In this document: positions 1 to 57,146 of the stretch, one piece after another
Layout: each line of letters opens with the position of its first letter
Numbering within the stretch: the stretch's first letter is position 1
Assembly (NCBI GenBank): GCA_964355095.1
Contig: CAYHCX010000008.1
Coordinates: 7,320 to 64,465, forward strand
Origin: an uncultured Acidobacterium sp.
GTDB lineage: Bacteria; Acidobacteriota; Vicinamibacteria; Vicinamibacterales; UBA2999
DNA length: 57,146 nucleotides
Direction of reading: 5' to 3'
The notes under the pieces: model-generated
What the model saw: the letters and a program-made list of their open reading frames with translations, nothing else
The model's database searches: none
What the model was told of the DNA's origin: nothing
Position numbers and translations under genes: made by a program

Positions 1-1
1 G

Positions 2-916
2 CGGCAGATCCTGATGCTCGGGCACTTCGACACCGTGTGGCCCATTGGCCAGTTGAAGACCATGGCGATGAAGCGCGAGAACGGGCGCCTGTACGGACCG
101 GGCGTGTTCGACATGAAGGCCGGTATCGGGCTCGCCACACTGGCCACGCGCGCGGTCATGGAGAACGGCGGCCTCGGCAATTGCCGGGTGGTGATGCTGT
201 GGACGACGGATGAGGAAATCGGCAGCGACACCTCGCGCGCGCTGATCGAGGACGAGGCGCGGCGCAGCGAGGCCGTGATGGTGTTCGAGCCGTCACTACC
301 CGGCGGCGCCCTCAAGACCAGCCGCAAGGGTGTGGGGCAGTTCGAGATGACCGTTCGCGGAGTGTCGGCCCACGCCGGGCTCGACCCCGGCAAGGGCATC
401 AGCGCCGTCCGTGAGCTGGCGCGCCAGATCATCGCCATCGACGACCTGCAGGATCCCGCGAGCGGTGTCACCGTCACGGTTGGCGTCGTCTCCGGAGGGA
501 CCCGCGCGAACGTGGTGCCGGCCGAGGCGCACGCCACCATCGATGCGCGCGCGGTCACGCGGGCGGATGCCGATCGAGTGGAGCGCGCGATGAAGGCCTT
601 GTCGCCGCAGATCGCCGGCGCGCAGCTGACGGTGACGGGCGGCTTCGACCGGCCGCCGCTGGAGAGAAGCGAAGGCGTCGTGAAGCTGTTCGAGGCGGCC
701 CGGGAAGTGGCGGCAGGATTCGGACTGACCTTGGACGAGGGCAGCGCCGGCGGCGGCTCCGACGGCAACTTCACGGCGGCGCTGGGGGTGCCGACCCTCG
801 ACGGCTTCGGCGCGGTCGGAGATGGCGCGCACGCCATTCACGAGCACGTCGAGATCGACGCGCTTGTACCGAGAGCCGCGGTCATTGCGGGTTTGCTGGC
901 ACGCCTGACTGCGTAG
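2..916 (+). CDS. M20 family metallopeptidase (glutamate carboxypeptidase-like), 5' truncated by the window edge
   Basis: Motifs HFDTVW, GPGVFDMKAG, DEEIGS, GGGSDGN and GAHAIHE; the frame is open to the window start. Confidence 0.9.
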   Translation, partial: RQILMLGHFDTVWPIGQLKTMAMKRENGRLYGPGVFDMKAGIGLATLATRAVMENGGLGNCRVVMLWTTDEEIGSDTSRALIEDEARRSEAVMVFEPSLPGGALKTSRKGVGQFEMTVRGVSAHAGLDPGKGISAVRELARQIIAIDDLQDPASGVTVTVGVVSGGTRANVVPAEAHATIDARAVTRADADRVERAMKALSPQIAGAQLTVTGGFDRPPLERSEGVVKLFEAAREVAAGFGLTLDEGSAGGGSDGNFTAALGVPTLDGFGAVGDGAHAIHEHVEIDALVPRAAVIAGLLARLTA

Positions 917-958
917 GGGTCAGACCCCTCGGCACTACCCTCTCGGGGTCAGACCCTC
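915..958. repeat. REP-like GGGGTCAGACCCC palindrome pair
   Basis: Two copies (916-928, 945-956) between convergent genes; the same family occurs at 23536-23577 and 35705-35806. Confidence 0.8.
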
Positions 959-965
959 GTACGAG

Positions 966-1913
966 TTATTCGCCGGTCAACGTCGATCGCCAATACCCGA
1001 TCAGGTCCTCGACCGTCTGGTCGAGCGGGATCTGCGGCGACCAACCGGTGTCCGCTTTGAGGCGGGCGCGGTCGCCCAGCAGGAGGGGGGTGTCATTCGG
1101 CCGGAAGCGCGCCGGGTCCTGCTCCACGCGAATCGGCACGCGCGCGTGCGCGATGAAGAGCTGCAGCAAGTCCTTCACCGCGACCGGACGGCCCGAACAG
1201 ACGTTGTAGGGCACTCCGGGTCTTGCCGACTGCATCATCGCGCGGTAGGCGCGCACGGTGTCGCGCACGTCCATGATGTCGCGCCTCGGCTCGAGGTTCC
1301 CGACCTTCAGGACCGGCTCGAGGCGTCCCGCTTCGATCCCGGCGATCTGCTTCGCGATGCTCGGCGCCAGGAACGACGGCACCTGCCGCGGGCCGACGTG
1401 GTTGAATGCCCGCGCAATCAACCCCGGTATTCCATCGTCTTCCCACGCGCGCAGGGCGACCATCTCCTGCGCCAGCTTGCTGGTGCCATAGGGATTGTTC
1501 GGACAGACGGTGTCGTCTTCGCGCAATGCATGATCGGACGGCGCGTAGACGGTGGCGGAACCGGTCATGAGCACCCGCGGCGCCAGGCCGGCGCGACGCA
1601 GCCCTTCAAACAGGTGGTGGGTGGCGAGCACGTTGCCGGCGAAGGTCTCGCGGGTGTGGCCCCAGGAATCGCCGACGTGAGGCACGCCGGCCAGGTGGTA
1701 GACCGCCGCGGGGCGCGCGTCCCTGACCGCCGCGTCCACCGCGTTGCGGTCGTGCATTTCCACGGTGACCCAGCGCACGCCGGTGCCGCTGACCAGCGGC
1801 CTGGTGCCGGGTCGCTGCCACGCCACGATCTCCGGCGTGTCTTCGGCCAGCAACTCGAGCAGGTGGCTGCCGACGAACCCCGCCGCGCCGGTCACCAGGA
1901 CGGGAGCAGACAT
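966..1913 (-). CDS. NAD-dependent nucleotide-sugar epimerase/dehydratase/reductase (Rmd/Gmd-like extended SDR)
   Basis: GAAGFVG, YGTSK (YxxxK), RAFNHVGP, GNL..RD, DPARFRP; the ATG at 1913 overlaps the rfbB stop. Confidence 0.88.
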   Translation of the reverse strand: MSAPVLVTGAAGFVGSHLLELLAEDTPEIVAWQRPGTRPLVSGTGVRWVTVEMHDRNAVDAAVRDARPAAVYHLAGVPHVGDSWGHTRETFAGNVLATHHLFEGLRRAGLAPRVLMTGSATVYAPSDHALREDDTVCPNNPYGTSKLAQEMVALRAWEDDGIPGLIARAFNHVGPRQVPSFLAPSIAKQIAGIEAGRLEPVLKVGNLEPRRDIMDVRDTVRAYRAMMQSARPGVPYNVCSGRPVAVKDLLQLFIAHARVPIRVEQDPARFRPNDTPLLLGDRARLKADTGWSPQIPLDQTVEDLIGYWRSTLTGE

Positions 1914-2932
1914 CAGCCGCGCTTGCCGTACTGCGCTTCGATGTAGGCCTGGTAGGCGGGGTCGCGTTCCTTGATCGGCCGCCACCACCACTGGTTGGCC
2001 TGGTACCACGCCACGGTGTCGTGCAGCCCCTGCTCGAACGGGACGTGCGGCTTCCAGCCCATGGCCTGGAGCTTCGCGGTGCCGAGGCTGTAGCGGCGGT
2101 CGTGACCCTTGCGGTCGGCCACCGGCTTGATCAGGTCGGTGCCCTTGCCCATCAGCGTCAGGACGGCGTGCGTCAGGTCGATGTTCTTCACCTCGTTGCC
2201 GCCGCCGATGTTGTAGACCTCGCCGTTGGTGCCGGTGTGAATCAGCAGGTCGAGCGCGCGGCAGTGGTCGAGCACGTGCAGCCAGTCGCGGATGTTGCCG
2301 CCGTCGCCGTAGAGCGGCACCGGGACGTTGTCCATCAGATTGGTGACGAACAGCGGCAGGATCTTCTCGGGGAACTGGTATGGCCCGTAGTTGTTCGAGG
2401 CGCGGGTGACGATGACCGGCACGTCGTGGGTGGCCCAGTAGCTGTAGGCCAGGCGATCGGCGCCGGCCTTGCTCGCGGCGTACGGGTTGCGCGGCCGCAA
2501 CTCGTCGGTCTCGACGCTCGAGCCCTCGGCCACGCTGCCGTAGACCTCGTCGGTGGAAATCTGCACGAAGCGCTTCAGCGCCGGGTTGCGCCGCGCCGCT
2601 TCGAGCAGCACGAACGAACCTTCGACGTCGGTCTTGATGAAGTCACCGGCCGCCATGATCGAGCGATCGACGTGGGTCTCGGCGGCGAAGTGCACGACGT
2701 AGTCGGCGGCTTCGACCAGCGGACCCGCCACGGCGGCGTCGAGGATGTCGCCGTGCACGAAGGTATGGCGCGGGTTGTCGATGACGTCGTGCAGGTTCTC
2801 CATGCGGCCGGCGTAGGTCAGCTTGTCGAGATTGGTGACGTGCCAGTCGGGATGCGTGTGCAGCGCATACCGCACGAAGTTGCTGCCGATAAAACCGGCG
2901 CCGCCGGTCACAAGTACTTTGATCTGCGTCAT
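1913..2932 (-). CDS. rfbB: dTDP-glucose 4,6-dehydratase
   Basis: VTGGAGFIGSNF, DKLTYAG, HFAAETHVDRSI, STDEVYG, SNNYGPYQFPEK, RKGHDRRY. Confidence 0.96.
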   Translation of the reverse strand: MTQIKVLVTGGAGFIGSNFVRYALHTHPDWHVTNLDKLTYAGRMENLHDVIDNPRHTFVHGDILDAAVAGPLVEAADYVVHFAAETHVDRSIMAAGDFIKTDVEGSFVLLEAARRNPALKRFVQISTDEVYGSVAEGSSVETDELRPRNPYAASKAGADRLAYSYWATHDVPVIVTRASNNYGPYQFPEKILPLFVTNLMDNVPVPLYGDGGNIRDWLHVLDHCRALDLLIHTGTNGEVYNIGGGNEVKNIDLTHAVLTLMGKGTDLIKPVADRKGHDRRYSLGTAKLQAMGWKPHVPFEQGLHDTVAWYQANQWWWRPIKERDPAYQAYIEAQYGKRG

Positions 2933-2940
2933 CTGCGGCC

Positions 2941-4008
2941 CTACCAGCGAATCCAGACCTCTGAGTTGTCGCCCAGCATGAAGCGGTGGGCGGCCGGCTT
3001 GAGCGGCAGGCGATGAATCTTCACGCCGCGGCCAATCAGGCTGTCGGCAACGCGCGTGTCCAGGTCGTGAATCAACGCGCCTTCCAGCACGATGCTGTGC
3101 TCGATCTCGGAATGCGAGATCTCGACGTCGGGGCCAATCGAGGTGAAGGGGCCGACGTAGGCGTGCTTGATGCGCGCGCCCGGGCCGATCACCGCGGGTC
3201 CGCGAATCACGGAGTGCTCGACCGTGGCCCCGGCCTCGATCACCACGTTGCCTTCGATCTTCGACGCCGCGTCCACCGTGCCGTCGGTCCGCGGCGCCAG
3301 GGTCTGCAGAATGAGGCGGTTGGCCTCGAGCATGTCCTCGAGCTTGCCGGTGTCCTTCCACCAGCCGCTGACCAGGTGAGGCGTGACCCGCAGGCCGCGA
3401 TCGATCAGGTCCTGGATGGCGTCGGTAATCTCGAGCTCGTTGCGGAAGCTGGGCTTGATGGTCTTGACCGAGGCGAAGATCTCCGGTCCGAACATGTAGA
3501 CGCCGACCAGTGCCAGGTTGGACTTCGGCTCCTTCGGCTTCTCGACCAGGCGAACGACCTTGCCGTCCTTCAGCTCGGCGACGCCGAACATCTGCGGGTC
3601 CGGTACCGGCGTCAGCAGGATCTGCGCCGCCGGCCTTTCCTTCACGAACTGCTCCACGAACTCGACGATGCCGCGATTGAGGAGGTTGTCGCCCAGGTAC
3701 ATCACGAACGGATCGGCGCCGATGAACGGCTCGCTGATCAGCACGGCGTGGGCCAGGCCGCGGGGCGCGTCCTGCGGGAGGTAGGTGACCTTCGCCCCCC
3801 ATTTCGAGCCGTCGCCGACCGCGGCCCGGATCTCCGCCTGGGTGTCGCCGACGACGATGCCGATGTCGGTGATGCCGGCGGCGACCAGCGCCTCGATCCC
3901 GTAAAACAGGACCGGTTTGTTGGCGACGGGCACCAGTTGCTTGGCACTGGTGTAGGTGAGCGGCCGGAGGCGAGTGCCCTTACCCCCGCTGAGGATGAGT
4001 CCTTTCAT
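2941..4008 (-). CDS. rfbA: Glucose-1-phosphate thymidylyltransferase (long form)
   Basis: MKGLILSGGKGTRLRPLT, KQLVPVANKP, EKP, RNELEITD, WWKDTG and a C-terminal hexapeptide-like region. Confidence 0.93.
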   Translation of the reverse strand: MKGLILSGGKGTRLRPLTYTSAKQLVPVANKPVLFYGIEALVAAGITDIGIVVGDTQAEIRAAVGDGSKWGAKVTYLPQDAPRGLAHAVLISEPFIGADPFVMYLGDNLLNRGIVEFVEQFVKERPAAQILLTPVPDPQMFGVAELKDGKVVRLVEKPKEPKSNLALVGVYMFGPEIFASVKTIKPSFRNELEITDAIQDLIDRGLRVTPHLVSGWWKDTGKLEDMLEANRLILQTLAPRTDGTVDAASKIEGNVVIEAGATVEHSVIRGPAVIGPGARIKHAYVGPFTSIGPDVEISHSEIEHSIVLEGALIHDLDTRVADSLIGRGVKIHRLPLKPAAHRFMLGDNSEVWIRW

Positions 4009-4022
4009 GACAGCAGACGATG

Positions 4023-6308
4023 TTAATACGTCCCGCCGCCGAATGCCCCGAAGAAATTGGAGAAGGAGCCGACCCCGGCCAGCGTGAACGACATGTTGAA
4101 CCGGCGGTTCTGGGGCACTATCAGGTTGGTGCCCGACCCGTAATTGTAGGCGAGGTATTCGAACGACACGCCGCAGCACTGGGCGTTGTAGAACGCGATA
4201 TAGCGGTGGTTCAGCAGCGTCGAGCGGGCGATGTCGTAGTTGAACGACACGGTGCCGCCGTAGCGGCCGCCGCCGAAGCGCAATTGCGTGCTTTGCTGCA
4301 CGTAGTTGTTCGAGCGGCCCGCCGCCGCGGCGCCGTAGTTCTGCCGGCTCCATCCCGCCGACGCCTCGAGCAGGTTGGTGCGATAGGCGCCGTTCAGGCC
4401 GTAGCCGATCACCTTGAAGGTGGCCTCGGTGCGCGGATCGTACTCCATGCGGAAGTCCACCGACATCGGCTGCAGCGGCAGGGCCCGGGCCGACAGGGAG
4501 ATCGGTGAGAACGGGCTGGCCTCGCGGCCCTGGCTGTAGCCGTAGGCCGGGTCGTACTGGCTGGCGCGCTCGTCGCTGTAGTAGCTCTGCCGGATCGAGA
4601 CGTTCAGCAGTTCCTGCGGCGCGCCGGCCGGCGCGGCGCCTTCGGCCTTCTTGCGCACCAGCAACCGGTTGGCGAGGCCGTACGACAGCTGCGTCGAGCC
4701 GCCGATGATCGTGTCGTAGCGGCCCGACGTCTGCGGCACGCTGCTCTGCGAGTTGATCGCCGTCCGCCGCTGCACCGAGAACGACGGTTCGATCACGTGC
4801 TTCACCCGTTCGGCAAAGGCGTTGTTGGGCGTGAAGACGCGGGAGAACACCGGCCCGACCACGTCGGCCCGCATGTCGGCGTAGCTGCGCGTCACGGCTT
4901 CGTCGATCTGCGTGCGCTGGTCGGCGGCCAGGCTCTCGCTGTAGTAAGTCGTGCGGTAGGCGAGCGTGGCGTTGACCGACAGGAAAGGCAGCGTGCTGAG
5001 CGGCGCCCGCAACGACGGTGACACGTCCACCTGGGTCAGGCTCCGGTCCACCGTGGCGGTCGCGGTCTTGCCGATGTACAGCACGTGCGCGGCGTCGGTG
5101 TTGATGGCGAAGTACACCGGCAGGAAGGGGAGCTTGCGGCCGCTGTACGACGCCGAGAACCCGGGCGCCCGGCCGTTCACCTGCGAATCGGTGGCGTTGT
5201 AGAAGTATTCGGTCCGATCGAACACCGAGTTCACGCTGAGGCCGCCCCACGAGCCCGTCACCCCGCCGTTCACCGTGCGCCGGCTGGTCGTGGCGTCGAG
5301 GAAGTTGTTGCTGTACAGCTGCCGCGTGGTGACGTCGGTCGAGTAGTCAACGTTGGCGCGCGCCGAGAGGCGGAACGGCAGGCCCTGGCTCAGGCCGCCG
5401 GTGATGACCTGGCTCTTTCGCGCCGGCCGCGTCGAGCCGTTGATGACGGCTTCCTGCTCGTTGAGCCAATACGCACGCAGGTTGCCCTGGGCGCGCGGCC
5501 CCATCAGGTAGCGATACTCGGTGCCCATGCCGGTGCCGCGCGAGAAGTACCAGTCGTGGAACAGCGTGAGGTCCTGGCTGCGGTTAATGGCCCAGAAGAA
5601 GGCGTTGCTGATCGACGACCCCTGGTAGGTCGAGGCGCCGTAGCTGGGCAGCAGGAACCCGGTGGCGCGGTCATCGTCCTGGATCGGGTAATACATGATC
5701 GGCAGGTAGAACACCGGCACGTCTTTCACGCGGACCACCGCGTTGCGCATCATGACGTAGTCGTTGAGGTTGACGGTGGCGCGGCCGCTGACAATCTCCC
5801 ACCGCGGCGTCGGCTGCACGCAGGTGGTGAAGCCGCCCTTGTTGATTCGATACTTGTCGGGCCCGACCTTCTCGATCTCGGCGCCGTAGAAATACACGTC
5901 CGGCTCCAGCGTGCCGAACATGCTGCGGTTCTCGAGGCCGCGCTCGCCGAGTTGGGCGATGCCGGTGGCGCTGGTGAAGGTCCCCAGCTTGGTCTTGGTG
6001 TTGAAGACGACGCTCTCGGCGGCAATGCGGGAGGTGGGCGTCTGGAATACGACGTTGCCGCGGGCGGTCAGCTCACCCGTCTTGGTGTTCATCTCGAGGT
6101 CGTCGGCGAAGAACTTCTGGCCGGCGTTGGTGCTGCCCGCTTCGCCTTCAATCTCCACCTCGCGCATCAGCCGGACGCGATCGACGTCGATGCGCTCGAG
6201 CGCGAACTGCTTGGTGTTCCAGCCCGGCACGATCTGCGCGTGCGCCGGCCGCGCGAAAGCGCCCAGCAGGACGGCGCACGTCAGGACGAGGGTGAAGTGG
6301 AACCGCAC
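4023..6308 (-). CDS. lptD: LPS-assembly protein LptD
   Basis: Signal peptide, OstA-like N-terminus (FTTC..PTPRW, VPVFYLP, RATGFLLPSYG), beta-barrel pattern and C-terminal QCC. Confidence 0.85.
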   Translation of the reverse strand: MRFHFTLVLTCAVLLGAFARPAHAQIVPGWNTKQFALERIDVDRVRLMREVEIEGEAGSTNAGQKFFADDLEMNTKTGELTARGNVVFQTPTSRIAAESVVFNTKTKLGTFTSATGIAQLGERGLENRSMFGTLEPDVYFYGAEIEKVGPDKYRINKGGFTTCVQPTPRWEIVSGRATVNLNDYVMMRNAVVRVKDVPVFYLPIMYYPIQDDDRATGFLLPSYGASTYQGSSISNAFFWAINRSQDLTLFHDWYFSRGTGMGTEYRYLMGPRAQGNLRAYWLNEQEAVINGSTRPARKSQVITGGLSQGLPFRLSARANVDYSTDVTTRQLYSNNFLDATTSRRTVNGGVTGSWGGLSVNSVFDRTEYFYNATDSQVNGRAPGFSASYSGRKLPFLPVYFAINTDAAHVLYIGKTATATVDRSLTQVDVSPSLRAPLSTLPFLSVNATLAYRTTYYSESLAADQRTQIDEAVTRSYADMRADVVGPVFSRVFTPNNAFAERVKHVIEPSFSVQRRTAINSQSSVPQTSGRYDTIIGGSTQLSYGLANRLLVRKKAEGAAPAGAPQELLNVSIRQSYYSDERASQYDPAYGYSQGREASPFSPISLSARALPLQPMSVDFRMEYDPRTEATFKVIGYGLNGAYRTNLLEASAGWSRQNYGAAAAGRSNNYVQQSTQLRFGGGRYGGTVSFNYDIARSTLLNHRYIAFYNAQCCGVSFEYLAYNYGSGTNLIVPQNRRFNMSFTLAGVGSFSNFFGAFGGGTY

Positions 6309-6329
6309 GGAAGTTGAGAATACCAGAAT

Positions 6330-6352
6330 GTAGCATCCGCCTTTAGGCGGAC
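6330..6352. repeat. GTAG-type REP hairpin
   Basis: GTAGCATCCGCCTTTAGGCGGAC; relatives at 14019-14071 and 32854-32876. It supplies the folC stop codon. Confidence 0.7.
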
Positions 6353-7602
6353 TGCCCGCGAGAGGCGCCGCCGGCCAGCAAGCGCGCGCGCAGCGGGCCG
6401 ATCAGGTAGATCGATCCCGCCGCCACGACCCGGTTCGACCGCATCAAGGCGCGGGTCACGGCCGCCTCGGGCACCTCTTCCACATCGACCGGGAGCTTGG
6501 GCGCGAGGTCGCGAAGCGCCGCCGCCAGCCCCTCCGCGGTTCGCGCCCGCGCATACGGCACGGTGGTCGCCACAAACGCCGACGCCACTGGCAGCAGCGC
6601 CGCCACCATGCCGGCGAGGTTCTTGTCGGCCATCACCGCGAGCACGATGGGCAGTGGCGCCCGGTTGGTGTCCTGCAGGTAGGTGGCCAGCGCCGCGGCG
6701 CCGGCGGGGTTGTGGGCCGCGTCGATCAGCAGTTCGCCGCCATCGGGCAACCGCAGCCACTCGAGCCGCGCCGGCCAGTCGCAGTCGGCCAGGCCGGTCA
6801 CAATCGCCTCGGTGGGGACAGGCGAGACCCGCGCCGACCACGTTTCGAGAATCGCCACGGCCACGGCGGCGTTCTCCAGCTGGTGCCGCCCCGGCAGGGC
6901 GAGCTTGAGCGGCGGGTAGCTGCGATCGGTGGCGGTGGCGTGCGCGTCGATGAGCGGAGCGCTCACCGCGGCGGCCACCGCGGCGATTCGCCGCGCCGCT
7001 TCGCCGGGCAGCCGCCCGATCACCAGGGGCGTGTCGGGCTTGGCGATGCCGGCCTTCTCGAACGCAATCTCCGACAGCGTCTGGCCCAGGTGGCGTTCGT
7101 GGTCGAAGGCAATCGAGGTGATGGCCGTGACCTCCGGCGCCAGCACGTTGGTGGCGTCGTGGCGCCCGCCGAGCCCGACCTCAACCACCGCAACCTCCAC
7201 CTTCTCGCGGCGGAAGATTTCGAACGCCACCGCCGTCGACACCTCGAAGAAGGTCGGCACGACCGTCAATGCCCCGGTTCGGGTGGCCGCGTCAACCGCC
7301 GCGAACACCGTGTCGGTGGCGGCGGTGAACGTCGCGCGATCGACCGCCACGCCGTTGATCGCCACGCGCTCTTCGATCGTGTCCAGGTGGGGCGAGGTGT
7401 AGCGCCCGGTCTTCAGTCCCGAGGCCCGCAGCGCCCGCTCCGCCATGGCGGCCACCGACCCCTTGCCGTTAGTGCCGGCAATGTGAATCGACCGCCACGC
7501 CCGTTCGGGATGGTCGAGCGCGGCCAGAATGGCGCGGATGTTGTCGAGCCCGAGCTTGATGCCGAACTGCTCGAGGGCGAACAGCCGTTCCAGGCTTGTC
7601 AC
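6343..7602 (-). CDS. folC: Folylpolyglutamate synthase/dihydrofolate synthase
   Basis: HIAGTNGKGS, YTSPHL, EVGLGGRHDATN, DAAHNPAG, GSIYLIG; lies directly after accD. Confidence 0.96.
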   Translation of the reverse strand: MTSLERLFALEQFGIKLGLDNIRAILAALDHPERAWRSIHIAGTNGKGSVAAMAERALRASGLKTGRYTSPHLDTIEERVAINGVAVDRATFTAATDTVFAAVDAATRTGALTVVPTFFEVSTAVAFEIFRREKVEVAVVEVGLGGRHDATNVLAPEVTAITSIAFDHERHLGQTLSEIAFEKAGIAKPDTPLVIGRLPGEAARRIAAVAAAVSAPLIDAHATATDRSYPPLKLALPGRHQLENAAVAVAILETWSARVSPVPTEAIVTGLADCDWPARLEWLRLPDGGELLIDAAHNPAGAAALATYLQDTNRAPLPIVLAVMADKNLAGMVAALLPVASAFVATTVPYARARTAEGLAAALRDLAPKLPVDVEEVPEAAVTRALMRSNRVVAAGSIYLIGPLRARLLAGGASRGQSA

Positions 7603-8480
7603 GGGTTGGTGGCTTGGGGCTTGGGGCTTGGGGCTTGGGTTCTGCCCATGAACCTCAGGGTCTTCTCAAGGGTCGCCTTCAGCTCGCGCCGATCGACCAC
7701 CAGGTCCAGCATGCCGCGTTCGAGCAGGAACTCGCTGCGCTGGAAGCCGTCGGGCAGCTTCTGCCGGATGGTCTGTTCGATCACGCGCGGCCCGGCGAAG
7801 CCGATCAGCGCCTTGGGCTCGGCGATGTTCAGGTCGCCCAGCATGGCGAAGCTGGCGGTGACACCGCCCGTGGTGGGGTCGGTCAGCAGGGAGATGTAGG
7901 GGAGCCTGGCGCGATCGAGCCGTGCCAGCGCCGCCGAGATCTTGGCCATCTGCATGAGCGACAGCGCGCCTTCCATCATGCGGGCGCCGCCGGAGCACGA
8001 CACGATGATCATCGGCGCCTTGCGTTCGAGCGCCATCTCGATGCCGCGCACGATCTTCTCGCCGACCACCACGCCCATCGAGCCGCCGATGAAGCTGTAC
8101 TCCATCGACGCGACCACCGTCTCGAGGCCGTTGATGCGGCCGACGCCGACGATGACGGCGTCCTTCAGCCCGGTGGATTTCTGGGTGTTCGCCAGGCGCG
8201 ACTTGTACGGCTTGGTGTCGGTGAACTTGAGCGGGTCGTTCGAGGTCAGGTCCGGGGCCAGTTCCTCCCACCGCTCGTCGTCAAACAGCGACTTGAGGCG
8301 CTCGGTGGCCGACAGCCGGAAATGGTGCGCGCACTTGCCGCACACGTGGAGGTTTTTGACGAGATCCTTGGTGTAGATGATGGTGTCGCATTCCGGACAC
8401 TTCACCCACAGGCCTTCGGGAACGCGGCTGGTCTTCTCGGGCGTCGCAATGGGTTTGCGAGCCTTCTTGAACCATGCCAT
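7599..8480 (-). CDS. accD: Acetyl-CoA carboxylase carboxyltransferase beta subunit
   Basis: PEGLWVKC zinc finger, GGSMG, SGGARMMEG, PTTGGVTASFA, GFAGPRVIEQT. Confidence 0.97.
   Translation of the reverse strand: MAWFKKARKPIATPEKTSRVPEGLWVKCPECDTIIYTKDLVKNLHVCGKCAHHFRLSATERLKSLFDDERWEELAPDLTSNDPLKFTDTKPYKSRLANTQKSTGLKDAVIVGVGRINGLETVVASMEYSFIGGSMGVVVGEKIVRGIEMALERKAPMIIVSCSGGARMMEGALSLMQMAKISAALARLDRARLPYISLLTDPTTGGVTASFAMLGDLNIAEPKALIGFAGPRVIEQTIRQKLPDGFQRSEFLLERGMLDLVVDRRELKATLEKTLRFMGRTQAPSPKPQATNP
7611..7638. repeat. (GGCTTGG)4 heptamer array forming the accD C-terminal tail
   Basis: Four direct 7-mers read as QAPSPKPQA in AccD. Confidence 0.85.
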
Positions 8481-8502
8481 ATCTGCACAGCTTACCAAGT
8501 TT

Positions 8503-8572
8503 GAAGTGAGAAGTCAGAAGTGAGAAGTGAGAAGTGAGAAACCCTCGACTTTTCACCTCTGACTTCTCACTT
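8503..8572. repeat. AGAAGTG heptamer array with an inverted arm
   Basis: About five AGAAGT(G/C) units followed by reverse-complement units (tcacctctgacttctcactt). Confidence 0.8.
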
Positions 8573-9205
8573 TCGGGCAACGTAATAGCGCGTGCCCTTG
8601 CCCATGCCCTTGATCTGGCGGACCAGCTCGTCGAGCGCCGCATCATCGGATTCGGGGTCGAATTCCGAGGTCTCCACCACGAGGAGCGGCGTCGCCGAGT
8701 AATGGAAGAAGAAGTGCTGGTAGGCCTCGTTCAGTTCCCGCAGGTAGTCCTCGTCGGGCGTCGGCTCCACGCGCTCCGGATCCTTCTCCCGGTTCTTCAG
8801 CCGCTTCATCAGCAGTTCGGTCGGCGCCTGGAGGTAGACGATGAGGTCCGGCGGCGGGACGTCCTTGGCAAGCAGGTCGAACAGGCGCTGGTAGATGAAC
8901 AGTTCGTTGTCGTCGAGGTTCAAATACGCGAAAATCTTGTCCTTGTCGAAGACGTAGTCGCAGACGGTGTTCTGCAGGAACAGGTCGGCCTGCCGCTTAC
9001 TGGTGAGCTGGCGATGTCGGTTGAGTAAATAGAAGAGCTGCGCCTGGAGCGCGGCGCCCGGCCGGTCGGCGTAGAAGTCGGCCAGGAACGGGTTTTCGGT
9101 GTCTTCGAGAACCGTCGTGGCGTCGAGGCGCGCCGCCAACCGTTCGGCCAACCGCGTCTTGCCAACCCCGATCGGGCCTTCGATAGCGAGATAGTGAAAG
9201 GCCAC
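8567..9205 (-). CDS. Deoxynucleoside kinase
   Basis: IAIEG-type P-loop (LAIEGPIGVGKT), ENPFLADFY, QLFYL, PDLIVYLQA. Confidence 0.92.
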   Translation of the reverse strand: MAFHYLAIEGPIGVGKTRLAERLAARLDATTVLEDTENPFLADFYADRPGAALQAQLFYLLNRHRQLTSKRQADLFLQNTVCDYVFDKDKIFAYLNLDDNELFIYQRLFDLLAKDVPPPDLIVYLQAPTELLMKRLKNREKDPERVEPTPDEDYLRELNEAYQHFFFHYSATPLLVVETSEFDPESDDAALDELVRQIKGMGKGTRYYVARK

Positions 9206-9230
9206 TCCGCTGGCGAGTATAGTTTGTGGC

Positions 9231-10334
9231 GTGAAGATCGAAAAGATTGAGTTGTTCCTGTGCCGCCTGCCGCTCGTCCATTTCTTCGAAACGAGCTTCG
9301 GCCGGTCCTACGACCGCACCTTCGTGCTCATCCGGGTGGAAGGGGACGGTCAGGAGGGCTGGGGCGAGTCGGTCGCCGAGGCCGACCCCTACTACAGCAG
9401 CGAGACCACCGAGACGGTGTGGCACATCATCCAGGGGTTCATCGCGCCGCTGGTGGTCGGGCAGACCTTCGAGCATCCCCGTGACGTCTTCCCGGCGCTG
9501 CACCGCATCCGCGGCCACAACATGGCCAAGGCCGGGGTCGAGATGGCGGCCTGGGATCTCCATGCCCGGCTGGCCGGGCAGCCGCTGGCCAAGGCGCTGG
9601 GCGGCACCCGCGACCGCATCGCCTCCGGCGTCTCCATCGGCATCCAGGACTCGTTCGATCAGCTGCTCGAAAAGATCGAGGGCGAGCTGGCCGCCGGCTA
9701 CCAGCGCATCAAGATCAAGATCAAGCCCGGCTGGGACATCGAGGCGGTCGAGCGCATCCGCGCCCGGTTCGGCAACATCCCGCTCCAGGTGGACGCCAAC
9801 GCCGCTTACACGCTGGACGACGCCGACCTGCTGGCCCGGCTGGATCCGTTCGACCTGCTGCTCATTGAGCAGCCGCTGGATTACGACGACGTGATGGATC
9901 ATGCGGTACTGCAACGGCGGATGAAGACGCCCATCTGCCTCGACGAATCCATCCACACCGTGCGCATTGCCCGCGACGCCATCGACGCCAAGGCCTGCCG
10001 CATCATCAACATCAAGCCGGGCCGCGTCGGCGGCCATCGCGCCTCGATCGAGCTGCACGACCTGTGCGCCGCCCACGACATTCCGGTGTGGCATGGCGGC
10101 ATGCTGGAAAGCGGCATTGGCCGCGCCCACAACATCCACCTGGCCAGCCTGCCGAACTTCCGCCTGCCGGGCGACATCGCCGCGAGCAAGCGCTATTACC
10201 AGCCGGACCTGATCGAGCCGGCCATCGAGGTCAGCGCCGACGGCACCATCGCGGTCCCGACCGGCCCGGGCATTGGCGTCAACATCGTCCGCGAGCGGAT
10301 CGACCAGGCCACGTTGCGACACATTTCCTTATGA
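9231..10334 (+). CDS. menC: o-succinylbenzoate synthase / N-succinylamino acid racemase (enolase superfamily)
   Basis: FETSFG, KIKIK, DAN, EQP, LDES, NIKPGRVGG, GGMLESGIGRA, LPGD..ASKRY. Confidence 0.92.
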   Translation: MKIEKIELFLCRLPLVHFFETSFGRSYDRTFVLIRVEGDGQEGWGESVAEADPYYSSETTETVWHIIQGFIAPLVVGQTFEHPRDVFPALHRIRGHNMAKAGVEMAAWDLHARLAGQPLAKALGGTRDRIASGVSIGIQDSFDQLLEKIEGELAAGYQRIKIKIKPGWDIEAVERIRARFGNIPLQVDANAAYTLDDADLLARLDPFDLLLIEQPLDYDDVMDHAVLQRRMKTPICLDESIHTVRIARDAIDAKACRIINIKPGRVGGHRASIELHDLCAAHDIPVWHGGMLESGIGRAHNIHLASLPNFRLPGDIAASKRYYQPDLIEPAIEVSADGTIAVPTGPGIGVNIVRERIDQATLRHISL

Positions 10335-12415
10335 CCCCAACGCCGTCACCACGCGCGCTGGTCGCGCTTGTCGCGTTGCTTGTTGCCAGCGGGTGCGGTC
10401 CGAAAGTCGCGCCGCAGGTCAGCGCCACGCCCCCGATCACGGCGTTCGATCAGAAGATGCGCTGGATTCTCCAGCTCGAGGACGAGCGGCAGCTCAAGGG
10501 CGGCGGCGGCGACCTGCTGGCGCTGCTGCAGGATGCCGAAGCCCGCGTGCGGCGGCGCGCGGCGCTGGCCACCGGCCGCGTGCGCCTCGCCGACGCGGTG
10601 CCCGGCCTGGCCACGCTGGTGCAGGGCGACAGCGACCCCGAAGTCCGGCAGATGGCCGCGTTTGCGATGGGGCTGATCGGCGACGCCTCGGCCGCCCCGG
10701 TGCTGACCGCGGCGCTGACCGATGCGGATCCGCTGATCCAGGGCCGCGCCGCGGAAGCCCTGGGCTTGATCGCGCACCGGCCGGCCGCGGCGGCGATTGG
10801 CGCCATGGTCGCGGCGCACGTTACGGCCGGCGTGCTGAATGGGCTGAATGCGGATGACATGGGCACGCCCAAGCCGCCGCCGGTCGAGGCCGTGCGGCTC
10901 GGCGTGTATGCGCTGGTGCGCCTCGGGTCCTACGAGGCGCTGGCCGCCGGCGTGCTCGACCCCGCCGGCCAGCCCAGGAGCCGCTGGTGGCCGGTCGCGT
11001 TTGGCCTGCAGCGGATCAACGACGCCCGCGCGGCCCCGGCGCTGCTGGCGCTGCTCACGGGCGATGGGCAGCTCACCCGCGCCTTCGCGGCCCGGGGACT
11101 CAGTGTGTTGAAGGACCAGCGCGCTGCCGCGCCGCTGCTGGCAATTGCCGCCAGCGTCGGCGAGCCGCTGGCGGTGCGGGCCCAGGCGGTGCGCGGCCTG
11201 GCGCTGCTCGGCGACCCGCGCGGCGCCCCGGTCCTGATGCGGCTGATCTCGTCGCCCCAGGTCGATCACAACCTGCAGCTCGAGGCCATCGTGGCGCTGG
11301 GCCAGTTGCGCCAGGCCAACGCCGTGGACCTGTTGGTGGACCTGGTCTCGGCGGAGTGGCCGTCCGTGCGCGCGGCCGCCCTGCTTGCCCTGGCCCGCAC
11401 CGACGTCGACACCTTCATCTCCGCGATTTCGGGGCTCGACCCCGATGTCCACTGGTCGGTGCGCGCGGCCATGGCGTCGGCGCTCGGGGAGCTGCCGAAA
11501 GAACGCGCCGAGGCGGCGCTGAGCAACATGATGCGTGACGCCGATCAGCGCGTGCTTCCCTCGGTGATCGATGCGCTGGCCAAGGTCGGGTCGGCCGGCG
11601 CCGCCGCGGAGATAGTCGCCCGCCTCAAGGCCGATGACCCGGTGGTCCGGGCCGCCGCGGCGCGCGGGCTCGCCACGCTCAAGGCTCCCGGTGCCGCCAC
11701 CGCGCTGACCGAGGCGCTCGCGCTGTCGCAGCGTGACGGGCTGTATGTGGCGAGGACCGCCGCGCTTGATGCCCTGACCGCCGTCGATCCGGCGGCCGCA
11801 CGGCCGCTGCTGACCGCGGCGCTCGGCGACAAGGATTGGGCGGTGCGGCTGCGGGCGGCGGAAGACCTGCGGAAGATAGACGCCGGCACCGACGTGTCGG
11901 CGATGCGTCCGGCGCCGCCGCCCACGGTGCCCGAGCTGGCGGCCGTGGGCACGTTCGTGTCTCCCCAGTACTCGCCGTCGGCGTACATCGACACCTCCAG
12001 GGGCACCATTCAGGTCGAGCTGGCCGTGCTCGATGCGCCCCGCACGGTGGCCAACTTCATCGCCCTCGCGCGCAAGAACTACTTCCGCGGCGTGCAGATC
12101 CACCGCGTCGTGCCCGACTTCGTGGTCCAGGACGGCGACCCGCGCGGCGACGGCGAGGGCGGTCCCGGCTACACGATTCGCGACGAGATCAACCAGCGGC
12201 CGTACCTGCGGGGGACCGTGGGCATGGCGCTCGACTGGGCCGACACCGGCGGCAGCCAGTTCTTCATCACGCACTCACCGCAGCCGCACCTCGACGGTCG
12301 CTACACGGTGTTCGGACAAGTGGTGTCGGGGATGGATGTGGTCGATCGCCTGCAGCAGTGGGACACGATCGAGCGGATTCGAGTCTGGGACGGGCTGAAC
12401 TGGATCGGTCAATAA
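10331..12415 (+). CDS. HEAT-repeat lipoprotein with a C-terminal cyclophilin-type PPIase domain
   Basis: Lipobox-like VASGC; many D..VR.AAA.ALG repeats; HRVVPDFVVQDGDP, GSQFFIT, HLDGRYTVFG; ATGA overlap with the menC stop. Confidence 0.88.
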   Translation: MTPTPSPRALVALVALLVASGCGPKVAPQVSATPPITAFDQKMRWILQLEDERQLKGGGGDLLALLQDAEARVRRRAALATGRVRLADAVPGLATLVQGDSDPEVRQMAAFAMGLIGDASAAPVLTAALTDADPLIQGRAAEALGLIAHRPAAAAIGAMVAAHVTAGVLNGLNADDMGTPKPPPVEAVRLGVYALVRLGSYEALAAGVLDPAGQPRSRWWPVAFGLQRINDARAAPALLALLTGDGQLTRAFAARGLSVLKDQRAAAPLLAIAASVGEPLAVRAQAVRGLALLGDPRGAPVLMRLISSPQVDHNLQLEAIVALGQLRQANAVDLLVDLVSAEWPSVRAAALLALARTDVDTFISAISGLDPDVHWSVRAAMASALGELPKERAEAALSNMMRDADQRVLPSVIDALAKVGSAGAAAEIVARLKADDPVVRAAAARGLATLKAPGAATALTEALALSQRDGLYVARTAALDALTAVDPAAARPLLTAALGDKDWAVRLRAAEDLRKIDAGTDVSAMRPAPPPTVPELAAVGTFVSPQYSPSAYIDTSRGTIQVELAVLDAPRTVANFIALARKNYFRGVQIHRVVPDFVVQDGDPRGDGEGGPGYTIRDEINQRPYLRGTVGMALDWADTGGSQFFITHSPQPHLDGRYTVFGQVVSGMDVVDRLQQWDTIERIRVWDGLNWIGQ

Positions 12416-12445
12416 ATCCCTGAATCCCTAAATCTCCAATTCGCC

Positions 12446-12477
12446 AAATAAAAAAGGGAGGCGACTGCGCCTCCCTT
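12446..12477 (-). terminator. Rho-independent terminator
   Basis: 10-bp stem AAGGGAGGCG/CGCCTCCCTT with a 4-nt loop and a T-run on the minus strand. Confidence 0.85.
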
Positions 12478-12501
12478 CCGATCTTCTGGCTGACGAAGCG
12501 A

Positions 12502-12555
12502 CTAGCGCTTCTTCGCCTTCTTCGCTGCCTTCTTCTTCGCTGCTTTCTTTGCCAT
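12502..12555 (-). CDS. 17-aa Lys/Ala-rich micropeptide MAKKAAKKKAAKKAKKR
   Basis: ATG...TAG, purine-rich RBS (GAAGGGGGGG) about 7 nt upstream, a paralogue nearby and a terminator downstream. Confidence 0.75.
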   Translation of the reverse strand: MAKKAAKKKAAKKAKKR

Positions 12556-12700
12556 TTGTAATCCCCCCCTTCCGGTTGGGTTATGCGTAAGAACCTAGCC
12601 GCTGCACGACTTGCCTCTGCCGCCTGGCACTCGGCTCATCCATGCCGGCGTTCTCGCGCCTCGTTACGCGACGTGATGATTCACGCGCGCGGTCTTGGTG

Positions 12701-12732
12701 AAAAGGGTGGGGCAGTCTGTGAGAACCGCCCC
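12701..12732 (-). terminator. Intercistronic hairpin / weak terminator
   Basis: GGGGCGGT-loop-ACTGCCCC followed by acccTTTT, just after the upstream micropeptide stop. Confidence 0.5.
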
Positions 12733-12742
12733 TGTAAGCGGC

Positions 12743-12793
12743 CTAGCGCTTCTTGGCCTTCTTCTTCGCCGCCTTCTTTGCCTTCTTCGCCAT
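12743..12793 (-). CDS. 16-aa Lys/Ala-rich micropeptide MAKKAKKAAKKKAKKR
   Basis: ATG...TAG with AGGAG 7 nt upstream; lies downstream of a near-consensus promoter. Confidence 0.78.
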   Translation of the reverse strand: MAKKAKKAAKKKAKKR

Positions 12794-12898
12794 TGTTCTC
12801 TCCTGATGGGGGGTGACTCTTGCCTGATGGCGACCGCTGATTGTTTTTACGTGTTCACAATCAGTGGCCTGAGCCTTGCTCCCTCATACCAGATGTAG

Positions 12899-12926
12899 AT
12901 TATGGATGAGAAATTCATCTTGTCAA
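12899..12926 (-). promoter_or_regulatory. Sigma-70 promoter for the micropeptide unit
   Basis: TTGACA-N16-CATAAT; the spacer contains the inverted repeat GATGA-N5-TCATC; a second TTGACA lies at 12945-12950. Confidence 0.7.
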
Positions 12927-13027
12927 GCACAAAGCGTTTGTGATTGTCAACAAACGGGCCAATCGCTCCAGCCGATCGCGCCCTCAAGAGGAGGTGTCGG
13001 ATCGTCGCCCACGGATCTGTAGGCTCG

Positions 13028-14221
13028 CTATCGGCTCTCGCGTCGCATGCGCTGCGCGCGGGCCAGCGCGCCGGCGGGCGCGGCGGGCGCGGCGGCGATG
13101 ATTGCATCGAGTTGATCGATGGCGGCGCTCGTCCGCTTGAGCGCGCGCAGCTGCCGCGCCATGTTCAGGCGCGCCACCGTCTCCGCCAGCGCCGGCCGGT
13201 TCACCGATTCGGCGCGGGCCAGCGCGAGCAGCCGCTCCGAGGCGCGAAGGCTCGCCTCGGGGTCGTGAAAGTACTCGTCCAGGATCTCCGCCTCGATTCT
13301 GTAGAAGAGCGGATTGTGCGGGTAGTGCTCCTGCAGCGCGCGGACCATGCCGATGGCCTCGCGCCACTTGTTTTCGTACCAGAGGTAGATGACGTGGATC
13401 TGGAACTGCGCCTCGCCGCGAACCAGCTGGCCCTGGGTGGCGGCGCGCTCGATCTGCCGCAGCCCCTCGACCCGGTTGCCGCCCGGGAGCCTCAGCAACC
13501 AGCGCAGGAACTTCAGCGCAGCCGGCGCCACGTCGGCGTAGTAGCGGTACATGCCGATGCCGAATTCCGCGTCGTGCATGGCCGGGTCCAGCGCCAGCGC
13601 GCGCTCGAGCGCCGCCTTGATCCGCTTGCCGTCTCGCGCCGCCGCCAGCCGCTCGACCCGGTGCACGCGCCACTGCGCCCGCGCGCCGTAGGCGGCCCCG
13701 AGGTAGAACCAGCCCTCGGCGCGATGGGGTTCGGCCTCGGTCATCCGCTCGGCATCGGCGATCGCCTCCTCGACCTTGGCCTTGAACGCCGGATCGAGCG
13801 CGAGGCTCTCGGGATCCAGTTGAATCTGCCACCACAGGCTCAGGGCCTCGAGGCCGAGGCAGGCGACCTGCGGCGCCGGGCTTGTCCCGCCGAAGCCCTT
13901 GGGCGAAGGCGGACCGCAGGTGGCAGGCAGGTCCGCCCGCAGCCGATCGAAGTCGGCGTCGAGAATGGCGTCGTAGGCCTTGGCGACGAGTGGCGCGGCG
14001 GTGATGCCGGTGGCGGCTGTAGCGTCCGCCTTCTTGACCGCCGAAGCCTGCGCGGAGGTGGTTAGGCGGACCTGGGCCTGCCGCGAATCAGCCCGGCTGA
14101 CCGCCTTCGCCGAGGCTTCGGCGCTCAAGAAGCCGGACGCCACATTGACAAAGAGCACCGCCGCCACGACCAGGGCGACGGGAAATCTTGTTGCGCCGAA
14201 GCCTTGGCGAAGGCGGATCAT
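13028..14221 (-). CDS. Secreted TPR-repeat protein with repeat-derived insertions
   Basis: TPR helices (AEGWFYLGAAY, ALERALALDP), hydrophobic N-terminus, ATGA coupling to ddl. Confidence 0.8.
   Translation of the reverse strand: MIRLRQGFGATRFPVALVVAAVLFVNVASGFLSAEASAKAVSRADSRQAQVRLTTSAQASAVKKADATAATGITAAPLVAKAYDAILDADFDRLRADLPATCGPPSPKGFGGTSPAPQVACLGLEALSLWWQIQLDPESLALDPAFKAKVEEAIADAERMTEAEPHRAEGWFYLGAAYGARAQWRVHRVERLAAARDGKRIKAALERALALDPAMHDAEFGIGMYRYYADVAPAALKFLRWLLRLPGGNRVEGLRQIERAATQGQLVRGEAQFQIHVIYLWYENKWREAIGMVRALQEHYPHNPLFYRIEAEILDEYFHDPEASLRASERLLALARAESVNRPALAETVARLNMARQLRALKRTSAAIDQLDAIIAAAPAAPAGALARAQRMRRESR
13881..14217. repeat. Four ~30-nt CAAG-ended palindromic elements, one nested in a GTAG-REP
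   Basis: Copies at 13881-13913, 14033-14062, 14100-14129 and 14187-14217, consensus about WCCGCCTTCGCCNAGGCTTCGGCGNNCAAG. Confidence 0.8.
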
Positions 14222-15387
14222 GGCGCGCTCGTGCGAAGCTGTTGCTTTTCAGCGTGGCGCGCCAGCGCCAGCTGAATCAGCCGATCGACCAGCGCCGCAT
14301 AGCTGACGCCGCTGGCCTCCCACATCTTGGAATACATGCTGATGTTGGTGAAGCCCGGCATGGTGTTGATCTCGTTGACGAAGATGGCGCCGCTGTCGCG
14401 CGACAGCAGGAAGTCCACGCGCGCCAGCCCCGCCGCGTCAATCGCCTTGAACGCCGCCACCGTCAGGCGCCGCACCTCGGCGGCCACCGCGGCCGGCAGG
14501 TCCGCCGGAATCAGGCTCTTCGAGCCTTCGTCCAGGTACTTCGCCTCGTAGTCGTAGAACTCGCGCGATGGGATAATCTCGCCCGGCACCGACGTCTCCG
14601 GGTCGTCGTTGCCGAGCACCGCGCATTCGATCTCGCGCGCGTTGACGACGCCGGCTTCGACAATCACCTTGCGATCGAACTCGAGCGCCGCCGCGATGGC
14701 CGGAATCAGTTCGGCCTGCGTCTTCACCTTGGAGATGCCAACGCTCGAGCCGAGGTTGGCCGGCTTCACGAACAGCGGGAAGCCCAGCGCGGCAATGCCG
14801 GCCAGCACGCCTTCGCGGTGGCGCGTCCAGTCGGCGCGCACAAAGGCGCGCGAGGCCACGACGGGCAACCCGGCTGCGGCGAACAACACCTTCATGACCG
14901 CCTTGTCCATGCCGGCCGCCGAGGCGAGCACGCCCGGACCCACGTAGGGCACGTTGGCCAGCTCGAGCAGCCCTTGCACCGTGCCGTCTTCCCCGTACGG
15001 GCCGTGGAGCACCGGGAAGACCACGTCGAGGCTCAGGCCCGTCACCACGGCGCGCTCGACGTCGGCTGGCGTGCTGCCGTCAGACGTGGTGCGGCGCTCC
15101 ACGGTGATCAGCGTGTCGGCCGACGGATACGGCGCGAACAACGAATCGCGGCCCGCTCGCGCCGGCCGCGCCTGCGACGCGCGGGTCTGGTGGATCACTT
15201 CCGCCGCCGACAGCGCCGTCGGCGGCCGATCCGCGAGCGTCCACCGCCCGTCTTTTTCGATCCGGATCGGAACGGGCTCGTAGCGCGCGCGATCGATCGA
15301 CTTGAAAATTGAGGCCGCCGAGGTCACCGACACTTCGTGTTCGCCGGAACGGCCGCCATAAATGACACCCACGCGCAACTTCTTCAT
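14218..15387 (-). CDS. ddl: D-alanine--D-alanine ligase
   Basis: GGRSGEHEVS, LHGPYGEDG, KPANLGSSVG, FYDYEAKY, NEINTMPGFT..SMY. Confidence 0.96.
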   Translation of the reverse strand: MKKLRVGVIYGGRSGEHEVSVTSAASIFKSIDRARYEPVPIRIEKDGRWTLADRPPTALSAAEVIHQTRASQARPARAGRDSLFAPYPSADTLITVERRTTSDGSTPADVERAVVTGLSLDVVFPVLHGPYGEDGTVQGLLELANVPYVGPGVLASAAGMDKAVMKVLFAAAGLPVVASRAFVRADWTRHREGVLAGIAALGFPLFVKPANLGSSVGISKVKTQAELIPAIAAALEFDRKVIVEAGVVNAREIECAVLGNDDPETSVPGEIIPSREFYDYEAKYLDEGSKSLIPADLPAAVAAEVRRLTVAAFKAIDAAGLARVDFLLSRDSGAIFVNEINTMPGFTNISMYSKMWEASGVSYAALVDRLIQLALARHAEKQQLRTSAP

Positions 15388-15390
15388 TGA

Positions 15391-17015
<1,625 letters not shown>

Positions 17016-17018
17016 GCC

Positions 17019-18575
17019 ATGTCGAAGAACCTTCGTTGGAAACTCATCGTCATCCTCGGTGTCACGGCGCTGGCGGTGTGGTCGTTTTATCCGCTCGATC
17101 AGAAGGTCAGGCTCGGACTGGACCTGAAGGGCGGCGTCCACCTGGTGATGCGCGTCCAGACCGACGACGCGCTGAAGCTCGAGACGCAGACCACCGTGGA
17201 TCGGCTTGCCGAGCAACTCAAGACCGCGAACATCGCCGTCGGCGGCGCCGCGGTGGCGGGCGCCACGTCGTTCACCGTCACCGGCGTGACGCCCGAGCAG
17301 GACGGCGCGTTGCGTGCCGCGCTGACCGAGGTGGAAGTGAACTACGACCGCGCCTCCGGCGCGGGTGGTTACACGTTCACGCTCAAGCCGAACATCGCCG
17401 TCCAGCTGCGCGAAGACACGGTGAACCAGGCGCTGCAGACCATCGAGCGCCGCGTCAACGAGTTGGGCGTGGCCGAACCGATCGTGGCGCGTCACAGCGC
17501 GGCCGACCAGATCCTGGTGCAGCTGCCCGGCGTCACCGACGTGAATCGCGCGAAAGAGATCATCCGCTCCACGGCCCTGCTGGAACTCAAGCAGGTGGAG
17601 CAGGGCCCGTTCCCGGATGAGGCCTCCGCGCGCGCGGCCTACTCGGGCAACGTGCCGCCCGACCTCCACGTCCTGCCGGGCACCATCGAGGGCGCCCCCG
17701 GCCAGCCGGCGAGCACGGGCTACTACGTGGTGCGCCGCGTGCCCGCGGTGACCGGCCGCGACCTGCGCAACGCGCGCCCGACGCTGGACGAGAACAACCG
17801 GCCGGCGGTGAGCTTCTCGCTCAACAACGAAGGCGCGCGCAAGTTCGGCATGTTCACGCAGGCCAACATCGGCAAGCAGCTGGCCATCGTGATGGACGGC
17901 CGCGTGGTGTCGGCGCCGCAGATTCAGTCGCGCATCGACGATGAAGGCCGTATTACCGGCAACTTCACGAACCAGGAATCGCAGGATCTGTCGCTGGTGT
18001 TGCGCTCGGGCGCGCTGCCGGCATCGCTGACTTACCTCGAAGAGCGCACGGTCGGTCCGTCGCTCGGTGCCGATTCGGTTCGTGCCGGCGTCACCTCGGC
18101 GCTGGGCGGCCTGCTGATGGTCACGCTGTTCATGCTGTTCTATTACAAGCTGGCCGGCTTCAACGCCCTCGTCTCGATCACGATCAACCTGATCCTGCTG
18201 CTGGGCCTGATGGCCTACGTCGGCGCCACCATGACGCTGCCCGGCATTGCCGGCTTCATTCTCACCATCGGCATGGGCGTCGACTCGAACGTGCTGATCT
18301 TCGAGCGCATCAAGGAAGAACTGGCGACCGGCAAGGGCGTGAAGCAGGCGGTGGCGGCGGGCTTCGACCGCGTGCTGCTGACGATTCTCGACACCCACGT
18401 GGCGTCGCTGATTTCGGCGGCCTTCCTCTTCCAGTTCGGCACCGGTCCGATCCGCGGGTTCGCGATGACGCTGACCATCGGCCTCCTGTCCAACGTGTTC
18501 ACGGCATACTTCGTTTCGCGAACCCTGTTCGAGCTGAGCCTGTCACGGCGCCAGGTCGCGAAGCTTTCGATTTAG
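17019..18575 (+). CDS. secD: Protein translocase subunit SecD
   Basis: LGLDLKGG, IERRVNELGVAEP, LRSGALPA, VGPSLG, TLPGIAG, DSNVLIFERIKEE. Confidence 0.97.
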   Translation: MSKNLRWKLIVILGVTALAVWSFYPLDQKVRLGLDLKGGVHLVMRVQTDDALKLETQTTVDRLAEQLKTANIAVGGAAVAGATSFTVTGVTPEQDGALRAALTEVEVNYDRASGAGGYTFTLKPNIAVQLREDTVNQALQTIERRVNELGVAEPIVARHSAADQILVQLPGVTDVNRAKEIIRSTALLELKQVEQGPFPDEASARAAYSGNVPPDLHVLPGTIEGAPGQPASTGYYVVRRVPAVTGRDLRNARPTLDENNRPAVSFSLNNEGARKFGMFTQANIGKQLAIVMDGRVVSAPQIQSRIDDEGRITGNFTNQESQDLSLVLRSGALPASLTYLEERTVGPSLGADSVRAGVTSALGGLLMVTLFMLFYYKLAGFNALVSITINLILLLGLMAYVGATMTLPGIAGFILTIGMGVDSNVLIFERIKEELATGKGVKQAVAAGFDRVLLTILDTHVASLISAAFLFQFGTGPIRGFAMTLTIGLLSNVFTAYFVSRTLFELSLSRRQVAKLSI

Positions 18576-18579
18576 TCAT

Positions 18580-19515
18580 ATGGCCATCTTCGATAACGCT
18601 ACCTACGACTTCATCAAGTGGCGCTGGCATGCGCTCGCGCTGTCGACGCTCATCATCGTCGCCGGCATCGGCTACGGCATCGCCAAGGGTGTGCCGCTCG
18701 GCATCGACTTCTCGGGCGGCACCATCGTCGTCGTCAAGTTCGAGCAGCCGACATCGGTGGATCAAGTGCGCTCGGCGCTGGCCGCGACGATGACCGGTGA
18801 GAACGTCATCCAGAGTTACGGAGATGAGGCGAATCACGAGGTCCTGATTCGCCTGCCGCAGTTGACCACGGAAGAGGGCGCGGCGCTCGAGCAGAACGCC
18901 AAGGCCGTGGTCGCCGCGATCACCCAGGCCAGCCTCGGCAAGTTCGAGGTGCGCAGCCAGGAGATTGTCGGCCCGGTGATTGGCGCCGACCTGCAGCGCA
19001 AGGGCATTTACGCCACGCTGGCGTCGATCCTCGGCATCACCATCTACATCGGCCTCCGCTTCCGCTTCGCGTTTGCGATTGGCGCGATTGCGGCGACGCT
19101 GCACGACGTGTTCGTGACGCTGGCGTTCCTGTTCTACTTCAACTACGACCTGTCGCTCAACGTGGTGGCGGCGATCCTGGCGATCACCGGTTATTCGGTG
19201 AACGACACCATCGTGGTCTTCGACCGCGTGCGCGAAAACCTGAAGAGCAAGCGCCGCGACTCGCTCGAGAGCGTCGTCAACCTGAGTGTGAACCAGACCC
19301 TGGGCCGCACGCTGATCACGGCTGGCACCACGTTCCTCGCGGTGCTCTCCCTGTTCCTGTTCGGCGGCGAGGTGCTCGAAGGCTTCGCCTTCACCATGCT
19401 CGTGGGCATTGTCAGCGGCACCTATTCGACCATTTTCATCGCGGCGGCGATTGCGATCATCCTGGGCAGCAAGCAGGCCAAGGGCCGCACGCAGGGCACC
19501 CGCAAGGCGTCGTAG
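18580..19515 (+). CDS. secF: Protein translocase subunit SecF
   Basis: GIDFSGG, VGPVIG, GYSVNDTIVVFDRVREN. Confidence 0.97.
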   Translation: MAIFDNATYDFIKWRWHALALSTLIIVAGIGYGIAKGVPLGIDFSGGTIVVVKFEQPTSVDQVRSALAATMTGENVIQSYGDEANHEVLIRLPQLTTEEGAALEQNAKAVVAAITQASLGKFEVRSQEIVGPVIGADLQRKGIYATLASILGITIYIGLRFRFAFAIGAIAATLHDVFVTLAFLFYFNYDLSLNVVAAILAITGYSVNDTIVVFDRVRENLKSKRRDSLESVVNLSVNQTLGRTLITAGTTFLAVLSLFLFGGEVLEGFAFTMLVGIVSGTYSTIFIAAAIAIILGSKQAKGRTQGTRKAS

Positions 19516-19524
19516 CGCCACTTC

Positions 19525-20340
19525 GTGGATCTGTTTTCCGCCGTGCTGCTGGGCGTTGTCCAGGGACTCACCGAGTTCCTGCCGGTCTCCAGTTCGGGTC
19601 ACCTGATCCTGGCGCGGGCGTTTTTCGGCTGGGATCCCGGCCGGTTCGGGATTCCGTTCGATGCCGCCTGTCACGTCGGGACGCTGCTCGCGGTGGTGGC
19701 CTACTTCCGGGCTGACGTGGCGCAACTGATCGCCGCCGCGCCGGGAGCGCTGACCGGCCGTGACGGCGAATGGGAACGGCTCGGCCGGCTGATCATCGTG
19801 GGCACGATACCGGTGGTGATTGTGGGCGGGCTGTTGGGCGATGTCATCGAAGCGCGCGTGCGGACGCCCCTGATAGTGGCCGTGAACCTCGTGATCGGCA
19901 GCATTGGCTTGTTGTGGGTGGAACGCATCGGCCGCCAGGACCGGGATGCGCGGTCCCTCGGGTTCGGTGAGGCCCTGGCGATTGGCGTGGCGCAGGCCGC
20001 CGCCCTGGCCCCGGGCCTGTCGCGCTCGGGTTCGACGCTGATTGTCAGCCTGTTTTTGGGGCTGCGGCGCGAATCGGCGGCCCGTTTCGTGTTCCTGATG
20101 AGCCTGCCGGCGGTGTTCGCGGTGGCGGCGAAGGAAACCATCGCCCTGTCGGAGGTCGGCATGGCGGGCGCGCCGTACACGTTGATGGCCGTGGGCCTGG
20201 TGGTGTCGGCGCTGGTCGGCTATGTCACGGTGAAGTACTTTCTGCGGTATCTTGCGGGGCACTCGCTGGCGGGGTTTGCCTACTACCGGCTGGCGTTGGC
20301 GGTGGTCACGTTCGCGTGGCTGTGGTCGCGGGCGGCCTGA
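19525..20340 (+). CDS. uppP: Undecaprenyl-diphosphatase (BacA)
   Basis: QGLTEFLPVSSSGH, PGLSRSGST, FAYYR. Confidence 0.96.
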   Translation: MDLFSAVLLGVVQGLTEFLPVSSSGHLILARAFFGWDPGRFGIPFDAACHVGTLLAVVAYFRADVAQLIAAAPGALTGRDGEWERLGRLIIVGTIPVVIVGGLLGDVIEARVRTPLIVAVNLVIGSIGLLWVERIGRQDRDARSLGFGEALAIGVAQAAALAPGLSRSGSTLIVSLFLGLRRESAARFVFLMSLPAVFAVAAKETIALSEVGMAGAPYTLMAVGLVVSALVGYVTVKYFLRYLAGHSLAGFAYYRLALAVVTFAWLWSRAA

Positions 20341-20343
20341 GCC

Positions 20344-20941
20344 ATGATGCCCTGGCTGCGCCGGAGCTTCCTGACCGGTCTGGTGGTGACGGTGCCGTTG
20401 TTCATCACGGTGGTCACGCTGGTCTGGCTGTTCCGCTTCATCGACGGGGTGGCGACGCCGTTGTCGACGAACCTGATCGGCCGCAAGGTGCCGGGCCTGG
20501 GCGTGTTGATCACGGCCGCCGTCATCCTGCTGGCAGGCGCGCTGGCCACCAACGTGTTGGGCCGGCGCATCCTGAGGCGCGGCGAGCAGTGGCTGCTGAA
20601 CGTGCCGCTGTTCAAGACCGTGTATGCACCGGTGAGGCAGCTGGTGGCGGCCTTCTCGCCCGACAGTGAAACGGGCTTCAAGAAGGTGGTGATCGTGGAC
20701 GATTCGCGGCGGGGCCTGGTGCTCGGGTTCCTGACGCGGGAGTTCACCCTGGATCGTGGGAACGGGCCGGAAGCGCTGGTGGCGGTGTATGTGCCGACCA
20801 ATCACCTGTATCTCGGTGACGTGGTGGTCTACCCCCGCAGCCAGGCGTCGTTTCCGGATTTGTCGGTTGAAGACGGCGTGCGGATTTTCCTAACGGGCGG
20901 CATGGCGCTGCCCCCGCAGATCAGTACGAGGACAGGACACG

Positions 20942-20964
<23 letters not shown>
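20344..20964 (+). CDS. DUF502 family membrane protein
   Basis: RRSFLTGL..P, PGLG, VPLFKTVY, VYVPT..G. Confidence 0.85.
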
Positions 20965-23431
<2,467 letters not shown>

Positions 23432-23488
23432 GGTTTGTAACAGTTAGTAACCATGCGGTAATTACATGGTTTTTTGCCGATCCAGCCG

Positions 23489-23518
23489 TTGACGCGGGGA
23501 TTCAAGCACGACTAGAAT
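23489..23518 (+). promoter_or_regulatory. Putative sigma-70 promoter (upstream)
   Basis: TTGACG-N18-TAGAAT. Confidence 0.5.
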
Positions 23519-23535
23519 CGCCGGGCATTACGAAA

Positions 23536-23577
23536 GGGGTCGGACCCTACTGGTTTTTTGCCGCGGGGTCTGGCCCC
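23536..23577. repeat. GGGGTCNGNCCCC REP-like pair
   Basis: ggggtcggaccc and ggggtctggcccc. Confidence 0.65.
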
Positions 23578-23658
23578 TCGGCGTTTTTTCAGGGAGCCGA
23601 TCGCGGGAACCGGTGTCTAATTGGAGACAGCGGCCCGTAACTCGGACGGGACCCGGCG

Positions 23659-23687
23659 TTGACAGCGGTTTTCGGCGTTGGGATAAT
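23659..23687 (+). promoter_or_regulatory. Putative sigma-70 promoter of the tonB operon
   Basis: TTGACA-N17-GATAAT, upstream of a GGAGG RBS. Confidence 0.65.
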
Positions 23688-23763
23688 CGGCGGTCTTAAC
23701 CGCCGCGGTTAGTGCCAGGACAGGCCATCGGGGCGTGTCCAGCACCTGAAGGCAGGAGGAACA

Positions 23764-24477
23764 GTGCCACGCGACATGTTTGGTGATGTCGTCGATCCGT
23801 CGATTAAGATGGGCAACAAGATGTGGTACACGGTGCCACTGACGATGTTGATCCAGGCGATGGTGGTCGCGGCCTTGGTAATCGTACCGTTGATGGCGAC
23901 CGGCATGATGCCGACGCCGCCGTCGATGATGGCGTTCGTGGCGGCGCCCCCCCCGCCCCCCCCCCCGCCGCCGCCCCCGCCTCCACCCGAGGCGAAGGCG
24001 CCCCCACCGCCCATGGACGTGAGCCCCGACGCGGCTCCGCTCGAGGCGCCGAAAGAGATCAAGGCTGAGACCGGGCTGGAAGCCGGCTTCGAGCGCTCGT
24101 CAGGCGTCGAAGGCGGCATTATCGGCGGCGTCGCCGGTGGCATCACCGGGGGCATTCCCGAACCCCCCCCCCCGCCGCCGCCCCCGGCCGCGCCGGTGCG
24201 CGTGGGCGGCAACATCAAGCCGCCGCAGAAGACTCGCGACGTGCGCCCCGTGTATCCGCCGATCGCCCAGTCGGCGCGCGTGCAGGGCATCGTGATCATT
24301 GAGGCCACCATCGGCCCCGACGGCGCGGTGAAGGATGCCAAGGTGTTGCGCTCGATCCCCCTGCTGGATCAGTCGGCGCTCGACGCGGTGCGGCAGTGGG
24401 TTTTCACACCGACCTTGCTCAACGGCGTGCCGGTGCCGGTCATCATGACGGTGACGGTTCAGTTCACGCTGCAGTAG
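23764..24477 (+). CDS. tonB: Energy transducer TonB
   Basis: N-terminal TM, poly-Pro linker, TonB_C domain (PVYPPIA..ARVQG.V, ALDAVRQW.F.P). Confidence 0.92.
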   Translation: MPRDMFGDVVDPSIKMGNKMWYTVPLTMLIQAMVVAALVIVPLMATGMMPTPPSMMAFVAAPPPPPPPPPPPPPPEAKAPPPPMDVSPDAAPLEAPKEIKAETGLEAGFERSSGVEGGIIGGVAGGITGGIPEPPPPPPPPAAPVRVGGNIKPPQKTRDVRPVYPPIAQSARVQGIVIIEATIGPDGAVKDAKVLRSIPLLDQSALDAVRQWVFTPTLLNGVPVPVIMTVTVQFTLQ

Positions 24478-24550
24478 GGCATCCTTTAAAAGGGTGCCGT
24501 AGAAGACAGGTCTTCAAACGTAGTAAGCCGTTTTTTTCTGGAGGATAGCG

Positions 24551-25324
24551 ATGGAAGGTCGGAAGATTCAGTTCGGTCGTATCGCTGGTGCCGGTTTCGC
24601 CATGCTGCTGATGAGCACGCCTGCGTTCGCGCAGACGGAGGGCGGCGGTGGCCTCGATCTCGTCGACATGTTCAACCAGATGGGCCCCGCGGCACTCGCG
24701 GTCGCCGTCATCCTGTTCATCATGTCGTTCTGGTCGGTGGGCGTCGCGATTGAGCGTATCTATACGTTCAGCCAGGCGACCAAGCAGTCGAAGATGTATG
24801 CCCCGCTCGTCGCCAAGCATCTCAAGGAAGGCCGGCTGAAGGAAGCCATCGCCCTGTCGTCGGCGAAGGAATACCGCTACAGCCACCTCGCCAAGGTCGT
24901 GCTCGCCGGCCTGCAGGAATACCAGTTCCAGCATGAGAGCAGCACCAACCTGTCGCGTGAAGACTTGCTCGACACCGTCCGCCGCTCGATTCAGCGCGCC
25001 ACCGCGCTGACCTCGAACGACCTCAAGAAGGGCGTCTCCGGCCTGGCGACCATCGGCGCGACCGCGCCGTTCGTCGGTCTGCTCGGCACGGTGGTCGGCG
25101 TCATCAACGCGTTTGTCGGCATCGCGTCGTCGGGCTCGGGCGGCATCGGCGCCGTCTCCGCCGGCATCGCGGAAGCTCTCGTCGAAACCGCGCTCGGCCT
25201 GTTCGTGGCCATCCCGGCGGTGTGGTTCTACAACTACCTGTCCGGCAAGCTCGAGTTCTTCAACGTGGAGATGGACAACTCCTCGTCGGAGATGGTCGAC
25301 TACTTCATCAAGAAGACGGCGTAA
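24551..25324 (+). CDS. exbB: MotA/TolQ/ExbB proton channel protein
   Basis: LATIGATAPFVGLLGTVVG, GIAEALVETALGLFVAIPA. Confidence 0.92.
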   Translation: MEGRKIQFGRIAGAGFAMLLMSTPAFAQTEGGGGLDLVDMFNQMGPAALAVAVILFIMSFWSVGVAIERIYTFSQATKQSKMYAPLVAKHLKEGRLKEAIALSSAKEYRYSHLAKVVLAGLQEYQFQHESSTNLSREDLLDTVRRSIQRATALTSNDLKKGVSGLATIGATAPFVGLLGTVVGVINAFVGIASSGSGGIGAVSAGIAEALVETALGLFVAIPAVWFYNYLSGKLEFFNVEMDNSSSEMVDYFIKKTA

Positions 25325-25339
25325 GGACAGTAATCTGAC

Positions 25340-25435
25340 GGCCTGGGGCTTGTGGCCTGGGGCTTGAGTCGCGTCTGACTCGACTCTCAAGTCTCAAGCC
25401 TCAAGCCTCAGGCCCCAAGCCCCAAGCCCCAAGCC
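25340..25435. repeat. Inverted GGCTTGG/CCAAGCC heptamer arrays
   Basis: Four forward and seven reverse degenerate units between exbB and exbD. Confidence 0.85.
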
Positions 25436-25451
25436 GTTAGGAGAACTAGTT

Positions 25452-25892
25452 ATGTCAATGGATGTCGGCGGTTCCAAGGGTGGAATCAAATCGGACATCA
25501 ACGTCACGCCCCTCGTGGACGTCATGCTGGTGCTGCTCATCATTATGATGATCGTGGCCCCGCTGCTCCAGAAGGGCGCCGACGTCAAGCTGCCGCTCGC
25601 CGCGAACACCGCGGACAAGCCGGAAACGCAGGACCAGACGGTCGTCGCCATCGACAAGGCCGACCGCTACTTCGTCAACGGCCTGCCGGTGCGCAAGGAA
25701 GAGCTGCGGCAGAAGGTCGAGGAAATCCTCGAGACCAAGAAGGAGCGCATCATTCTCATCAAGGCCGATGAAGACGCGCGCTACTCCGCCGTAATGGATT
25801 GCATGGACGAACTGCGGGCCAGCGGCATCGAGGACATGGGGCTGATCACCGACCCCAAGACCCGCGGCCTCCTGCAGGGTGGGGGGAACTGA
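25452..25892 (+). CDS. exbD: ExbD/TolR protein
   Basis: INVTPLVDVMLVLLIIMM, IKADE..RY. Confidence 0.92.
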   Translation: MSMDVGGSKGGIKSDINVTPLVDVMLVLLIIMMIVAPLLQKGADVKLPLAANTADKPETQDQTVVAIDKADRYFVNGLPVRKEELRQKVEEILETKKERIILIKADEDARYSAVMDCMDELRASGIEDMGLITDPKTRGLLQGGGN

Positions 25893-25893
25893 C

Positions 25894-26370
25894 ATGTCTC
25901 ACGCACACCATCACCTCGGCGCCGACAAGGTCATTACCGCCAAGAAGCTCGAAGTCAGCTCGGACATGAACATCACGCCGATGATCGACGTGTTGCTCGT
26001 GCTCCTGGTCATCTTCATGGCCGCCCTCCCGCTGTCGCAGAAGGGCCTCGACGTCAACCTGCCGGCGGAAACCAAGACCGCCGAACAGACCCAGGTCGAC
26101 GTCTCGCAGATCGTGATCGAGTACACCGCGAACAGAAAGATCTCGATCAACAAGTCCGACGTCTCGGTCATCGACCTCGAAGATCGCCTTCGCAAGATCT
26201 ACGAGGAACGCAAGGACAAGACCCTGTTCATCGCCGGCGACGGCACCCTCCGCTACGGCGACATCGTCGAAGTGATCGACGCCGCCAAGGGCGCGGGCGT
26301 CGAAAAGGTGGGCATTATCACCGAAGGCATGCGCCGCGCTGCCGCCGCCGCGGGCAAGGTCGGCGGCTAA
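25894..26370 (+). CDS. exbD: ExbD/TolR protein (second copy)
   Basis: MNITPMIDVLLVLLVIFM, GD..LRYG..V.VID. Confidence 0.92.
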   Translation: MSHAHHHLGADKVITAKKLEVSSDMNITPMIDVLLVLLVIFMAALPLSQKGLDVNLPAETKTAEQTQVDVSQIVIEYTANRKISINKSDVSVIDLEDRLRKIYEERKDKTLFIAGDGTLRYGDIVEVIDAAKGAGVEKVGIITEGMRRAAAAAGKVGG

Positions 26371-26397
26371 CCAACAGCCGTCGCCAGTCAGGTCACG

Positions 26398-26432
26398 GGC
26401 CGCCGGGAGAGATCCTGGTGGCCTTTTCGTTT
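26398..26432 (+). terminator. Rho-independent terminator
   Basis: GGCCGCCGGGA-gaga-TCCTGGTGGCC followed by TTTTCGTTT. Confidence 0.7.
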
Positions 26433-26457
26433 GTACGGGCCGCGCGACCTGACGCCA

Positions 26458-28146
26458 TCAGAAGGATGGCGGCGGCACCAGCCCGAGCTCCTTGAGCTCC
26501 GGCAGGCCCTTGTCGGCGTTCTTCCAGATCTTCCGCAGGTCCCCGTAGGCGGCCATGGCGCGGGCGGTGTCCTTGGTGGCCATTGAGGCCCGGCCCAGGC
26601 CCAAAAGCGACAGGGCGCGCCTGGGATTGCGTTTCAGGGACGTCTCAAAGGCGGGGATCGCCTCCTTCGGGCGCCGCAGGTCCATCAGCATCTCGCCGAC
26701 CAGCTCGTGGGCCGGTTTGACGGGCACCGGCGGGCCGAACTCGAACGACAGCCCGTCTTCCACCACCGCGGCCTGGCGGGCCAGCACCAGCGCCTCTTCG
26801 CGACGGCCCTCCGAGAACAGCAGGACGGCCTCCAGTTGCTGGGCCATGACCTGGGCGGCGCGCGTGTCGGGTGCCCCACCGGCGGCCGGCAGGCCGGCAG
26901 CGGGCTGCCCGACGGCATGGGCCGCGTGCGTCTCGACGATGGGCGCATCTTCCATCAGGGCGGCCATCTGCTGAAGCGCGTTGCCCCCGGCCGCCCGGTT
27001 ACCGGAGCGGATGGCCGCAAACCCGATCGCGAACAGGTCGGCGATCGCCGCCTCCGCGCCGAGGCCCTTCGCCAACACGGGCGCCTTGGCCTCGCCCCAC
27101 TTGCGTGACTCGATCAGCCACGCCGCCCGGGCCAGCGCCAGGTGACTGCGCGTGCGCACCGACCCGCTTTTTGCGGCGTCCGCGTCCATTTGCGCCAGGA
27201 GCCCGCGCGCCTCGTCGTAGCGGCCCTGCTGCGCGTAGCCGTAAACCAGCCAGAGCATGGCGTGGAAGCCGCGAGCGTCAGCGTCGAGCTGCTTCCCGGC
27301 CCGGCGCGCATCCGCGGCCTTCATCGAGCGCTCGTTGATCGCCGAAGCCTCGTCCCACATGCCGAGCGCGAAGTAGATGTGCGATGGCATGTGCAGCGCG
27401 TGCGAGGCGGCGGGCGCGATCTTCGAGTAGGCATCGGCAAAGCGCAGGCCGAGCGGCGCGTGGACAGGATCGTCGTAGGCGTGAATCAGGTAGTGGGCGG
27501 CGCCCGGGTGCTGCGGGTTCCTGGCGTAGACCTGCTCGACCAGCGCCGCCGCCTTCATGTAGATCGAGAAGTCACGGCCGCCATGGCTCGTGCCGAGCAG
27601 CGCCAGCGCATAGAACGCCGTCACCTCGTCGTCGGCCGGATACCGCTCGTGCATGCGGCGCATGTGCTCGGCGTAGGCGCGGTCGCGCGCCAGCTTGCCT
27701 GCGCTGAGCGAAGTCGAAGCGTCGCTTGCACTGAGCGAAGTCGAAGTGCCGGCCCCGTACAGGCTGTCGAGCGCGGCCAGCCAGTCCTTCTCCTTGGCGG
27801 TCGGCGCCTTCGCGAGGCGGGCTTCCGCGGTCGGGGCGAGGCGCGCCAGCGCGGCCTGGGCCAGGTCCGCCGCCGTCTGTTGCCACACCGGGTGGTTGTA
27901 GGTCATGGCCTCACCCCAGTAGGCCATGGCGAAGCCCGGGTCGGCCTTCTGCGCCTCCAAGAACGCCTCCTTCGCATCGTCGTACTCGAAGCTGTGCATC
28001 AACAGCACGCCCTTGATGAAGGCCGGCTGCGCCGCCGCCGACCCGGACGTCGGAAAATCGATGGTGCCCAGTTCGCCCTGGGCGCCGATGTTGAGGCTGG
28101 TGAGCGCGAGGACGGCAAGCAGGACGAGGACAGCCCGGCGGTTCAT
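26458..28146 (-). CDS. Secreted TPR-repeat protein
   Basis: Signal peptide; MHSFEY, FAMAYWGEAM, HPGAAHYLIHAYD, HALHMPSHIY; C-terminal TPR. Confidence 0.85.
   Translation of the reverse strand: MNRRAVLVLLAVLALTSLNIGAQGELGTIDFPTSGSAAAQPAFIKGVLLMHSFEYDDAKEAFLEAQKADPGFAMAYWGEAMTYNHPVWQQTAADLAQAALARLAPTAEARLAKAPTAKEKDWLAALDSLYGAGTSTSLSASDASTSLSAGKLARDRAYAEHMRRMHERYPADDEVTAFYALALLGTSHGGRDFSIYMKAAALVEQVYARNPQHPGAAHYLIHAYDDPVHAPLGLRFADAYSKIAPAASHALHMPSHIYFALGMWDEASAINERSMKAADARRAGKQLDADARGFHAMLWLVYGYAQQGRYDEARGLLAQMDADAAKSGSVRTRSHLALARAAWLIESRKWGEAKAPVLAKGLGAEAAIADLFAIGFAAIRSGNRAAGGNALQQMAALMEDAPIVETHAAHAVGQPAAGLPAAGGAPDTRAAQVMAQQLEAVLLFSEGRREEALVLARQAAVVEDGLSFEFGPPVPVKPAHELVGEMLMDLRRPKEAIPAFETSLKRNPRRALSLLGLGRASMATKDTARAMAAYGDLRKIWKNADKGLPELKELGLVPPPSF
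27697..27748. repeat. Tandem CTGAGCGAAGTCGAAG elements inside a CDS
   Basis: Two copies with a 27-nt period, translated as TSTSLSASDASTSLSAG. Confidence 0.75.
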
Positions 28147-28163
28147 GCGGCGATCTCCTGGGC

Positions 28164-28218
28164 CGCAGATTAGCGCAGATTGGTGCAGAAGACGAAAGCC
28201 GCAGATTGGCGCAGATTG
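28164..28218. repeat. CGCAGATTRG decamer repeats
   Basis: Five GCAGA(T/A) units; related ATCTGCG pair at 2922-2938. Confidence 0.65.
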
Positions 28219-28229
28219 ATTCCGCAACG

Positions 28230-28261
28230 AAAAAGGGGCGGGTCCGAAGACCGGCCCCTTT
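28230..28261 (-). terminator. Rho-independent terminator of the receptor gene
   Basis: GGGGCCGGTC-TTCG-GACCCGCCCC-TTTTT on the minus strand. Confidence 0.8.
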
Positions 28262-28270
28262 CAGAACTAC

Positions 28271-28312
28271 CCAAGCCTCAAGCCCCAGGTCTCAAGCCTG
28301 GAGCTTGAAGCC
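28271..28312. repeat. CCAAGCC heptamer array
   Basis: ccaagcc tcaagcc ccaggtc tcaagcc, directly after the receptor stop. Confidence 0.7.
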
Positions 28313-31300
28313 CTAGTTGAAGAAGTAGCGGAAGCTGAGCATCACTTTGTAGACGTCGTTCAGATCCGCCGTCTGCTGCAGCGACTTGGTCATCAGCGCA
28401 CCGTTGATTACTCGCAGCCGATAGGTGGCTCGGCCGTTGGCATCAACGCCGGGGTTGGTGAGCGGCGAGTTTGAGATGAGCCGCTGCGACACGCCCCAGT
28501 TCTTGTTCAGCAGGTTGCCGAAGTTGATGAAGTCGGCGCGGAACTGGAAGCGCTGGCGCGTCCCGCCGATGCTCTTGAAGACGTCCTGGGAAATGCTCAG
28601 GTCCATTCTCTTCATGAATGGCAGGAACACGGCGTTGCGGACCGAGTACTCGCCACGGTGCGCGCTCAGGTACTCATCCTGGGCGATGTAGGACTCCCAC
28701 GCGGCGGCCTGCTGGTCGGCCGTGTAGGTCACGCCGCCCGTCGTGAACGCGGTGAAGTTCATCTCGCCGGTGTTGCTCGGGATGTAGATCAGGTCGTTGC
28801 CCGTGGCGCTGTCGCCGTTGAGGTCGCCCGAGTAGATGTAGCTGGTGTTCCCGATCGTCCGGGCCTCCCAGAACATCGAGATGCCGGTGGCGCCGAAGCC
28901 GAAGTACTCGCGACGGTAGTTGGCCGCCACGAAGAAGCGGTGGCCCGGCGAGTTGTTGCTGAAGGCCACGCCCGGGTTGTTGGGGTCGCCCGACATGGCG
29001 TTGCCGAAGAACGAGCCGTTGGCAATGGAACCCGGGTCGATGGTGTTCTTGGCCTCGCCGTAGTTGTAGGCGGCCTGGACGAAGCCGTCGCGGAACGTCC
29101 TCTTGAGGTTGCCGGTGACGTTCCAGTTGCGGCCGATGTTCTGGTTCTTCATCACGGTGGCGTCGGTGATGGTGGCGTTGACGCGGTTGTTGGTGAAGCG
29201 CGGTCGCGCGTCCGCGCCGACAAACGTCGTCTGCGCCGCCGGCAGGTTGGCGTTGATGTAGTAGATGCCGTTCACGTCGCGGCCATAGAGGAACTCCGCC
29301 GTGCCGACGATGCCCCAGGGCAGCTTCTGGTCGATGGCGAGGTTGGTGCGCCACACCTGCGGGAACTTGAAGTCCTTGTCGGTAATGGCCAGGTTGGTGC
29401 TGGCCGGCGGCGCGCCCGTGACCGTCGCCGGCTTGTAGGCGTCCGGGTTCGGATTGAACGGCCGGGCCGTGGTGTTGCGGACGTCTTCGAAGCCCGTCTG
29501 CATGCCGGTGTTGCCGATCTGGTTGGAGATCCACACGAACAACGGCTTGCCGGTGAACACGCCCGTGCCGCCGCGCACCTGGGTGTCGCGGTTCTTGAAG
29601 ACGTCCCAGTTGAAGCCCACGCGCGGCGAGAAGAGCGGGTTGGCGTCGGGCAGCTTGCCGGTCGAGTACTGCACCGATCCGCCCGTCTCATCGCGGAACG
29701 TCATCGCGTCGGCGACCGGGTTGGCGAACCCGGTGTCCTTGAACTGCGCCACGTCCACGCGCACGCCGGCGATCACCTTGAGGTTGTCGGCCACCGACCA
29801 CTCGTCCTGGGCGTAGGCGCCCCAGTAGAGCACGTCCAGCGGCTGGAGCGGTTTCTCCGCTCCGGGGATGTTGTTGTAACGGACCTGGAACCGGGCCAGC
29901 GTCACCGGCGACGTGGTGCGGTTCGGGTTGGCCAGGTAGTCGTTGGCGTCGGCGTAGAAATCGGCCAGCGAGTTGTAGACGTAGGCGCTCTGCTTGCCGG
30001 GGAAGAACACGTTCTCGGACTTGTACTTCTCGGCGGCGAAGCCGACGGTGAACGAGTGCTTCTCGCCGAACTTGGTCAAGCTGTCCTGCACCTGGTAGGT
30101 CTTGTAGCGCAGTTCGTTGTTCGGCGTGAACGGCTCGGAGCCAATCGTCGTGTAGACCGAGCCGCTCTGCAGGATGTCAACCAGCGGGAAGAGCTTGCCG
30201 ATGTCGCCGCGGCTCTCGTCAGACTGGCCGTAGCCGACGATCAGGGAGTTGGCCATCTTGGTGCCGATGATCGTGTTCAGTTCGGCGATGCCGTACCTGT
30301 TGTTCTCGAGAATCGTGTAGTTCGACGACTCGAAGTTCAGGCCGAAGGTCGAGGTCCGGCGGTTGCCGAAGCCGAGCGACGTCGAGTTGGACAGCAGGAC
30401 GTCGGTGTCGGAGTCGAGCTGGTTGTAGCGGAACGACAGCTTGTTGCGGTTGTTCAGGTTGTAGTCGAACTTGGCCAGGACGCGGCGGCCGGGCGTCGCG
30501 AACGGGTAGTCCTGGTACTTGCCGGTGTCGTAGCTGAACTTCGACTTGAGGAAGGAGCTGAGCGAGTCAAGGTCGGACGCCAGCACGCGCGTCACGCTGC
30601 CGCCCACCGCCTCGCCGCCCGTGTTGGCGCGGAACGTCGTGCCGGGCTGCTCCGTCTTCTCGCCTTCCAGACTGCCGAAGAAGAACAGCTTGTTCTCGAT
30701 CACGGGGCCCGACGCCCAGCCGCCGCCGTTCTTGAAGTCGAACGTGCCGGGGTTGACCGTGGCGTCCTTCGCCGTGGTGCCCACCATGCTGTTGTCGCGG
30801 AACTGGTAGGAGCCGGCGGCCGAAAACTTGTTGGTGCCGCTGCGCGTGACGCTGTTGACGCCGGCGCCGACGAAGTTGCCCTGGCGCACGTCATAGGGCG
30901 CCACGCTCACCTGCACCTGCTCGATGGCTTCCATCGAGATCGGCGCGACGTTGGTGCGCTCGCCGGGCGCCGAGCCCAGGCCGAACGAGTTGTTGAAGTA
31001 GGAGCCGTCGACCGTGATGTTGTTCATGCCGGAGCCCTGGCCGGCCACCGACAGGCCGCGCGCCTCGGGGGCCATGCGGACGATGGCATCGATGCGGTTG
31101 CTGATGGTGGGCAGCGCGGCGATGGTTTCGCGGCTGACCGAGGTGGCCGAGCCGGTGCGCTCGGAGTTGAAGACGGTATCGGACTGCGCCGTGACGGTGA
31201 CCGTCTCGGTGATGGAGATGTTCTTCAGCATGAACTCGAGGTCGGTGGCACCGCCGAGGTTGACCATGACGTTGTCCTGGGTCTCGGGCTGGAACGCCGC

Positions 31301-31573
31301 GGCGCCGGTGCCCGCATAGGCCACTGTCACCGAGTAGGGACCGCCGACGCGCATGCCGGGGATGGAGAACCGGCCGTCGGCGCGCGTGGTGGCTTCGTAG
31401 CTGGTGCCGGAGGGGAGGTGAATCGCGATCACGCTGGCGCCGGAGACCGACTGTTGCTGTGAATCGACGACCTTTCCGGCGAGGGCGCCGGTGGTGACGC
31501 CCTGGGCGCTCACGACCGTGGCAAGTACGAAAACGGCGACGAGGGAGAAGGCAAACCTAATCAAATGTTTCAT
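28313..31573 (-). CDS. TonB-dependent receptor, Oar-like, with an N-terminal carboxypeptidase-regulatory-like domain
   Basis: Signal peptide, G.VVD..GASV..GRF...RVGGPY, plug motifs (NNITVDG, PYDVRQG, VTRSGTN), SPRVGFNWD, C-terminal FRYFFN. Confidence 0.93.
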   Translation of the reverse strand: MKHLIRFAFSLVAVFVLATVVSAQGVTTGALAGKVVDSQQQSVSGASVIAIHLPSGTSYEATTRADGRFSIPGMRVGGPYSVTVAYAGTGAAAFQPETQDNVMVNLGGATDLEFMLKNISITETVTVTAQSDTVFNSERTGSATSVSRETIAALPTISNRIDAIVRMAPEARGLSVAGQGSGMNNITVDGSYFNNSFGLGSAPGERTNVAPISMEAIEQVQVSVAPYDVRQGNFVGAGVNSVTRSGTNKFSAAGSYQFRDNSMVGTTAKDATVNPGTFDFKNGGGWASGPVIENKLFFFGSLEGEKTEQPGTTFRANTGGEAVGGSVTRVLASDLDSLSSFLKSKFSYDTGKYQDYPFATPGRRVLAKFDYNLNNRNKLSFRYNQLDSDTDVLLSNSTSLGFGNRRTSTFGLNFESSNYTILENNRYGIAELNTIIGTKMANSLIVGYGQSDESRGDIGKLFPLVDILQSGSVYTTIGSEPFTPNNELRYKTYQVQDSLTKFGEKHSFTVGFAAEKYKSENVFFPGKQSAYVYNSLADFYADANDYLANPNRTTSPVTLARFQVRYNNIPGAEKPLQPLDVLYWGAYAQDEWSVADNLKVIAGVRVDVAQFKDTGFANPVADAMTFRDETGGSVQYSTGKLPDANPLFSPRVGFNWDVFKNRDTQVRGGTGVFTGKPLFVWISNQIGNTGMQTGFEDVRNTTARPFNPNPDAYKPATVTGAPPASTNLAITDKDFKFPQVWRTNLAIDQKLPWGIVGTAEFLYGRDVNGIYYINANLPAAQTTFVGADARPRFTNNRVNATITDATVMKNQNIGRNWNVTGNLKRTFRDGFVQAAYNYGEAKNTIDPGSIANGSFFGNAMSGDPNNPGVAFSNNSPGHRFFVAANYRREYFGFGATGISMFWEARTIGNTSYIYSGDLNGDSATGNDLIYIPSNTGEMNFTAFTTGGVTYTADQQAAAWESYIAQDEYLSAHRGEYSVRNAVFLPFMKRMDLSISQDVFKSIGGTRQRFQFRADFINFGNLLNKNWGVSQRLISNSPLTNPGVDANGRATYRLRVINGALMTKSLQQTADLNDVYKVMLSFRYFFN

Positions 31574-31632
31574 GTGTACATCGCTCCTGAACAGAGCAAA
31601 ATTATCACTTGCGGATGACGCGCCGGTAAAAG

Positions 31633-31674
31633 AAAAAACGGGCCACCCCGCGCACGGCGGGAGCGGCCCGTTTT
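31633..31674 (-). terminator. Rho-independent terminator
   Basis: AAAAAACGGGCC...GGCCCGTTTT inverted repeat. Confidence 0.7.
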
Positions 31675-31699
31675 AGGTCGTTTTGGGCGTATGCCCGAT

Positions 31700-32644
31700 C
31701 TAGCTGGCTGCCTTGGCCTTGCGCATGGCGTTCGCCTTGTCGCCCAGCTCCGTGGCTTCCTTGAGCAGCGCCTGCTGCTTCTTGGGGTCCTTCTCGACGA
31801 GCGCCTGGGTGCGGAGCAGCAGGCCCTTGTAGGTGATGGCCTCGACGTAGTCGGGCTTGATCTCGAGGGCCTTGTCCACCGCGGTGAGACCGTCGAGCAC
31901 GAGCTGCAGCTTTTCCTTGTCGGAGAGGCGGAAGTCCTTTGACGCCTTCCCCCAGTGAAAGGTCGCGAGCGTGTAGTGCGCCTCGGGGTTGGTTGGCTCG
32001 AGCTCAATCCTCTTCCGGAGGTTTTCCACCAGCTTTTCGAAATTACCCTGACGGTCGTAATACGCAGCGATCGTCAGATAGACATTTGGGTCGTTGGGCT
32101 TGGCGTCACGGCCCTTCAGGTAGGTTTCTTCGGCCAGCTGGTACTCGCCCGAGTCTTCGTAAATCTTCGCGAGCTGGAAGTAGTTGGTCGGTTCGTTGGG
32201 CGCCAGTTCGATCATGCGCTTCACCACGGGCTCGGCCTGGGTCGGGTCGGCCAGCTTGTCGGGGCCGTAGGCCGCGACCAGGAATTCCAGGGCCAGCGAG
32301 CGCTTCGGCACGGTGTCTTCCGTCAGCTTCTCGCTCGCCAGCTTGTAGTTTTCGACGGCCTTGGCCATCAACTCGTCGTTGGCCGGTTCGCCCTTGCGCG
32401 CCGGGCGGTACATGTTGTCGTAGGAGTTGGCCAGGTAGAAGTAGATGGCTGCGTTATTCGGATCGAGTGCCACCGCTTCCTCGTACTTCTCGGCCGCCGC
32501 CCGCCAATCGCTGGCGCCGTAGGCCTTGTTGCCGTCCTTGAACGCCTTCATGGCGCGGACCTGGCCGATGTATCCGCAACCGGCGAGCGCGACGCTCAGT
32601 CCCATAACCAGCGCCAAATACGCTGCCGAAGACCGCTTTCTCAT
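31700..32644 (-). CDS. TPR-repeat lipoprotein
   Basis: Lipobox LAGC, multiple TPR motifs, GGGGG RBS. Confidence 0.85.
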   Translation of the reverse strand: MRKRSSAAYLALVMGLSVALAGCGYIGQVRAMKAFKDGNKAYGASDWRAAAEKYEEAVALDPNNAAIYFYLANSYDNMYRPARKGEPANDELMAKAVENYKLASEKLTEDTVPKRSLALEFLVAAYGPDKLADPTQAEPVVKRMIELAPNEPTNYFQLAKIYEDSGEYQLAEETYLKGRDAKPNDPNVYLTIAAYYDRQGNFEKLVENLRKRIELEPTNPEAHYTLATFHWGKASKDFRLSDKEKLQLVLDGLTAVDKALEIKPDYVEAITYKGLLLRTQALVEKDPKKQQALLKEATELGDKANAMRKAKAAS

Positions 32645-32853
32645 CAGAAATCCCCCTGTAAGTCCCTGTAAAACACGTGCAAGCCGCAAGGCCGGAAAGT
32701 ATAGCTTCGTTTCCAGACTCCCCGCAACCTCGACCCCGGCCATGCCCTAAGATGGTACCAACGGTCCGCCAAACCGCCTTCGCCCTTTGGCTATGGCGGT
32801 CAAGAAGGCGGACGCCATATGCGCAGTCCGGCTCACCCGGAATGTCACCAAAT

Positions 32854-32876
32854 GTAGCGTCCGGCTTCAGCCGGAC
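32854..32876. repeat. GTAG-type REP hairpin
   Basis: GTAGCGTCCGGCTTCAGCCGGAC. Confidence 0.7.
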
Positions 32877-32913
32877 CTGCAGCGACCGATAAAGCCATTA
32901 GACACCGAACTTC

Positions 32914-35088
32914 ATGATTCGCTTCGAGGATCTGCTCGACAAGGTCCGCGGTTACAGCCCGGACGCCGATCTCGAGTTGCTCCGCCGGGCCTACGTATTT
33001 TCGGCCCTGGAGCACAAGGGACAGATCCGCCATTCGGGCGAACCCTACCTGGTCCACCCCCTGGAAGTGGCCGACATCCTGGCCGAAATGAAGCTGGACG
33101 CGGTCTGCATCGCGGCCGGCCTGCTCCACGACGTGGTCGAAGACACGCTGACCACCCCCGAGAAGATCCGCGAGAAGTTCGGCGAGGACGTCGCCCACAT
33201 TGTCGAGGGCGTCACCAAGATCGGCGCCATCCCCTTTTCGTCCACCGAGGAGCGACAGGCGGAGAACTTCCGCAAGATGCTGCTGGCGATGGTGGACGAC
33301 ATCCGCGTCATCCTGGTCAAGCTCGCCGACCGGCTCCACAACATGCGCACGCTCCAGCACATGCCCGACGACCGGCGCGCCCGCATAGCGCAGGAGACGC
33401 TCGACATCTACGCGCCGATAGCCAACCGGCTGGGCATGAGCCGCATCAAGAACGAGCTCGAGGAGCTGTCGTTCCGCTACCTCGAGCCCACCGCCTTCGA
33501 GTCGCTCCGCTCCAGGGTGGCGGCCAAGCGCAAGCCCACCGAGGGGATGATCGAGCAGCTGACCGCCGACATCCGCGACAAGCTGCGCGAGGCGCAGGTG
33601 CCGGTGATCAGCGTCGACGGCCGGGTCAAGCGCCTCTACAGCATCTGGCTCAAGCTCAAGCGCCAGAAGATCGACCTCGAGCAGGTCTACGACTTCGTCG
33701 CCCTCCGCATCGTCACGCCGTCGGTGAAGGACTGTTACGCCGCGCTCGGGATCATTCACCAGACGTGGTCGCCGGTGCCGGGCCGCATCAAGGACTTCAT
33801 CGCCATGCCGCGGCCCAACGGCTACCAGTCGCTGCATACCTCGGTAATCAGCGACCGCGGCTTTCCCTTCGAGGTGCAGATCCGCACCGAGGAAATGCAC
33901 CGGCTGGCCGAGGAAGGCATTGCCGCGCACTGGAAGTACAAGGAAGGCCGCGTCGGTGCCGGCCGCGACGAGCAGTACTTCCAGTGGCTGCGGCAGCTGC
34001 TCGAATGGCAGCAGGAAGTCCGCGACCCGCAGGAATTCCTGTCGAACCTCAAGATCGATCTCTACCCCGAAGAGGTCTACACCTTCACGCCGCGCGGCAC
34101 GGTGAAGGTGCTGCCGAAGGGCTCCACCGCGATCGACTTCGCCTACGCGATTCACACCGACGTCGGCCACCAGTGCGTCGGCGCCCGCGTCAACGGGCGC
34201 ATGGTGCCGCTGCGCACCCGCCTCAAGAACGGCGACATCGTCGAGATTGTCCGCAACGCCTCGCACAAGCCCAGCCGCGACTGGCTGAACTTCGCGGTCA
34301 CCTCGCGCGCGCGCAACAAGATCAAGCACCTGATCCAGGGGGAAGAGAAGGACCGCGCGGTCGAGCTCGGCAAGCGCGTGTTCGACAAGGAAGCGCGCCG
34401 GTTCGGACTGAACGGCACGAAGCTGGTCGAAGGCGAGGCGATGGGCAGGATTCTCGCCGAGTTCGCCGCCGCCAAGCCGGAGGACCTGCTCGCGCAGATT
34501 GGTTACGGCAAGGTGTCGCCGCGCCTGGTGCTCGACAAGATCGTCCCCCAGGACCAGTTGAAGGAGCAGGCGCCGGAACACCCGGTGCTGTCGGCGGTGA
34601 AGCGCGTGCTGCGGACCGGCTCCGAGCCCGATCGCATCAAGGTCCGCGGCGCCGACGACCTGATGGTGTTCCGGGCGAAGTGCTGCAACCCGATTCGCGG
34701 CGAGAGCATCGTCGGCTACATCACGCGCGGCAAGGGCGTGTCGGTGCACGCCGCCAAGTGCCCGAATGTGATCAACCTGATGTACGACCCCGAGCGCCGC
34801 ATCGACGTCGAATGGGACAAGGGCGCCGACATCGCGCCCTACACCGTGCGGCTGACGATCGAGGTCGAAGACCGCAAGGGCATGCTGGCCGAGCTCAGCC
34901 AGCGGATTTCCGACATCAACACCAACATCACCAACGTCGAGGCCCGCACCGGCGACCAGCGCGGGCGCATCGACATCACCGTCGAGATCAAGGACATGAA
35001 ACACCTCGAGCAGGTGATCAAGGCGATCCGCGGGATCAAAGGGGTGTTGGACGTGGAGCGGACGGCGCCTATCCCAGAACGGCGATGA
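32914..35088 (+). CDS. relA: Bifunctional (p)ppGpp synthetase/hydrolase (long RSH)
   Basis: R.SGEPY, HDVVEDT, KLADRLHNMRT, RIKD, YQSLHT, EVQIRT, plus TGS, CC zinc and ACT regions. Confidence 0.96.
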   Translation: MIRFEDLLDKVRGYSPDADLELLRRAYVFSALEHKGQIRHSGEPYLVHPLEVADILAEMKLDAVCIAAGLLHDVVEDTLTTPEKIREKFGEDVAHIVEGVTKIGAIPFSSTEERQAENFRKMLLAMVDDIRVILVKLADRLHNMRTLQHMPDDRRARIAQETLDIYAPIANRLGMSRIKNELEELSFRYLEPTAFESLRSRVAAKRKPTEGMIEQLTADIRDKLREAQVPVISVDGRVKRLYSIWLKLKRQKIDLEQVYDFVALRIVTPSVKDCYAALGIIHQTWSPVPGRIKDFIAMPRPNGYQSLHTSVISDRGFPFEVQIRTEEMHRLAEEGIAAHWKYKEGRVGAGRDEQYFQWLRQLLEWQQEVRDPQEFLSNLKIDLYPEEVYTFTPRGTVKVLPKGSTAIDFAYAIHTDVGHQCVGARVNGRMVPLRTRLKNGDIVEIVRNASHKPSRDWLNFAVTSRARNKIKHLIQGEEKDRAVELGKRVFDKEARRFGLNGTKLVEGEAMGRILAEFAAAKPEDLLAQIGYGKVSPRLVLDKIVPQDQLKEQAPEHPVLSAVKRVLRTGSEPDRIKVRGADDLMVFRAKCCNPIRGESIVGYITRGKGVSVHAAKCPNVINLMYDPERRIDVEWDKGADIAPYTVRLTIEVEDRKGMLAELSQRISDINTNITNVEARTGDQRGRIDITVEIKDMKHLEQVIKAIRGIKGVLDVERTAPIPERR

Positions 35089-35449
35089 CGTCGATTTCGA
35101 CGCGCACGTCCCTGGGGAGCTTCACCACCTGCACGGTGGACCTGGCCGGGAACGGCGCCGTGAAGTAGCTCGCGTAGACGTCGTTCATCGCGGCGAACTC
35201 GCCGAGGTCCACCATGAACACGGTGGTGCGCGCCACGTGCGAGAAGTCCGCGCCGGCCGCCGCCAGCAGCGCCTTGATGTTTTCCATCACGCGCGCCGCC
35301 TGGGCGGTGATGTCGCCGGCCACGATCTGGCCGGTGACGGGATCAAGCGGAATCGACCCCGATAGGAACAGCAGGTTCCCGACCTTGAGCGCCGGCGAAT
35401 AAGGCCCGATGGCCTTGGCCGCGCCGGCTGCCGTCACCAGTTCCCGCAT
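35069..35449 (-). CDS. ridA: RidA/YjgF enamine-imine deaminase
   Basis: AIGPYS, LSGSIPLDP, MNDVYASYF..PFPARS, VEIDVIA. Confidence 0.92.
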   Translation of the reverse strand: MRELVTAAGAAKAIGPYSPALKVGNLLFLSGSIPLDPVTGQIVAGDITAQAARVMENIKALLAAAGADFSHVARTTVFMVDLGEFAAMNDVYASYFTAPFPARSTVQVVKLPRDVRVEIDVIAVLG

Positions 35450-35665
35450 TTAGGCGGCCTTGACGTTCTTGTTCGACCCCGCCTTGACGATCTTGCTCGA
35501 ACGGATGCAGCGCGTGCAGACCTTCACGCGCTTGGTGGCGCCATCGACGACCGCACGAACCGTCTGGAGGTTCGGCTCGAAGCGGCGGGGACGGACGTTG
35601 TGGGCGTGAGAGACACGGCGGCCCACCACCGGACCCTTGCCACAGATTTCACAGCGCATTGCCAT
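35450..35665 (-). CDS. rpmB: 50S ribosomal protein L28 (zinc-binding type)
   Basis: RCEICGKGP..G..VSHA, RRFEPNLQ, VCTRC; AAGGAG RBS. Confidence 0.96.
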   Translation of the reverse strand: MAMRCEICGKGPVVGRRVSHAHNVRPRRFEPNLQTVRAVVDGATKRVKVCTRCIRSSKIVKAGSNKNVKAA

Positions 35666-35697
35666 TAAACAGGCTCCTTGAAGAAACCCCTATCTTA

Positions 35698-36028
35698 TCA
35701 GTACGGGGCCTGACCCCGAGCAGGTTCTGCCCGAGAGGTCTGGCCCCTTCGCAGGGCCGCGGTGGGGTCAGACCCCTCCCCGGATTCTCTATCGGGTTCA
35801 GACCCCGATGATCCGGCTGGCCTCGGGCCGGGCCGGCGCGCCCTGGTGTCGATTTGCCGTCTGACCACGGCCGCCGGGTGGCGTTGGGCGGCCTCCAGGT
35901 GCCGGCAATCAGCCGGGCAGGAAATATCAATGAGCCGTTTGGTGGCGCAGCAGGTGGGACAAATTTCCCGGCCCAGTGCGGGGGCAGTCCCGCTTGGTGG
36001 GGCGTTTCTGACACAAGGGGCACGTCAT
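35698..36028 (-). pseudogene. Frameshifted, probably truncated Cys-rich zinc-finger-like gene
   Basis: MTCPLCQKRPTKRDCP; removing one C of the C5 run (35980-35984) continues ALGREICPTCCATKRLIDISCPADCRHLEAAQRHPAA, which then runs into REPs. Confidence 0.6.
35705..35806. repeat. Four GGGGTCAGACCCC-family REPs
   Basis: Copies at 35705-35717, 35735-35747, 35764-35776 and 35794-35806. Confidence 0.8.
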
Positions 36029-36458
36029 TTGGTGCCCCTTGTGAAGGCGGCCCGCCTCCGCTCGCGGCGTTTTCGGGCGAGCTACGGCGAGGTCTCGCCG
36101 TAGCGGCCCATCAAAAGGCTGGCCGCGTAGGCGGAGTGTAATTGTTGCCACACAGTATGTCCATATGCTACCTTTTCCCGGTTTGTGGGTGTCCCCGATA
36201 AGTGACACATACAGGGGAGAACCCAAAACGCGGGTCCGGCGTCTAATCTTCAGTAAACGGTGTTCGGACCGCTGATATTCGGAAACGGCAGTGGCTGTTA
36301 AGCCTCTGATAACAAACGCGATAGACATGGAAGACCAGGGCAGGGCCCGTCGTCGGGCAAGCGGACGGCAGGCACTTTCAAGCTCTCCGGTTCATATCCC
36401 CAGTCATCCTTTCCGTCGCTCATATCGGTAATTGGAAGCTCAAGTTCGGTCAGGTTCA

Positions 36459-36475
36459 TAGGCATCGCTCTTGCT
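36459..36475 (+). promoter_or_regulatory. Sigma-54 (-24/-12) promoter
   Basis: TAGGCATCGCTCTTGCT: GG-N10-GC with GGCA and TTGCT, 75 nt before the DksA-like ATG. Confidence 0.65.
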
Positions 36476-36549
36476 TATAGACGGTCGCAAGAGCGGGGCA
36501 ATTTAATAGCTTCCCCAAAAGGGTGAAGTCGGAAGGAGCGGCTGAAGTC

Positions 36550-37014
36550 ATGGCAGCCAAGTCAAAGAAGCGGAACGTCGCAGTAGCGGACGTGCCCGTC
36601 GGGGCACGGTACGACGAGTTGAAGCGGATGCTCATCGAGCGTCAGCGCGAGATCCTGAACGAAGTTCAGGGCAAGATCCGCGATGTTCGCGCCGAGGGCT
36701 CTGAAAAGGACCGCGAAGTCCTCGATCCTGGTGAGACCTCTGAGGTCGACATTCAGGAAGACATTGAATTCGCCCTCATCCAGATGAAGGCGGAGACGCT
36801 GAACAAGATCAACGAGGCATTGTCGCGCCTCGAAGAGGGCACTTACGGTCATTGCTTCGAGTGCGGTGAAGAGATCGCCCAGCCCCGGCTGCGCGCGCTG
36901 CCCTTCGCCGTCCGCTGCAAAGACTGCGAAGAAGCCCGCGAGATGGCCCAGCAGCGCGAACGCATCCAGGCGCGCCGCGGTTCGTCCAGCCTCGGCTTCG
37001 ACATGCGGGGATAA
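36550..37014 (+). CDS. TraR/DksA family C4 zinc-finger protein
   Basis: Coiled coil, I.EAL.RLEEGTYGHCFECGEEI...RLRALPFAVRCKDC. Confidence 0.93.
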   Translation: MAAKSKKRNVAVADVPVGARYDELKRMLIERQREILNEVQGKIRDVRAEGSEKDREVLDPGETSEVDIQEDIEFALIQMKAETLNKINEALSRLEEGTYGHCFECGEEIAQPRLRALPFAVRCKDCEEAREMAQQRERIQARRGSSSLGFDMRG

Positions 37015-37082
37015 CACCCGGCGTCCTGTCACAGGCTCCGCCGGTGGCGGGGCCTGTTAAAGTCCCGCCTCCGGCTCACTTT

Positions 37083-37150
37083 CAGAAGTTGGAAGTTGGA
37101 AGTTGGAAGTCAGAAGTACTTCACACTTCCAACTTCACACTTCAAACTTC
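37083..37150. repeat. GAAGTTG heptamer inverted arrays
   Basis: About five GAAGT(T/C)(G/A) units facing ACTTC units. Confidence 0.8.
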
Positions 37151-37175
37151 CCATCGCCCCGGGAGGGGCGGCATC

Positions 37176-39638
37176 GTGAGCAATCAACTCGAGCCGTTGG
37201 ATCCAAGCGGGTCGGATACCGCGACCTTTAGCGTGCCGCCCGAGATGCCGGTGTTGCCGTTGCGCGACACCGTGCTGTTCCCGCAGGCGTTCATGCCGCT
37301 CGCCGTGGCCCGCGAAAGCTCCGTCAAGCTGATTGACGAAGCGGTGGCCAGCGGCCAGACCATCGCCGTGTTCGCGCAGCGCGAAGCCGGCGAGGACGAG
37401 CCCGGGCAGAGCGACCTCCACGAAATCGGCACCGCCAGCCAGATCCATAAGATGTTCAAGCTGCCGGACGGCAGCCTGCGCATCATCGTGCAGGGCCTCG
37501 CCCGCGTCCGCCTCGACGAGGTCACGGCGACGCGGCCGTACTTGAAGGGCCGCGCCAGCGAAGCGATCGAGGTGTTGAAGGACGAAGATCGCCTCGAGAT
37601 CGACGCGCTGCAGCGCAACATCAAGGCTAACTTCCAGCAGATCGTCTCGCTGTCGCCGCTGATGTCGGACGACCTGCAGGCCCTCGCCTCGAACATCACC
37701 GACCCGGGCCGCCTCGCCGACTTCATTGCCTCCGGGCTCGGCACCATCGGCACCGAAACCAAGCAGGAAGTGCTGCAGACGCTGGACGTCCGCGCCCGGC
37801 TCGACGTGCTCAACCGCCTGCTGATCAAGGAACTCGAGGTCCTCGAGCTCGGCTCGAAGATCCAGAGCCAGGTGCAGTCCGAGGTCGGCAAGAACCAGCG
37901 CGACTACTTCCTGCGCGAGCAGCTGAAGGCGATCCAGAAGGAACTCGGCGAAGGCGACGACCAGACCCGCGAGATCGAGGAACTGCGGACCAAGCTCGAA
38001 GCGGCCGGGCTGCCCGACCCGGTGAAGAAGGAAGCGTTGCGCGAGCTGGATCGGCTCTCGAAGATGCCCGCCGCCGCGGCGGAATACACGGTGGCCCGGA
38101 CCTACCTTGACTGGATCGTGGCGCTGCCGTGGTCGAAGCGGACCGACGAGGTCATCGACCTCAAGAAAACCAAGAGCATCATGGACGCCGAGCACTCCGG
38201 GCTCGACAAGGCCAAGGATCGCATTCTCGAATACCTCGCCGTGCGCAAGCTCAACCCCGGCATGAAGGGGCCCATCCTGTGCTTCGTCGGCCCGCCCGGC
38301 GTCGGCAAGACGTCGCTGGCGCGCTCGATCGCGCAGTCGCTCGGCCGCAAGTTCGTGCGTATCTCGCTCGGCGGCGTGCGGGACGAGGCGGAGATCCGCG
38401 GCCATCGCCGCACTTACGTCGGCGCGCTGCCCGGCCAGATCATCCAGGGCCTGCGCCGCGCCGAGTCGAAGAACCCGGTGTTCATCCTCGACGAGGTCGA
38501 CAAGCTCGGCGCCGACTTCCGGGGTGATCCCTCGTCCGCGCTGCTCGAGGTGCTCGACCCGGAACAGAACAACACGTTCCGCGATCACTATCTCGACGTG
38601 CCGTTCGACCTCTCGGAAGTGCTGTTTGTGACCACCGCCAATGTGCTGGACACGATCCCGCCGGCGCTGCGCGACCGCATGGAAGTGCTCGAGCTCCCCG
38701 GGTATACCGAGGAAGAAAAGCTGGCCATCGCGCGCGATCATCTCGTCGCCAAGCAGGTCGACAACCACGGGCTGAACAAGCAGCAGGTGGTGTTCACCGA
38801 CGCCGGCTTGCGCGCGGTGATCCGCGGCTACACGCGTGAAGCGGGCGTGCGCAACCTCGAGCGCGAGATCGGCGCGATCTGCCGCAAGATCGCCCGGCGC
38901 CGCGCCGAAGGCGGCACCGACAAGGTCAGGGTCACGCCGGAGTTCGTCGAGCAACTGCTGGGCTCGTTCCGCTTCATGGAAGAGGAAGTGAAGGACCGCA
39001 CCAAGCTGCCGGGCGTGGCGACGGGCATGGCCTGGACGCCGGTGGGCGGCGACGTGTTGTTCGTCGAGGCCACCCGCATGGCGGGCAACGGCTCACTGAC
39101 GCTGACCGGACAGCTCGGCGACGTGATGAAAGAATCGGCGCGCGCCGCCCTGTCATGGGTGCGGGCGCATGCCACCGAGTGGCAGATCGATCCCGAGTTC
39201 TTCAAGCACTCCGAGTTGCACGTGCACGTGCCGTCGGGCGCCATCCCCAAAGACGGTCCGTCGGCCGGCGTCACCATGGTCACCGCGATGGTGTCGGAGC
39301 TGACCCGGCGCCCGGTGCGCGGCGACCTGTCGATGACCGGCGAGATCACCCTGTCGGGCAAGGTCCTGCCGGTCGGCGGCATCAAGGAAAAGGTGCTGGC
39401 TGCCAAGCGTGCCGGCGTCAAGGAAGTGATCCTGCCGCGGCAGAACGAGAAGAACGTGCGTGAAGACCTCGGCGAGGAATTGCTGAAGGGCCTCACCATT
39501 CACCTGGTCAGCACCATCGACGAGGTGCTGCTGCTGGCGCTGGTGCAGGAGAACGATCGGCCGAAGAAGAAGAACGCCGACCGACCGGCCGCGTCCATCC
39601 ACAAGTCGCGGCCGGGGCATGCGCCCCGGTCGCGGTAG
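37176..39638 (+). CDS. lon: ATP-dependent Lon protease
   Basis: LON N-domain (PVLPLRD), [22 protein letters not shown], catalytic Lys in IKEKV; GGAGGG RBS before a GTG start. Confidence 0.97.
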
Positions 39639-39639
39639 G

Positions 39640-39795
39640 CCGCCGGTGTAGTCCCAGGTATCCCCAGTCCTGGTTCCGCGCCTCCGCCTTCGCCAGCGCC
39701 GCATCGTCCACCGGGGCCGGGGCCTGCTGGGCCGTGACCAGCGCGACCAACACGACGACGAGAGCGGTGATGCTTGCGGTGATCGAGCGAGCCAT
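39640..39795 (-). pseudogene. Remnant of a PQQ-dependent dehydrogenase-like gene
   Basis: Signal peptide plus VDDAALAKA...DW, joined out of frame to GDTWDYTG, a quinoprotein ADH-like internal motif. Confidence 0.55.
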
Positions 39796-39804
39796 CGGTA
39801 AACC

Positions 39805-40968
39805 TCAGCGCTTCAAGCGCGGAATGAACTTGGTGAGCCCCTGGATCGGCCCCACCTCACCAGCGTAAACGTTGCCTTGGCCGTCAACGGCGACGCCTTC
39901 GCCCATCGACCCGTAACCGCCCATGCCCGAGGCCTGCTTCGACACGTGCTCGGGCACGAAGTACCACACCTCGCCGGTGCGCGCGCTGCCCACGCGCAGG
40001 CCCTTGCGCCAGCCCGGGTTGTAGTTGTCGTCCGACTCCGAGTCGATCGCGTAGAGGGTGTCGTCGCGGGTGATGACCAGCCCGCTGATACGGCTGAACT
40101 GGTACCACGTGTCGAGGTGCTGGCCCTCCTGGTCGAAGATCTGGATGCGGCGGTTGCCGCGGTCCGCCACGAACAGGCGCCCCTTCGAGTCGAACGCCAG
40201 CGAGTGCGGCCCGCGGAACTGCGACGCGCCGAAGCCGAAGGTGCCGAAGGTCTTGATGAACTTGCCGTCGGCCGACCACTTCGAGATGCGGCCGATGGCG
40301 CCCGGCTGGTCCGCCGTGTCCAGGTACTGCGCGTTGTGCGCCTCGGCCACGAAGATGCTGCCATCGGGCGCGATGATCACGTCGTTGGGCTCGGTGAGCT
40401 TCGCCGGCGGCTCGCCGGCTTCACCCGGCGTGCCAATCGTCAGCAGCAGCTTTCCCTGCGGGCTGAACTTCAGCACCGTGTGGCCCTTGCCCGCCGCATC
40501 CGGAAACTGCTTCAGCTCCGCGGCCGTGGCCGAGCGGGCATCGACCACCCACACGTTGCCCTGCTTGTCGACGTCCATGCCGTGGGGCCAGAGAATGAGC
40601 CCGGCGCCGAGGCTCTGCACGACCTTGCCGGCCGGATCCAGCTTGACGATGGGATCCACTTTCGAGCCGGCGCAGGAGTTGGCGCCGCAGCGATCGCCGG
40701 CCCAGATGTGCTTGCCATCGGCATCGACGCTGATCGCGCTGACCGAGCCCCATTTCCGTCCATCGGGGAGCGTGCCCCAGTTGCGGACGGTTTCGTACGG
40801 GTTGGGGAGGTTGTTGATCGGCGTGACCTTGGCGTGCTCGGGCGGCCCGGATGCGCCACGCGGCGGGGCCGCTGGCCCCTGGGGCGCTTGCGCGACCAAG
40901 CTCACGCCCACGAAGCTGGCGAAGGCTGCACCGGAAAGAATGGCGGAACGGCGGCGGGTGGCGGTCAT
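39805..40968 (-). CDS. Secreted NHL-repeat beta-propeller protein
   Basis: WPHGMDVD..GNVWV.D, FRGPHSLAFDSKGRLFVADRGNRRIQIFD. Confidence 0.88.
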   Translation of the reverse strand: MTATRRRSAILSGAAFASFVGVSLVAQAPQGPAAPPRGASGPPEHAKVTPINNLPNPYETVRNWGTLPDGRKWGSVSAISVDADGKHIWAGDRCGANSCAGSKVDPIVKLDPAGKVVQSLGAGLILWPHGMDVDKQGNVWVVDARSATAAELKQFPDAAGKGHTVLKFSPQGKLLLTIGTPGEAGEPPAKLTEPNDVIIAPDGSIFVAEAHNAQYLDTADQPGAIGRISKWSADGKFIKTFGTFGFGASQFRGPHSLAFDSKGRLFVADRGNRRIQIFDQEGQHLDTWYQFSRISGLVITRDDTLYAIDSESDDNYNPGWRKGLRVGSARTGEVWYFVPEHVSKQASGMGGYGSMGEGVAVDGQGNVYAGEVGPIQGLTKFIPRLKR

Positions 40969-41068
40969 TGGGCGTCTCCTTGGACGCCCGATTGTGAGGT
41001 CTCACGCGCCGGGAATCAAGCCGGCATTCCCGAGGACCCCCCGCCGGCCGGCAAACGGTGCGGCGAGA

Positions 41069-41518
41069 CTACCTGTCGCTGCCGCCACCAGCGGCGGCGA
41101 CCATGGTCGGCCGGCTGATCGTCGGCGGGGTTTCACGCACCGCGCGCTGGAGCATCTGGATGGCCTTGCCGGGCGAGGCCATGGTCATCGTGCGGTCCAG
41201 GATGCCGACGTAGTAGCGCTGGCCAGTCACGGTCTCAACCTCGAACGCGCGCGCGGCTTCCTTGCTGGACTGGATTCGCGTGATCTCCGAGAGCGCGATA
41301 CGCCAGCCGTAGTTCGACGACTGAAAGGTCAGCACGCCATCGATGAGGGTGAGCCGTCCCCAGGTGTTCCCGGCCAACACGCCTTGGTTCGACGAGGCGG
41401 CCATCCAAGAAGCGCGGGTGTCGCGGGACTGCGCCTGTGCGGTGGTGGAAGCCGCTGCCAGCAGCACCAGCGCGAGTGTCAGGTTGAAGATCCATCGAGC
41501 GAATTTGTTGGCGTTCAT
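41069..41518 (-). CDS. Secreted hypothetical protein (possible PH/GRAM-like beta fold)
   Basis: Signal peptide ending AQA; G.LTL....L.F...I.L..I pattern; AGGTGA RBS. Confidence 0.7.
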   Translation of the reverse strand: MNANKFARWIFNLTLALVLLAAASTTAQAQSRDTRASWMAASSNQGVLAGNTWGRLTLIDGVLTFQSSNYGWRIALSEITRIQSSKEAARAFEVETVTGQRYYVGILDRTMTMASPGKAIQMLQRAVRETPPTISRPTMVAAAGGGSDR

Positions 41519-41541
41519 GTCGGTCACCTGCCCACACACAT

Positions 41542-41557
41542 AGCAAGTGAGCTGCCA
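41542..41557 (-). promoter_or_regulatory. Sigma-54 (-24/-12) promoter
   Basis: TGGCAGCTCACTTGCT, 24 nt before the ATG at 41518. Confidence 0.75.
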
Positions 41558-41811
41558 CTTTCGACAGATCGCTAATTTTGGCCAAAGAAGGCCAGAAACG
41601 GCGGTTTGTGGCCTTAATCTCCCGATCCAGCTCGCTCAACAAAACCGTAATCGACATGACAATAATGACTGTAGTATCAATATAGAACAAACAAAATCGG
41701 CTGCCGTGGTAATTGTTTCGTTAACTACATGTAAACAAATCACTTATCTATGATTGTTCCATATTGGAACCAATAGTCTAGGCTTGGAACGCGCCGAGGC
41801 ACCAACGCCTC

Positions 41812-42345
41812 CTAGACGAGCGTCAAACCGGCCAGCGTCTTGAGGTCCACGATCTCGCCGGAGGCCACCAGCGCGCGCGCCTCGCCGACCGTGAACGTGC
41901 GCGGCTCGATGTCCTCGTCCTCGTCTTTCCGCACCGTCGAGTCCGGCGCGGGGGGACGCAGTTCCTCGCAGAGGCAGTAGGTCATCTCCTCATCGCAGAA
42001 TCCCGGCGTCGGGTAATAGCCTCGCAACCGCGTGACTCGTCCTGGCGCCAGCCCGATCTCTTCCTCGCATTCCCTTGCCGCCGCGGCCACCAGGTCCTCG
42101 CCGGGCTTGAGGGTCCCCGCCGGCAGTTCCCAGATCCACCGATCGATGGCGTAGCGGTATTGGCGGATGAGGATGATCGATCCGGGTTCCGGCACCGGCA
42201 GCAACACCACCGAGCCGGGATGCCGCACCAGTTCCATGTCGATGGTGTGGCCGCCGGGCAGCGTGACGCGATCGATCTCGAGGCGGAAGATGCGTCCGCT
42301 GTGGACCACGGTGCGCGACAGGAGGTTGGCGGATTGGCTGTCCAT
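41812..42345 (-). CDS. NUDIX hydrolase (ADP-ribose pyrophosphatase-like)
   Basis: HPGSV, QYRY, ELPAG, Nudix box GTLKPGEDLVAAAARECEEEIG, DEDE.I, D.KT. Confidence 0.92.
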   Translation of the reverse strand: MDSQSANLLSRTVVHSGRIFRLEIDRVTLPGGHTIDMELVRHPGSVVLLPVPEPGSIILIRQYRYAIDRWIWELPAGTLKPGEDLVAAAARECEEEIGLAPGRVTRLRGYYPTPGFCDEEMTYCLCEELRPPAPDSTVRKDEDEDIEPRTFTVGEARALVASGEIVDLKTLAGLTLV

Positions 42346-42353
42346 GCGTTCGC

Positions 42354-42644
42354 TCACTGCGGCTTGGATTCGACCAACCACTTGAAGGCCGCCCGGATCT
42401 CGTCCGGCGACGTGGCGATACGCCGGCCCGAGTTAGCGGACATCGTCGTCGAACCCGGGAATGGACCGGCCCCAGGTGAGCCCGCGCGATTCAGGGGCGG
42501 TCATGATCACGCCGAACTCCTCGGCCAGCGGGAACATGCCGCGCACGCCCTCGCCGGTGCCGGCTCCCGCGCGGCGAGCGGCGAGCCGTGAAGCAGGCCC
42601 AGGGCGCCGGCGGCACTCACCGAAATGAAGGCGCGTCGATTCAT
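42354..42644 (-). pseudogene. Decayed Tat-exported esterase/phospholipase-like gene
   Basis: Tat signal MNRRAFISVSAAGALG; in another frame FPLAEEFGVIMTAPESRGLTW...FDDDVR then TAA (42433-42435); a further piece reads EIRAAFKWLVESKPQ-stop. Confidence 0.55.
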
Positions 42645-42732
42645 GGGCGGCACGTTACTACACTCCGCCGCGTCGGTGCGCTACGGCTTCATGGTCCACG
42701 GCTTCCTTGAAGATCGCTACCGCCGCTGATCC

Positions 42733-44514
42733 CTACCGCGACAGGATCACGAACTCGACGCGGCGGTTGTGCAAGCGGTTCTTCTCGGTGTCGTTCGGCG
42801 CAATCGGCTGCGACTCGCCAAACCCTCGCGACTGCAGCCGGGCGCCGGCGATGCCGGCCTTGGCCAGGAAGGCCACGACCGCGGCGGCGCGGCCCTCCGA
42901 CAGCTTCAAGTTGAACGCGTCGTCATCCACCGTGTCGGTGTGCCCGCGAATCTCGATGCGCATGGTGGGCATGTCACCGAGCAGTGCGGCCAGGCGATCG
43001 AGTTCGGCGCGCGATTCCGGCAGCAACTCGGTCTTTGCGGTGTCGAAGAAGATGTTGTTCAGGCGGATGGGCACGCCGGTCGCGATCGGTATCAGCACGA
43101 GGTTGCGTTCGAACACCTGCTGATCCTTGGCCTGCCGCAAGTCGGTGCGATCGCTGATCGCGATGTAGCCGGACGCCGAGGCGCGGAAGCCGTAGTCTTC
43201 GCCAATCGGCAACGCGATCTGATACTTGCCGTCCTGCGGGTTGGCGCCGGCCTGGCCGGCAGGCAGCGTGTTTTTCAGAAACTCATACAGGATGGCAGCC
43301 GGCACCGGCTTGCCCGCCGGATCGGTGACCGTGCCGCGAACGAAGGCCACCGGCAGCGGCCGCATTTGTGCCGGCAACTCGAACTCGTAGAGGTCCTCCT
43401 TGCCGCGCTCGCCCAGCGACATGAATGCCATCCGGCCGGTGGCGTCCACGGCCAGGTTCATGTCCGCCTGTTTGGTGTTGATGTCGGCGCCGAGGTTCTG
43501 CGGCGCCGACCACTTGAGCCAGCTGTCGTCGAGCCGCCGCGACATCCAGATGTCGTTCTCACCAAGCCCGCCAGCGCGGCCGGAGGAGAAATACAGCGTC
43601 TGGTTGTCGGGCGCGAGCCAGGGCGAAATCTCTTCCTGCGGCGAATTGAGGGTGGCGACGTTGGCCGGCTTCGACCAGCGACCGTCGGCCTGGATCAATG
43701 AGATGAACAGGTCGCGGCTGCGGTTCTGGCTCTCGCTGTTGACGAGCGAGAGGATCAGCGCGCGGCCGTTGGGCGCGAGGAAGTAGTCGCTGCGGACACC
43801 GGCCTGGTGCGCGTAGCCGATCACCTTCAGGAGCTGCGGATCGCTCCACGCCGCGCCGCTGCGCCGGCTGAAGCCGATGACCTTGTTCTGGTCGTCGCGC
43901 GCCGGATCCGGAGCGACCAGCGGGGGCGGCGCCGCTTTCGAACCCGGTGCCGCCGCCTTGAGCACGTCCAGCAGGTTCACGTTCGGATCGATCCGCTTCG
44001 CGAAGTCGCCGAACGGATCGCCGGCCTTCCAGGTGCCGACCAGCAGCGTGTTGCCGTCCGGCAGCGCGGTCACCACGCCGGAGCTCGACACCTCGTTGTT
44101 GAGGGGAGCGGCTTGCCGCTGCGCCGGTCCCCAGGATCCATCCGACTGGCGCGTGGACTTGAACACCGTCTGCTTGACCGGCCCGGCCGTGGCGAGCCTG
44201 GGCGCGGCGGCTCGATTCTGCCTGATCACGTCCTCGAGCATCTTCCGCTGTTCGGGCGGCAGCTTTTCCAGCTGCGCCTCGAGCGTCTTGAGGTTGGCTT
44301 CGAGTTCGCTGGTGACGCGATCGCCCATCGCGGTGTCCGCACCTTCGCGGATGAACCACAGCGTCTGCCCGTCGGGGCTGATCACCGGCAGCAATTCGCG
44401 ATGGGTCGTGGTGTTGACGGTGGGGCCGAGCGGCCGTTTCTTGGCGGGCCCCTGCGCGTGGACCGGCGCGCACAGCGTTGCGAACAGGATGACGGCCGTC
44501 ACGAGCTTGAGCAT
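42733..44514 (-). CDS. PD40-repeat / OmpA C-terminal domain protein
   Basis: Signal peptide, PD40 repeats (SPWLAPDNQTLYFSS, W..PQNLG..INT), OmpA motifs GHTD, LSEGRA, NRRVEF. Confidence 0.9.
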   Translation of the reverse strand: MLKLVTAVILFATLCAPVHAQGPAKKRPLGPTVNTTTHRELLPVISPDGQTLWFIREGADTAMGDRVTSELEANLKTLEAQLEKLPPEQRKMLEDVIRQNRAAAPRLATAGPVKQTVFKSTRQSDGSWGPAQRQAAPLNNEVSSSGVVTALPDGNTLLVGTWKAGDPFGDFAKRIDPNVNLLDVLKAAAPGSKAAPPPLVAPDPARDDQNKVIGFSRRSGAAWSDPQLLKVIGYAHQAGVRSDYFLAPNGRALILSLVNSESQNRSRDLFISLIQADGRWSKPANVATLNSPQEEISPWLAPDNQTLYFSSGRAGGLGENDIWMSRRLDDSWLKWSAPQNLGADINTKQADMNLAVDATGRMAFMSLGERGKEDLYEFELPAQMRPLPVAFVRGTVTDPAGKPVPAAILYEFLKNTLPAGQAGANPQDGKYQIALPIGEDYGFRASASGYIAISDRTDLRQAKDQQVFERNLVLIPIATGVPIRLNNIFFDTAKTELLPESRAELDRLAALLGDMPTMRIEIRGHTDTVDDDAFNLKLSEGRAAAVVAFLAKAGIAGARLQSRGFGESQPIAPNDTEKNRLHNRRVEFVILSR

Positions 44515-44548
44515 GGCCCCAGTGTGGCACAGCCCCGCCAGCCGCCGT

Positions 44549-45715
44549 CTACTCGTCGCCGTCGTCTTCGCCGTCTTCGTCGTGGTGGGTTTCTTCGTCC
44601 CTCGACTCCGCTCGGGACGACCCTGAGCCTGTCGAAGGGTCGGCGATCGACACTCGCGCGAACACGGTCTCGCGGATCTCCGGCGGCGCCAGCTCGTAGG
44701 CAATCGCTTCGAGGTCGGCGGGAATCGGCGCCGTGAATTCCATGCGCTCCCCGGTTCGCGGATGCGTGATGACCAGCCGCTCGGCGTGCAGGAACGGGCG
44801 GGTCAGCCGCGTCACCGCCTTCAGCGGATGCGGCACGCGCCGGTGGACGCCGCCGTAGAGCGAATCACCGACGATAGGATGGCCGATGGCGCTGAGGTGG
44901 ACGCGAATCTGGTGCGTGCGGCCGGTCGCAATCACCACGCGCAGCAGCGTGACGCCCTGCAGGTCGCGCGACCAGGTCACGCGCGTGATGGCGTCCCGCG
45001 AGCGGCTGGCGCGCGTCGACATCTTGACGCGGTTCTTGGGGTCGCGGCCAATCCTGGCGTTGATGCGCTTGCGCTGCTGCACCAGCCCCCAGGCCAGCGC
45101 CACGTATTCCTTCTCGACCTCGCGGTCGTGGAACTGCCGCGTCAGCTCGCGGTGCGCGTCGTCATTCTTGGCCACCACCATCACGCCCGACGTGCCCTTG
45201 TCGAGCCGATGCACGATGCCCGGCCGGATCTCACCGCCGATGCCGCTCAGGTCCTTGACGTGGTGGAGCAGGGCATTGACCAGCGTGCCAGACGGATTGC
45301 CCGCCGCCGGATGCACGACCATGCCGGCCGGCTTGTTCACCACCACGATGTCGGCGTCGTCGAAGAGGATCTCGATGGGCAGGTTCTCGGCTTGCGCCGC
45401 CGATGGCGTCGGCTCGGGCAATGCCACCGCGATCACGTCGCCTTGGCGGATGTCGGAGTTGGCCTTGGCCTGCTGGTAACGCGAGTGGGTGACGTGGCCC
45501 TGTTCGATCAGCCGCTGGATCTGCGATCGCGAGTAGTCCGCGATCTCGCCGGCCAGGAACCGATCGAGCCGGTCGCCCTGGTTGTCGGCGTCAGCGGTGA
45601 ACTGCACGGACGGCAGCGCGGGCCGCGCGACGGCGGGCGGTGGTGGCGGCGCCGGCGCCGCCGCGTCACCGCGTTTGCGCCGGACCTTTGTTCCTGGTCC
45701 CTTGCCCTGGCTCAT
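44549..45715 (-). CDS. rluD: RluA/RluD family 23S rRNA pseudouridine synthase
   Basis: S4 domain RLD..SRSQIQ, NKPAGMVVHP, HRLDKGTSG, TGRTHQIRVH, GDSLYG. Confidence 0.93.
   Translation of the reverse strand: MSQGKGPGTKVRRKRGDAAAPAPPPPPAVARPALPSVQFTADADNQGDRLDRFLAGEIADYSRSQIQRLIEQGHVTHSRYQQAKANSDIRQGDVIAVALPEPTPSAAQAENLPIEILFDDADIVVVNKPAGMVVHPAAGNPSGTLVNALLHHVKDLSGIGGEIRPGIVHRLDKGTSGVMVVAKNDDAHRELTRQFHDREVEKEYVALAWGLVQQRKRINARIGRDPKNRVKMSTRASRSRDAITRVTWSRDLQGVTLLRVVIATGRTHQIRVHLSAIGHPIVGDSLYGGVHRRVPHPLKAVTRLTRPFLHAERLVITHPRTGERMEFTAPIPADLEAIAYELAPPEIRETVFARVSIADPSTGSGSSRAESRDEETHHDEDGEDDGDE
44597..44641. repeat. Paired CTGAGCCTGTCGAAG-family hairpins in the rluD 3' end
   Basis: gtccctcgactccgctcgggac followed by gaccctgagcctgtcgaagggtc. 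Confidence 0.7.
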
Positions 45716-46542
45716 GCAAACCGGGGTTTCCGGGGACCGCGCGCGGCATCCGCTGTTTCAGGTGCGGCCGGACGATTGGCGCGGCTCAGGTACCACAGCA
45801 TGACCAGGCTCAGCGGGGCCAGCACCACCGAGATGAACTGCGACGTCGACAGCATGTCGAACACCAGCCCGCGATCGTCGCCGCGGAAGAACTCGATGAT
45901 GAAGCGGAGCACCGAGTAGAGGAAGGCGAAGCTCCAGAACGTGCGGCCGGCGAACGAGCCCGGGCGCTTCTCGAGCGCGAGCAGCGCGATCAGGATCACC
46001 AGGCCGGCGGCCGACTCGTAGAGCTGCGTCGGGTGCAGCGCCACGTTGAGCGGCGTGCCGACGTTGAAGTTGGCGGCGGGGTCGGTGAAGGTGATGGCCC
46101 ATGCCACCTCGGTCGGCTTGCCGTAGCAGCAGCCGGCCATCAGGCAGCCGAGGCGGCCCACCATGTAGCCGAGCGCGATGCCGGGCGCGAACAGGTCGGC
46201 CGACGGCCAGAGCGCCAGCCGGTGCTTCCGCAACTGGTAGACGCAGACGACGATGGCGGCGATCAGGCCGCCGTAGAAGACGCCGCCCGATCGCAACAGC
46301 GTGGTGAACTCTTCCCAGCTGCTGGTGAAGTGCTGGAAGTCAACGATGAACAGCAGCGCCTTGGCGCCGACCAGGGCGGCGATGATCACCCAGATCAGCA
46401 GGTCCATGATCCGGTTGCCGTCGATGCCGGCGGCCCGCGCGCGCTTCACGGCCAGCCAGAGGCCGGCGAGATACGCGGCGGCCAGCAGCACACCGTAGGA
46501 GTAAATGGTGATCGGTCCAGCGTTAAACAGGATTGGATGCAC
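45712..46542 (-). CDS. lgt: Prolipoprotein diacylglyceryl transferase
   Basis: YSYG, GGVFYGG, GRLGC..GCCYG, HPTQLYE, RFIIEFFRGD. Confidence 0.95.
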   Translation of the reverse strand: MHPILFNAGPITIYSYGVLLAAAYLAGLWLAVKRARAAGIDGNRIMDLLIWVIIAALVGAKALLFIVDFQHFTSSWEEFTTLLRSGGVFYGGLIAAIVVCVYQLRKHRLALWPSADLFAPGIALGYMVGRLGCLMAGCCYGKPTEVAWAITFTDPAANFNVGTPLNVALHPTQLYESAAGLVILIALLALEKRPGSFAGRTFWSFAFLYSVLRFIIEFFRGDDRGLVFDMLSTSQFISVVLAPLSLVMLWYLSRANRPAAPETADAARGPRKPRFA

Positions 46543-47026
46543 GTCTTCCCAGCCCAAGAATATCGAGAATCATGAAGATCACGCCCACCGTGATGGCGGC
46601 ATCGGCCACGTTGAAGGCCCAGAAGTGCCACCCGTTCCAGTAAGCGTCCACGAAATCCAGAACGTAGCCGGCCGTTGCCCGGTCGATCAGGTTGCCGATG
46701 GCGCCGCCGAGCACGCCGGCAATGCCGATGCGGGCCAGCCGATCGGCCAGCGGCACGGTAGCAGCGTACCATGCGACGCCGCCCAGGGCGATGACGGCGA
46801 CCAGCGACAGCACCACCGTCTTCAGCGGAAAATCCACCGAGTTGAGCATGCCGAACGCCGCGCCGGTGTTGTGCACGCGGGTCAGGTCCACGTAGCCGGG
46901 GATGACGACCATGCTCTCGTGGAGCGCGAGCGCCGGCCGGACCAGGGCCTTGGTGATCTGATCGAGGATCACCACGGTCACCGCGACGTAGAGTTCCAGC
47001 CGTCGTGACGCCAGCACGCCTACCAA
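46523..47026 (-). CDS. lspA: Lipoprotein signal peptidase II (start uncertain)
   Basis: DQITK, NTGAAFG, GNLIDR, VLDF, FNVADAAI. Confidence 0.95.
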   Translation of the reverse strand: MVGVLASRRLELYVAVTVVILDQITKALVRPALALHESMVVIPGYVDLTRVHNTGAAFGMLNSVDFPLKTVVLSLVAVIALGGVAWYAATVPLADRLARIGIAGVLGGAIGNLIDRATAGYVLDFVDAYWNGWHFWAFNVADAAITVGVIFMILDILGLGRRASNPV

Positions 47027-47090
47027 TTCGCCACTACCTGACCACGAGCCGCGACAACGGAGCGGCGATCTGAGCGTTCGAAGCAGTTCA

Positions 47091-49928
47091 TTAAAGACTC
47101 ACCGGCTCGGCCAGGGCTTCGACGCAGCGCGGGCACAGGCCGGCGCGGTCGGGTTGCTGGCTCACGTCAGGAACGTAACGCCAGCAGCGCTCGCACTTCG
47201 CGCCCTCGGCCTTCACGACTTCAACTCGAAGGCCGCCGTCAGGCTTGGGGCTTGAGGCTTGGGGCTTGAGTTCGACCTCCGACACACCAAACAGAGTCGG
47301 CAGAAACTCTCGATAGCTCTCCAGCAGCGCCGCGGTCGCGCCGTCCTGCTCCACGATCACTCGTGCCGACAAGTTGGCCCCGATGGTCTTGTCTTTCCGC
47401 TTCTCTTCGAGCTGCAGGTTGACCTGGTCGCGGACGGCGGCCAGCGACGCCCACCGTTCGATCAGGCCGGCGTCCTTCCACTGCTCGAGGCCGGTGGGGA
47501 ACAGCGCCATGTGCACCGAGGCTTCACGGTCGCCCGGCAGCATCCGCCACAACTCGTCCATCGTCACCGACAGGATGGGCGCGAGCAGGCGGGCGAGGCC
47601 GTCGACGATGATGAACATCGCGGTCTGGCCCGAGCGGCGGGCGTCCGACCTGGCGCCGAAGGTGTACATCCGGTCCTTGGTCACGTCGACGTAGAACGCG
47701 CTCAGGTCCACGGCGATCAGGTGGCTGGCGACCTGGAAGATGCCGGGGTAGTCGTAATCCTCGTAGGCCTTGACGATCCGCTCGGCGGCGTCGGCGTACT
47801 TGGCCAGCGCCCAGCGGTCAATCTCCTGCATGCGCGCCTTCGGCACGACGTCGTCTTTTGGATCGAAGTCATAGAGGTTCGCCACCAGCACGCGGATGAC
47901 GTTGCGGATCTTGCGATACGCCTCCACCGTGCGGGCGAGGACCTCCTTGCCGATGCGGGTGTCTTCGCGGTAGTCGACCATCGACACCCACAGCCGCAGG
48001 ATCTCGGAGCCGGTCTGCTTGATGATGTCCTGGGGCGAGACGGTGTTGCCGAGCGACTTGGACATCTTGCGGCCCTGCTCGTCCATGACGAAGCCGTGCG
48101 TGAGCACCTGGTTGAAGGGCGCCCGCCCGCGCGTGCCGATGCCGACCAGCAGCGAGCTGTGGAACCAGCCGCGGTGCTGGTCGCTGCCTTCGAGGTAGAT
48201 GTCGGCCGGCCAGTGATGGTCGGCGCGGAAGGGCAGCACGGCCTCGTGGCTCGAGCCCGAGTCGAACCACACGTCGAGAATGTTGCCCTCGCGCTCGAAC
48301 TCGGTGCCGCCGCACTCGGTGCAGGCCATGCCGGCCGGCACGAATTCCTCGACCGGCCGTTCGTACCAGGCGTCGGCGCCGTAGACGTCGAACACCGCCG
48401 CGGCCTTGTCCACCAGCGCCTTGGTGAGCACCGGGTGGCCGCACTTGACGCAGTCCATGGCCGGGATCGGCACGCCCCACACGCGCTGGCGCGAGATGCA
48501 CCAGTCGGGCCGGTTGGCGATCATGCCCTCGATGCGGGCCTGGCCCCACGACGGGATCCAGCGGGTGTCGTTGATCGCCTTGAGCGCGCGCTCGCGCAGG
48601 TGATTGGCGTCCATGGCGATGAACCACTGCGCGGTGGCGAGGAAGATCACCGGGTTGTGGCACCGCCAGCAGTGCGGGTAGGAATGCTCGAAGTCCTCAC
48701 GCGACCAGAGAAAACCCCGCTCCTTGAGCGCGGCCTCCACCTTGGGGTTGGCGTCCCAGACCTTGAGCCCGGCAAACAACTCGACCGACTCGTTGTAGTG
48801 CCCGCCGGGGTCGAGCGGCGCGTAGATCTCGAGGCCGTACTTGACGCCGCTGTGATAGTCGTCGGCGCCGTGGCCGGGCGCGGTGTGCACCGCGCCGGTA
48901 CCGGCTTCGAGCGTGACGTAGTCGCCGAGCACGCCCAGCGAGTCGCGCGCGTACAGCGGATGACGGAACACCAGCCGTTCCATGGCCTTGCCTTCGAACG
49001 AGGCCAGCAGCGCCGTGAAGGCGCGGCCGGTCTTCTGGCTCACGCTTTCAGCCAGGCCCTTGGCGATGATCACCGCCTTGCCATCAATGTCGTACGCGCC
49101 GTACTCGAAGTCGGGATGGAACGCGATGCCGAGATTCGACGGGATGGTCCACGGCGTCGTCGTCCAGATGAGGACCGAAGCGGGGGCTGAAGCCCCCGCT
49201 CTCCCTGCAGGCGAAGCCCCCGCCCTCCATGAGGCCAGTGCCGGCACGCGCCGGGCCAGCTCGGCGTGGCTGTCGTCGCTGAGCGGGAACTCGACGTAGA
49301 TCGACGGCGAGGTGTGCGGCTCGTACTCGACCTCGGCCTCGGCCAGCGCGGTGCGGCAGTGCGTGCACCAGTGCACGGGCTTCTTGCCCTTGTAGACCAT
49401 GTCCTGCTCGACGAACTTGCCGAGCGCGCGGACGATCGCCGCCTGGTAGGTGAAGGTCATCGTCTTGTAGGGGTCGTTCCACAGGCCGATGACGCCGAGG
49501 CGCTTGAAGCCGGCCCGCTGGATGTCAAGGTACTTCTCGGCGTAGGCCCGGCAGGCGCGGCGGAAGTCGGCCGTGCTCATCTGCTTCTTCTTCGGCCCGA
49601 GCTCCCGGTCAACCTTCAGTTCGATCGGCAGGCCATGGCAGTCCCAGCCCGGCAGGTAGGGCGCGTCGAAGCCGAGCATGTTGTGCGACTTGACGACCAG
49701 GTCCTTGAGAATCTTGTTGAGCGCCGTGCCGATGTGAATCTCGCCGTTGGCGTAGGGCGGGCCGTCGTGCAGCAGGAACGATTTCGCGCCCTTGCGCGCC
49801 GCCCGAATCTGCCCGTACAAATCCATTTCGTCCCAGCGGGCGATGGTTTCCGGTTCGGTCGTCTGCAGGTTCGCCTTCATCGAGAAGGACGTCCGCGGCA
49901 GGTTGCAGGTCTCTTTCCAGTCGGACAT
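47091..49928 (-). CDS. ileS: Isoleucine--tRNA ligase (type 1)
   Basis: HDGPPYANG, HIGT, GWDCHGLPIE, WCISRQR, KMSKS and a C-terminal CERC..CPRC zinc finger. Confidence 0.97.
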   Translation of the reverse strand: MSDWKETCNLPRTSFSMKANLQTTEPETIARWDEMDLYGQIRAARKGAKSFLLHDGPPYANGEIHIGTALNKILKDLVVKSHNMLGFDAPYLPGWDCHGLPIELKVDRELGPKKKQMSTADFRRACRAYAEKYLDIQRAGFKRLGVIGLWNDPYKTMTFTYQAAIVRALGKFVEQDMVYKGKKPVHWCTHCRTALAEAEVEYEPHTSPSIYVEFPLSDDSHAELARRVPALASWRAGASPAGRAGASAPASVLIWTTTPWTIPSNLGIAFHPDFEYGAYDIDGKAVIIAKGLAESVSQKTGRAFTALLASFEGKAMERLVFRHPLYARDSLGVLGDYVTLEAGTGAVHTAPGHGADDYHSGVKYGLEIYAPLDPGGHYNESVELFAGLKVWDANPKVEAALKERGFLWSREDFEHSYPHCWRCHNPVIFLATAQWFIAMDANHLRERALKAINDTRWIPSWGQARIEGMIANRPDWCISRQRVWGVPIPAMDCVKCGHPVLTKALVDKAAAVFDVYGADAWYERPVEEFVPAGMACTECGGTEFEREGNILDVWFDSGSSHEAVLPFRADHHWPADIYLEGSDQHRGWFHSSLLVGIGTRGRAPFNQVLTHGFVMDEQGRKMSKSLGNTVSPQDIIKQTGSEILRLWVSMVDYREDTRIGKEVLARTVEAYRKIRNVIRVLVANLYDFDPKDDVVPKARMQEIDRWALAKYADAAERIVKAYEDYDYPGIFQVASHLIAVDLSAFYVDVTKDRMYTFGARSDARRSGQTAMFIIVDGLARLLAPILSVTMDELWRMLPGDREASVHMALFPTGLEQWKDAGLIERWASLAAVRDQVNLQLEEKRKDKTIGANLSARVIVEQDGATAALLESYREFLPTLFGVSEVELKPQASSPKPDGGLRVEVVKAEGAKCERCWRYVPDVSQQPDRAGLCPRCVEALAEPVSL

Positions 49929-49952
49929 GGGTATCTGTGTATTGTACTGTGA

Positions 49953-49985
49953 GGACTTGGGGCTTGAGACCTGGGGCTTGGGGGA
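49953..49985. repeat. GGCTTGG heptamer array
   Basis: Degenerate units in the divergent ileS/M16 gap; another array at 47242-47269 lies inside ileS. Confidence 0.7.
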
Positions 49986-49988
49986 GAC

Positions 49989-51281
49989 GTGACGGTTCGT
50001 GAAACGGTCCTGGATAACGGCTTGAAAGTCCTGGTGCAGGAGGTCCACACCGCCCCGCTGGCGTCGGTGTGGTGCTGGTATCGCGTCGGGTCCAAGGACG
50101 AAACCCCCGGCGTCACCGGCGTCTCGCATTGGGTCGAGCACATGAACTTCAAGGGGACCCGCAACATTCCCCGCGACCAGGTGAAGGGCATCATCGAGAA
50201 ATTCGGGGGGAGCTGGAACGGCTACACCTGGATCGACCAGACCACCTATCTGGAAACCGCCTCCAAGGACGCGCTGGATCGGATGCTGTTCATCGAGGCG
50301 GAGCGCATGGACGCGTGCCTTTACGACCCCGCCGACTGCGAGTCGGAGCGGACCGTGATCATTTCTGAGCTGCACGGCGGCGAGAACGACCCGGAGCAGC
50401 TGCTCGATACCGAGGTCACCGCCGCCGCCTTCAAGGTGCATCCGTACCATCACCCGACCATCGGCTGGCTGTCGGATCTGCAGACCATGACGCGCGACGA
50501 TCTCTACGGGCACTATCGCCGCTACTACGCGCCCTCCAACGCCACCATCGTCGTGGTCGGCGATGTCGATAGCGATGACGTGGTGAAGCGCGTGCAGGCG
50601 CAGTTTGGCGGCATTGCCCCGGGATCGCGCCCGGCCCGCGTCCGCCAGGTGGAGCCCGAGCAGCAGGCGGAACGGCGCGTGGTGCTGCGCAGGGAGGGCA
50701 CCACGGCTTACTGGAAAGCGGTGTTTCACGCCCCGGCGTTCGCCGACGAGGCGTTCTTCCCGCTGCTGGTGGCCGACGCCGTGCTCAACGGCGCCGCCGG
50801 GCTGAACATCTGGTCGATGGGCGGCGTGTCGCGGCCGCAGCGCAGCGCCCGGCTCTACCGCGCGCTCGTCGATGGCGGCCTCGCCTCCACCGTGGGCGGG
50901 GCCTTGATGCCGACCGAGCATCCCTACCTGTATGCGATCAACGCCAGCGTGGCGGAAGGCAAGTCGCTTGCGGCGGTGGAAGACGTGGTGCTCAAGGAAG
51001 TGGAGCGCCTGCAGCAGGGCGGCATCACGCCGGCGGAGTTCGCCAAGGTCAACGCCCAGTTGCGGGCGCGCTTCGTCTACGACGCCGACAGCGTGACCGA
51101 CATCGCGCACCAGTTGGGCTACTTCGAAACCATTGGGTCGTGGCGGGGCTATCACGAGCTGCGCGCCCGGCTGGAGGCCGTCACACCGGAGGCCGTGCAC
51201 GCCGCGGCGGTGAAGTACCTGTCGTCCGCAAATCGCACGATTGGCTGGTTCGAACCTGGTGTCGCAGACGTCTTACCTTGA
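49989..51281 (+). CDS. M16 family zinc protease, catalytic subunit
   Basis: LDNGL, VGSKDE..G.SHWVEHMNFKGT (HxxEH), HPYHHPTIG, YYAPSNA. Confidence 0.93.
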   Translation: MTVRETVLDNGLKVLVQEVHTAPLASVWCWYRVGSKDETPGVTGVSHWVEHMNFKGTRNIPRDQVKGIIEKFGGSWNGYTWIDQTTYLETASKDALDRMLFIEAERMDACLYDPADCESERTVIISELHGGENDPEQLLDTEVTAAAFKVHPYHHPTIGWLSDLQTMTRDDLYGHYRRYYAPSNATIVVVGDVDSDDVVKRVQAQFGGIAPGSRPARVRQVEPEQQAERRVVLRREGTTAYWKAVFHAPAFADEAFFPLLVADAVLNGAAGLNIWSMGGVSRPQRSARLYRALVDGGLASTVGGALMPTEHPYLYAINASVAEGKSLAAVEDVVLKEVERLQQGGITPAEFAKVNAQLRARFVYDADSVTDIAHQLGYFETIGSWRGYHELRARLEAVTPEAVHAAAVKYLSSANRTIGWFEPGVADVLP

Positions 51282-51297
51282 GGGGGTAAATTGTAGG

Positions 51298-51329
51298 CAG
51301 ATAAATTATACAACGGTATAATTTGTCTG
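51298..51329 (+). promoter_or_regulatory. AT-rich inverted repeat overlapping a TATAAT box
   Basis: CAGATAAATTATAC-aacg-GTATAATTTGTCTG (13/14 match); TATAAT ends 9 nt before the ATG. Confidence 0.65.
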
Positions 51330-51331
51330 TA

Positions 51332-52447
51332 ATGGCTCGGGCGCGATACCTGCGGGCACAGTTGCTGGCCGACCTCCGCGAGAAGATGGTGTTTCTCGCC
51401 GGTCCTCGCCAAGTGGGAAAAACCACGCTGGCGCGAAGCCTGCCTGGCGGCTCCGCCGGATACCTCAGCTGGGACGACCCCGAGGACCGCAGCCGCCTGC
51501 TCGCCCGCGAATTGCCGGCTTCGAAGCTATGGGTCTTCGACGAACTTCACAAATATCGCAAGTGGCGTGGCTACCTGAAGGGTTTGTACGACAAACGTTC
51601 GGCGTCACAGCGCCTGCTGGTCACCGGCAGCGGGCGGCTCGACTTCTACCGCCACGGCGGCGATTCGCTGCAGGGCAGATATCACTTGTTGCGCCTGCAT
51701 CCGTTCAGTGTGGCCGAGTTAGGGCTGACGACTCCTCGAGATTTCCAGGGCTTGCTCACCCTCGGAGGCTTCCCTGAACCGTTTCTCCGCGGATCCGAGG
51801 CGGCGGCCCGGCGCTGGTCGCGTGCCTACGGCAGCCGGCTGGTGCATGACGATGTGGCGTCACTGGAGCGCGTGCACGACCTTGGATCCCTGGAGTTGCT
51901 GGTACAGCGCCTGCCGCACCTCGTCGGGTCACCGCTTTCCATCAACGGTCTGCGGGAAGAGCTACAGGTCAACCACAAGACGATGGCGAATTGGCTCGAT
52001 GTGCTCGAACGGCTCTACGCGATCTTCCGGGTGCCGCCGCTTGGCGGGCCACGGATCCGCGCCATCAAGAAGGCCACCAAGCATTACCAGTGGGATTGGG
52101 CCCGGGTACCTGAGCCCGGGCCGCGGTTCGAAAACCTCGTGGCGTCGCACCTGCTCAAGTGGGTGCACTTCGAACAGGACACCAAGGGGCGGGACCTCGA
52201 GCTTCGTTACTTCCGCGACACCGATGGCCGCGAGGTTGACTTCGTCGTCGTCGAGGGCCGGTCGGTGGTGCTGATGGTGGAATGCAAGTCGGGTGACCGC
52301 GAGGTCGCACTACCGCTGCGGTACTTGAAGGGCAAGTATCCCGCGAGTGATGCCTGGCAGGTGTCGGCAGAGGGAACACGCGACTACCAAACGCCGGAAG
52401 GGATTCGCGTGGCGCCCGCTGGCCAGCTCCTTGCCGGCCTCAGGTAG
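51332..52447 (+). CDS. AAA_14-type ATPase with a C-terminal DUF4143 (PD-(D/E)xK-like) domain
   Basis: GPRQVGKTT, FDE, VTGSG, DSLQGR, GGFPE, FENLVA, EVDFV...VECK. Confidence 0.9.
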   Translation: MARARYLRAQLLADLREKMVFLAGPRQVGKTTLARSLPGGSAGYLSWDDPEDRSRLLARELPASKLWVFDELHKYRKWRGYLKGLYDKRSASQRLLVTGSGRLDFYRHGGDSLQGRYHLLRLHPFSVAELGLTTPRDFQGLLTLGGFPEPFLRGSEAAARRWSRAYGSRLVHDDVASLERVHDLGSLELLVQRLPHLVGSPLSINGLREELQVNHKTMANWLDVLERLYAIFRVPPLGGPRIRAIKKATKHYQWDWARVPEPGPRFENLVASHLLKWVHFEQDTKGRDLELRYFRDTDGREVDFVVVEGRSVVLMVECKSGDREVALPLRYLKGKYPASDAWQVSAEGTRDYQTPEGIRVAPAGQLLAGLR

Positions 52448-52455
52448 ACGGCGGA

Positions 52456-52665
52456 CTACCGCTTAAGGGCAGCCGTGGCGCGCGCCTCCTGTTCGAAGCG
52501 GGCGAGACGGTCAGTTTCTGTGGTGGCGCCCGCGGCGATCACCTTCAACGCGACCTCGCGCCCGAGCCGCGTATCCCGCGCGCGGTACACCTCTCCCATG
52601 CCTCCGGCGCCGATCGGCGCGAGGATTTCGTACGGGCCGAGGGGGGTGCCGGCGGTCAAGGGCAT
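52456..52665 (-). pseudogene. N-terminal fragment of a Hanks-type Ser/Thr protein kinase
   Basis: [34 protein letters not shown]...RFEQEARA, ending where HPNI is expected. Confidence 0.85.
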
Positions 52666-52743
52666 ATCACTGGACGAGTGGAGTCTACCTTACTCACCCT
52701 GACGTAAGATCGAGAGCGTGTGGATTGAGAACATCGGACGGCC

Positions 52744-54090
52744 ATGACGGCGGACCAAGGGCTGCATCCGTCGCGGGTCGTATTGGGAAACGGCGTCACC
52801 GTGATCGTCAAGGCGAATCACACGACGCCCGCCGTGAGCCTGCTGGTCGGCGTTCGCGCCGGCGCCTACTCCGATCCCCCCGATCGCGAAGGCACCGCCG
52901 CCCTGTGCGCGCGCGTGCTCGATCGGGGCACCGTGACGCGGCCCGCGGAGGTGATTGCCGACGACCTCGACGGCCGCGGCGCGTCGCTGTCGGTCGTGGC
53001 CGGCCGCCACCAGATGGCGATCAGCGCCACCTGCCTGGCCGACGATTTCGGATCGGTGCTGACCCTGGCCGCCGACATCGCCCGCCACCCGGCCTTTCCG
53101 GATGCCGAGGTGAACACGCGCCGGGCGGATCTGATCACCTCGATCCGCCAGGACCAAGACGACCCCGCGCCGATGGCGGTGGATGCGTTCAACCGCGCGC
53201 TCTACGGCCCGCACCCCTACGCGCGCAAGGTGCGCGGCACGGTGGCATCAGTCGAGGGCATCAAGCGGCAGGACCTGGTGCGGTTCTACCAGCAGGGCTT
53301 CCAGCCGGGCGCCATCACGGTCGTCGTCGTCGGCGACGTAAAGGAAGAGGCGGCCATCGCGGCGATTGCCAAGGCGTTCAGCGACTGGCCCGCCTCCGCC
53401 AAGGCTTCCGTCTTCGCCCAGGCTACGGCGGACAAGCCGGCGGGGCAAGCCTCCCCCCTGGACGTTGCGGCGGAGCCGCCAACCGTTCCCGACGCGATTG
53501 CGCCCACCGAGCGGCGCCTCGTGACCGTGCCGATGATGAGCAAGGCGCAGGCCGACATCGCGTATGGCTTCGTCGGCATCCGCCGCTCGAATCCCGACTA
53601 CACCGCGTATTCGGTGATGAACAACGCCCTCGGCCAATACGCCATTGGCGGACGCCTCGGCGACAGCATTCGCGAACGGCAAGGCATGGCCTACTACGTG
53701 TTCAGCTCGCTCGACGCCAGCCTGGGTGCCGGGCCGTTCACCATTCGCGCCGGCGTCTCGGCCGCCAACGTCGAGAAGGCCATCGCCTCGATCGACACGG
53801 AGCTGGCCGCCGTCGTGCAGTCGGGCTTCACCGCGCAGGAGATCGACGAGTCGAAGAGCTACCTGGTGGGGTCGCTGCCACGGCAGCTCGAAACCAATGC
53901 CGCCATCGCCTCGTTCCTGCTGAACGCCGAGTTCTTCGGCCTGGGACTGGACTACGATGTCCGCTTGCCTGGCCTGATTCAGTCGGTGACGCTCGAGGCC
54001 GCCAACGACACCGCGCGCCGGTTGCTCGATCCCGCTCGCGCCACCATCGCCGTGGCCGGGCCGTGGCAGCCCTCTCCGCCGAACCCGTGA
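52744..54090 (+). CDS. M16 family protease, non-catalytic partner subunit
   Basis: LGNG, G.AAL...LDRGT without HxxEH, YGPHPY, RL...IRERQGMAY. Confidence 0.9.
   Translation: MTADQGLHPSRVVLGNGVTVIVKANHTTPAVSLLVGVRAGAYSDPPDREGTAALCARVLDRGTVTRPAEVIADDLDGRGASLSVVAGRHQMAISATCLADDFGSVLTLAADIARHPAFPDAEVNTRRADLITSIRQDQDDPAPMAVDAFNRALYGPHPYARKVRGTVASVEGIKRQDLVRFYQQGFQPGAITVVVVGDVKEEAAIAAIAKAFSDWPASAKASVFAQATADKPAGQASPLDVAAEPPTVPDAIAPTERRLVTVPMMSKAQADIAYGFVGIRRSNPDYTAYSVMNNALGQYAIGGRLGDSIRERQGMAYYVFSSLDASLGAGPFTIRAGVSAANVEKAIASIDTELAAVVQSGFTAQEIDESKSYLVGSLPRQLETNAAIASFLLNAEFFGLGLDYDVRLPGLIQSVTLEAANDTARRLLDPARATIAVAGPWQPSPPNP
53390..53449. repeat. Self-nested CAAG-ended palindromic element inside a CDS
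   Basis: Outer copy ccgcctccgccaaggct|ccggcggggcaag is interrupted by a 30-nt copy at 53407-53436. Confidence 0.75.
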
Positions 54091-54776
54091 CCACTCTCCG
54101 CGCCGTTTTCTTCGACGTCGATTTCACCCTGATCTACCCCGGTCCGATGTTCCAGGCCGAGGGCTACCGCCTCGCCTGCGCGGCCATGGGGGTCGCGGTC
54201 GATCCGTCGCGGTTCGACGTCGCCACCGCCGCTTCGGCGTTCATCCTCGACGATGCGGAGGAACAGATCTACAACCACGACCTCTTCATCGACTACACCG
54301 CGTCGATCATCGAGCACATGGGCGGCCGCGGCGCCAACGTGGCGGAAGTGGCGCGGCAGATCTACGATCAGTGGGCGGTGAACCACCACTTCGAGATGTA
54401 CGACGATGCGGCGCCGGCGTTGAGGAGCCTGCACGAGAGCGGCCTGACGGTCGGCGTGATCTCGAACTCCCATCGCAGCCTGGTCGCCTTTTCCGAGCAC
54501 TTCTCGCTGACCGGCCTGATCCGCGTGTCGGTGTCGTCGGCGGAACACGGCTTCATGAAGCCGCACCGCAGCATCTTCGACGCCGCGCTCGAGCGCGCGG
54601 GCGTGCGGGCCAACGAATCGCTGATGGTGGGCGACAGCCTGAAGCATGATGTCGAGGGCGCGCTCCAGGCGGGCATGCGCGCCGTGCTCCTCCGCCGTGC
54701 GGGCGAGGTGCCGCCGGCCCTGCCGGCGAACGTGCCGATGATCCAAACGCTCGCGCAACTGACCGATGTTCTCTAA
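54087..54776 (+). CDS. HAD-superfamily hydrolase (subfamily IA)
   Basis: FFDVDFTL, VISN, KP..IF, VGDS..HDVEGA..AGM; GTGA overlap with the upstream stop. Confidence 0.92.
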   Translation: MTTLRAVFFDVDFTLIYPGPMFQAEGYRLACAAMGVAVDPSRFDVATAASAFILDDAEEQIYNHDLFIDYTASIIEHMGGRGANVAEVARQIYDQWAVNHHFEMYDDAAPALRSLHESGLTVGVISNSHRSLVAFSEHFSLTGLIRVSVSSAEHGFMKPHRSIFDAALERAGVRANESLMVGDSLKHDVEGALQAGMRAVLLRRAGEVPPALPANVPMIQTLAQLTDVL

Positions 54777-54800
54777 CCACGAAGGACGTGGCTCGTTTCA

Positions 54801-55634
54801 ATGACTGACATCCGCATTCGCGACCTCAAGACGATCGAGGAGTTCCGCCAGGTGGTGGACCTCGAGCAGGCCATCTGGGGCTATACCGACAGCGCCGACG
54901 TGGTGACGATCCCGGTGTTCATCTTCACCGTGAAGCGCGGCGCCACGCTGATCGGCGCGTTCAATCCATCCGGCCACATGGTTGGCTTCGCCTACGCGGT
55001 GGTGGGCATGAAGGACGGCCGGCCGATGCTGTGGTCCCACATGACAGGCGTGCTCCCGGAATACCGGGGCGGCCTGGGCTACCGCTTGAAGCTGGAGCAG
55101 CGCGACCGCGCGCTGGCGCAGGGCTACGAGCTGATCGAGTGGACCTTCGACCCCATGCAGGCCATGAACGCGCACCTCAACTTCGCGAAGTTGGGCGGCG
55201 TGGTCGAGGAGTACGCGGAGAACTTCTACGGCGAATCGACCAGCGCGCTCCACCGCGGCACGCCCACCGATCGCCTGATCGTCAGCTGGCGCATCGCCGA
55301 CCCGCACGTGATGCGGCGGCTGGAGCAAACCTCCGGCCCGCAAGCCCGGTCTCATGAGGCAGGGGAGGTGCCCGTGGTGAACGTCACGGCCATGGATGGC
55401 AACTGGCGCGAGGTCAAGAGCATCGACCTCACGGTGGACCAACGGCGGCTGTGGATCGAGATCCCCACCGGTTTTACCCTGATGCAGCAGCAGGCGCCGG
55501 AGCGGGCGCTGCAGTGGCGCCTGCATGTGCGGCAGATGTTCCAGGCCTACTTCGCCAAGGGCTATCGCGCCGTGGACTTCGTGCTGCAGCGAGACGCCGG
55601 CTTTGGGCGGTACCTCCTCGCCAGGAAGGACTGA
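54801..55634 (+). CDS. GNAT acyltransferase (D-amino acid N-succinyltransferase-like)
   Basis: SHMTGVLPEYR, LKLEQR, WTFDP...NAHLNFAKLG, NFYG, TDRL...W. Confidence 0.82.
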   Translation: MTDIRIRDLKTIEEFRQVVDLEQAIWGYTDSADVVTIPVFIFTVKRGATLIGAFNPSGHMVGFAYAVVGMKDGRPMLWSHMTGVLPEYRGGLGYRLKLEQRDRALAQGYELIEWTFDPMQAMNAHLNFAKLGGVVEEYAENFYGESTSALHRGTPTDRLIVSWRIADPHVMRRLEQTSGPQARSHEAGEVPVVNVTAMDGNWREVKSIDLTVDQRRLWIEIPTGFTLMQQQAPERALQWRLHVRQMFQAYFAKGYRAVDFVLQRDAGFGRYLLARKD

Positions 55635-55637
55635 CAG

Positions 55638-56033
55638 ATGTCACAATTACTCACGCTGGTCGTCATGCTCTCCGCCATTTGCGCCTCTCCGGCGTTCGCG
55701 CAGACGCCGTGCGCTGACGTGCCGAAAGACGAGCCGTTCGTGATGGTGACCGCGCCGGCCGCGGGCGCGAAGGTGAAGGGCGGATTCGCCGTCACGGGCT
55801 GCTCGCGGACCTTCGAGAGCACCGTGGTGTGGACGCTGACCGTCCGCGGCGGCAAGGAGCTGGCGAGGGGCACGGCGAAGGGTGGTGGCGTGGACGGCCC
55901 CGGCCCGCTGTCGTTCACGGTGACCGCGAAGGTGACCAGGCCGGCGCTCGCCTATCTCGAAGTGATCGAGCCGAGCGCGTCGGGCGGTCCGCCGGCCAGC
56001 CGGGTGATCGTTCCTGTTGTGATGAGCCCCTGA
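55638..56033 (+). CDS. Secreted Gmad2-like immunoglobulin-fold protein
   Basis: Signal peptide AFA; V.AP..G..V...F.VTG.SRTFESTV pattern. Confidence 0.7.
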   Translation: MSQLLTLVVMLSAICASPAFAQTPCADVPKDEPFVMVTAPAAGAKVKGGFAVTGCSRTFESTVVWTLTVRGGKELARGTAKGGGVDGPGPLSFTVTAKVTRPALAYLEVIEPSASGGPPASRVIVPVVMSP

Positions 56034-56125
56034 GGTTAGGCTAAGAGCGAACCTCGACGCCCCTCGCTGCGGCTGCTCCTGCAGCCAACTCGCAAGCTCG
56101 CTGCCCACCTGCAGCACCGGCGGCC

Positions 56126-56629
56126 TCAGTTCATCGCCGCCTTTGCAAGCGCCACCGCCTGATCCTCCGTGATTTTCGCGTTGACACGAAGATACAGCGC
56201 GTGACCCTGCTTGTCCTTGAACCAGATATCGTCGAGGGCGCCAAACACGTTTCCGCGGTGATGACCCACCAGTACGCCGTCGCGCTCGGTGACCTTGCCT
56301 TTTCCGCCGGATTTCACCATGTTTCGCCAGCTCGCCTCGTTCACAATACTGCTGCCGAGCGAGAAGTAGCGAACCCGTTGCTTGTCTTTGCTGTCGCCGT
56401 ACTTGCATTCCTGGAACGATTGCTCCGAGTCCGGCCTTCGCTCGAACTCCTTGCCCATGATGGCGGTGACTTCATCGAGCGTGAGCTGTGCGCACAGCGC
56501 GTCGACTGACAATCGAGCAGTCTTCGATCCACGCGCAGCATCTTTGGCGATGCCGGTTGCCGCGCCTTGAGTGTGCGCTGGCGCTGTGAATGTGGCGACG
56601 ATCGCAAGCGCAAGAAGTGCGATGTGCAT
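56126..56629 (-). CDS. Secreted hypothetical protein (C..LT.DEV..I.G...C.Y, DUF3558-like)
   Basis: TAAGGAG RBS, signal peptide, visibly lower GC than its neighbours. Confidence 0.7.
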   Translation of the reverse strand: MHIALLALAIVATFTAPAHTQGAATGIAKDAARGSKTARLSVDALCAQLTLDEVTAIMGKEFERRPDSEQSFQECKYGDSKDKQRVRYFSLGSSIVNEASWRNMVKSGGKGKVTERDGVLVGHHRGNVFGALDDIWFKDKQGHALYLRVNAKITEDQAVALAKAAMN

Positions 56630-56776
56630 GGTGGTGCTCCTTAGAGCAAACAACAACACGGGGTCGAATGGGGGAAAGTGATCGAACATCCTAACAGGAC
56701 GATCACCTGGCAAGTGCCGGCATCTGCGTTCTTGATGTCCTGAGTCAAATGCCATGATTACTCGTCCGACCAGTTG

Positions 56777-56852
56777 AGACAACGGCCAGGCTTCAGCCGC
56801 AGCGCGCCGACATCATCACATTGCGCGCCGTCGGCTGCAAGCCGTGCTAAAC
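56777..56852 (-). other. Degenerate integron attC-like site
   Basis: Minus strand GTTTAGC-acggc-TTGCAGCC ... GGCTGAA-gcctggcc-GTTGTCT; inner boxes pair with one extrahelical base, outer R boxes are degenerate. Confidence 0.55.
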
Positions 56853-56939
56853 CGCGTGACCTGTGTTCTCGCATCGGTCTTTACGCCCGGTCCTGCCATT
56901 GTGATGGATCTTGGCGTCCATGAATGGCCAACACCACGA

Positions 56940-57146
56940 CCTCGCTGGCTCGCCGATCTCAGTTTCCCGCTGGCCCCGCAACACATCGCGCTGCAGGAGT
57001 ACCGCGACACGATCGACGAAACCGAACGCCGCGTCGAACGGCTCACGGAACAACTCCGCCAGCTCACGCCGGCGTGGCGCTGGGCACCGGTCGTCGACGC
57101 GCTGCAGGCGCTCCGCGGTGTGTCGTTTGTCACGGCGGTCGGCCTC
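56940..57146 (+). mobile_element. IS110-family transposase, internal fragment running off the window
   Basis: RWLADLSF...QHIALQEY...RVERL...W.WAPVVDALQALRGVSFVTAVGL; no N-terminal DEDD domain upstream. Confidence 0.8.

Follow-up and report, generated by a model that had tools for sequence, protein, structure and literature searches.

Among the closest described systems are the very small proteins of the ribosome. bS22 is 33 aa long, with 55-65% basic residues, and was found by cryo-EM alone, and bL37, likewise unannotated, was also a cryo-EM discovery (PMC10085706). Identity across genera is 85% and 37% for bS22 and 67%, at the same length, for bL37, and the known tiny ribosomal proteins are described as having hydrophobic residues and a defined helix in an rRNA pocket (PMC10085706). 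The peptides described here share with bS22, bL37, bTHX and eL41 a very short size (up to about 40 aa), a content of more than half basic residues and the fact of having been missed by gene callers. Those proteins keep their length and sequence, whereas the present family is variable, nearly pure Lys, Ala and Gly, and without a model match.

Histone H1-like proteins of the HC2 type (chlamydial Hc2, PF07382) resemble the peptides in their low-complexity Lys/Ala make-up and in having no acidic or hydrophobic residues, and charge-driven binding to nucleic acids would be expected of both. The H1-like proteins exceed 100 aa, whereas the Vicinamibacterales family spans 13-48 aa, gives no Pfam match and has fixed MAKK and KKR ends, tandem genes and two RNA leaders. 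AlgP and the C-terminal tails of HU are further bacterial examples of H1-like, Lys/Ala-rich sequence. Protamines, viral DNA-condensing peptides and polyamines are also small, highly cationic and of low complexity, and bulk neutralisation of phosphate is presumed for them as for the peptides. Protamines belong to eukaryotes and are rich in Arg, and polyamines come from an enzymatic pathway of which the genome studied here has domains. The analogy implies no common descent. The family would be best filed as an extremely small variant of the lysine-rich polycationic proteins that bind nucleic acids.

Vicinamibacterales (Acidobacteria subdivision 6), a poorly studied order, occur widely in soil and fresh water. 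The unit analysed here occurs in most sampled families of this order, is strongly promoted and appears in metatranscriptomes, yet it is invisible to gene callers and profile libraries. As far as searched, it represents an unannotated and apparently unpublished micro-protein family with two undescribed leaders, and it offers a test case for the annotation of ORFs of fewer than 20 codons. The original prediction for this DNA had proposed two Lys/Ala-rich micropeptides in a transcription unit of their own. To this our analysis adds that two leaders are conserved, that most families have a terminator after ORF-A, that peptide variants reach 48 aa, that the unit is restricted to a single order and that RNA contigs cover it.

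Architecture of the unit, its peptides and its neighbours

The unit occupies about 450 nt of the minus strand of the window (the whole 57,146-nt stretch of DNA that was analysed) and runs through a promoter, leader A, ORF-A, a hairpin, leader B, ORF-B and a terminator. Its sigma-70-type promoter, TTGACA-16 nt-CATAAT (12899..12926), agrees with the consensus at 11 of 12 positions. This is the single promoter-like site between 12000 and 13500, where shuffled sequences give 0.2 on average, and no second sigma-70-like promoter was found in that interval. Abutting the -35 box on the same strand is an upstream element (12927..12950) composed of a second TTGACA (12950-12945) and CACAAACGCTTTGTGC. Within the host genome (4.23 Mb, 66.7% G+C), CTTTGTGCTTGACA has an exact match at this locus alone, and its seven further matches each carry two mismatches. 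Loci of other families repeat a T-run/TTGACA/CACTTTGTGC arrangement upstream of the promoter. We regard 12927..12950 as a candidate UP-like element or regulator site.

Leader A (12794..12894) is about 100 nt long, with a predicted start near 12894, and ends in the Shine-Dalgarno site AGGAG (12804-12800) of ORF-A. ORF-A extends from ATG at 12793 to TAG at 12743 and encodes MAKKAKKAAKKKAKKR (16 aa). It is followed by a hairpin (12701..12732) with a 9-bp stem (12732-12709) and then CCCUUUUC. Leader B (12556..12700), of about 145 nt, is predicted to form a long imperfect stem-loop and leads to the Shine-Dalgarno block GGAAGGGGGGGAT (12573-12561) of ORF-B, which runs from ATG at 12555 to TAG at 12502 and encodes MAKKAAKKKAAKKAKKR (17 aa). 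The unit closes with an intrinsic terminator (12445..12479), a 12-bp G+C-rich stem (12479-12452) plus a U run, for which the fold gives z -3.41 with none of 200 shuffles as good. An equivalent terminator, AAAAGGGGGCG...CGCCCCCUUUUU, lies 3' of ORF-B in other families. Every element named in the original prediction (promoter, leader, both ORFs with their ribosome-binding sites, hairpin and terminator) is thus present on the minus strand where it had been placed, and the proposal of a dedicated transcription unit holds, with a near-consensus promoter and a strong terminator enclosing both ORFs.

The pair goes beyond coincidence: a six-frame scan of the host genome returned ORF-A and ORF-B as the sole free-standing short K/A-rich ORFs. 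A third micro-ORF, on contig C66, was discarded as the C-terminal tail of a 909-aa protein.

Met before Ala is usually removed. The des-Met products expected here have 15 and 16 residues, each with nine Lys, one Arg and the remainder Ala, which gives 10 basic residues in the product of either ORF. Both peptides are devoid of acidic, aromatic and large hydrophobic residues. Among the matches listed, 193 peptides of the family consist of 54% Lys, 27% Ala, 10% Gly, 5.5% Arg, 2.3% Thr and 0.8% Val, so that Lys and Arg together make up about 60%; MAKK starts 191 of them and KKR ends 176. Lengths across the order range from 13 to 48 aa. A charge of about +10 within 15-16 residues, and no hydrophobic side chain beyond Ala or Val, exclude both a folded core and insertion into membranes and point to polyanion binding.

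The unit faces a convergent gene for a 783-aa HEAT-repeat/cyclophilin protein, which ends at 12415. Upstream, on the same strand as the unit, are a gene for a 397-aa TPR protein, ending at 13028, and beyond it the D-Ala-D-Ala ligase gene, ddl. This neighbourhood is fixed in the order: among the 120 loci of the matches listed, of which about 93-99 reach far enough to show these genes, the cyclophilin gene is convergent downstream in 106, and Ddl and the TPR gene lie upstream on the same strand in 86 and 80, respectively. The recurrence of ddl could be read as a functional hint that the peptides are exported, as antimicrobial or envelope-bound polycations, and in disk assays the free forms of bS22 and bL37 suppress the growth of other bacteria (PMC10085706). 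The peptides, in turn, have neither a signal peptide nor a hydrophobic face, and the HEAT-cyclophilin, TPR and Ddl neighbours include no transporter, immunity or modification gene. Ddl itself gives strong matches to both D-Ala-D-Ala ligase domains (E 1e-72 and 6e-35), which marks it as an ordinary cell-wall enzyme, and the fixed neighbourhood may be no more than inherited gene order. Export therefore strikes us as highly unlikely.

Distribution across the order and protein-level selection

Of 41 related genomes, 39 gave DNA matches to the 521-nt unit; they include 23 of the 24 in the genus and cover 15 of 16 other families of the order. All 38 relatives' loci that were read contain MAKK...KKR ORFs with ATG starts and Shine-Dalgarno sites. 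Within the genus, both ORFs are present at 23 of 23 loci with ATG, TAG or TAA stops and the same ribosome-binding sites, and ORF-A varies from 14 to 18 aa and ORF-B from 14 to 19 aa. At each of the 15 loci of other families there is a MAKK... ORF, and at 10 of them a second one; their peptides are 13-30 aa long, and Gly or Thr frequently takes the place of Ala.

A search with the leader motif ATAATCTACATCTNGTATGNNGG in one genome per species retrieved at least 120 contigs, and the record titles of nearly all matches listed name Acidobacteriota, Vicinamibacterales or Vicinamibacteria. A MAKK... ORF follows the motif at 118 of 120 loci among the matches listed, and at the other two the contig ends 47 and 82 nt past the motif. 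In the same listed set, 75 loci hold a tandem pair and 43 a single ORF. At 14 loci one ORF directly follows the leader, and nine of these ORFs encode 28-48 aa; at 29 of the 120, ORF-A is lost and ORF-B retained. Because some genomes may have been fetched twice and relatives are not independent, these locus counts convey breadth and not statistics.

The original prediction had suggested looking for the ORFs at this locus across Acidobacteriota; here a correction is needed, as the conserved locus is limited to one order. We used a phylum sample of 401 genomes, 364 of them outside the order. The 15-nt leader motif was present in 28 of the 401, including 12 of 12 other genomes of the host's family and most families of the order, with 0 of 7 and 0 of 3 genomes in two families of the same order. 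Four matches to the motif among the 364 genomes outside the order were set aside as unrelated sequence without MAKK ORFs; such matches were no commoner than those of a reversed-pattern control. The ORF pattern ATGGCNAARAAR-N15-45-AARAARCGNTAR occurred in 23 genomes of the sample, all within the order (22 of 36 order genomes besides the host genome), and in 0 of 364 outside it, that is, 0 of 2 in the class's other order and 0 of 362 elsewhere in the phylum sample. As far as sampled and by record labels, the unit is confined to Vicinamibacterales, the host's own order.

The strongest evidence that both ORFs are coding comes from comparison of the two copies within genomes, which shows selection at the protein level. 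Out of 108 tandem loci, 64 pair copies of equal length, and in these pairs differences fall 43/45/341 at codon positions 1/2/3, so that the third position holds 341 of 429, and 314 synonymous stand against 47 non-synonymous codons. In the 30-nt flanks of the paired ORFs, 75% of positions before and 69% after are mismatched, so that the flanks of the two copies are unrelated. The two peptides are identical at 42 of 108 tandem loci, yet 227 of 658 codons differ (34%); recent gene conversion cannot explain an identity of this kind, and the peptide itself is being held constant. The 108 tandem loci contain 60 distinct peptides. These results bear out the original prediction of selection on the protein, which had been drawn from different synonymous codons and unrelated flanks in a single pair, and its expectation of in-frame ORFs with ribosome-binding sites in relatives, since start, stop and ribosome-binding site are retained across the order.

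Lengths were divisible by 3 in 33 of 33 pattern matches, and the pattern imposes no frame, although in-frame indels alone weigh less because slippage that keeps the frame could be promoted by the period-3 repeats (AAG, GCN). The ribosome-binding block of ORF-B has seven invariant positions in 127 distinct sequences. We are confident that ORF-A and ORF-B are real protein-coding genes, and we infer that they are translated in vivo.

Peptides so small and so strongly selected might be lineage-specific ribosome-bound micro-proteins that serve as 'mortar' in rRNA pockets, like bS22, bL37, bTHX and eL41. We consider this reading, the main rival of the one preferred below, possible but unlikely, and the same holds for its corollary that the leaders, like those of ribosomal-protein operons, are autoregulatory. 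Precedents such as bS22 agree with the peptides in size, basicity and missed annotation, and the strong, conserved promoter, the structured leaders kept across the order and the strong purifying selection on the peptide would all suit a ribosomal protein. The family's lengths of 13-48 aa and its 60 distinct peptides in 108 tandem loci, however, contrast with the fixed length and sequence of the known tiny proteins, and the loss of ORF-A at 29 of 120 loci among the matches listed is likewise unfavourable. The peptides also lack hydrophobic residues and match no NCBIfam or Pfam ribosomal model, and Thx (PF17070) was not found in the genome. Nor is there an absent small ribosomal protein to replace. 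Ribosomal_S21 was not found in the host genome, a 96.7%-complete MAG; 78 of 81 genomes of the order do have bS21, among them 6 of 6 other genomes of the family, so that we attribute its absence here to an assembly gap and reject the idea that the peptides replace it. If the peptides were ribosomal after all, they would constitute a new lineage-specific ribosomal protein.

RNA contigs, leaders and the hairpin after ORF-A

Eighteen runs recorded as RNA contain part of the stretch, and four of them were compared, all as assembled contigs. A freshwater metatranscriptome contains a 722-nt contig that equals 12149-12839 without mismatch at depth 181.7, while TPR-side flank contigs of the same run have depths of 2.8 and 5.2; such contigs give no strand, ends or fair level, and DNA may contaminate RNA libraries. 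The deep contig also includes 267 nt of the 3' end of the convergent cyclophilin gene. In a separate study, a 329-nt contig is identical to 12482-12810 and no other part of the 1.8-kb stretch is represented, which for uncovered parts is no evidence of silence. Both contigs span ORF-A, the hairpin and ORF-B. Two runs, X3 and X6, have just short pieces over the ORFs, at 92-95% likeness. The unit is present in RNA libraries, and the contigs are compatible with one abundant bicistronic RNA.

Between families, DNA is best conserved over the promoter and the initial 70-80 nt of the transcript, where identity is 67-84% and matches start at or near the promoter (query position 27 onward). The 5' end of leader A is almost invariant (CUACAUCUGGUAUGAGGG). 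The leader folds with an MFE of -34.3 kcal/mol (z -3.26), a stability that none of 200 shuffles equals. In the predicted fold, GGCUC/GAGUC makes up the closing helix and a long inner hairpin is accompanied by a small one, GCC-AUCA-GGC; the GGG of the invariant 5' part is predicted to pair with a C run just 5' of the Shine-Dalgarno site. In other families, leader A has the closing helix GCUCAG/CUGAGC with the extension GUGG/CCAC, and different inner hairpins.

We assessed helices by counting pairing in named helices; a column-pair scan was noisy. In 40 leaders of other species, pairing over the ten pairs of the closing helices reaches 81.5%, compared with 22-41% in slid controls. Twelve cells are changed on both sides, one pair goes from G-C to A-U in five sequences, and 0 of 500 shuffles match the covariation score. 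Support for the closing helix of leader A is real but modest, and the remaining fold is a prediction. RNAalifold on mixed MAFFT alignments returned four pairs for leader A and none for leader B, a sparse outcome that we ascribe to inner hairpins varying by family and to alignments that are not structure-aware.

The stem-loop of leader B (z -3.03) is tipped by GUGCCAGGCGGCAG (12630-12617), which at 73 of 104 loci among the matches listed lies 67-82 nt 5' of the ORF-B ATG. The G-rich Shine-Dalgarno site GGAAGGGGGGGAT is predicted to be engaged by a CCC...GGG pairing. Over 127 sequences, pairing in the apical 4-bp helix amounts to 93.1%, with one slid control at 90.5% and weak covariation (seven cells), and the tip is best called a conserved motif. 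GUGCCAG in leader B resembles the 16S 530-loop, a likeness that we take to be expected by chance for a 7-mer.

No Rfam 15 family reached its gathering threshold for the leaders; the best scores were CsrC at 15.3 against 61 bits (E 0.043) and STnc390 at 19.3 against 50 bits. We regard both leaders as candidate new cis-regulatory RNAs. The unit could also act as RNA throughout, as a small regulatory or protein-sequestering transcript whose ORFs are incidental or translated just to stabilise it. The conservation of the promoter and of the leader's first 70-80 nt, which across families exceeds that of the ORFs, would be in keeping with such a role, as would two leaders that fold better than shuffles and the weak CsrC-like match, far though it is under its gathering score. 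The ORFs nonetheless behave as genes. Third positions take up 341 of 429 differences, peptides are identical despite 34% codon difference, and ATG, stop and Shine-Dalgarno site are retained at 118 of 120 loci among the matches listed. Together with the lack of any Rfam family at threshold, this makes an RNA-only function very improbable in our view.

The hairpin at 12701..12732 begins 10 nt past the ORF-A stop and has a predicted stability of -16.6 kcal/mol (z -2.2). It is probably a weak, leaky terminator. Most families have a strong terminator after ORF-A, GGGGGUG...CACCCCC with a long U run, and there ORF-B may be transcribed by read-through or from another promoter type. The arrangement recalls attenuation, in which ORF-A would be a lysine-rich leader peptide and the unit would sense lysyl-tRNA or translation capacity. 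With only 10 nt between stop and hairpin, a terminating ribosome would overlap the hairpin, and in most families the terminator at that position is a strong one. An attenuator, however, has its short ORF and terminator ahead of the genes that it regulates, on one strand with them, and at this locus just a second peptide copy, a terminator and a convergent gene lie downstream, with no biosynthetic or transport gene. ORF-B is moreover the better retained of the two, with ORF-A lost at 29 of 120 loci among the matches listed, and the peptide sequence itself is selected. We accordingly give attenuation very little credence.

Function and relatives in protein collections

Our preferred reading, which we put forward tentatively and from peptide composition, is that the products may act as free polycations binding nucleic acids or other polyanions; the targets named in the original prediction (nucleoid, RNA/ribosome or polyphosphate) likewise follow from composition. 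The near-consensus sigma-70-type promoter would initiate an RNA of about 450 nt, whose folded 5' leader would deliver the AGGAG ribosome-binding site to ORF-A. The hairpin past the ORF-A stop would probably terminate part of the transcripts and pass others. In the second folded leader, the G-rich ribosome-binding site of ORF-B would be partly paired with a CCC run, and the strong terminator would end the unit. The free peptides, presumably disordered, would bind polyanions through charge, namely chromosomal DNA and/or RNA and possibly polyphosphate, and would neutralise and compact these targets in the manner of histone H1 tails, protamines or polyamines. The amount of peptide would be set via both leaders.

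The drift in length from 13 to 48 residues favours bulk, non-specific binding over a fixed site, as does the single long ORF (28-48 aa) that some species have in place of two short ones. The near-fixed MAKK and KKR ends and the identical copies in many genomes, on the other hand, suggest a constraint more specific than plain charge. If the peptides are true bulk binders of DNA or RNA, no smaller chromatin-like or RNA-coating proteins would be known in bacteria, and they would exemplify charge management through encoded peptides.

The genome has no missing polycation for the peptides to replace, since it encodes larger K/A-rich proteins as well as polyamine-synthesis domains. With spermidine-synthase and Orn/Arg-decarboxylase domains present, a role as substitute for polyamine synthesis was rejected. 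A bolder version of the free-polycation reading, which we think improbable, holds that the peptides are gene-encoded polyamine-like counter-ions whose pool is steadied by feedback of the peptide on the leaders of its own RNA. Equally doubtful is the route that this would take, with free peptide binding both leaders, and perhaps the ORF-A terminator, and stopping translation or read-through. If such feedback operated, Vicinamibacterales would possess a ribosomally made, autoregulated polycation economy for nucleoid and RNA; to our knowledge, no such bacterial system has been described.

The original prediction recognised no described family, and searches of Pfam, NCBIfam and the literature agree with it. 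Six members of 23-30 aa gave 0 families in Pfam at E up to 1 and 0 families in NCBIfam. No paper with the exact peptides was found in the main texts searched, and among the matches listed topical literature searches gave nothing on this family. For a 45-aa member, a search of proteins of 24-79 aa in a set of 5.8 billion clusters, in which low complexity may depress scores, returned no relative at E up to 0.001, and eight members of 30-48 aa were absent from a 15-billion-protein collection. The ESM Atlas contains one member letter for letter. The clusters closest to it consist of unnamed 'hypothetical proteins', 31-40 aa in length, and the nearest named cluster has HC2 in 17% of its members, at a score of 0.90, a link to the H1-like proteins that we treat as a lead only.

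Retention of the two micro-protein genes and variation in leader A

The two micro-protein genes are not retained equally. In three loci from other families (L028, L034 and L035), and in 29 of the 120 listed loci that carry the leader motif (L097-L216), leader A is retained while ORF-A is lost or degenerate, and in these same loci leader A continues into leader B and ORF-B. ORF-B is the more durable of the two copies.

Leader A itself also varies. The match between the window and the deep RNA contig from library run X1 ends exactly at position 12839 and is followed by 31 unlike letters. This position lies in the loop of the inner hairpin of leader A, where related species have an extra hairpin inserted. 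The divergence at this point suggests a co-occurring strain variant.

Surroundings of the unit

Directly 5' of the -35 box on the minus strand, window positions 12927-12950 contain a second TTGACA, a T-rich run and an inverted repeat, CACAAA-N3-TTTGTG. This arrangement (TTTTTGACA...CACTTTGTGCTTGACA) is found again in loci of other families. This element may be a regulator site or an UP-like element.

At its other end, the unit faces a convergent plus-strand gene (window 10064-12415) encoding a 783-aa fusion of HEAT repeats and a cyclophilin-type prolyl isomerase. This gene is a conserved convergent neighbor in 106 of 120 loci among the leader-motif matches listed.

Genome-wide context

Larger proteins with Lys/Ala-rich stretches are likewise encoded in the window's own genome, G000. 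These comprise open frames of 258 aa (contig C77, 1673-2446), 239 aa (C62, 6343-7059) and 144 aa (C5, 72179-72610), together with a protein of 909 aa (C66, 5967-8693) that ends in a K/A tail. They are candidate H1-like proteins or tails.

A search of the whole G000 assembly did not find the gene for ribosomal protein bS21, which is present in 78 of the 81 Vicinamibacterales genomes sampled. Its absence most likely reflects an assembly gap in this 96.7%-complete MAG.

The Vicinamibacterales-specific leader also occurs on four contigs (L104, L119, L170 and L174) whose MAGs are titled cyanobacterium, Acidimicrobiia, Bifidobacteriaceae and Thermoleophilaceae. These MAGs are probably mislabelled or mis-binned. 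Three of the four contigs carry MAKK ORFs, the exception being L170, which ends 47 nt past the leader motif.

Follow-up and report, generated by a model that had tools for sequence, protein, structure and literature searches.

A 30-nt hairpin repeat of Vicinamibacterales that nests in REP loops and in its own copies, a probable non-autonomous mobile element

Introduction

Very small mobile hairpins are reportedly present in Nostoc, where the SDR repeats (Elhai et al., in 2008) are said to be units of 21-27 nt that nest in themselves and in other repeats. Their association with heptamer repeats and HIP1 is said to be specific to cyanobacteria, and we know of no mobiliser for them.

REPs tagged with GTAG or CGTC are short, high-copy palindromes that, according to a survey of these repeats, are thought to be moved in trans (PMC3733652). 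The same survey describes some that lie wholly within the open reading frames of known proteins, many of them N-terminally (Di Nocera, De Gregorio, Rocco 2013, PMC3733652), and some families that are regularly found inside other small palindromes (PMC3733652). In-frame insertion is the hallmark of the Rickettsia palindromic elements (RPE), which two sources outline as palindromic repeats in unrelated genes, translated as extra segments, about 150 bp long and falling into ten families, in obligate intracellular alpha-proteobacteria (PMC10969869, PMC3733652).

The DNA analysed here, the window, is a stretch of 57,146 nt from a Vicinamibacterales MAG (G000) of 4.2 Mb in 212 contigs, in which repeats are under-assembled. 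The host acidobacterium belongs to a freshwater or soil lineage. Nested, in-frame hairpin repeats are known from other bacteria; the family described below, E1, appears to be new, no description of it having been found in searches of the literature on acidobacterial REP/RAYT, on Vicinamibacter repeats or on in-frame nested palindromes.

Results

Four E1 copies in one gene

The gene that drew attention to E1 lies directly 3' of ddl, its ATG overlapping the ddl stop (ATGA). It holds four E1 copies, two of them in the loops of a different palindrome, here called the outer REP. The features of the window are as follows.

13028-14221, minus strand: host gene, 397 aa, secreted TPR-like protein
14187-14217, plus strand: E1 copy 1, 31 nt, codons 2-11, right behind the start codon; 33.6 bits
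14100-14129, minus strand: E1 copy 2, 30 nt, in the loop of the REP at 14091-14143 (listed as C8:21462, minus)
14033-14062, plus strand: E1 copy 3, 30 nt, in the loop of the REP at 14019-14071
13881-13913, plus strand: E1 copy 4, 33 nt, encoding 11 residues of the host protein
14019-14071, plus strand: composite (outer REP with E1 in its loop), GTAG head, stem GTCCGCC/GGCGGAC
14091-14143, minus strand: composite (outer REP with E1 in its loop), GTGG head, stem GTCCGGC/GCCGGGC
14019-14143, no strand assigned: REPIN, 125 nt, two inverted composite REPs with a 19-nt spacer
6330-6352, plus strand: empty outer REP, GTAG head, 4-nt loop TTTA; fold -6.5 kcal/mol, z -3.7
32854-32876, plus strand: second empty outer REP of the window, loop TTCA
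53389-53449, minus strand: two-layer nest of E1 in E1, inside an M16 peptidase gene (52744-54087, plus strand)

A sequence-only reading had placed four hairpin copies in one TPR gene. The four copies stand, and nowhere else in the genome do four E1 matches fall within 340 nt; the TPR label is weakly backed, since TPR_14, the only Pfam match of the protein, scores 23.6 bits against a cut-off of 23.5. Cutting 14033-14062 out of 14019-14071 does leave, as that reading stated, a 23-mer equal to the free REP at 6330-6352 save one base (G instead of A at the sixth position). Copy 2, whose nesting had not been spelled out, sits likewise in the minus-strand REP at 14091-14143.

The composite at 14019-14071 (listed as C8:21338) has an insert length of 34 against 4 in empty REPs, and folds as DNA at -13 kcal/mol (z -2.1). 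The whole REPIN forms one long hairpin of -48.1 kcal/mol (z -7.5; none of 200 shuffles folds as well) and is translated into a low-complexity linker behind the signal peptide. At 14093-14145, contigs from four public runs pile up and break, the behaviour of a multi-copy repeat.

The internal copies had been held to keep the frame by being 30 or 33 nt long, and empty sites were to be sought in orthologues. The lengths are as given; an in-frame empty site was found for copy 4, which is cleanly missing (net +33) from 14 of 18 aligned orthologues, and for none of copies 1-3 among these, because the N-terminal stretch is unalignable between orthologues. At 31 nt, copy 1 is not divisible by 3, and its site in the 97%-identical relative G024 holds unrelated sequence. 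In G012, another relative, the corresponding part of the host gene carries REPs of the outer family that are empty.

On the gene tree, the filled state of copy 4 requires at least two changes: G006 is filled and its sister G003 empty (support 100/98), and G006 shares with G000 the rare 33-nt variant, in which the left arm is longer by a single C and the apical stem by a single base pair. CCG repeats flank the copy, and its precise loss by way of these repeats is as likely as its repeated gain. Twenty public runs were also searched, all kept as contigs, so that rare variants are invisible and gaps in cover uninformative. In one run (X8) a contig of 90% likeness runs directly from 13880 on to 13914; this empty-site joint is weak, having only 29 letters on its shorter side, and may stem from a related organism. 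Two further joints (14039-14194 and 14123-14194), each linking one E1 to another, are likely repeat artefacts.

The E1 unit

E1 is a unit of 30 nt with the consensus 5'-CTTGTCCGCCG(T/A)AGCCTTGGCGAAGGCGGA-3', in which the 5' CTTG stays unpaired as a tail and the other 26 nt fold into a hairpin. From base to tip, this consists of a foot of 6 bp, a segment of G.A / N-N / A.G, an apical stem of 3 bp and a loop of TT. The tail is well kept (C 104, T 89, T 92 and G 104 in 122 alignment rows), and GTAG occurs internally only, with a variable second base (T 60, A 35, G 11, C 7; this and the following counts are from 113 unique ungapped copies).

The structure of E1 is under selection. Pair 5-30 occurs as T-A in 45 copies, A-T in 24, C-G in 19 and G-C in 9, and pair 16-19 as C-G in 92 and T-A in 13. 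Pair 8-27 is G-C in 66, G.T in 29 and A-T in 16, with no A.C at all, so that wobble is tolerated on one strand only. Of the non-canonical pairs, G.A at 11-24 is found in 107/113 and A.G at 13-22 in 104/113. The case for structure is built on this covariation because lone E1 hairpins are no more stable than shuffles by nearest-neighbour DNA energies (z 0.03 for copy 1, -1.3 for copy 4). Rfam contains no fitting family, the search giving miRNA-precursor look-alikes only, whose 25-37 bits stay below the gathering scores (74-197).

Abundance and reading frame

With a threshold of 12 bits, an nhmmer profile of 27 seed copies matched the genome 152 times and a control, the genome reversed without complementing, once; a threshold of 14 bits gives 124 and 0. 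E1 is thus abundant genome-wide, as had been expected. An exact 21-nt core is found in 65/151 genomes and 33/79 genera of the order (reversed controls all 0), and in one genome outside it in a phylum sample of 201 genomes that includes G000. Within the order the load runs from none to as many as 80 copies, and occurrence is patchy even within genera (8/12 genomes of g6, 6/9 of g29).

By a GC3 rule that demands an open frame and coding signal on both sides, rather than by a gene finder, 38 of 134 testable matches, more than a quarter, are intragenic, and 96 fail the rule. These 38 lie in unrelated genes and use all six frames (16, 7, 6, 5, 3 and 1). Together with the non-coding copies, the use of six frames excludes a selected peptide motif. 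An intragenic excess of lengths divisible by 3, which the sequence-only reading had looked to, is not visible: net indels are zero in 13/13 near-full-length matches in genes and in 45/50 elsewhere (Fisher p 0.57). The frame is kept, and no such excess is seen, because the unit is 30 nt, ten codons, everywhere. Insertion into genes is tolerated because this ten-codon unit lacks a stop in at least five of its six frames.

Nesting in REPs and in E1

The outer REPs of the genome comprise 44 empty ones with a 4-nt loop, 24 whose loop is longer by exactly 30 nt and two longer by 31 or 32 nt; all 44 empty and all 26 E1-carrying REPs are headed G[TC][AG]G. The 24 loops, along with the empty REPs of G012 at the same place, bear out the claim that E1 sits in the loop of a different REP. 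Judged by strict flanks, 30 of the 113 copies are hosted in REP-type loops and 20 in E1; in 15 more the 3' flank begins AGY.

Where E1 enters E1, it does so between the T and the A of the host's GTAG. Eight such nests fit a strict 60-nt pattern, their two outer arms being complementary at 5-6 of 6 positions. In all eight the outer and inner arms differ, and this disfavours local duplication. Among E1 match pairs no more than 60 nt apart, 12/13 have the same orientation, the opposite pair being non-overlapping, and for overlapping or abutting pairs the figure is 12/12. The proposal that E1 targets hairpins is supported by these orientations and by the 50/113 copies that lie in a REP loop or in E1.

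The composite of REP and E1 also spreads as a unit. Its E1 has an A-T foot pair in 22/26 cases and G-C in 4/26, and the A-T foot subfamily of the composites is unseen among solo copies. Much of the nested count is therefore composite copying, since 22/26 share this signature and one composite is absent from G024. In three cases (C44:11797, C10:12669 and C166:3565) a T-A-type copy sits one base further along the loop. A-T foot, G-C foot and shifted T-A-type copies together imply at least three independent insertions into loops. Composites of three hairpins also occur; a strict pattern finds 2 copies, and by eye seven copies share flanks.

Filled and empty sites

Mobility had been proposed under the term 'miniature mobile element', and it is supported by sites filled in G000 and empty in relatives. 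Copy 4 (+33) is a clean presence/absence polymorphism with no target duplication. Gains relative to a relative are +60 at C30:3822, +30 at C25:11876 and a net +27 at C19:28092. At C30:6753, +30 in G000 lies next to a separate 9-nt indel and without microhomology, and at C30:10212 the +30 is accompanied by some sequence change at the junction. At C19:44301 G000 has an entire composite, net +69, that G024 lacks completely; it therefore came as a unit or in quick succession. The net change at all seven polymorphic sites is a multiple of 3 (+27 to +69). The six other than copy 4 separate G000 from congeners 91-97% identical, and a target duplication is found at none of the seven. The ends of E1 are exact (CTTG ... 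GGA) at unrelated sites. At C25:25110, G000 and G024 have alike flanks and carry copies of different E1 subfamilies in the same host element.

Candidates for a mobiliser

The sequence-only reading had E1 mobilised in trans, with no mobiliser encoded in the window. This is consistent with the data: among the 33 window ORFs scanned, none matched a transposase or nuclease family at E <= 1e-5, and the two Y1_Tnp genes of G000 are both on other contigs (C127 and C9). The link drawn between GTAG-headed REPs and RAYT nucleases holds for the outer REP, in a congener, and was not seen for E1. For the outer REP, a REPtron is present in the congener G111 (locus L123), where a 181-aa Y1 ORF is flanked by three outer-REP heads on one side and five on the other, in opposite orientations. 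A close copy of this RAYT is absent from the G000 assembly; the best homologue there is 41% identical and lies between different repeats. For E1, the 1.5 kb on either side of 22 Y1_Tnp loci drawn from G000, G024, G012, G111, G167 and G011 contain no match of 14 bits or more and a single one of 13.2 bits.

Y1_Tnp is present in 56/65 E1-positive and 48/86 E1-negative genomes of the order, an association with an odds ratio of 4.9 (Fisher p 8e-5, kinship ignored). Nine of the 65 E1-positive genomes have no Y1_Tnp match, including two that are 100% complete (G073 with 10 cores, G097 with 20).

Genes flanked by E1 copies, RAYT or other, had also been suggested as a place to look, and none emerged from a survey of 29 match pairs 300-3500 nt apart. 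The two most transposon-like of these intervals were read; one contains a sugar-kinase-like ORF with E1 inside, the other only a spurious frame. Solo E1 sites share no common flanking tetranucleotide, and only host hairpins give a shared flank. In G085, a single contig, the orientation of 80 exact cores shows no two-arc partition of the kind that a replication-strand bias would give (permutation p 0.93; origin and terminus unmapped).

Discussion

E1 is probably a tiny mobile element of DNA, non-autonomous, that reaches new sites without duplicating its target. About half of the copies lie in the loops of GTAG- or GTGG-headed REPs or in E1 itself, always in the orientation of the host hairpin, and the remaining copies lie between or inside genes. 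Once E1 is in a REP loop, the composite is additionally copied as a unit. This judgement applies jointly to the parts just named, which are shown; the enzyme and the active strand are what we infer. The active form may be the single strand as the consensus is written, moved in trans by a host-encoded, hairpin-recognising enzyme. A Y1 HUH nuclease of the RAYT type is the most likely candidate for that enzyme, with a chance that we put somewhat short of even. In its favour are the association of E1 with Y1_Tnp across the order and the RAYT of G111 between outer REPs; a RAYT or IS608-like mechanism is disfavoured by the near absence of E1 around Y1_Tnp loci, by the nine E1-positive genomes with no Y1_Tnp match and by the lack of a common tetranucleotide beside solo copies. 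It is rather unlikely that an activity other than Y1/RAYT pastes the 30-nt hairpin, in one orientation, into single-stranded hairpin loops.

The nested form could instead be a long REP variant, in which one ancient entry of E1 into a loop was followed by RAYT copying, with no seeking of hairpins. The A-T foot that 22/26 composites share and solo copies lack, the REPtron of the outer REP in G111 and the composite at C19:44301, wholly absent from G024, would all fit this. It cannot explain the 20 strict-flank insertions of E1 into E1, nor the differing layers of the eight strict 60-nt nests; the four G-C-foot composites and three shifted T-A-type copies speak for several separate events, and in the host gene the REPs of G012 are empty where those of G000 are filled. 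Such a history is therefore possible and on balance doubtful, holding perhaps a quarter of our belief. There may be no dedicated enzyme at all, spread and loss being due to template switching, gene conversion between extruded hairpins and slippage at short repeats. Neither a conserved target nor an element-linked gene is seen, E1-rich genomes without Y1_Tnp exist, the subfamily swap at C25:25110 looks like conversion, and the CCG repeats at copy 4 would permit precise slippage. Host repair of this kind remains improbable in view of exact boundaries at unrelated sites, the lack of microhomology at C30:6753, the conserved unpaired CTTG tail and nests that are strictly of one orientation; the asymmetry by which G.T alone is allowed points to recognition of one strand.

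Two readings make mobility secondary or do without it. E1 might be mainly a site useful to the host, bound by protein or acting in mRNA structure, and kept by selection. A letter-identical 21-nt core in 33/79 genera is in keeping with this, as are stems that covary and a one-strand G.T that fits RNA or single-strand structure. Patchiness even within genera (g6 8/12, g29 6/9), differences in presence between relatives 91-97% identical, the use of all six frames in unrelated genes and the lack of a fixed position relative to genes make it quite unlikely. The idea that selection keeps E1 as a peptide motif, so that it would be a repeat of proteins and not of DNA, hardly deserves belief: 38 of the 134 testable matches do lie in open frames and the host gene translates all four copies, but six frames are used (16, 7, 6, 5, 3, 1), 96 of the 134 fall outside the intragenic rule, 30 of the 113 copies are in REP loops and orthologues manage without the segment.

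If E1 is the mobile element that we take it to be, tiny hairpin repeats would be remodelling the proteins of a lineage that is common in freshwater and soil, much as in Rickettsia; in the host protein, a linker, an internal loop and part of the region of the signal peptide come from E1 and REP sequence. For annotation, E1 at gene starts or inside genes will shift predicted starts and create apparent low-complexity segments. E1 also lends itself to the question of how REP-like elements without a linked RAYT are mobilised, because the unit is short, its ends are exact, filled and empty sites exist in close relatives and genomes carry from 0 to 80 copies. Were the mobiliser other than a Y1 enzyme, E1 would rank with the smallest mobile DNAs that nest in themselves, and a unit of ten codons with almost no stops would be its adaptation to intragenic life. 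Its patchy spread and the complete genomes that lack Y1 would then let gene co-occurrence find the mobiliser.

Comparison with known systems

The outer REP of the window fits the class of GTAG-type REPs fully, with its head, GC-rich hairpin and many copies. E1 differs from GTAG/CGTC REPs in having no end tag, with a CTTG tail and a variable internal GTAG instead. It is not found beside a RAYT, it nests in itself at a fixed internal point, and more than a quarter of its testable matches are intragenic. As REPIN-RAYT systems are set out in two reports (Bertels and Rainey 2011, PMC3116915; Nunvar et al. 2010, PMC2817692), the outer REP resembles them in forming inverted doublets and in flanking a single RAYT on both sides, the latter in G111 and not in G000. 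E1, by contrast with a REPIN, occurs singly or nested and does not form doublets.

The absence of a target-site duplication is shared with the single-strand transposition of IS200/IS605 elements; unlike these, E1 has no fixed 4-5-nt target. A MITE was considered and rejected, as the target duplication is absent and the whole element is a single hairpin with a 4-nt tail. Like RPE, E1 inserts in frame, as at the seven polymorphic sites, and 38 matches lie in open frames. Unlike RPE, it is 30 nt long and belongs to free-living Acidobacteriota, a distinction drawn from descriptions of RPE rather than from sequence comparison. With the SDR repeats of Nostoc, as they are reported, E1 has in common that it is a very small hairpin inserting into its own copies, in a different phylum and with a different sequence.

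E1 is a family of 30-nt hairpin repeats

E1, a short hairpin repeat, is a real repeat family. The 4.23-Mb, 212-contig genome that holds the window (G000; C numbers below give its contig and position) was searched with a profile made from 27 seeds, the reversed genome serving as control. There were 152 matches of at least 12 bits in G000 against one in the reversed genome, and 124 of at least 14 bits against none. The unit is 5'-CTTGTCCGCCG(T/A)AGCCTTGGCGAAGGCGGA-3', 30 nt long, with ends that are fixed by pairs of filled and empty sites.

Among 113 unique ungapped copies, each of the four Watson-Crick forms occurs at the foot pair 5-30 (T-A 45, A-T 24, C-G 19, G-C 9), 92 have C-G and 13 have T-A at pair 16-19, and pair 8-27 is G-C in 66, G.T in 29 and A-T in 16, with no A.C; G.A is found at positions 11-24 in 107 and A.G at 13-22 in 104. 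These counts, taken over copies of common ancestry and hence not over independent events, thus point to a hairpin maintained by compensating changes, with wobble allowed on just one of the strands. Conservation extends to the unpaired CTTG tail, in 89-104 of 122 rows, nine of which repeat a copy already counted. The lone hairpin is not singled out by nearest-neighbour energies (z 0.03 and -1.3).

Within the order (Vicinamibacterales, of the phylum Acidobacteriota), 65 of the 151 genomes sampled, from 33 of 79 genera, contain an exact 21-nt core, with as many as 80 copies in a single genome and 2 to 47 in those of the genus, and with zero matches in all reversed controls. A sample of the phylum (201 genomes including G000) has the core in five, just one of them outside the order.

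Insertion into REPs and into E1 itself

Four E1 matches inside 340 nt are, in the profile search of G000, unique to the window gene at 13028-14221 (-), whose 397-aa product has a start resembling a signal peptide and a single, marginal TPR_14 match.

Repeats in the window gene
14187-14217, +, E1 copy 1, 31 nt
14100-14129, -, E1 copy 2, 30 nt
14091-14143, -, GTGG-headed outer REP with copy 2 in its loop
14033-14062, +, E1 copy 3, 30 nt
14019-14071, +, GTAG-headed outer REP with copy 3 in its loop
13881-13913, +, E1 copy 4, 33 nt

The sequence-only reading had placed one element in the loop of a different REP, and excision bears this out: 14019-14071 without 14033-14062 is a 23-mer one base off the free REP at 6330-6352. 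In a related genome (G012), the corresponding place in the gene has two empty REPs of the outer family where those of G000 are filled. The two composites (REP plus E1) are inverted, and fold jointly into one 125-nt hairpin, a REPIN (-48.1 kcal/mol, z -7.5). Genome-wide, a pattern search found 44 outer REPs with a 4-nt loop (TTTA or TTCA), 24 with exactly 30 nt more in the loop, two with 31 or 32 nt more and one with a multi-layer nest.

E1 also enters E1, between the T and A of the host copy's GTAG, so that every layer contributes 12 nt to the left and 18 nt to the right. Local duplication could give such nests, but in all eight strict 60-nt examples the outer arms are paired to one another and are unlike the inner arms, which argues for insertion of a different copy. 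Strict flank rules place 30 of the 113 copies within REP-type loops and 20 within E1, and another 15 have a 3' flank starting AGY. Matches no more than 60 nt apart share orientation in 12 of 13 pairs, the sole opposite pair not overlapping. An M16 peptidase gene of the window also carries a 61-nt two-layer nest of E1 in E1, at 53389-53449 in its Peptidase_M16_C region.

The foot pair in composites is A-T in 22 of 26 and G-C in 4 of 26, the A-T foot not being seen in solo copies, and three T-A-type copies are placed one base further along REP-like loops; the REP loop has therefore taken at least three insertions. One lineage accounts for most composites, and the composite also spreads as a unit, having arrived whole at C19:44301 on comparison of G000 with its relative G024. 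There is also a longer composite, about 75 nt in length, that recurs: a CGGCGAG/CTCGCCG hairpin, then E1, then a GCGGCC/GGCCGC hairpin ending GAAGGCGG. Seven copies with common flanks were seen (C33:9156, C11:33113, C27:26106, C30:40335, C70:17085, C149:5741 and C33:18246), of which a strict pattern caught just two.

Filled and empty sites

Eighteen orthologous loci of the genus were aligned across copy 4, one locus without an anchor and one too long having been dropped. Copy 4 is present in four (G000, G024, G012 as a degenerate 30-nt form, and G006 with 6 nt more) and missing in 14, the net change being 33 nt, which keeps the frame, so the empty sites expected of a mobile element do exist. 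On the gene tree the filled site needs at least two changes, G006 being filled and its sister G003 empty (support 100/98). Repeated gain would account for this, and precise loss is as plausible, because G006 and G000 share a rare 33-nt variant of E1 and the element is bordered by short CCG repeats.

The N-terminal stretch that holds copies 1-3 is unalignable among orthologues. The 209 nt at 14009-14217 face 89 unrelated nt in G024 (locus L004, 1424-1512), a difference of 120 nt; identity between these genomes is 97% to either side, and the signal-peptide region is entirely replaced. Several orthologues have short tandem repeats in that region instead. Two 7-nt tandem arrays, with units GGGGCTT and TCAAGCC, lie elsewhere in the window (15405-15426 and 15440-15492), in the spacer between ddl and the next gene.

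Three further 20-kb stretches of G000 were compared with relatives.

E1 sites in G000 compared with relatives
C30:3822, clean +60, two-layer nest; empty in G024, G022 and G009
C30:6753, +30; empty in G024 and G009, filled in G017
C30:10212, +30, directly 3' of a start codon; filled in G024 as well as G000, with four others empty
C30:18791, filled in G000, with G024 and G009 empty; G012 and G022 have different E1 variants there
C19:28092, net +27
C25:11876, clean +30
C19:44301, whole composite, net +69; missing from G024
C25:25110, inner E1 in both G000 and G024, of different subfamilies

No target duplication was found at any compared E1 site. G024 is 91-97% identical to G000 in long matched pieces around the sites; the events are therefore recent, and E1 is recently active.

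Genes and reading frame

By our own rule for intragenic position (a stop-free frame across the match and a GC3 signal in that frame in both 180-nt flanks), 38 of 134 testable matches count as intragenic; of random 36-nt windows, 1675 of 2907 do. E1 is thus depleted in genes to about half the random level, yet far from excluded. The 38 matches occupy all six frames. The GTAG variant has TAG in one frame; the GAAG variant, carried by all four copies in the window gene, is open in all six, as judged from the consensus. Enrichment of intragenic copies for lengths divisible by three had been proposed as a check and did not appear: among near-full-length matches, the net indel is zero for 13 of 13 that are intragenic and for 45 of the 50 remaining ones (p 0.57). 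The multiple of three is therefore a property of the unit and not a visible filter.

The mobilising enzyme

The window was said to encode no mobiliser, and none of its 33 scanned ORFs matched a transposase or nuclease family, the genes being ordinary housekeeping ones. One of them, an isoleucyl-tRNA synthetase-like ORF of 1369 aa (47094-51200), has its first Pfam domain from residue 453 only, and either is over-extended in GC-rich DNA or has a long N-terminal extension.

Two Y1_Tnp genes are present in G000, on C127 and C9. The former (C127:8296-8875) is a 193-aa RAYT-like gene (RAYTs being Y1_Tnp, or HUH, genes tied to REPs) that lies between its own repeats, three direct copies of a hairpin repeat of about 41 nt before it and an inverted copy after it, at the contig end; this family is distinct from E1 and the outer REP. 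The C9 gene has no repeats beside it. The REPs of the window do have a candidate partner in another genome of the genus, G111, where a classical REPtron, a RAYT flanked by its REPs (locus L123, G111:C4:51034-54357, about 1227-2120), has a 181-aa ORF (1378-1920, -) between arrays of the window's GTGG/GTAG family, with three REP heads to one side of it and five to the opposite side; the closest homologue in G000 shares 41% identity with it.

For E1 itself, a hairpin-recognising HUH nuclease is our best guess, though a tentative one. Y1_Tnp is found in 56 of 65 E1-positive genomes of the order, against 48 of 86 E1-negative ones. It is missing in nine E1-positive genomes, two of them 100% complete; the proposal that a RAYT might be flanked by E1 copies failed at all 22 Y1 loci, none of which E1 adjoins; solo insertion sites have no flank in common; and no replication-arm pattern was seen in the genome G085.

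Comparison with known repeats

Elhai is said to have described, in 2008, nested 21-27-nt repeats in Nostoc. E1 belongs to an already known class of nested, in-gene hairpin repeats, and is itself real and new; a literature search on palindromic and REP repeats and on this lineage found no published description of the family. Extracts of Di Nocera et al. 2013 (PMC3733652) describe intragenic REPs, frequently N-terminal in position, and certain REP families regularly inserted in small palindromes, and RPEs are, in an extract of PMC10969869, the classic case of in-frame insertion. Within this class the unusual traits of E1 are its ten-codon unit, its self-nesting at a fixed point, the lack of a RAYT beside it and its letter-for-letter conservation across an order.
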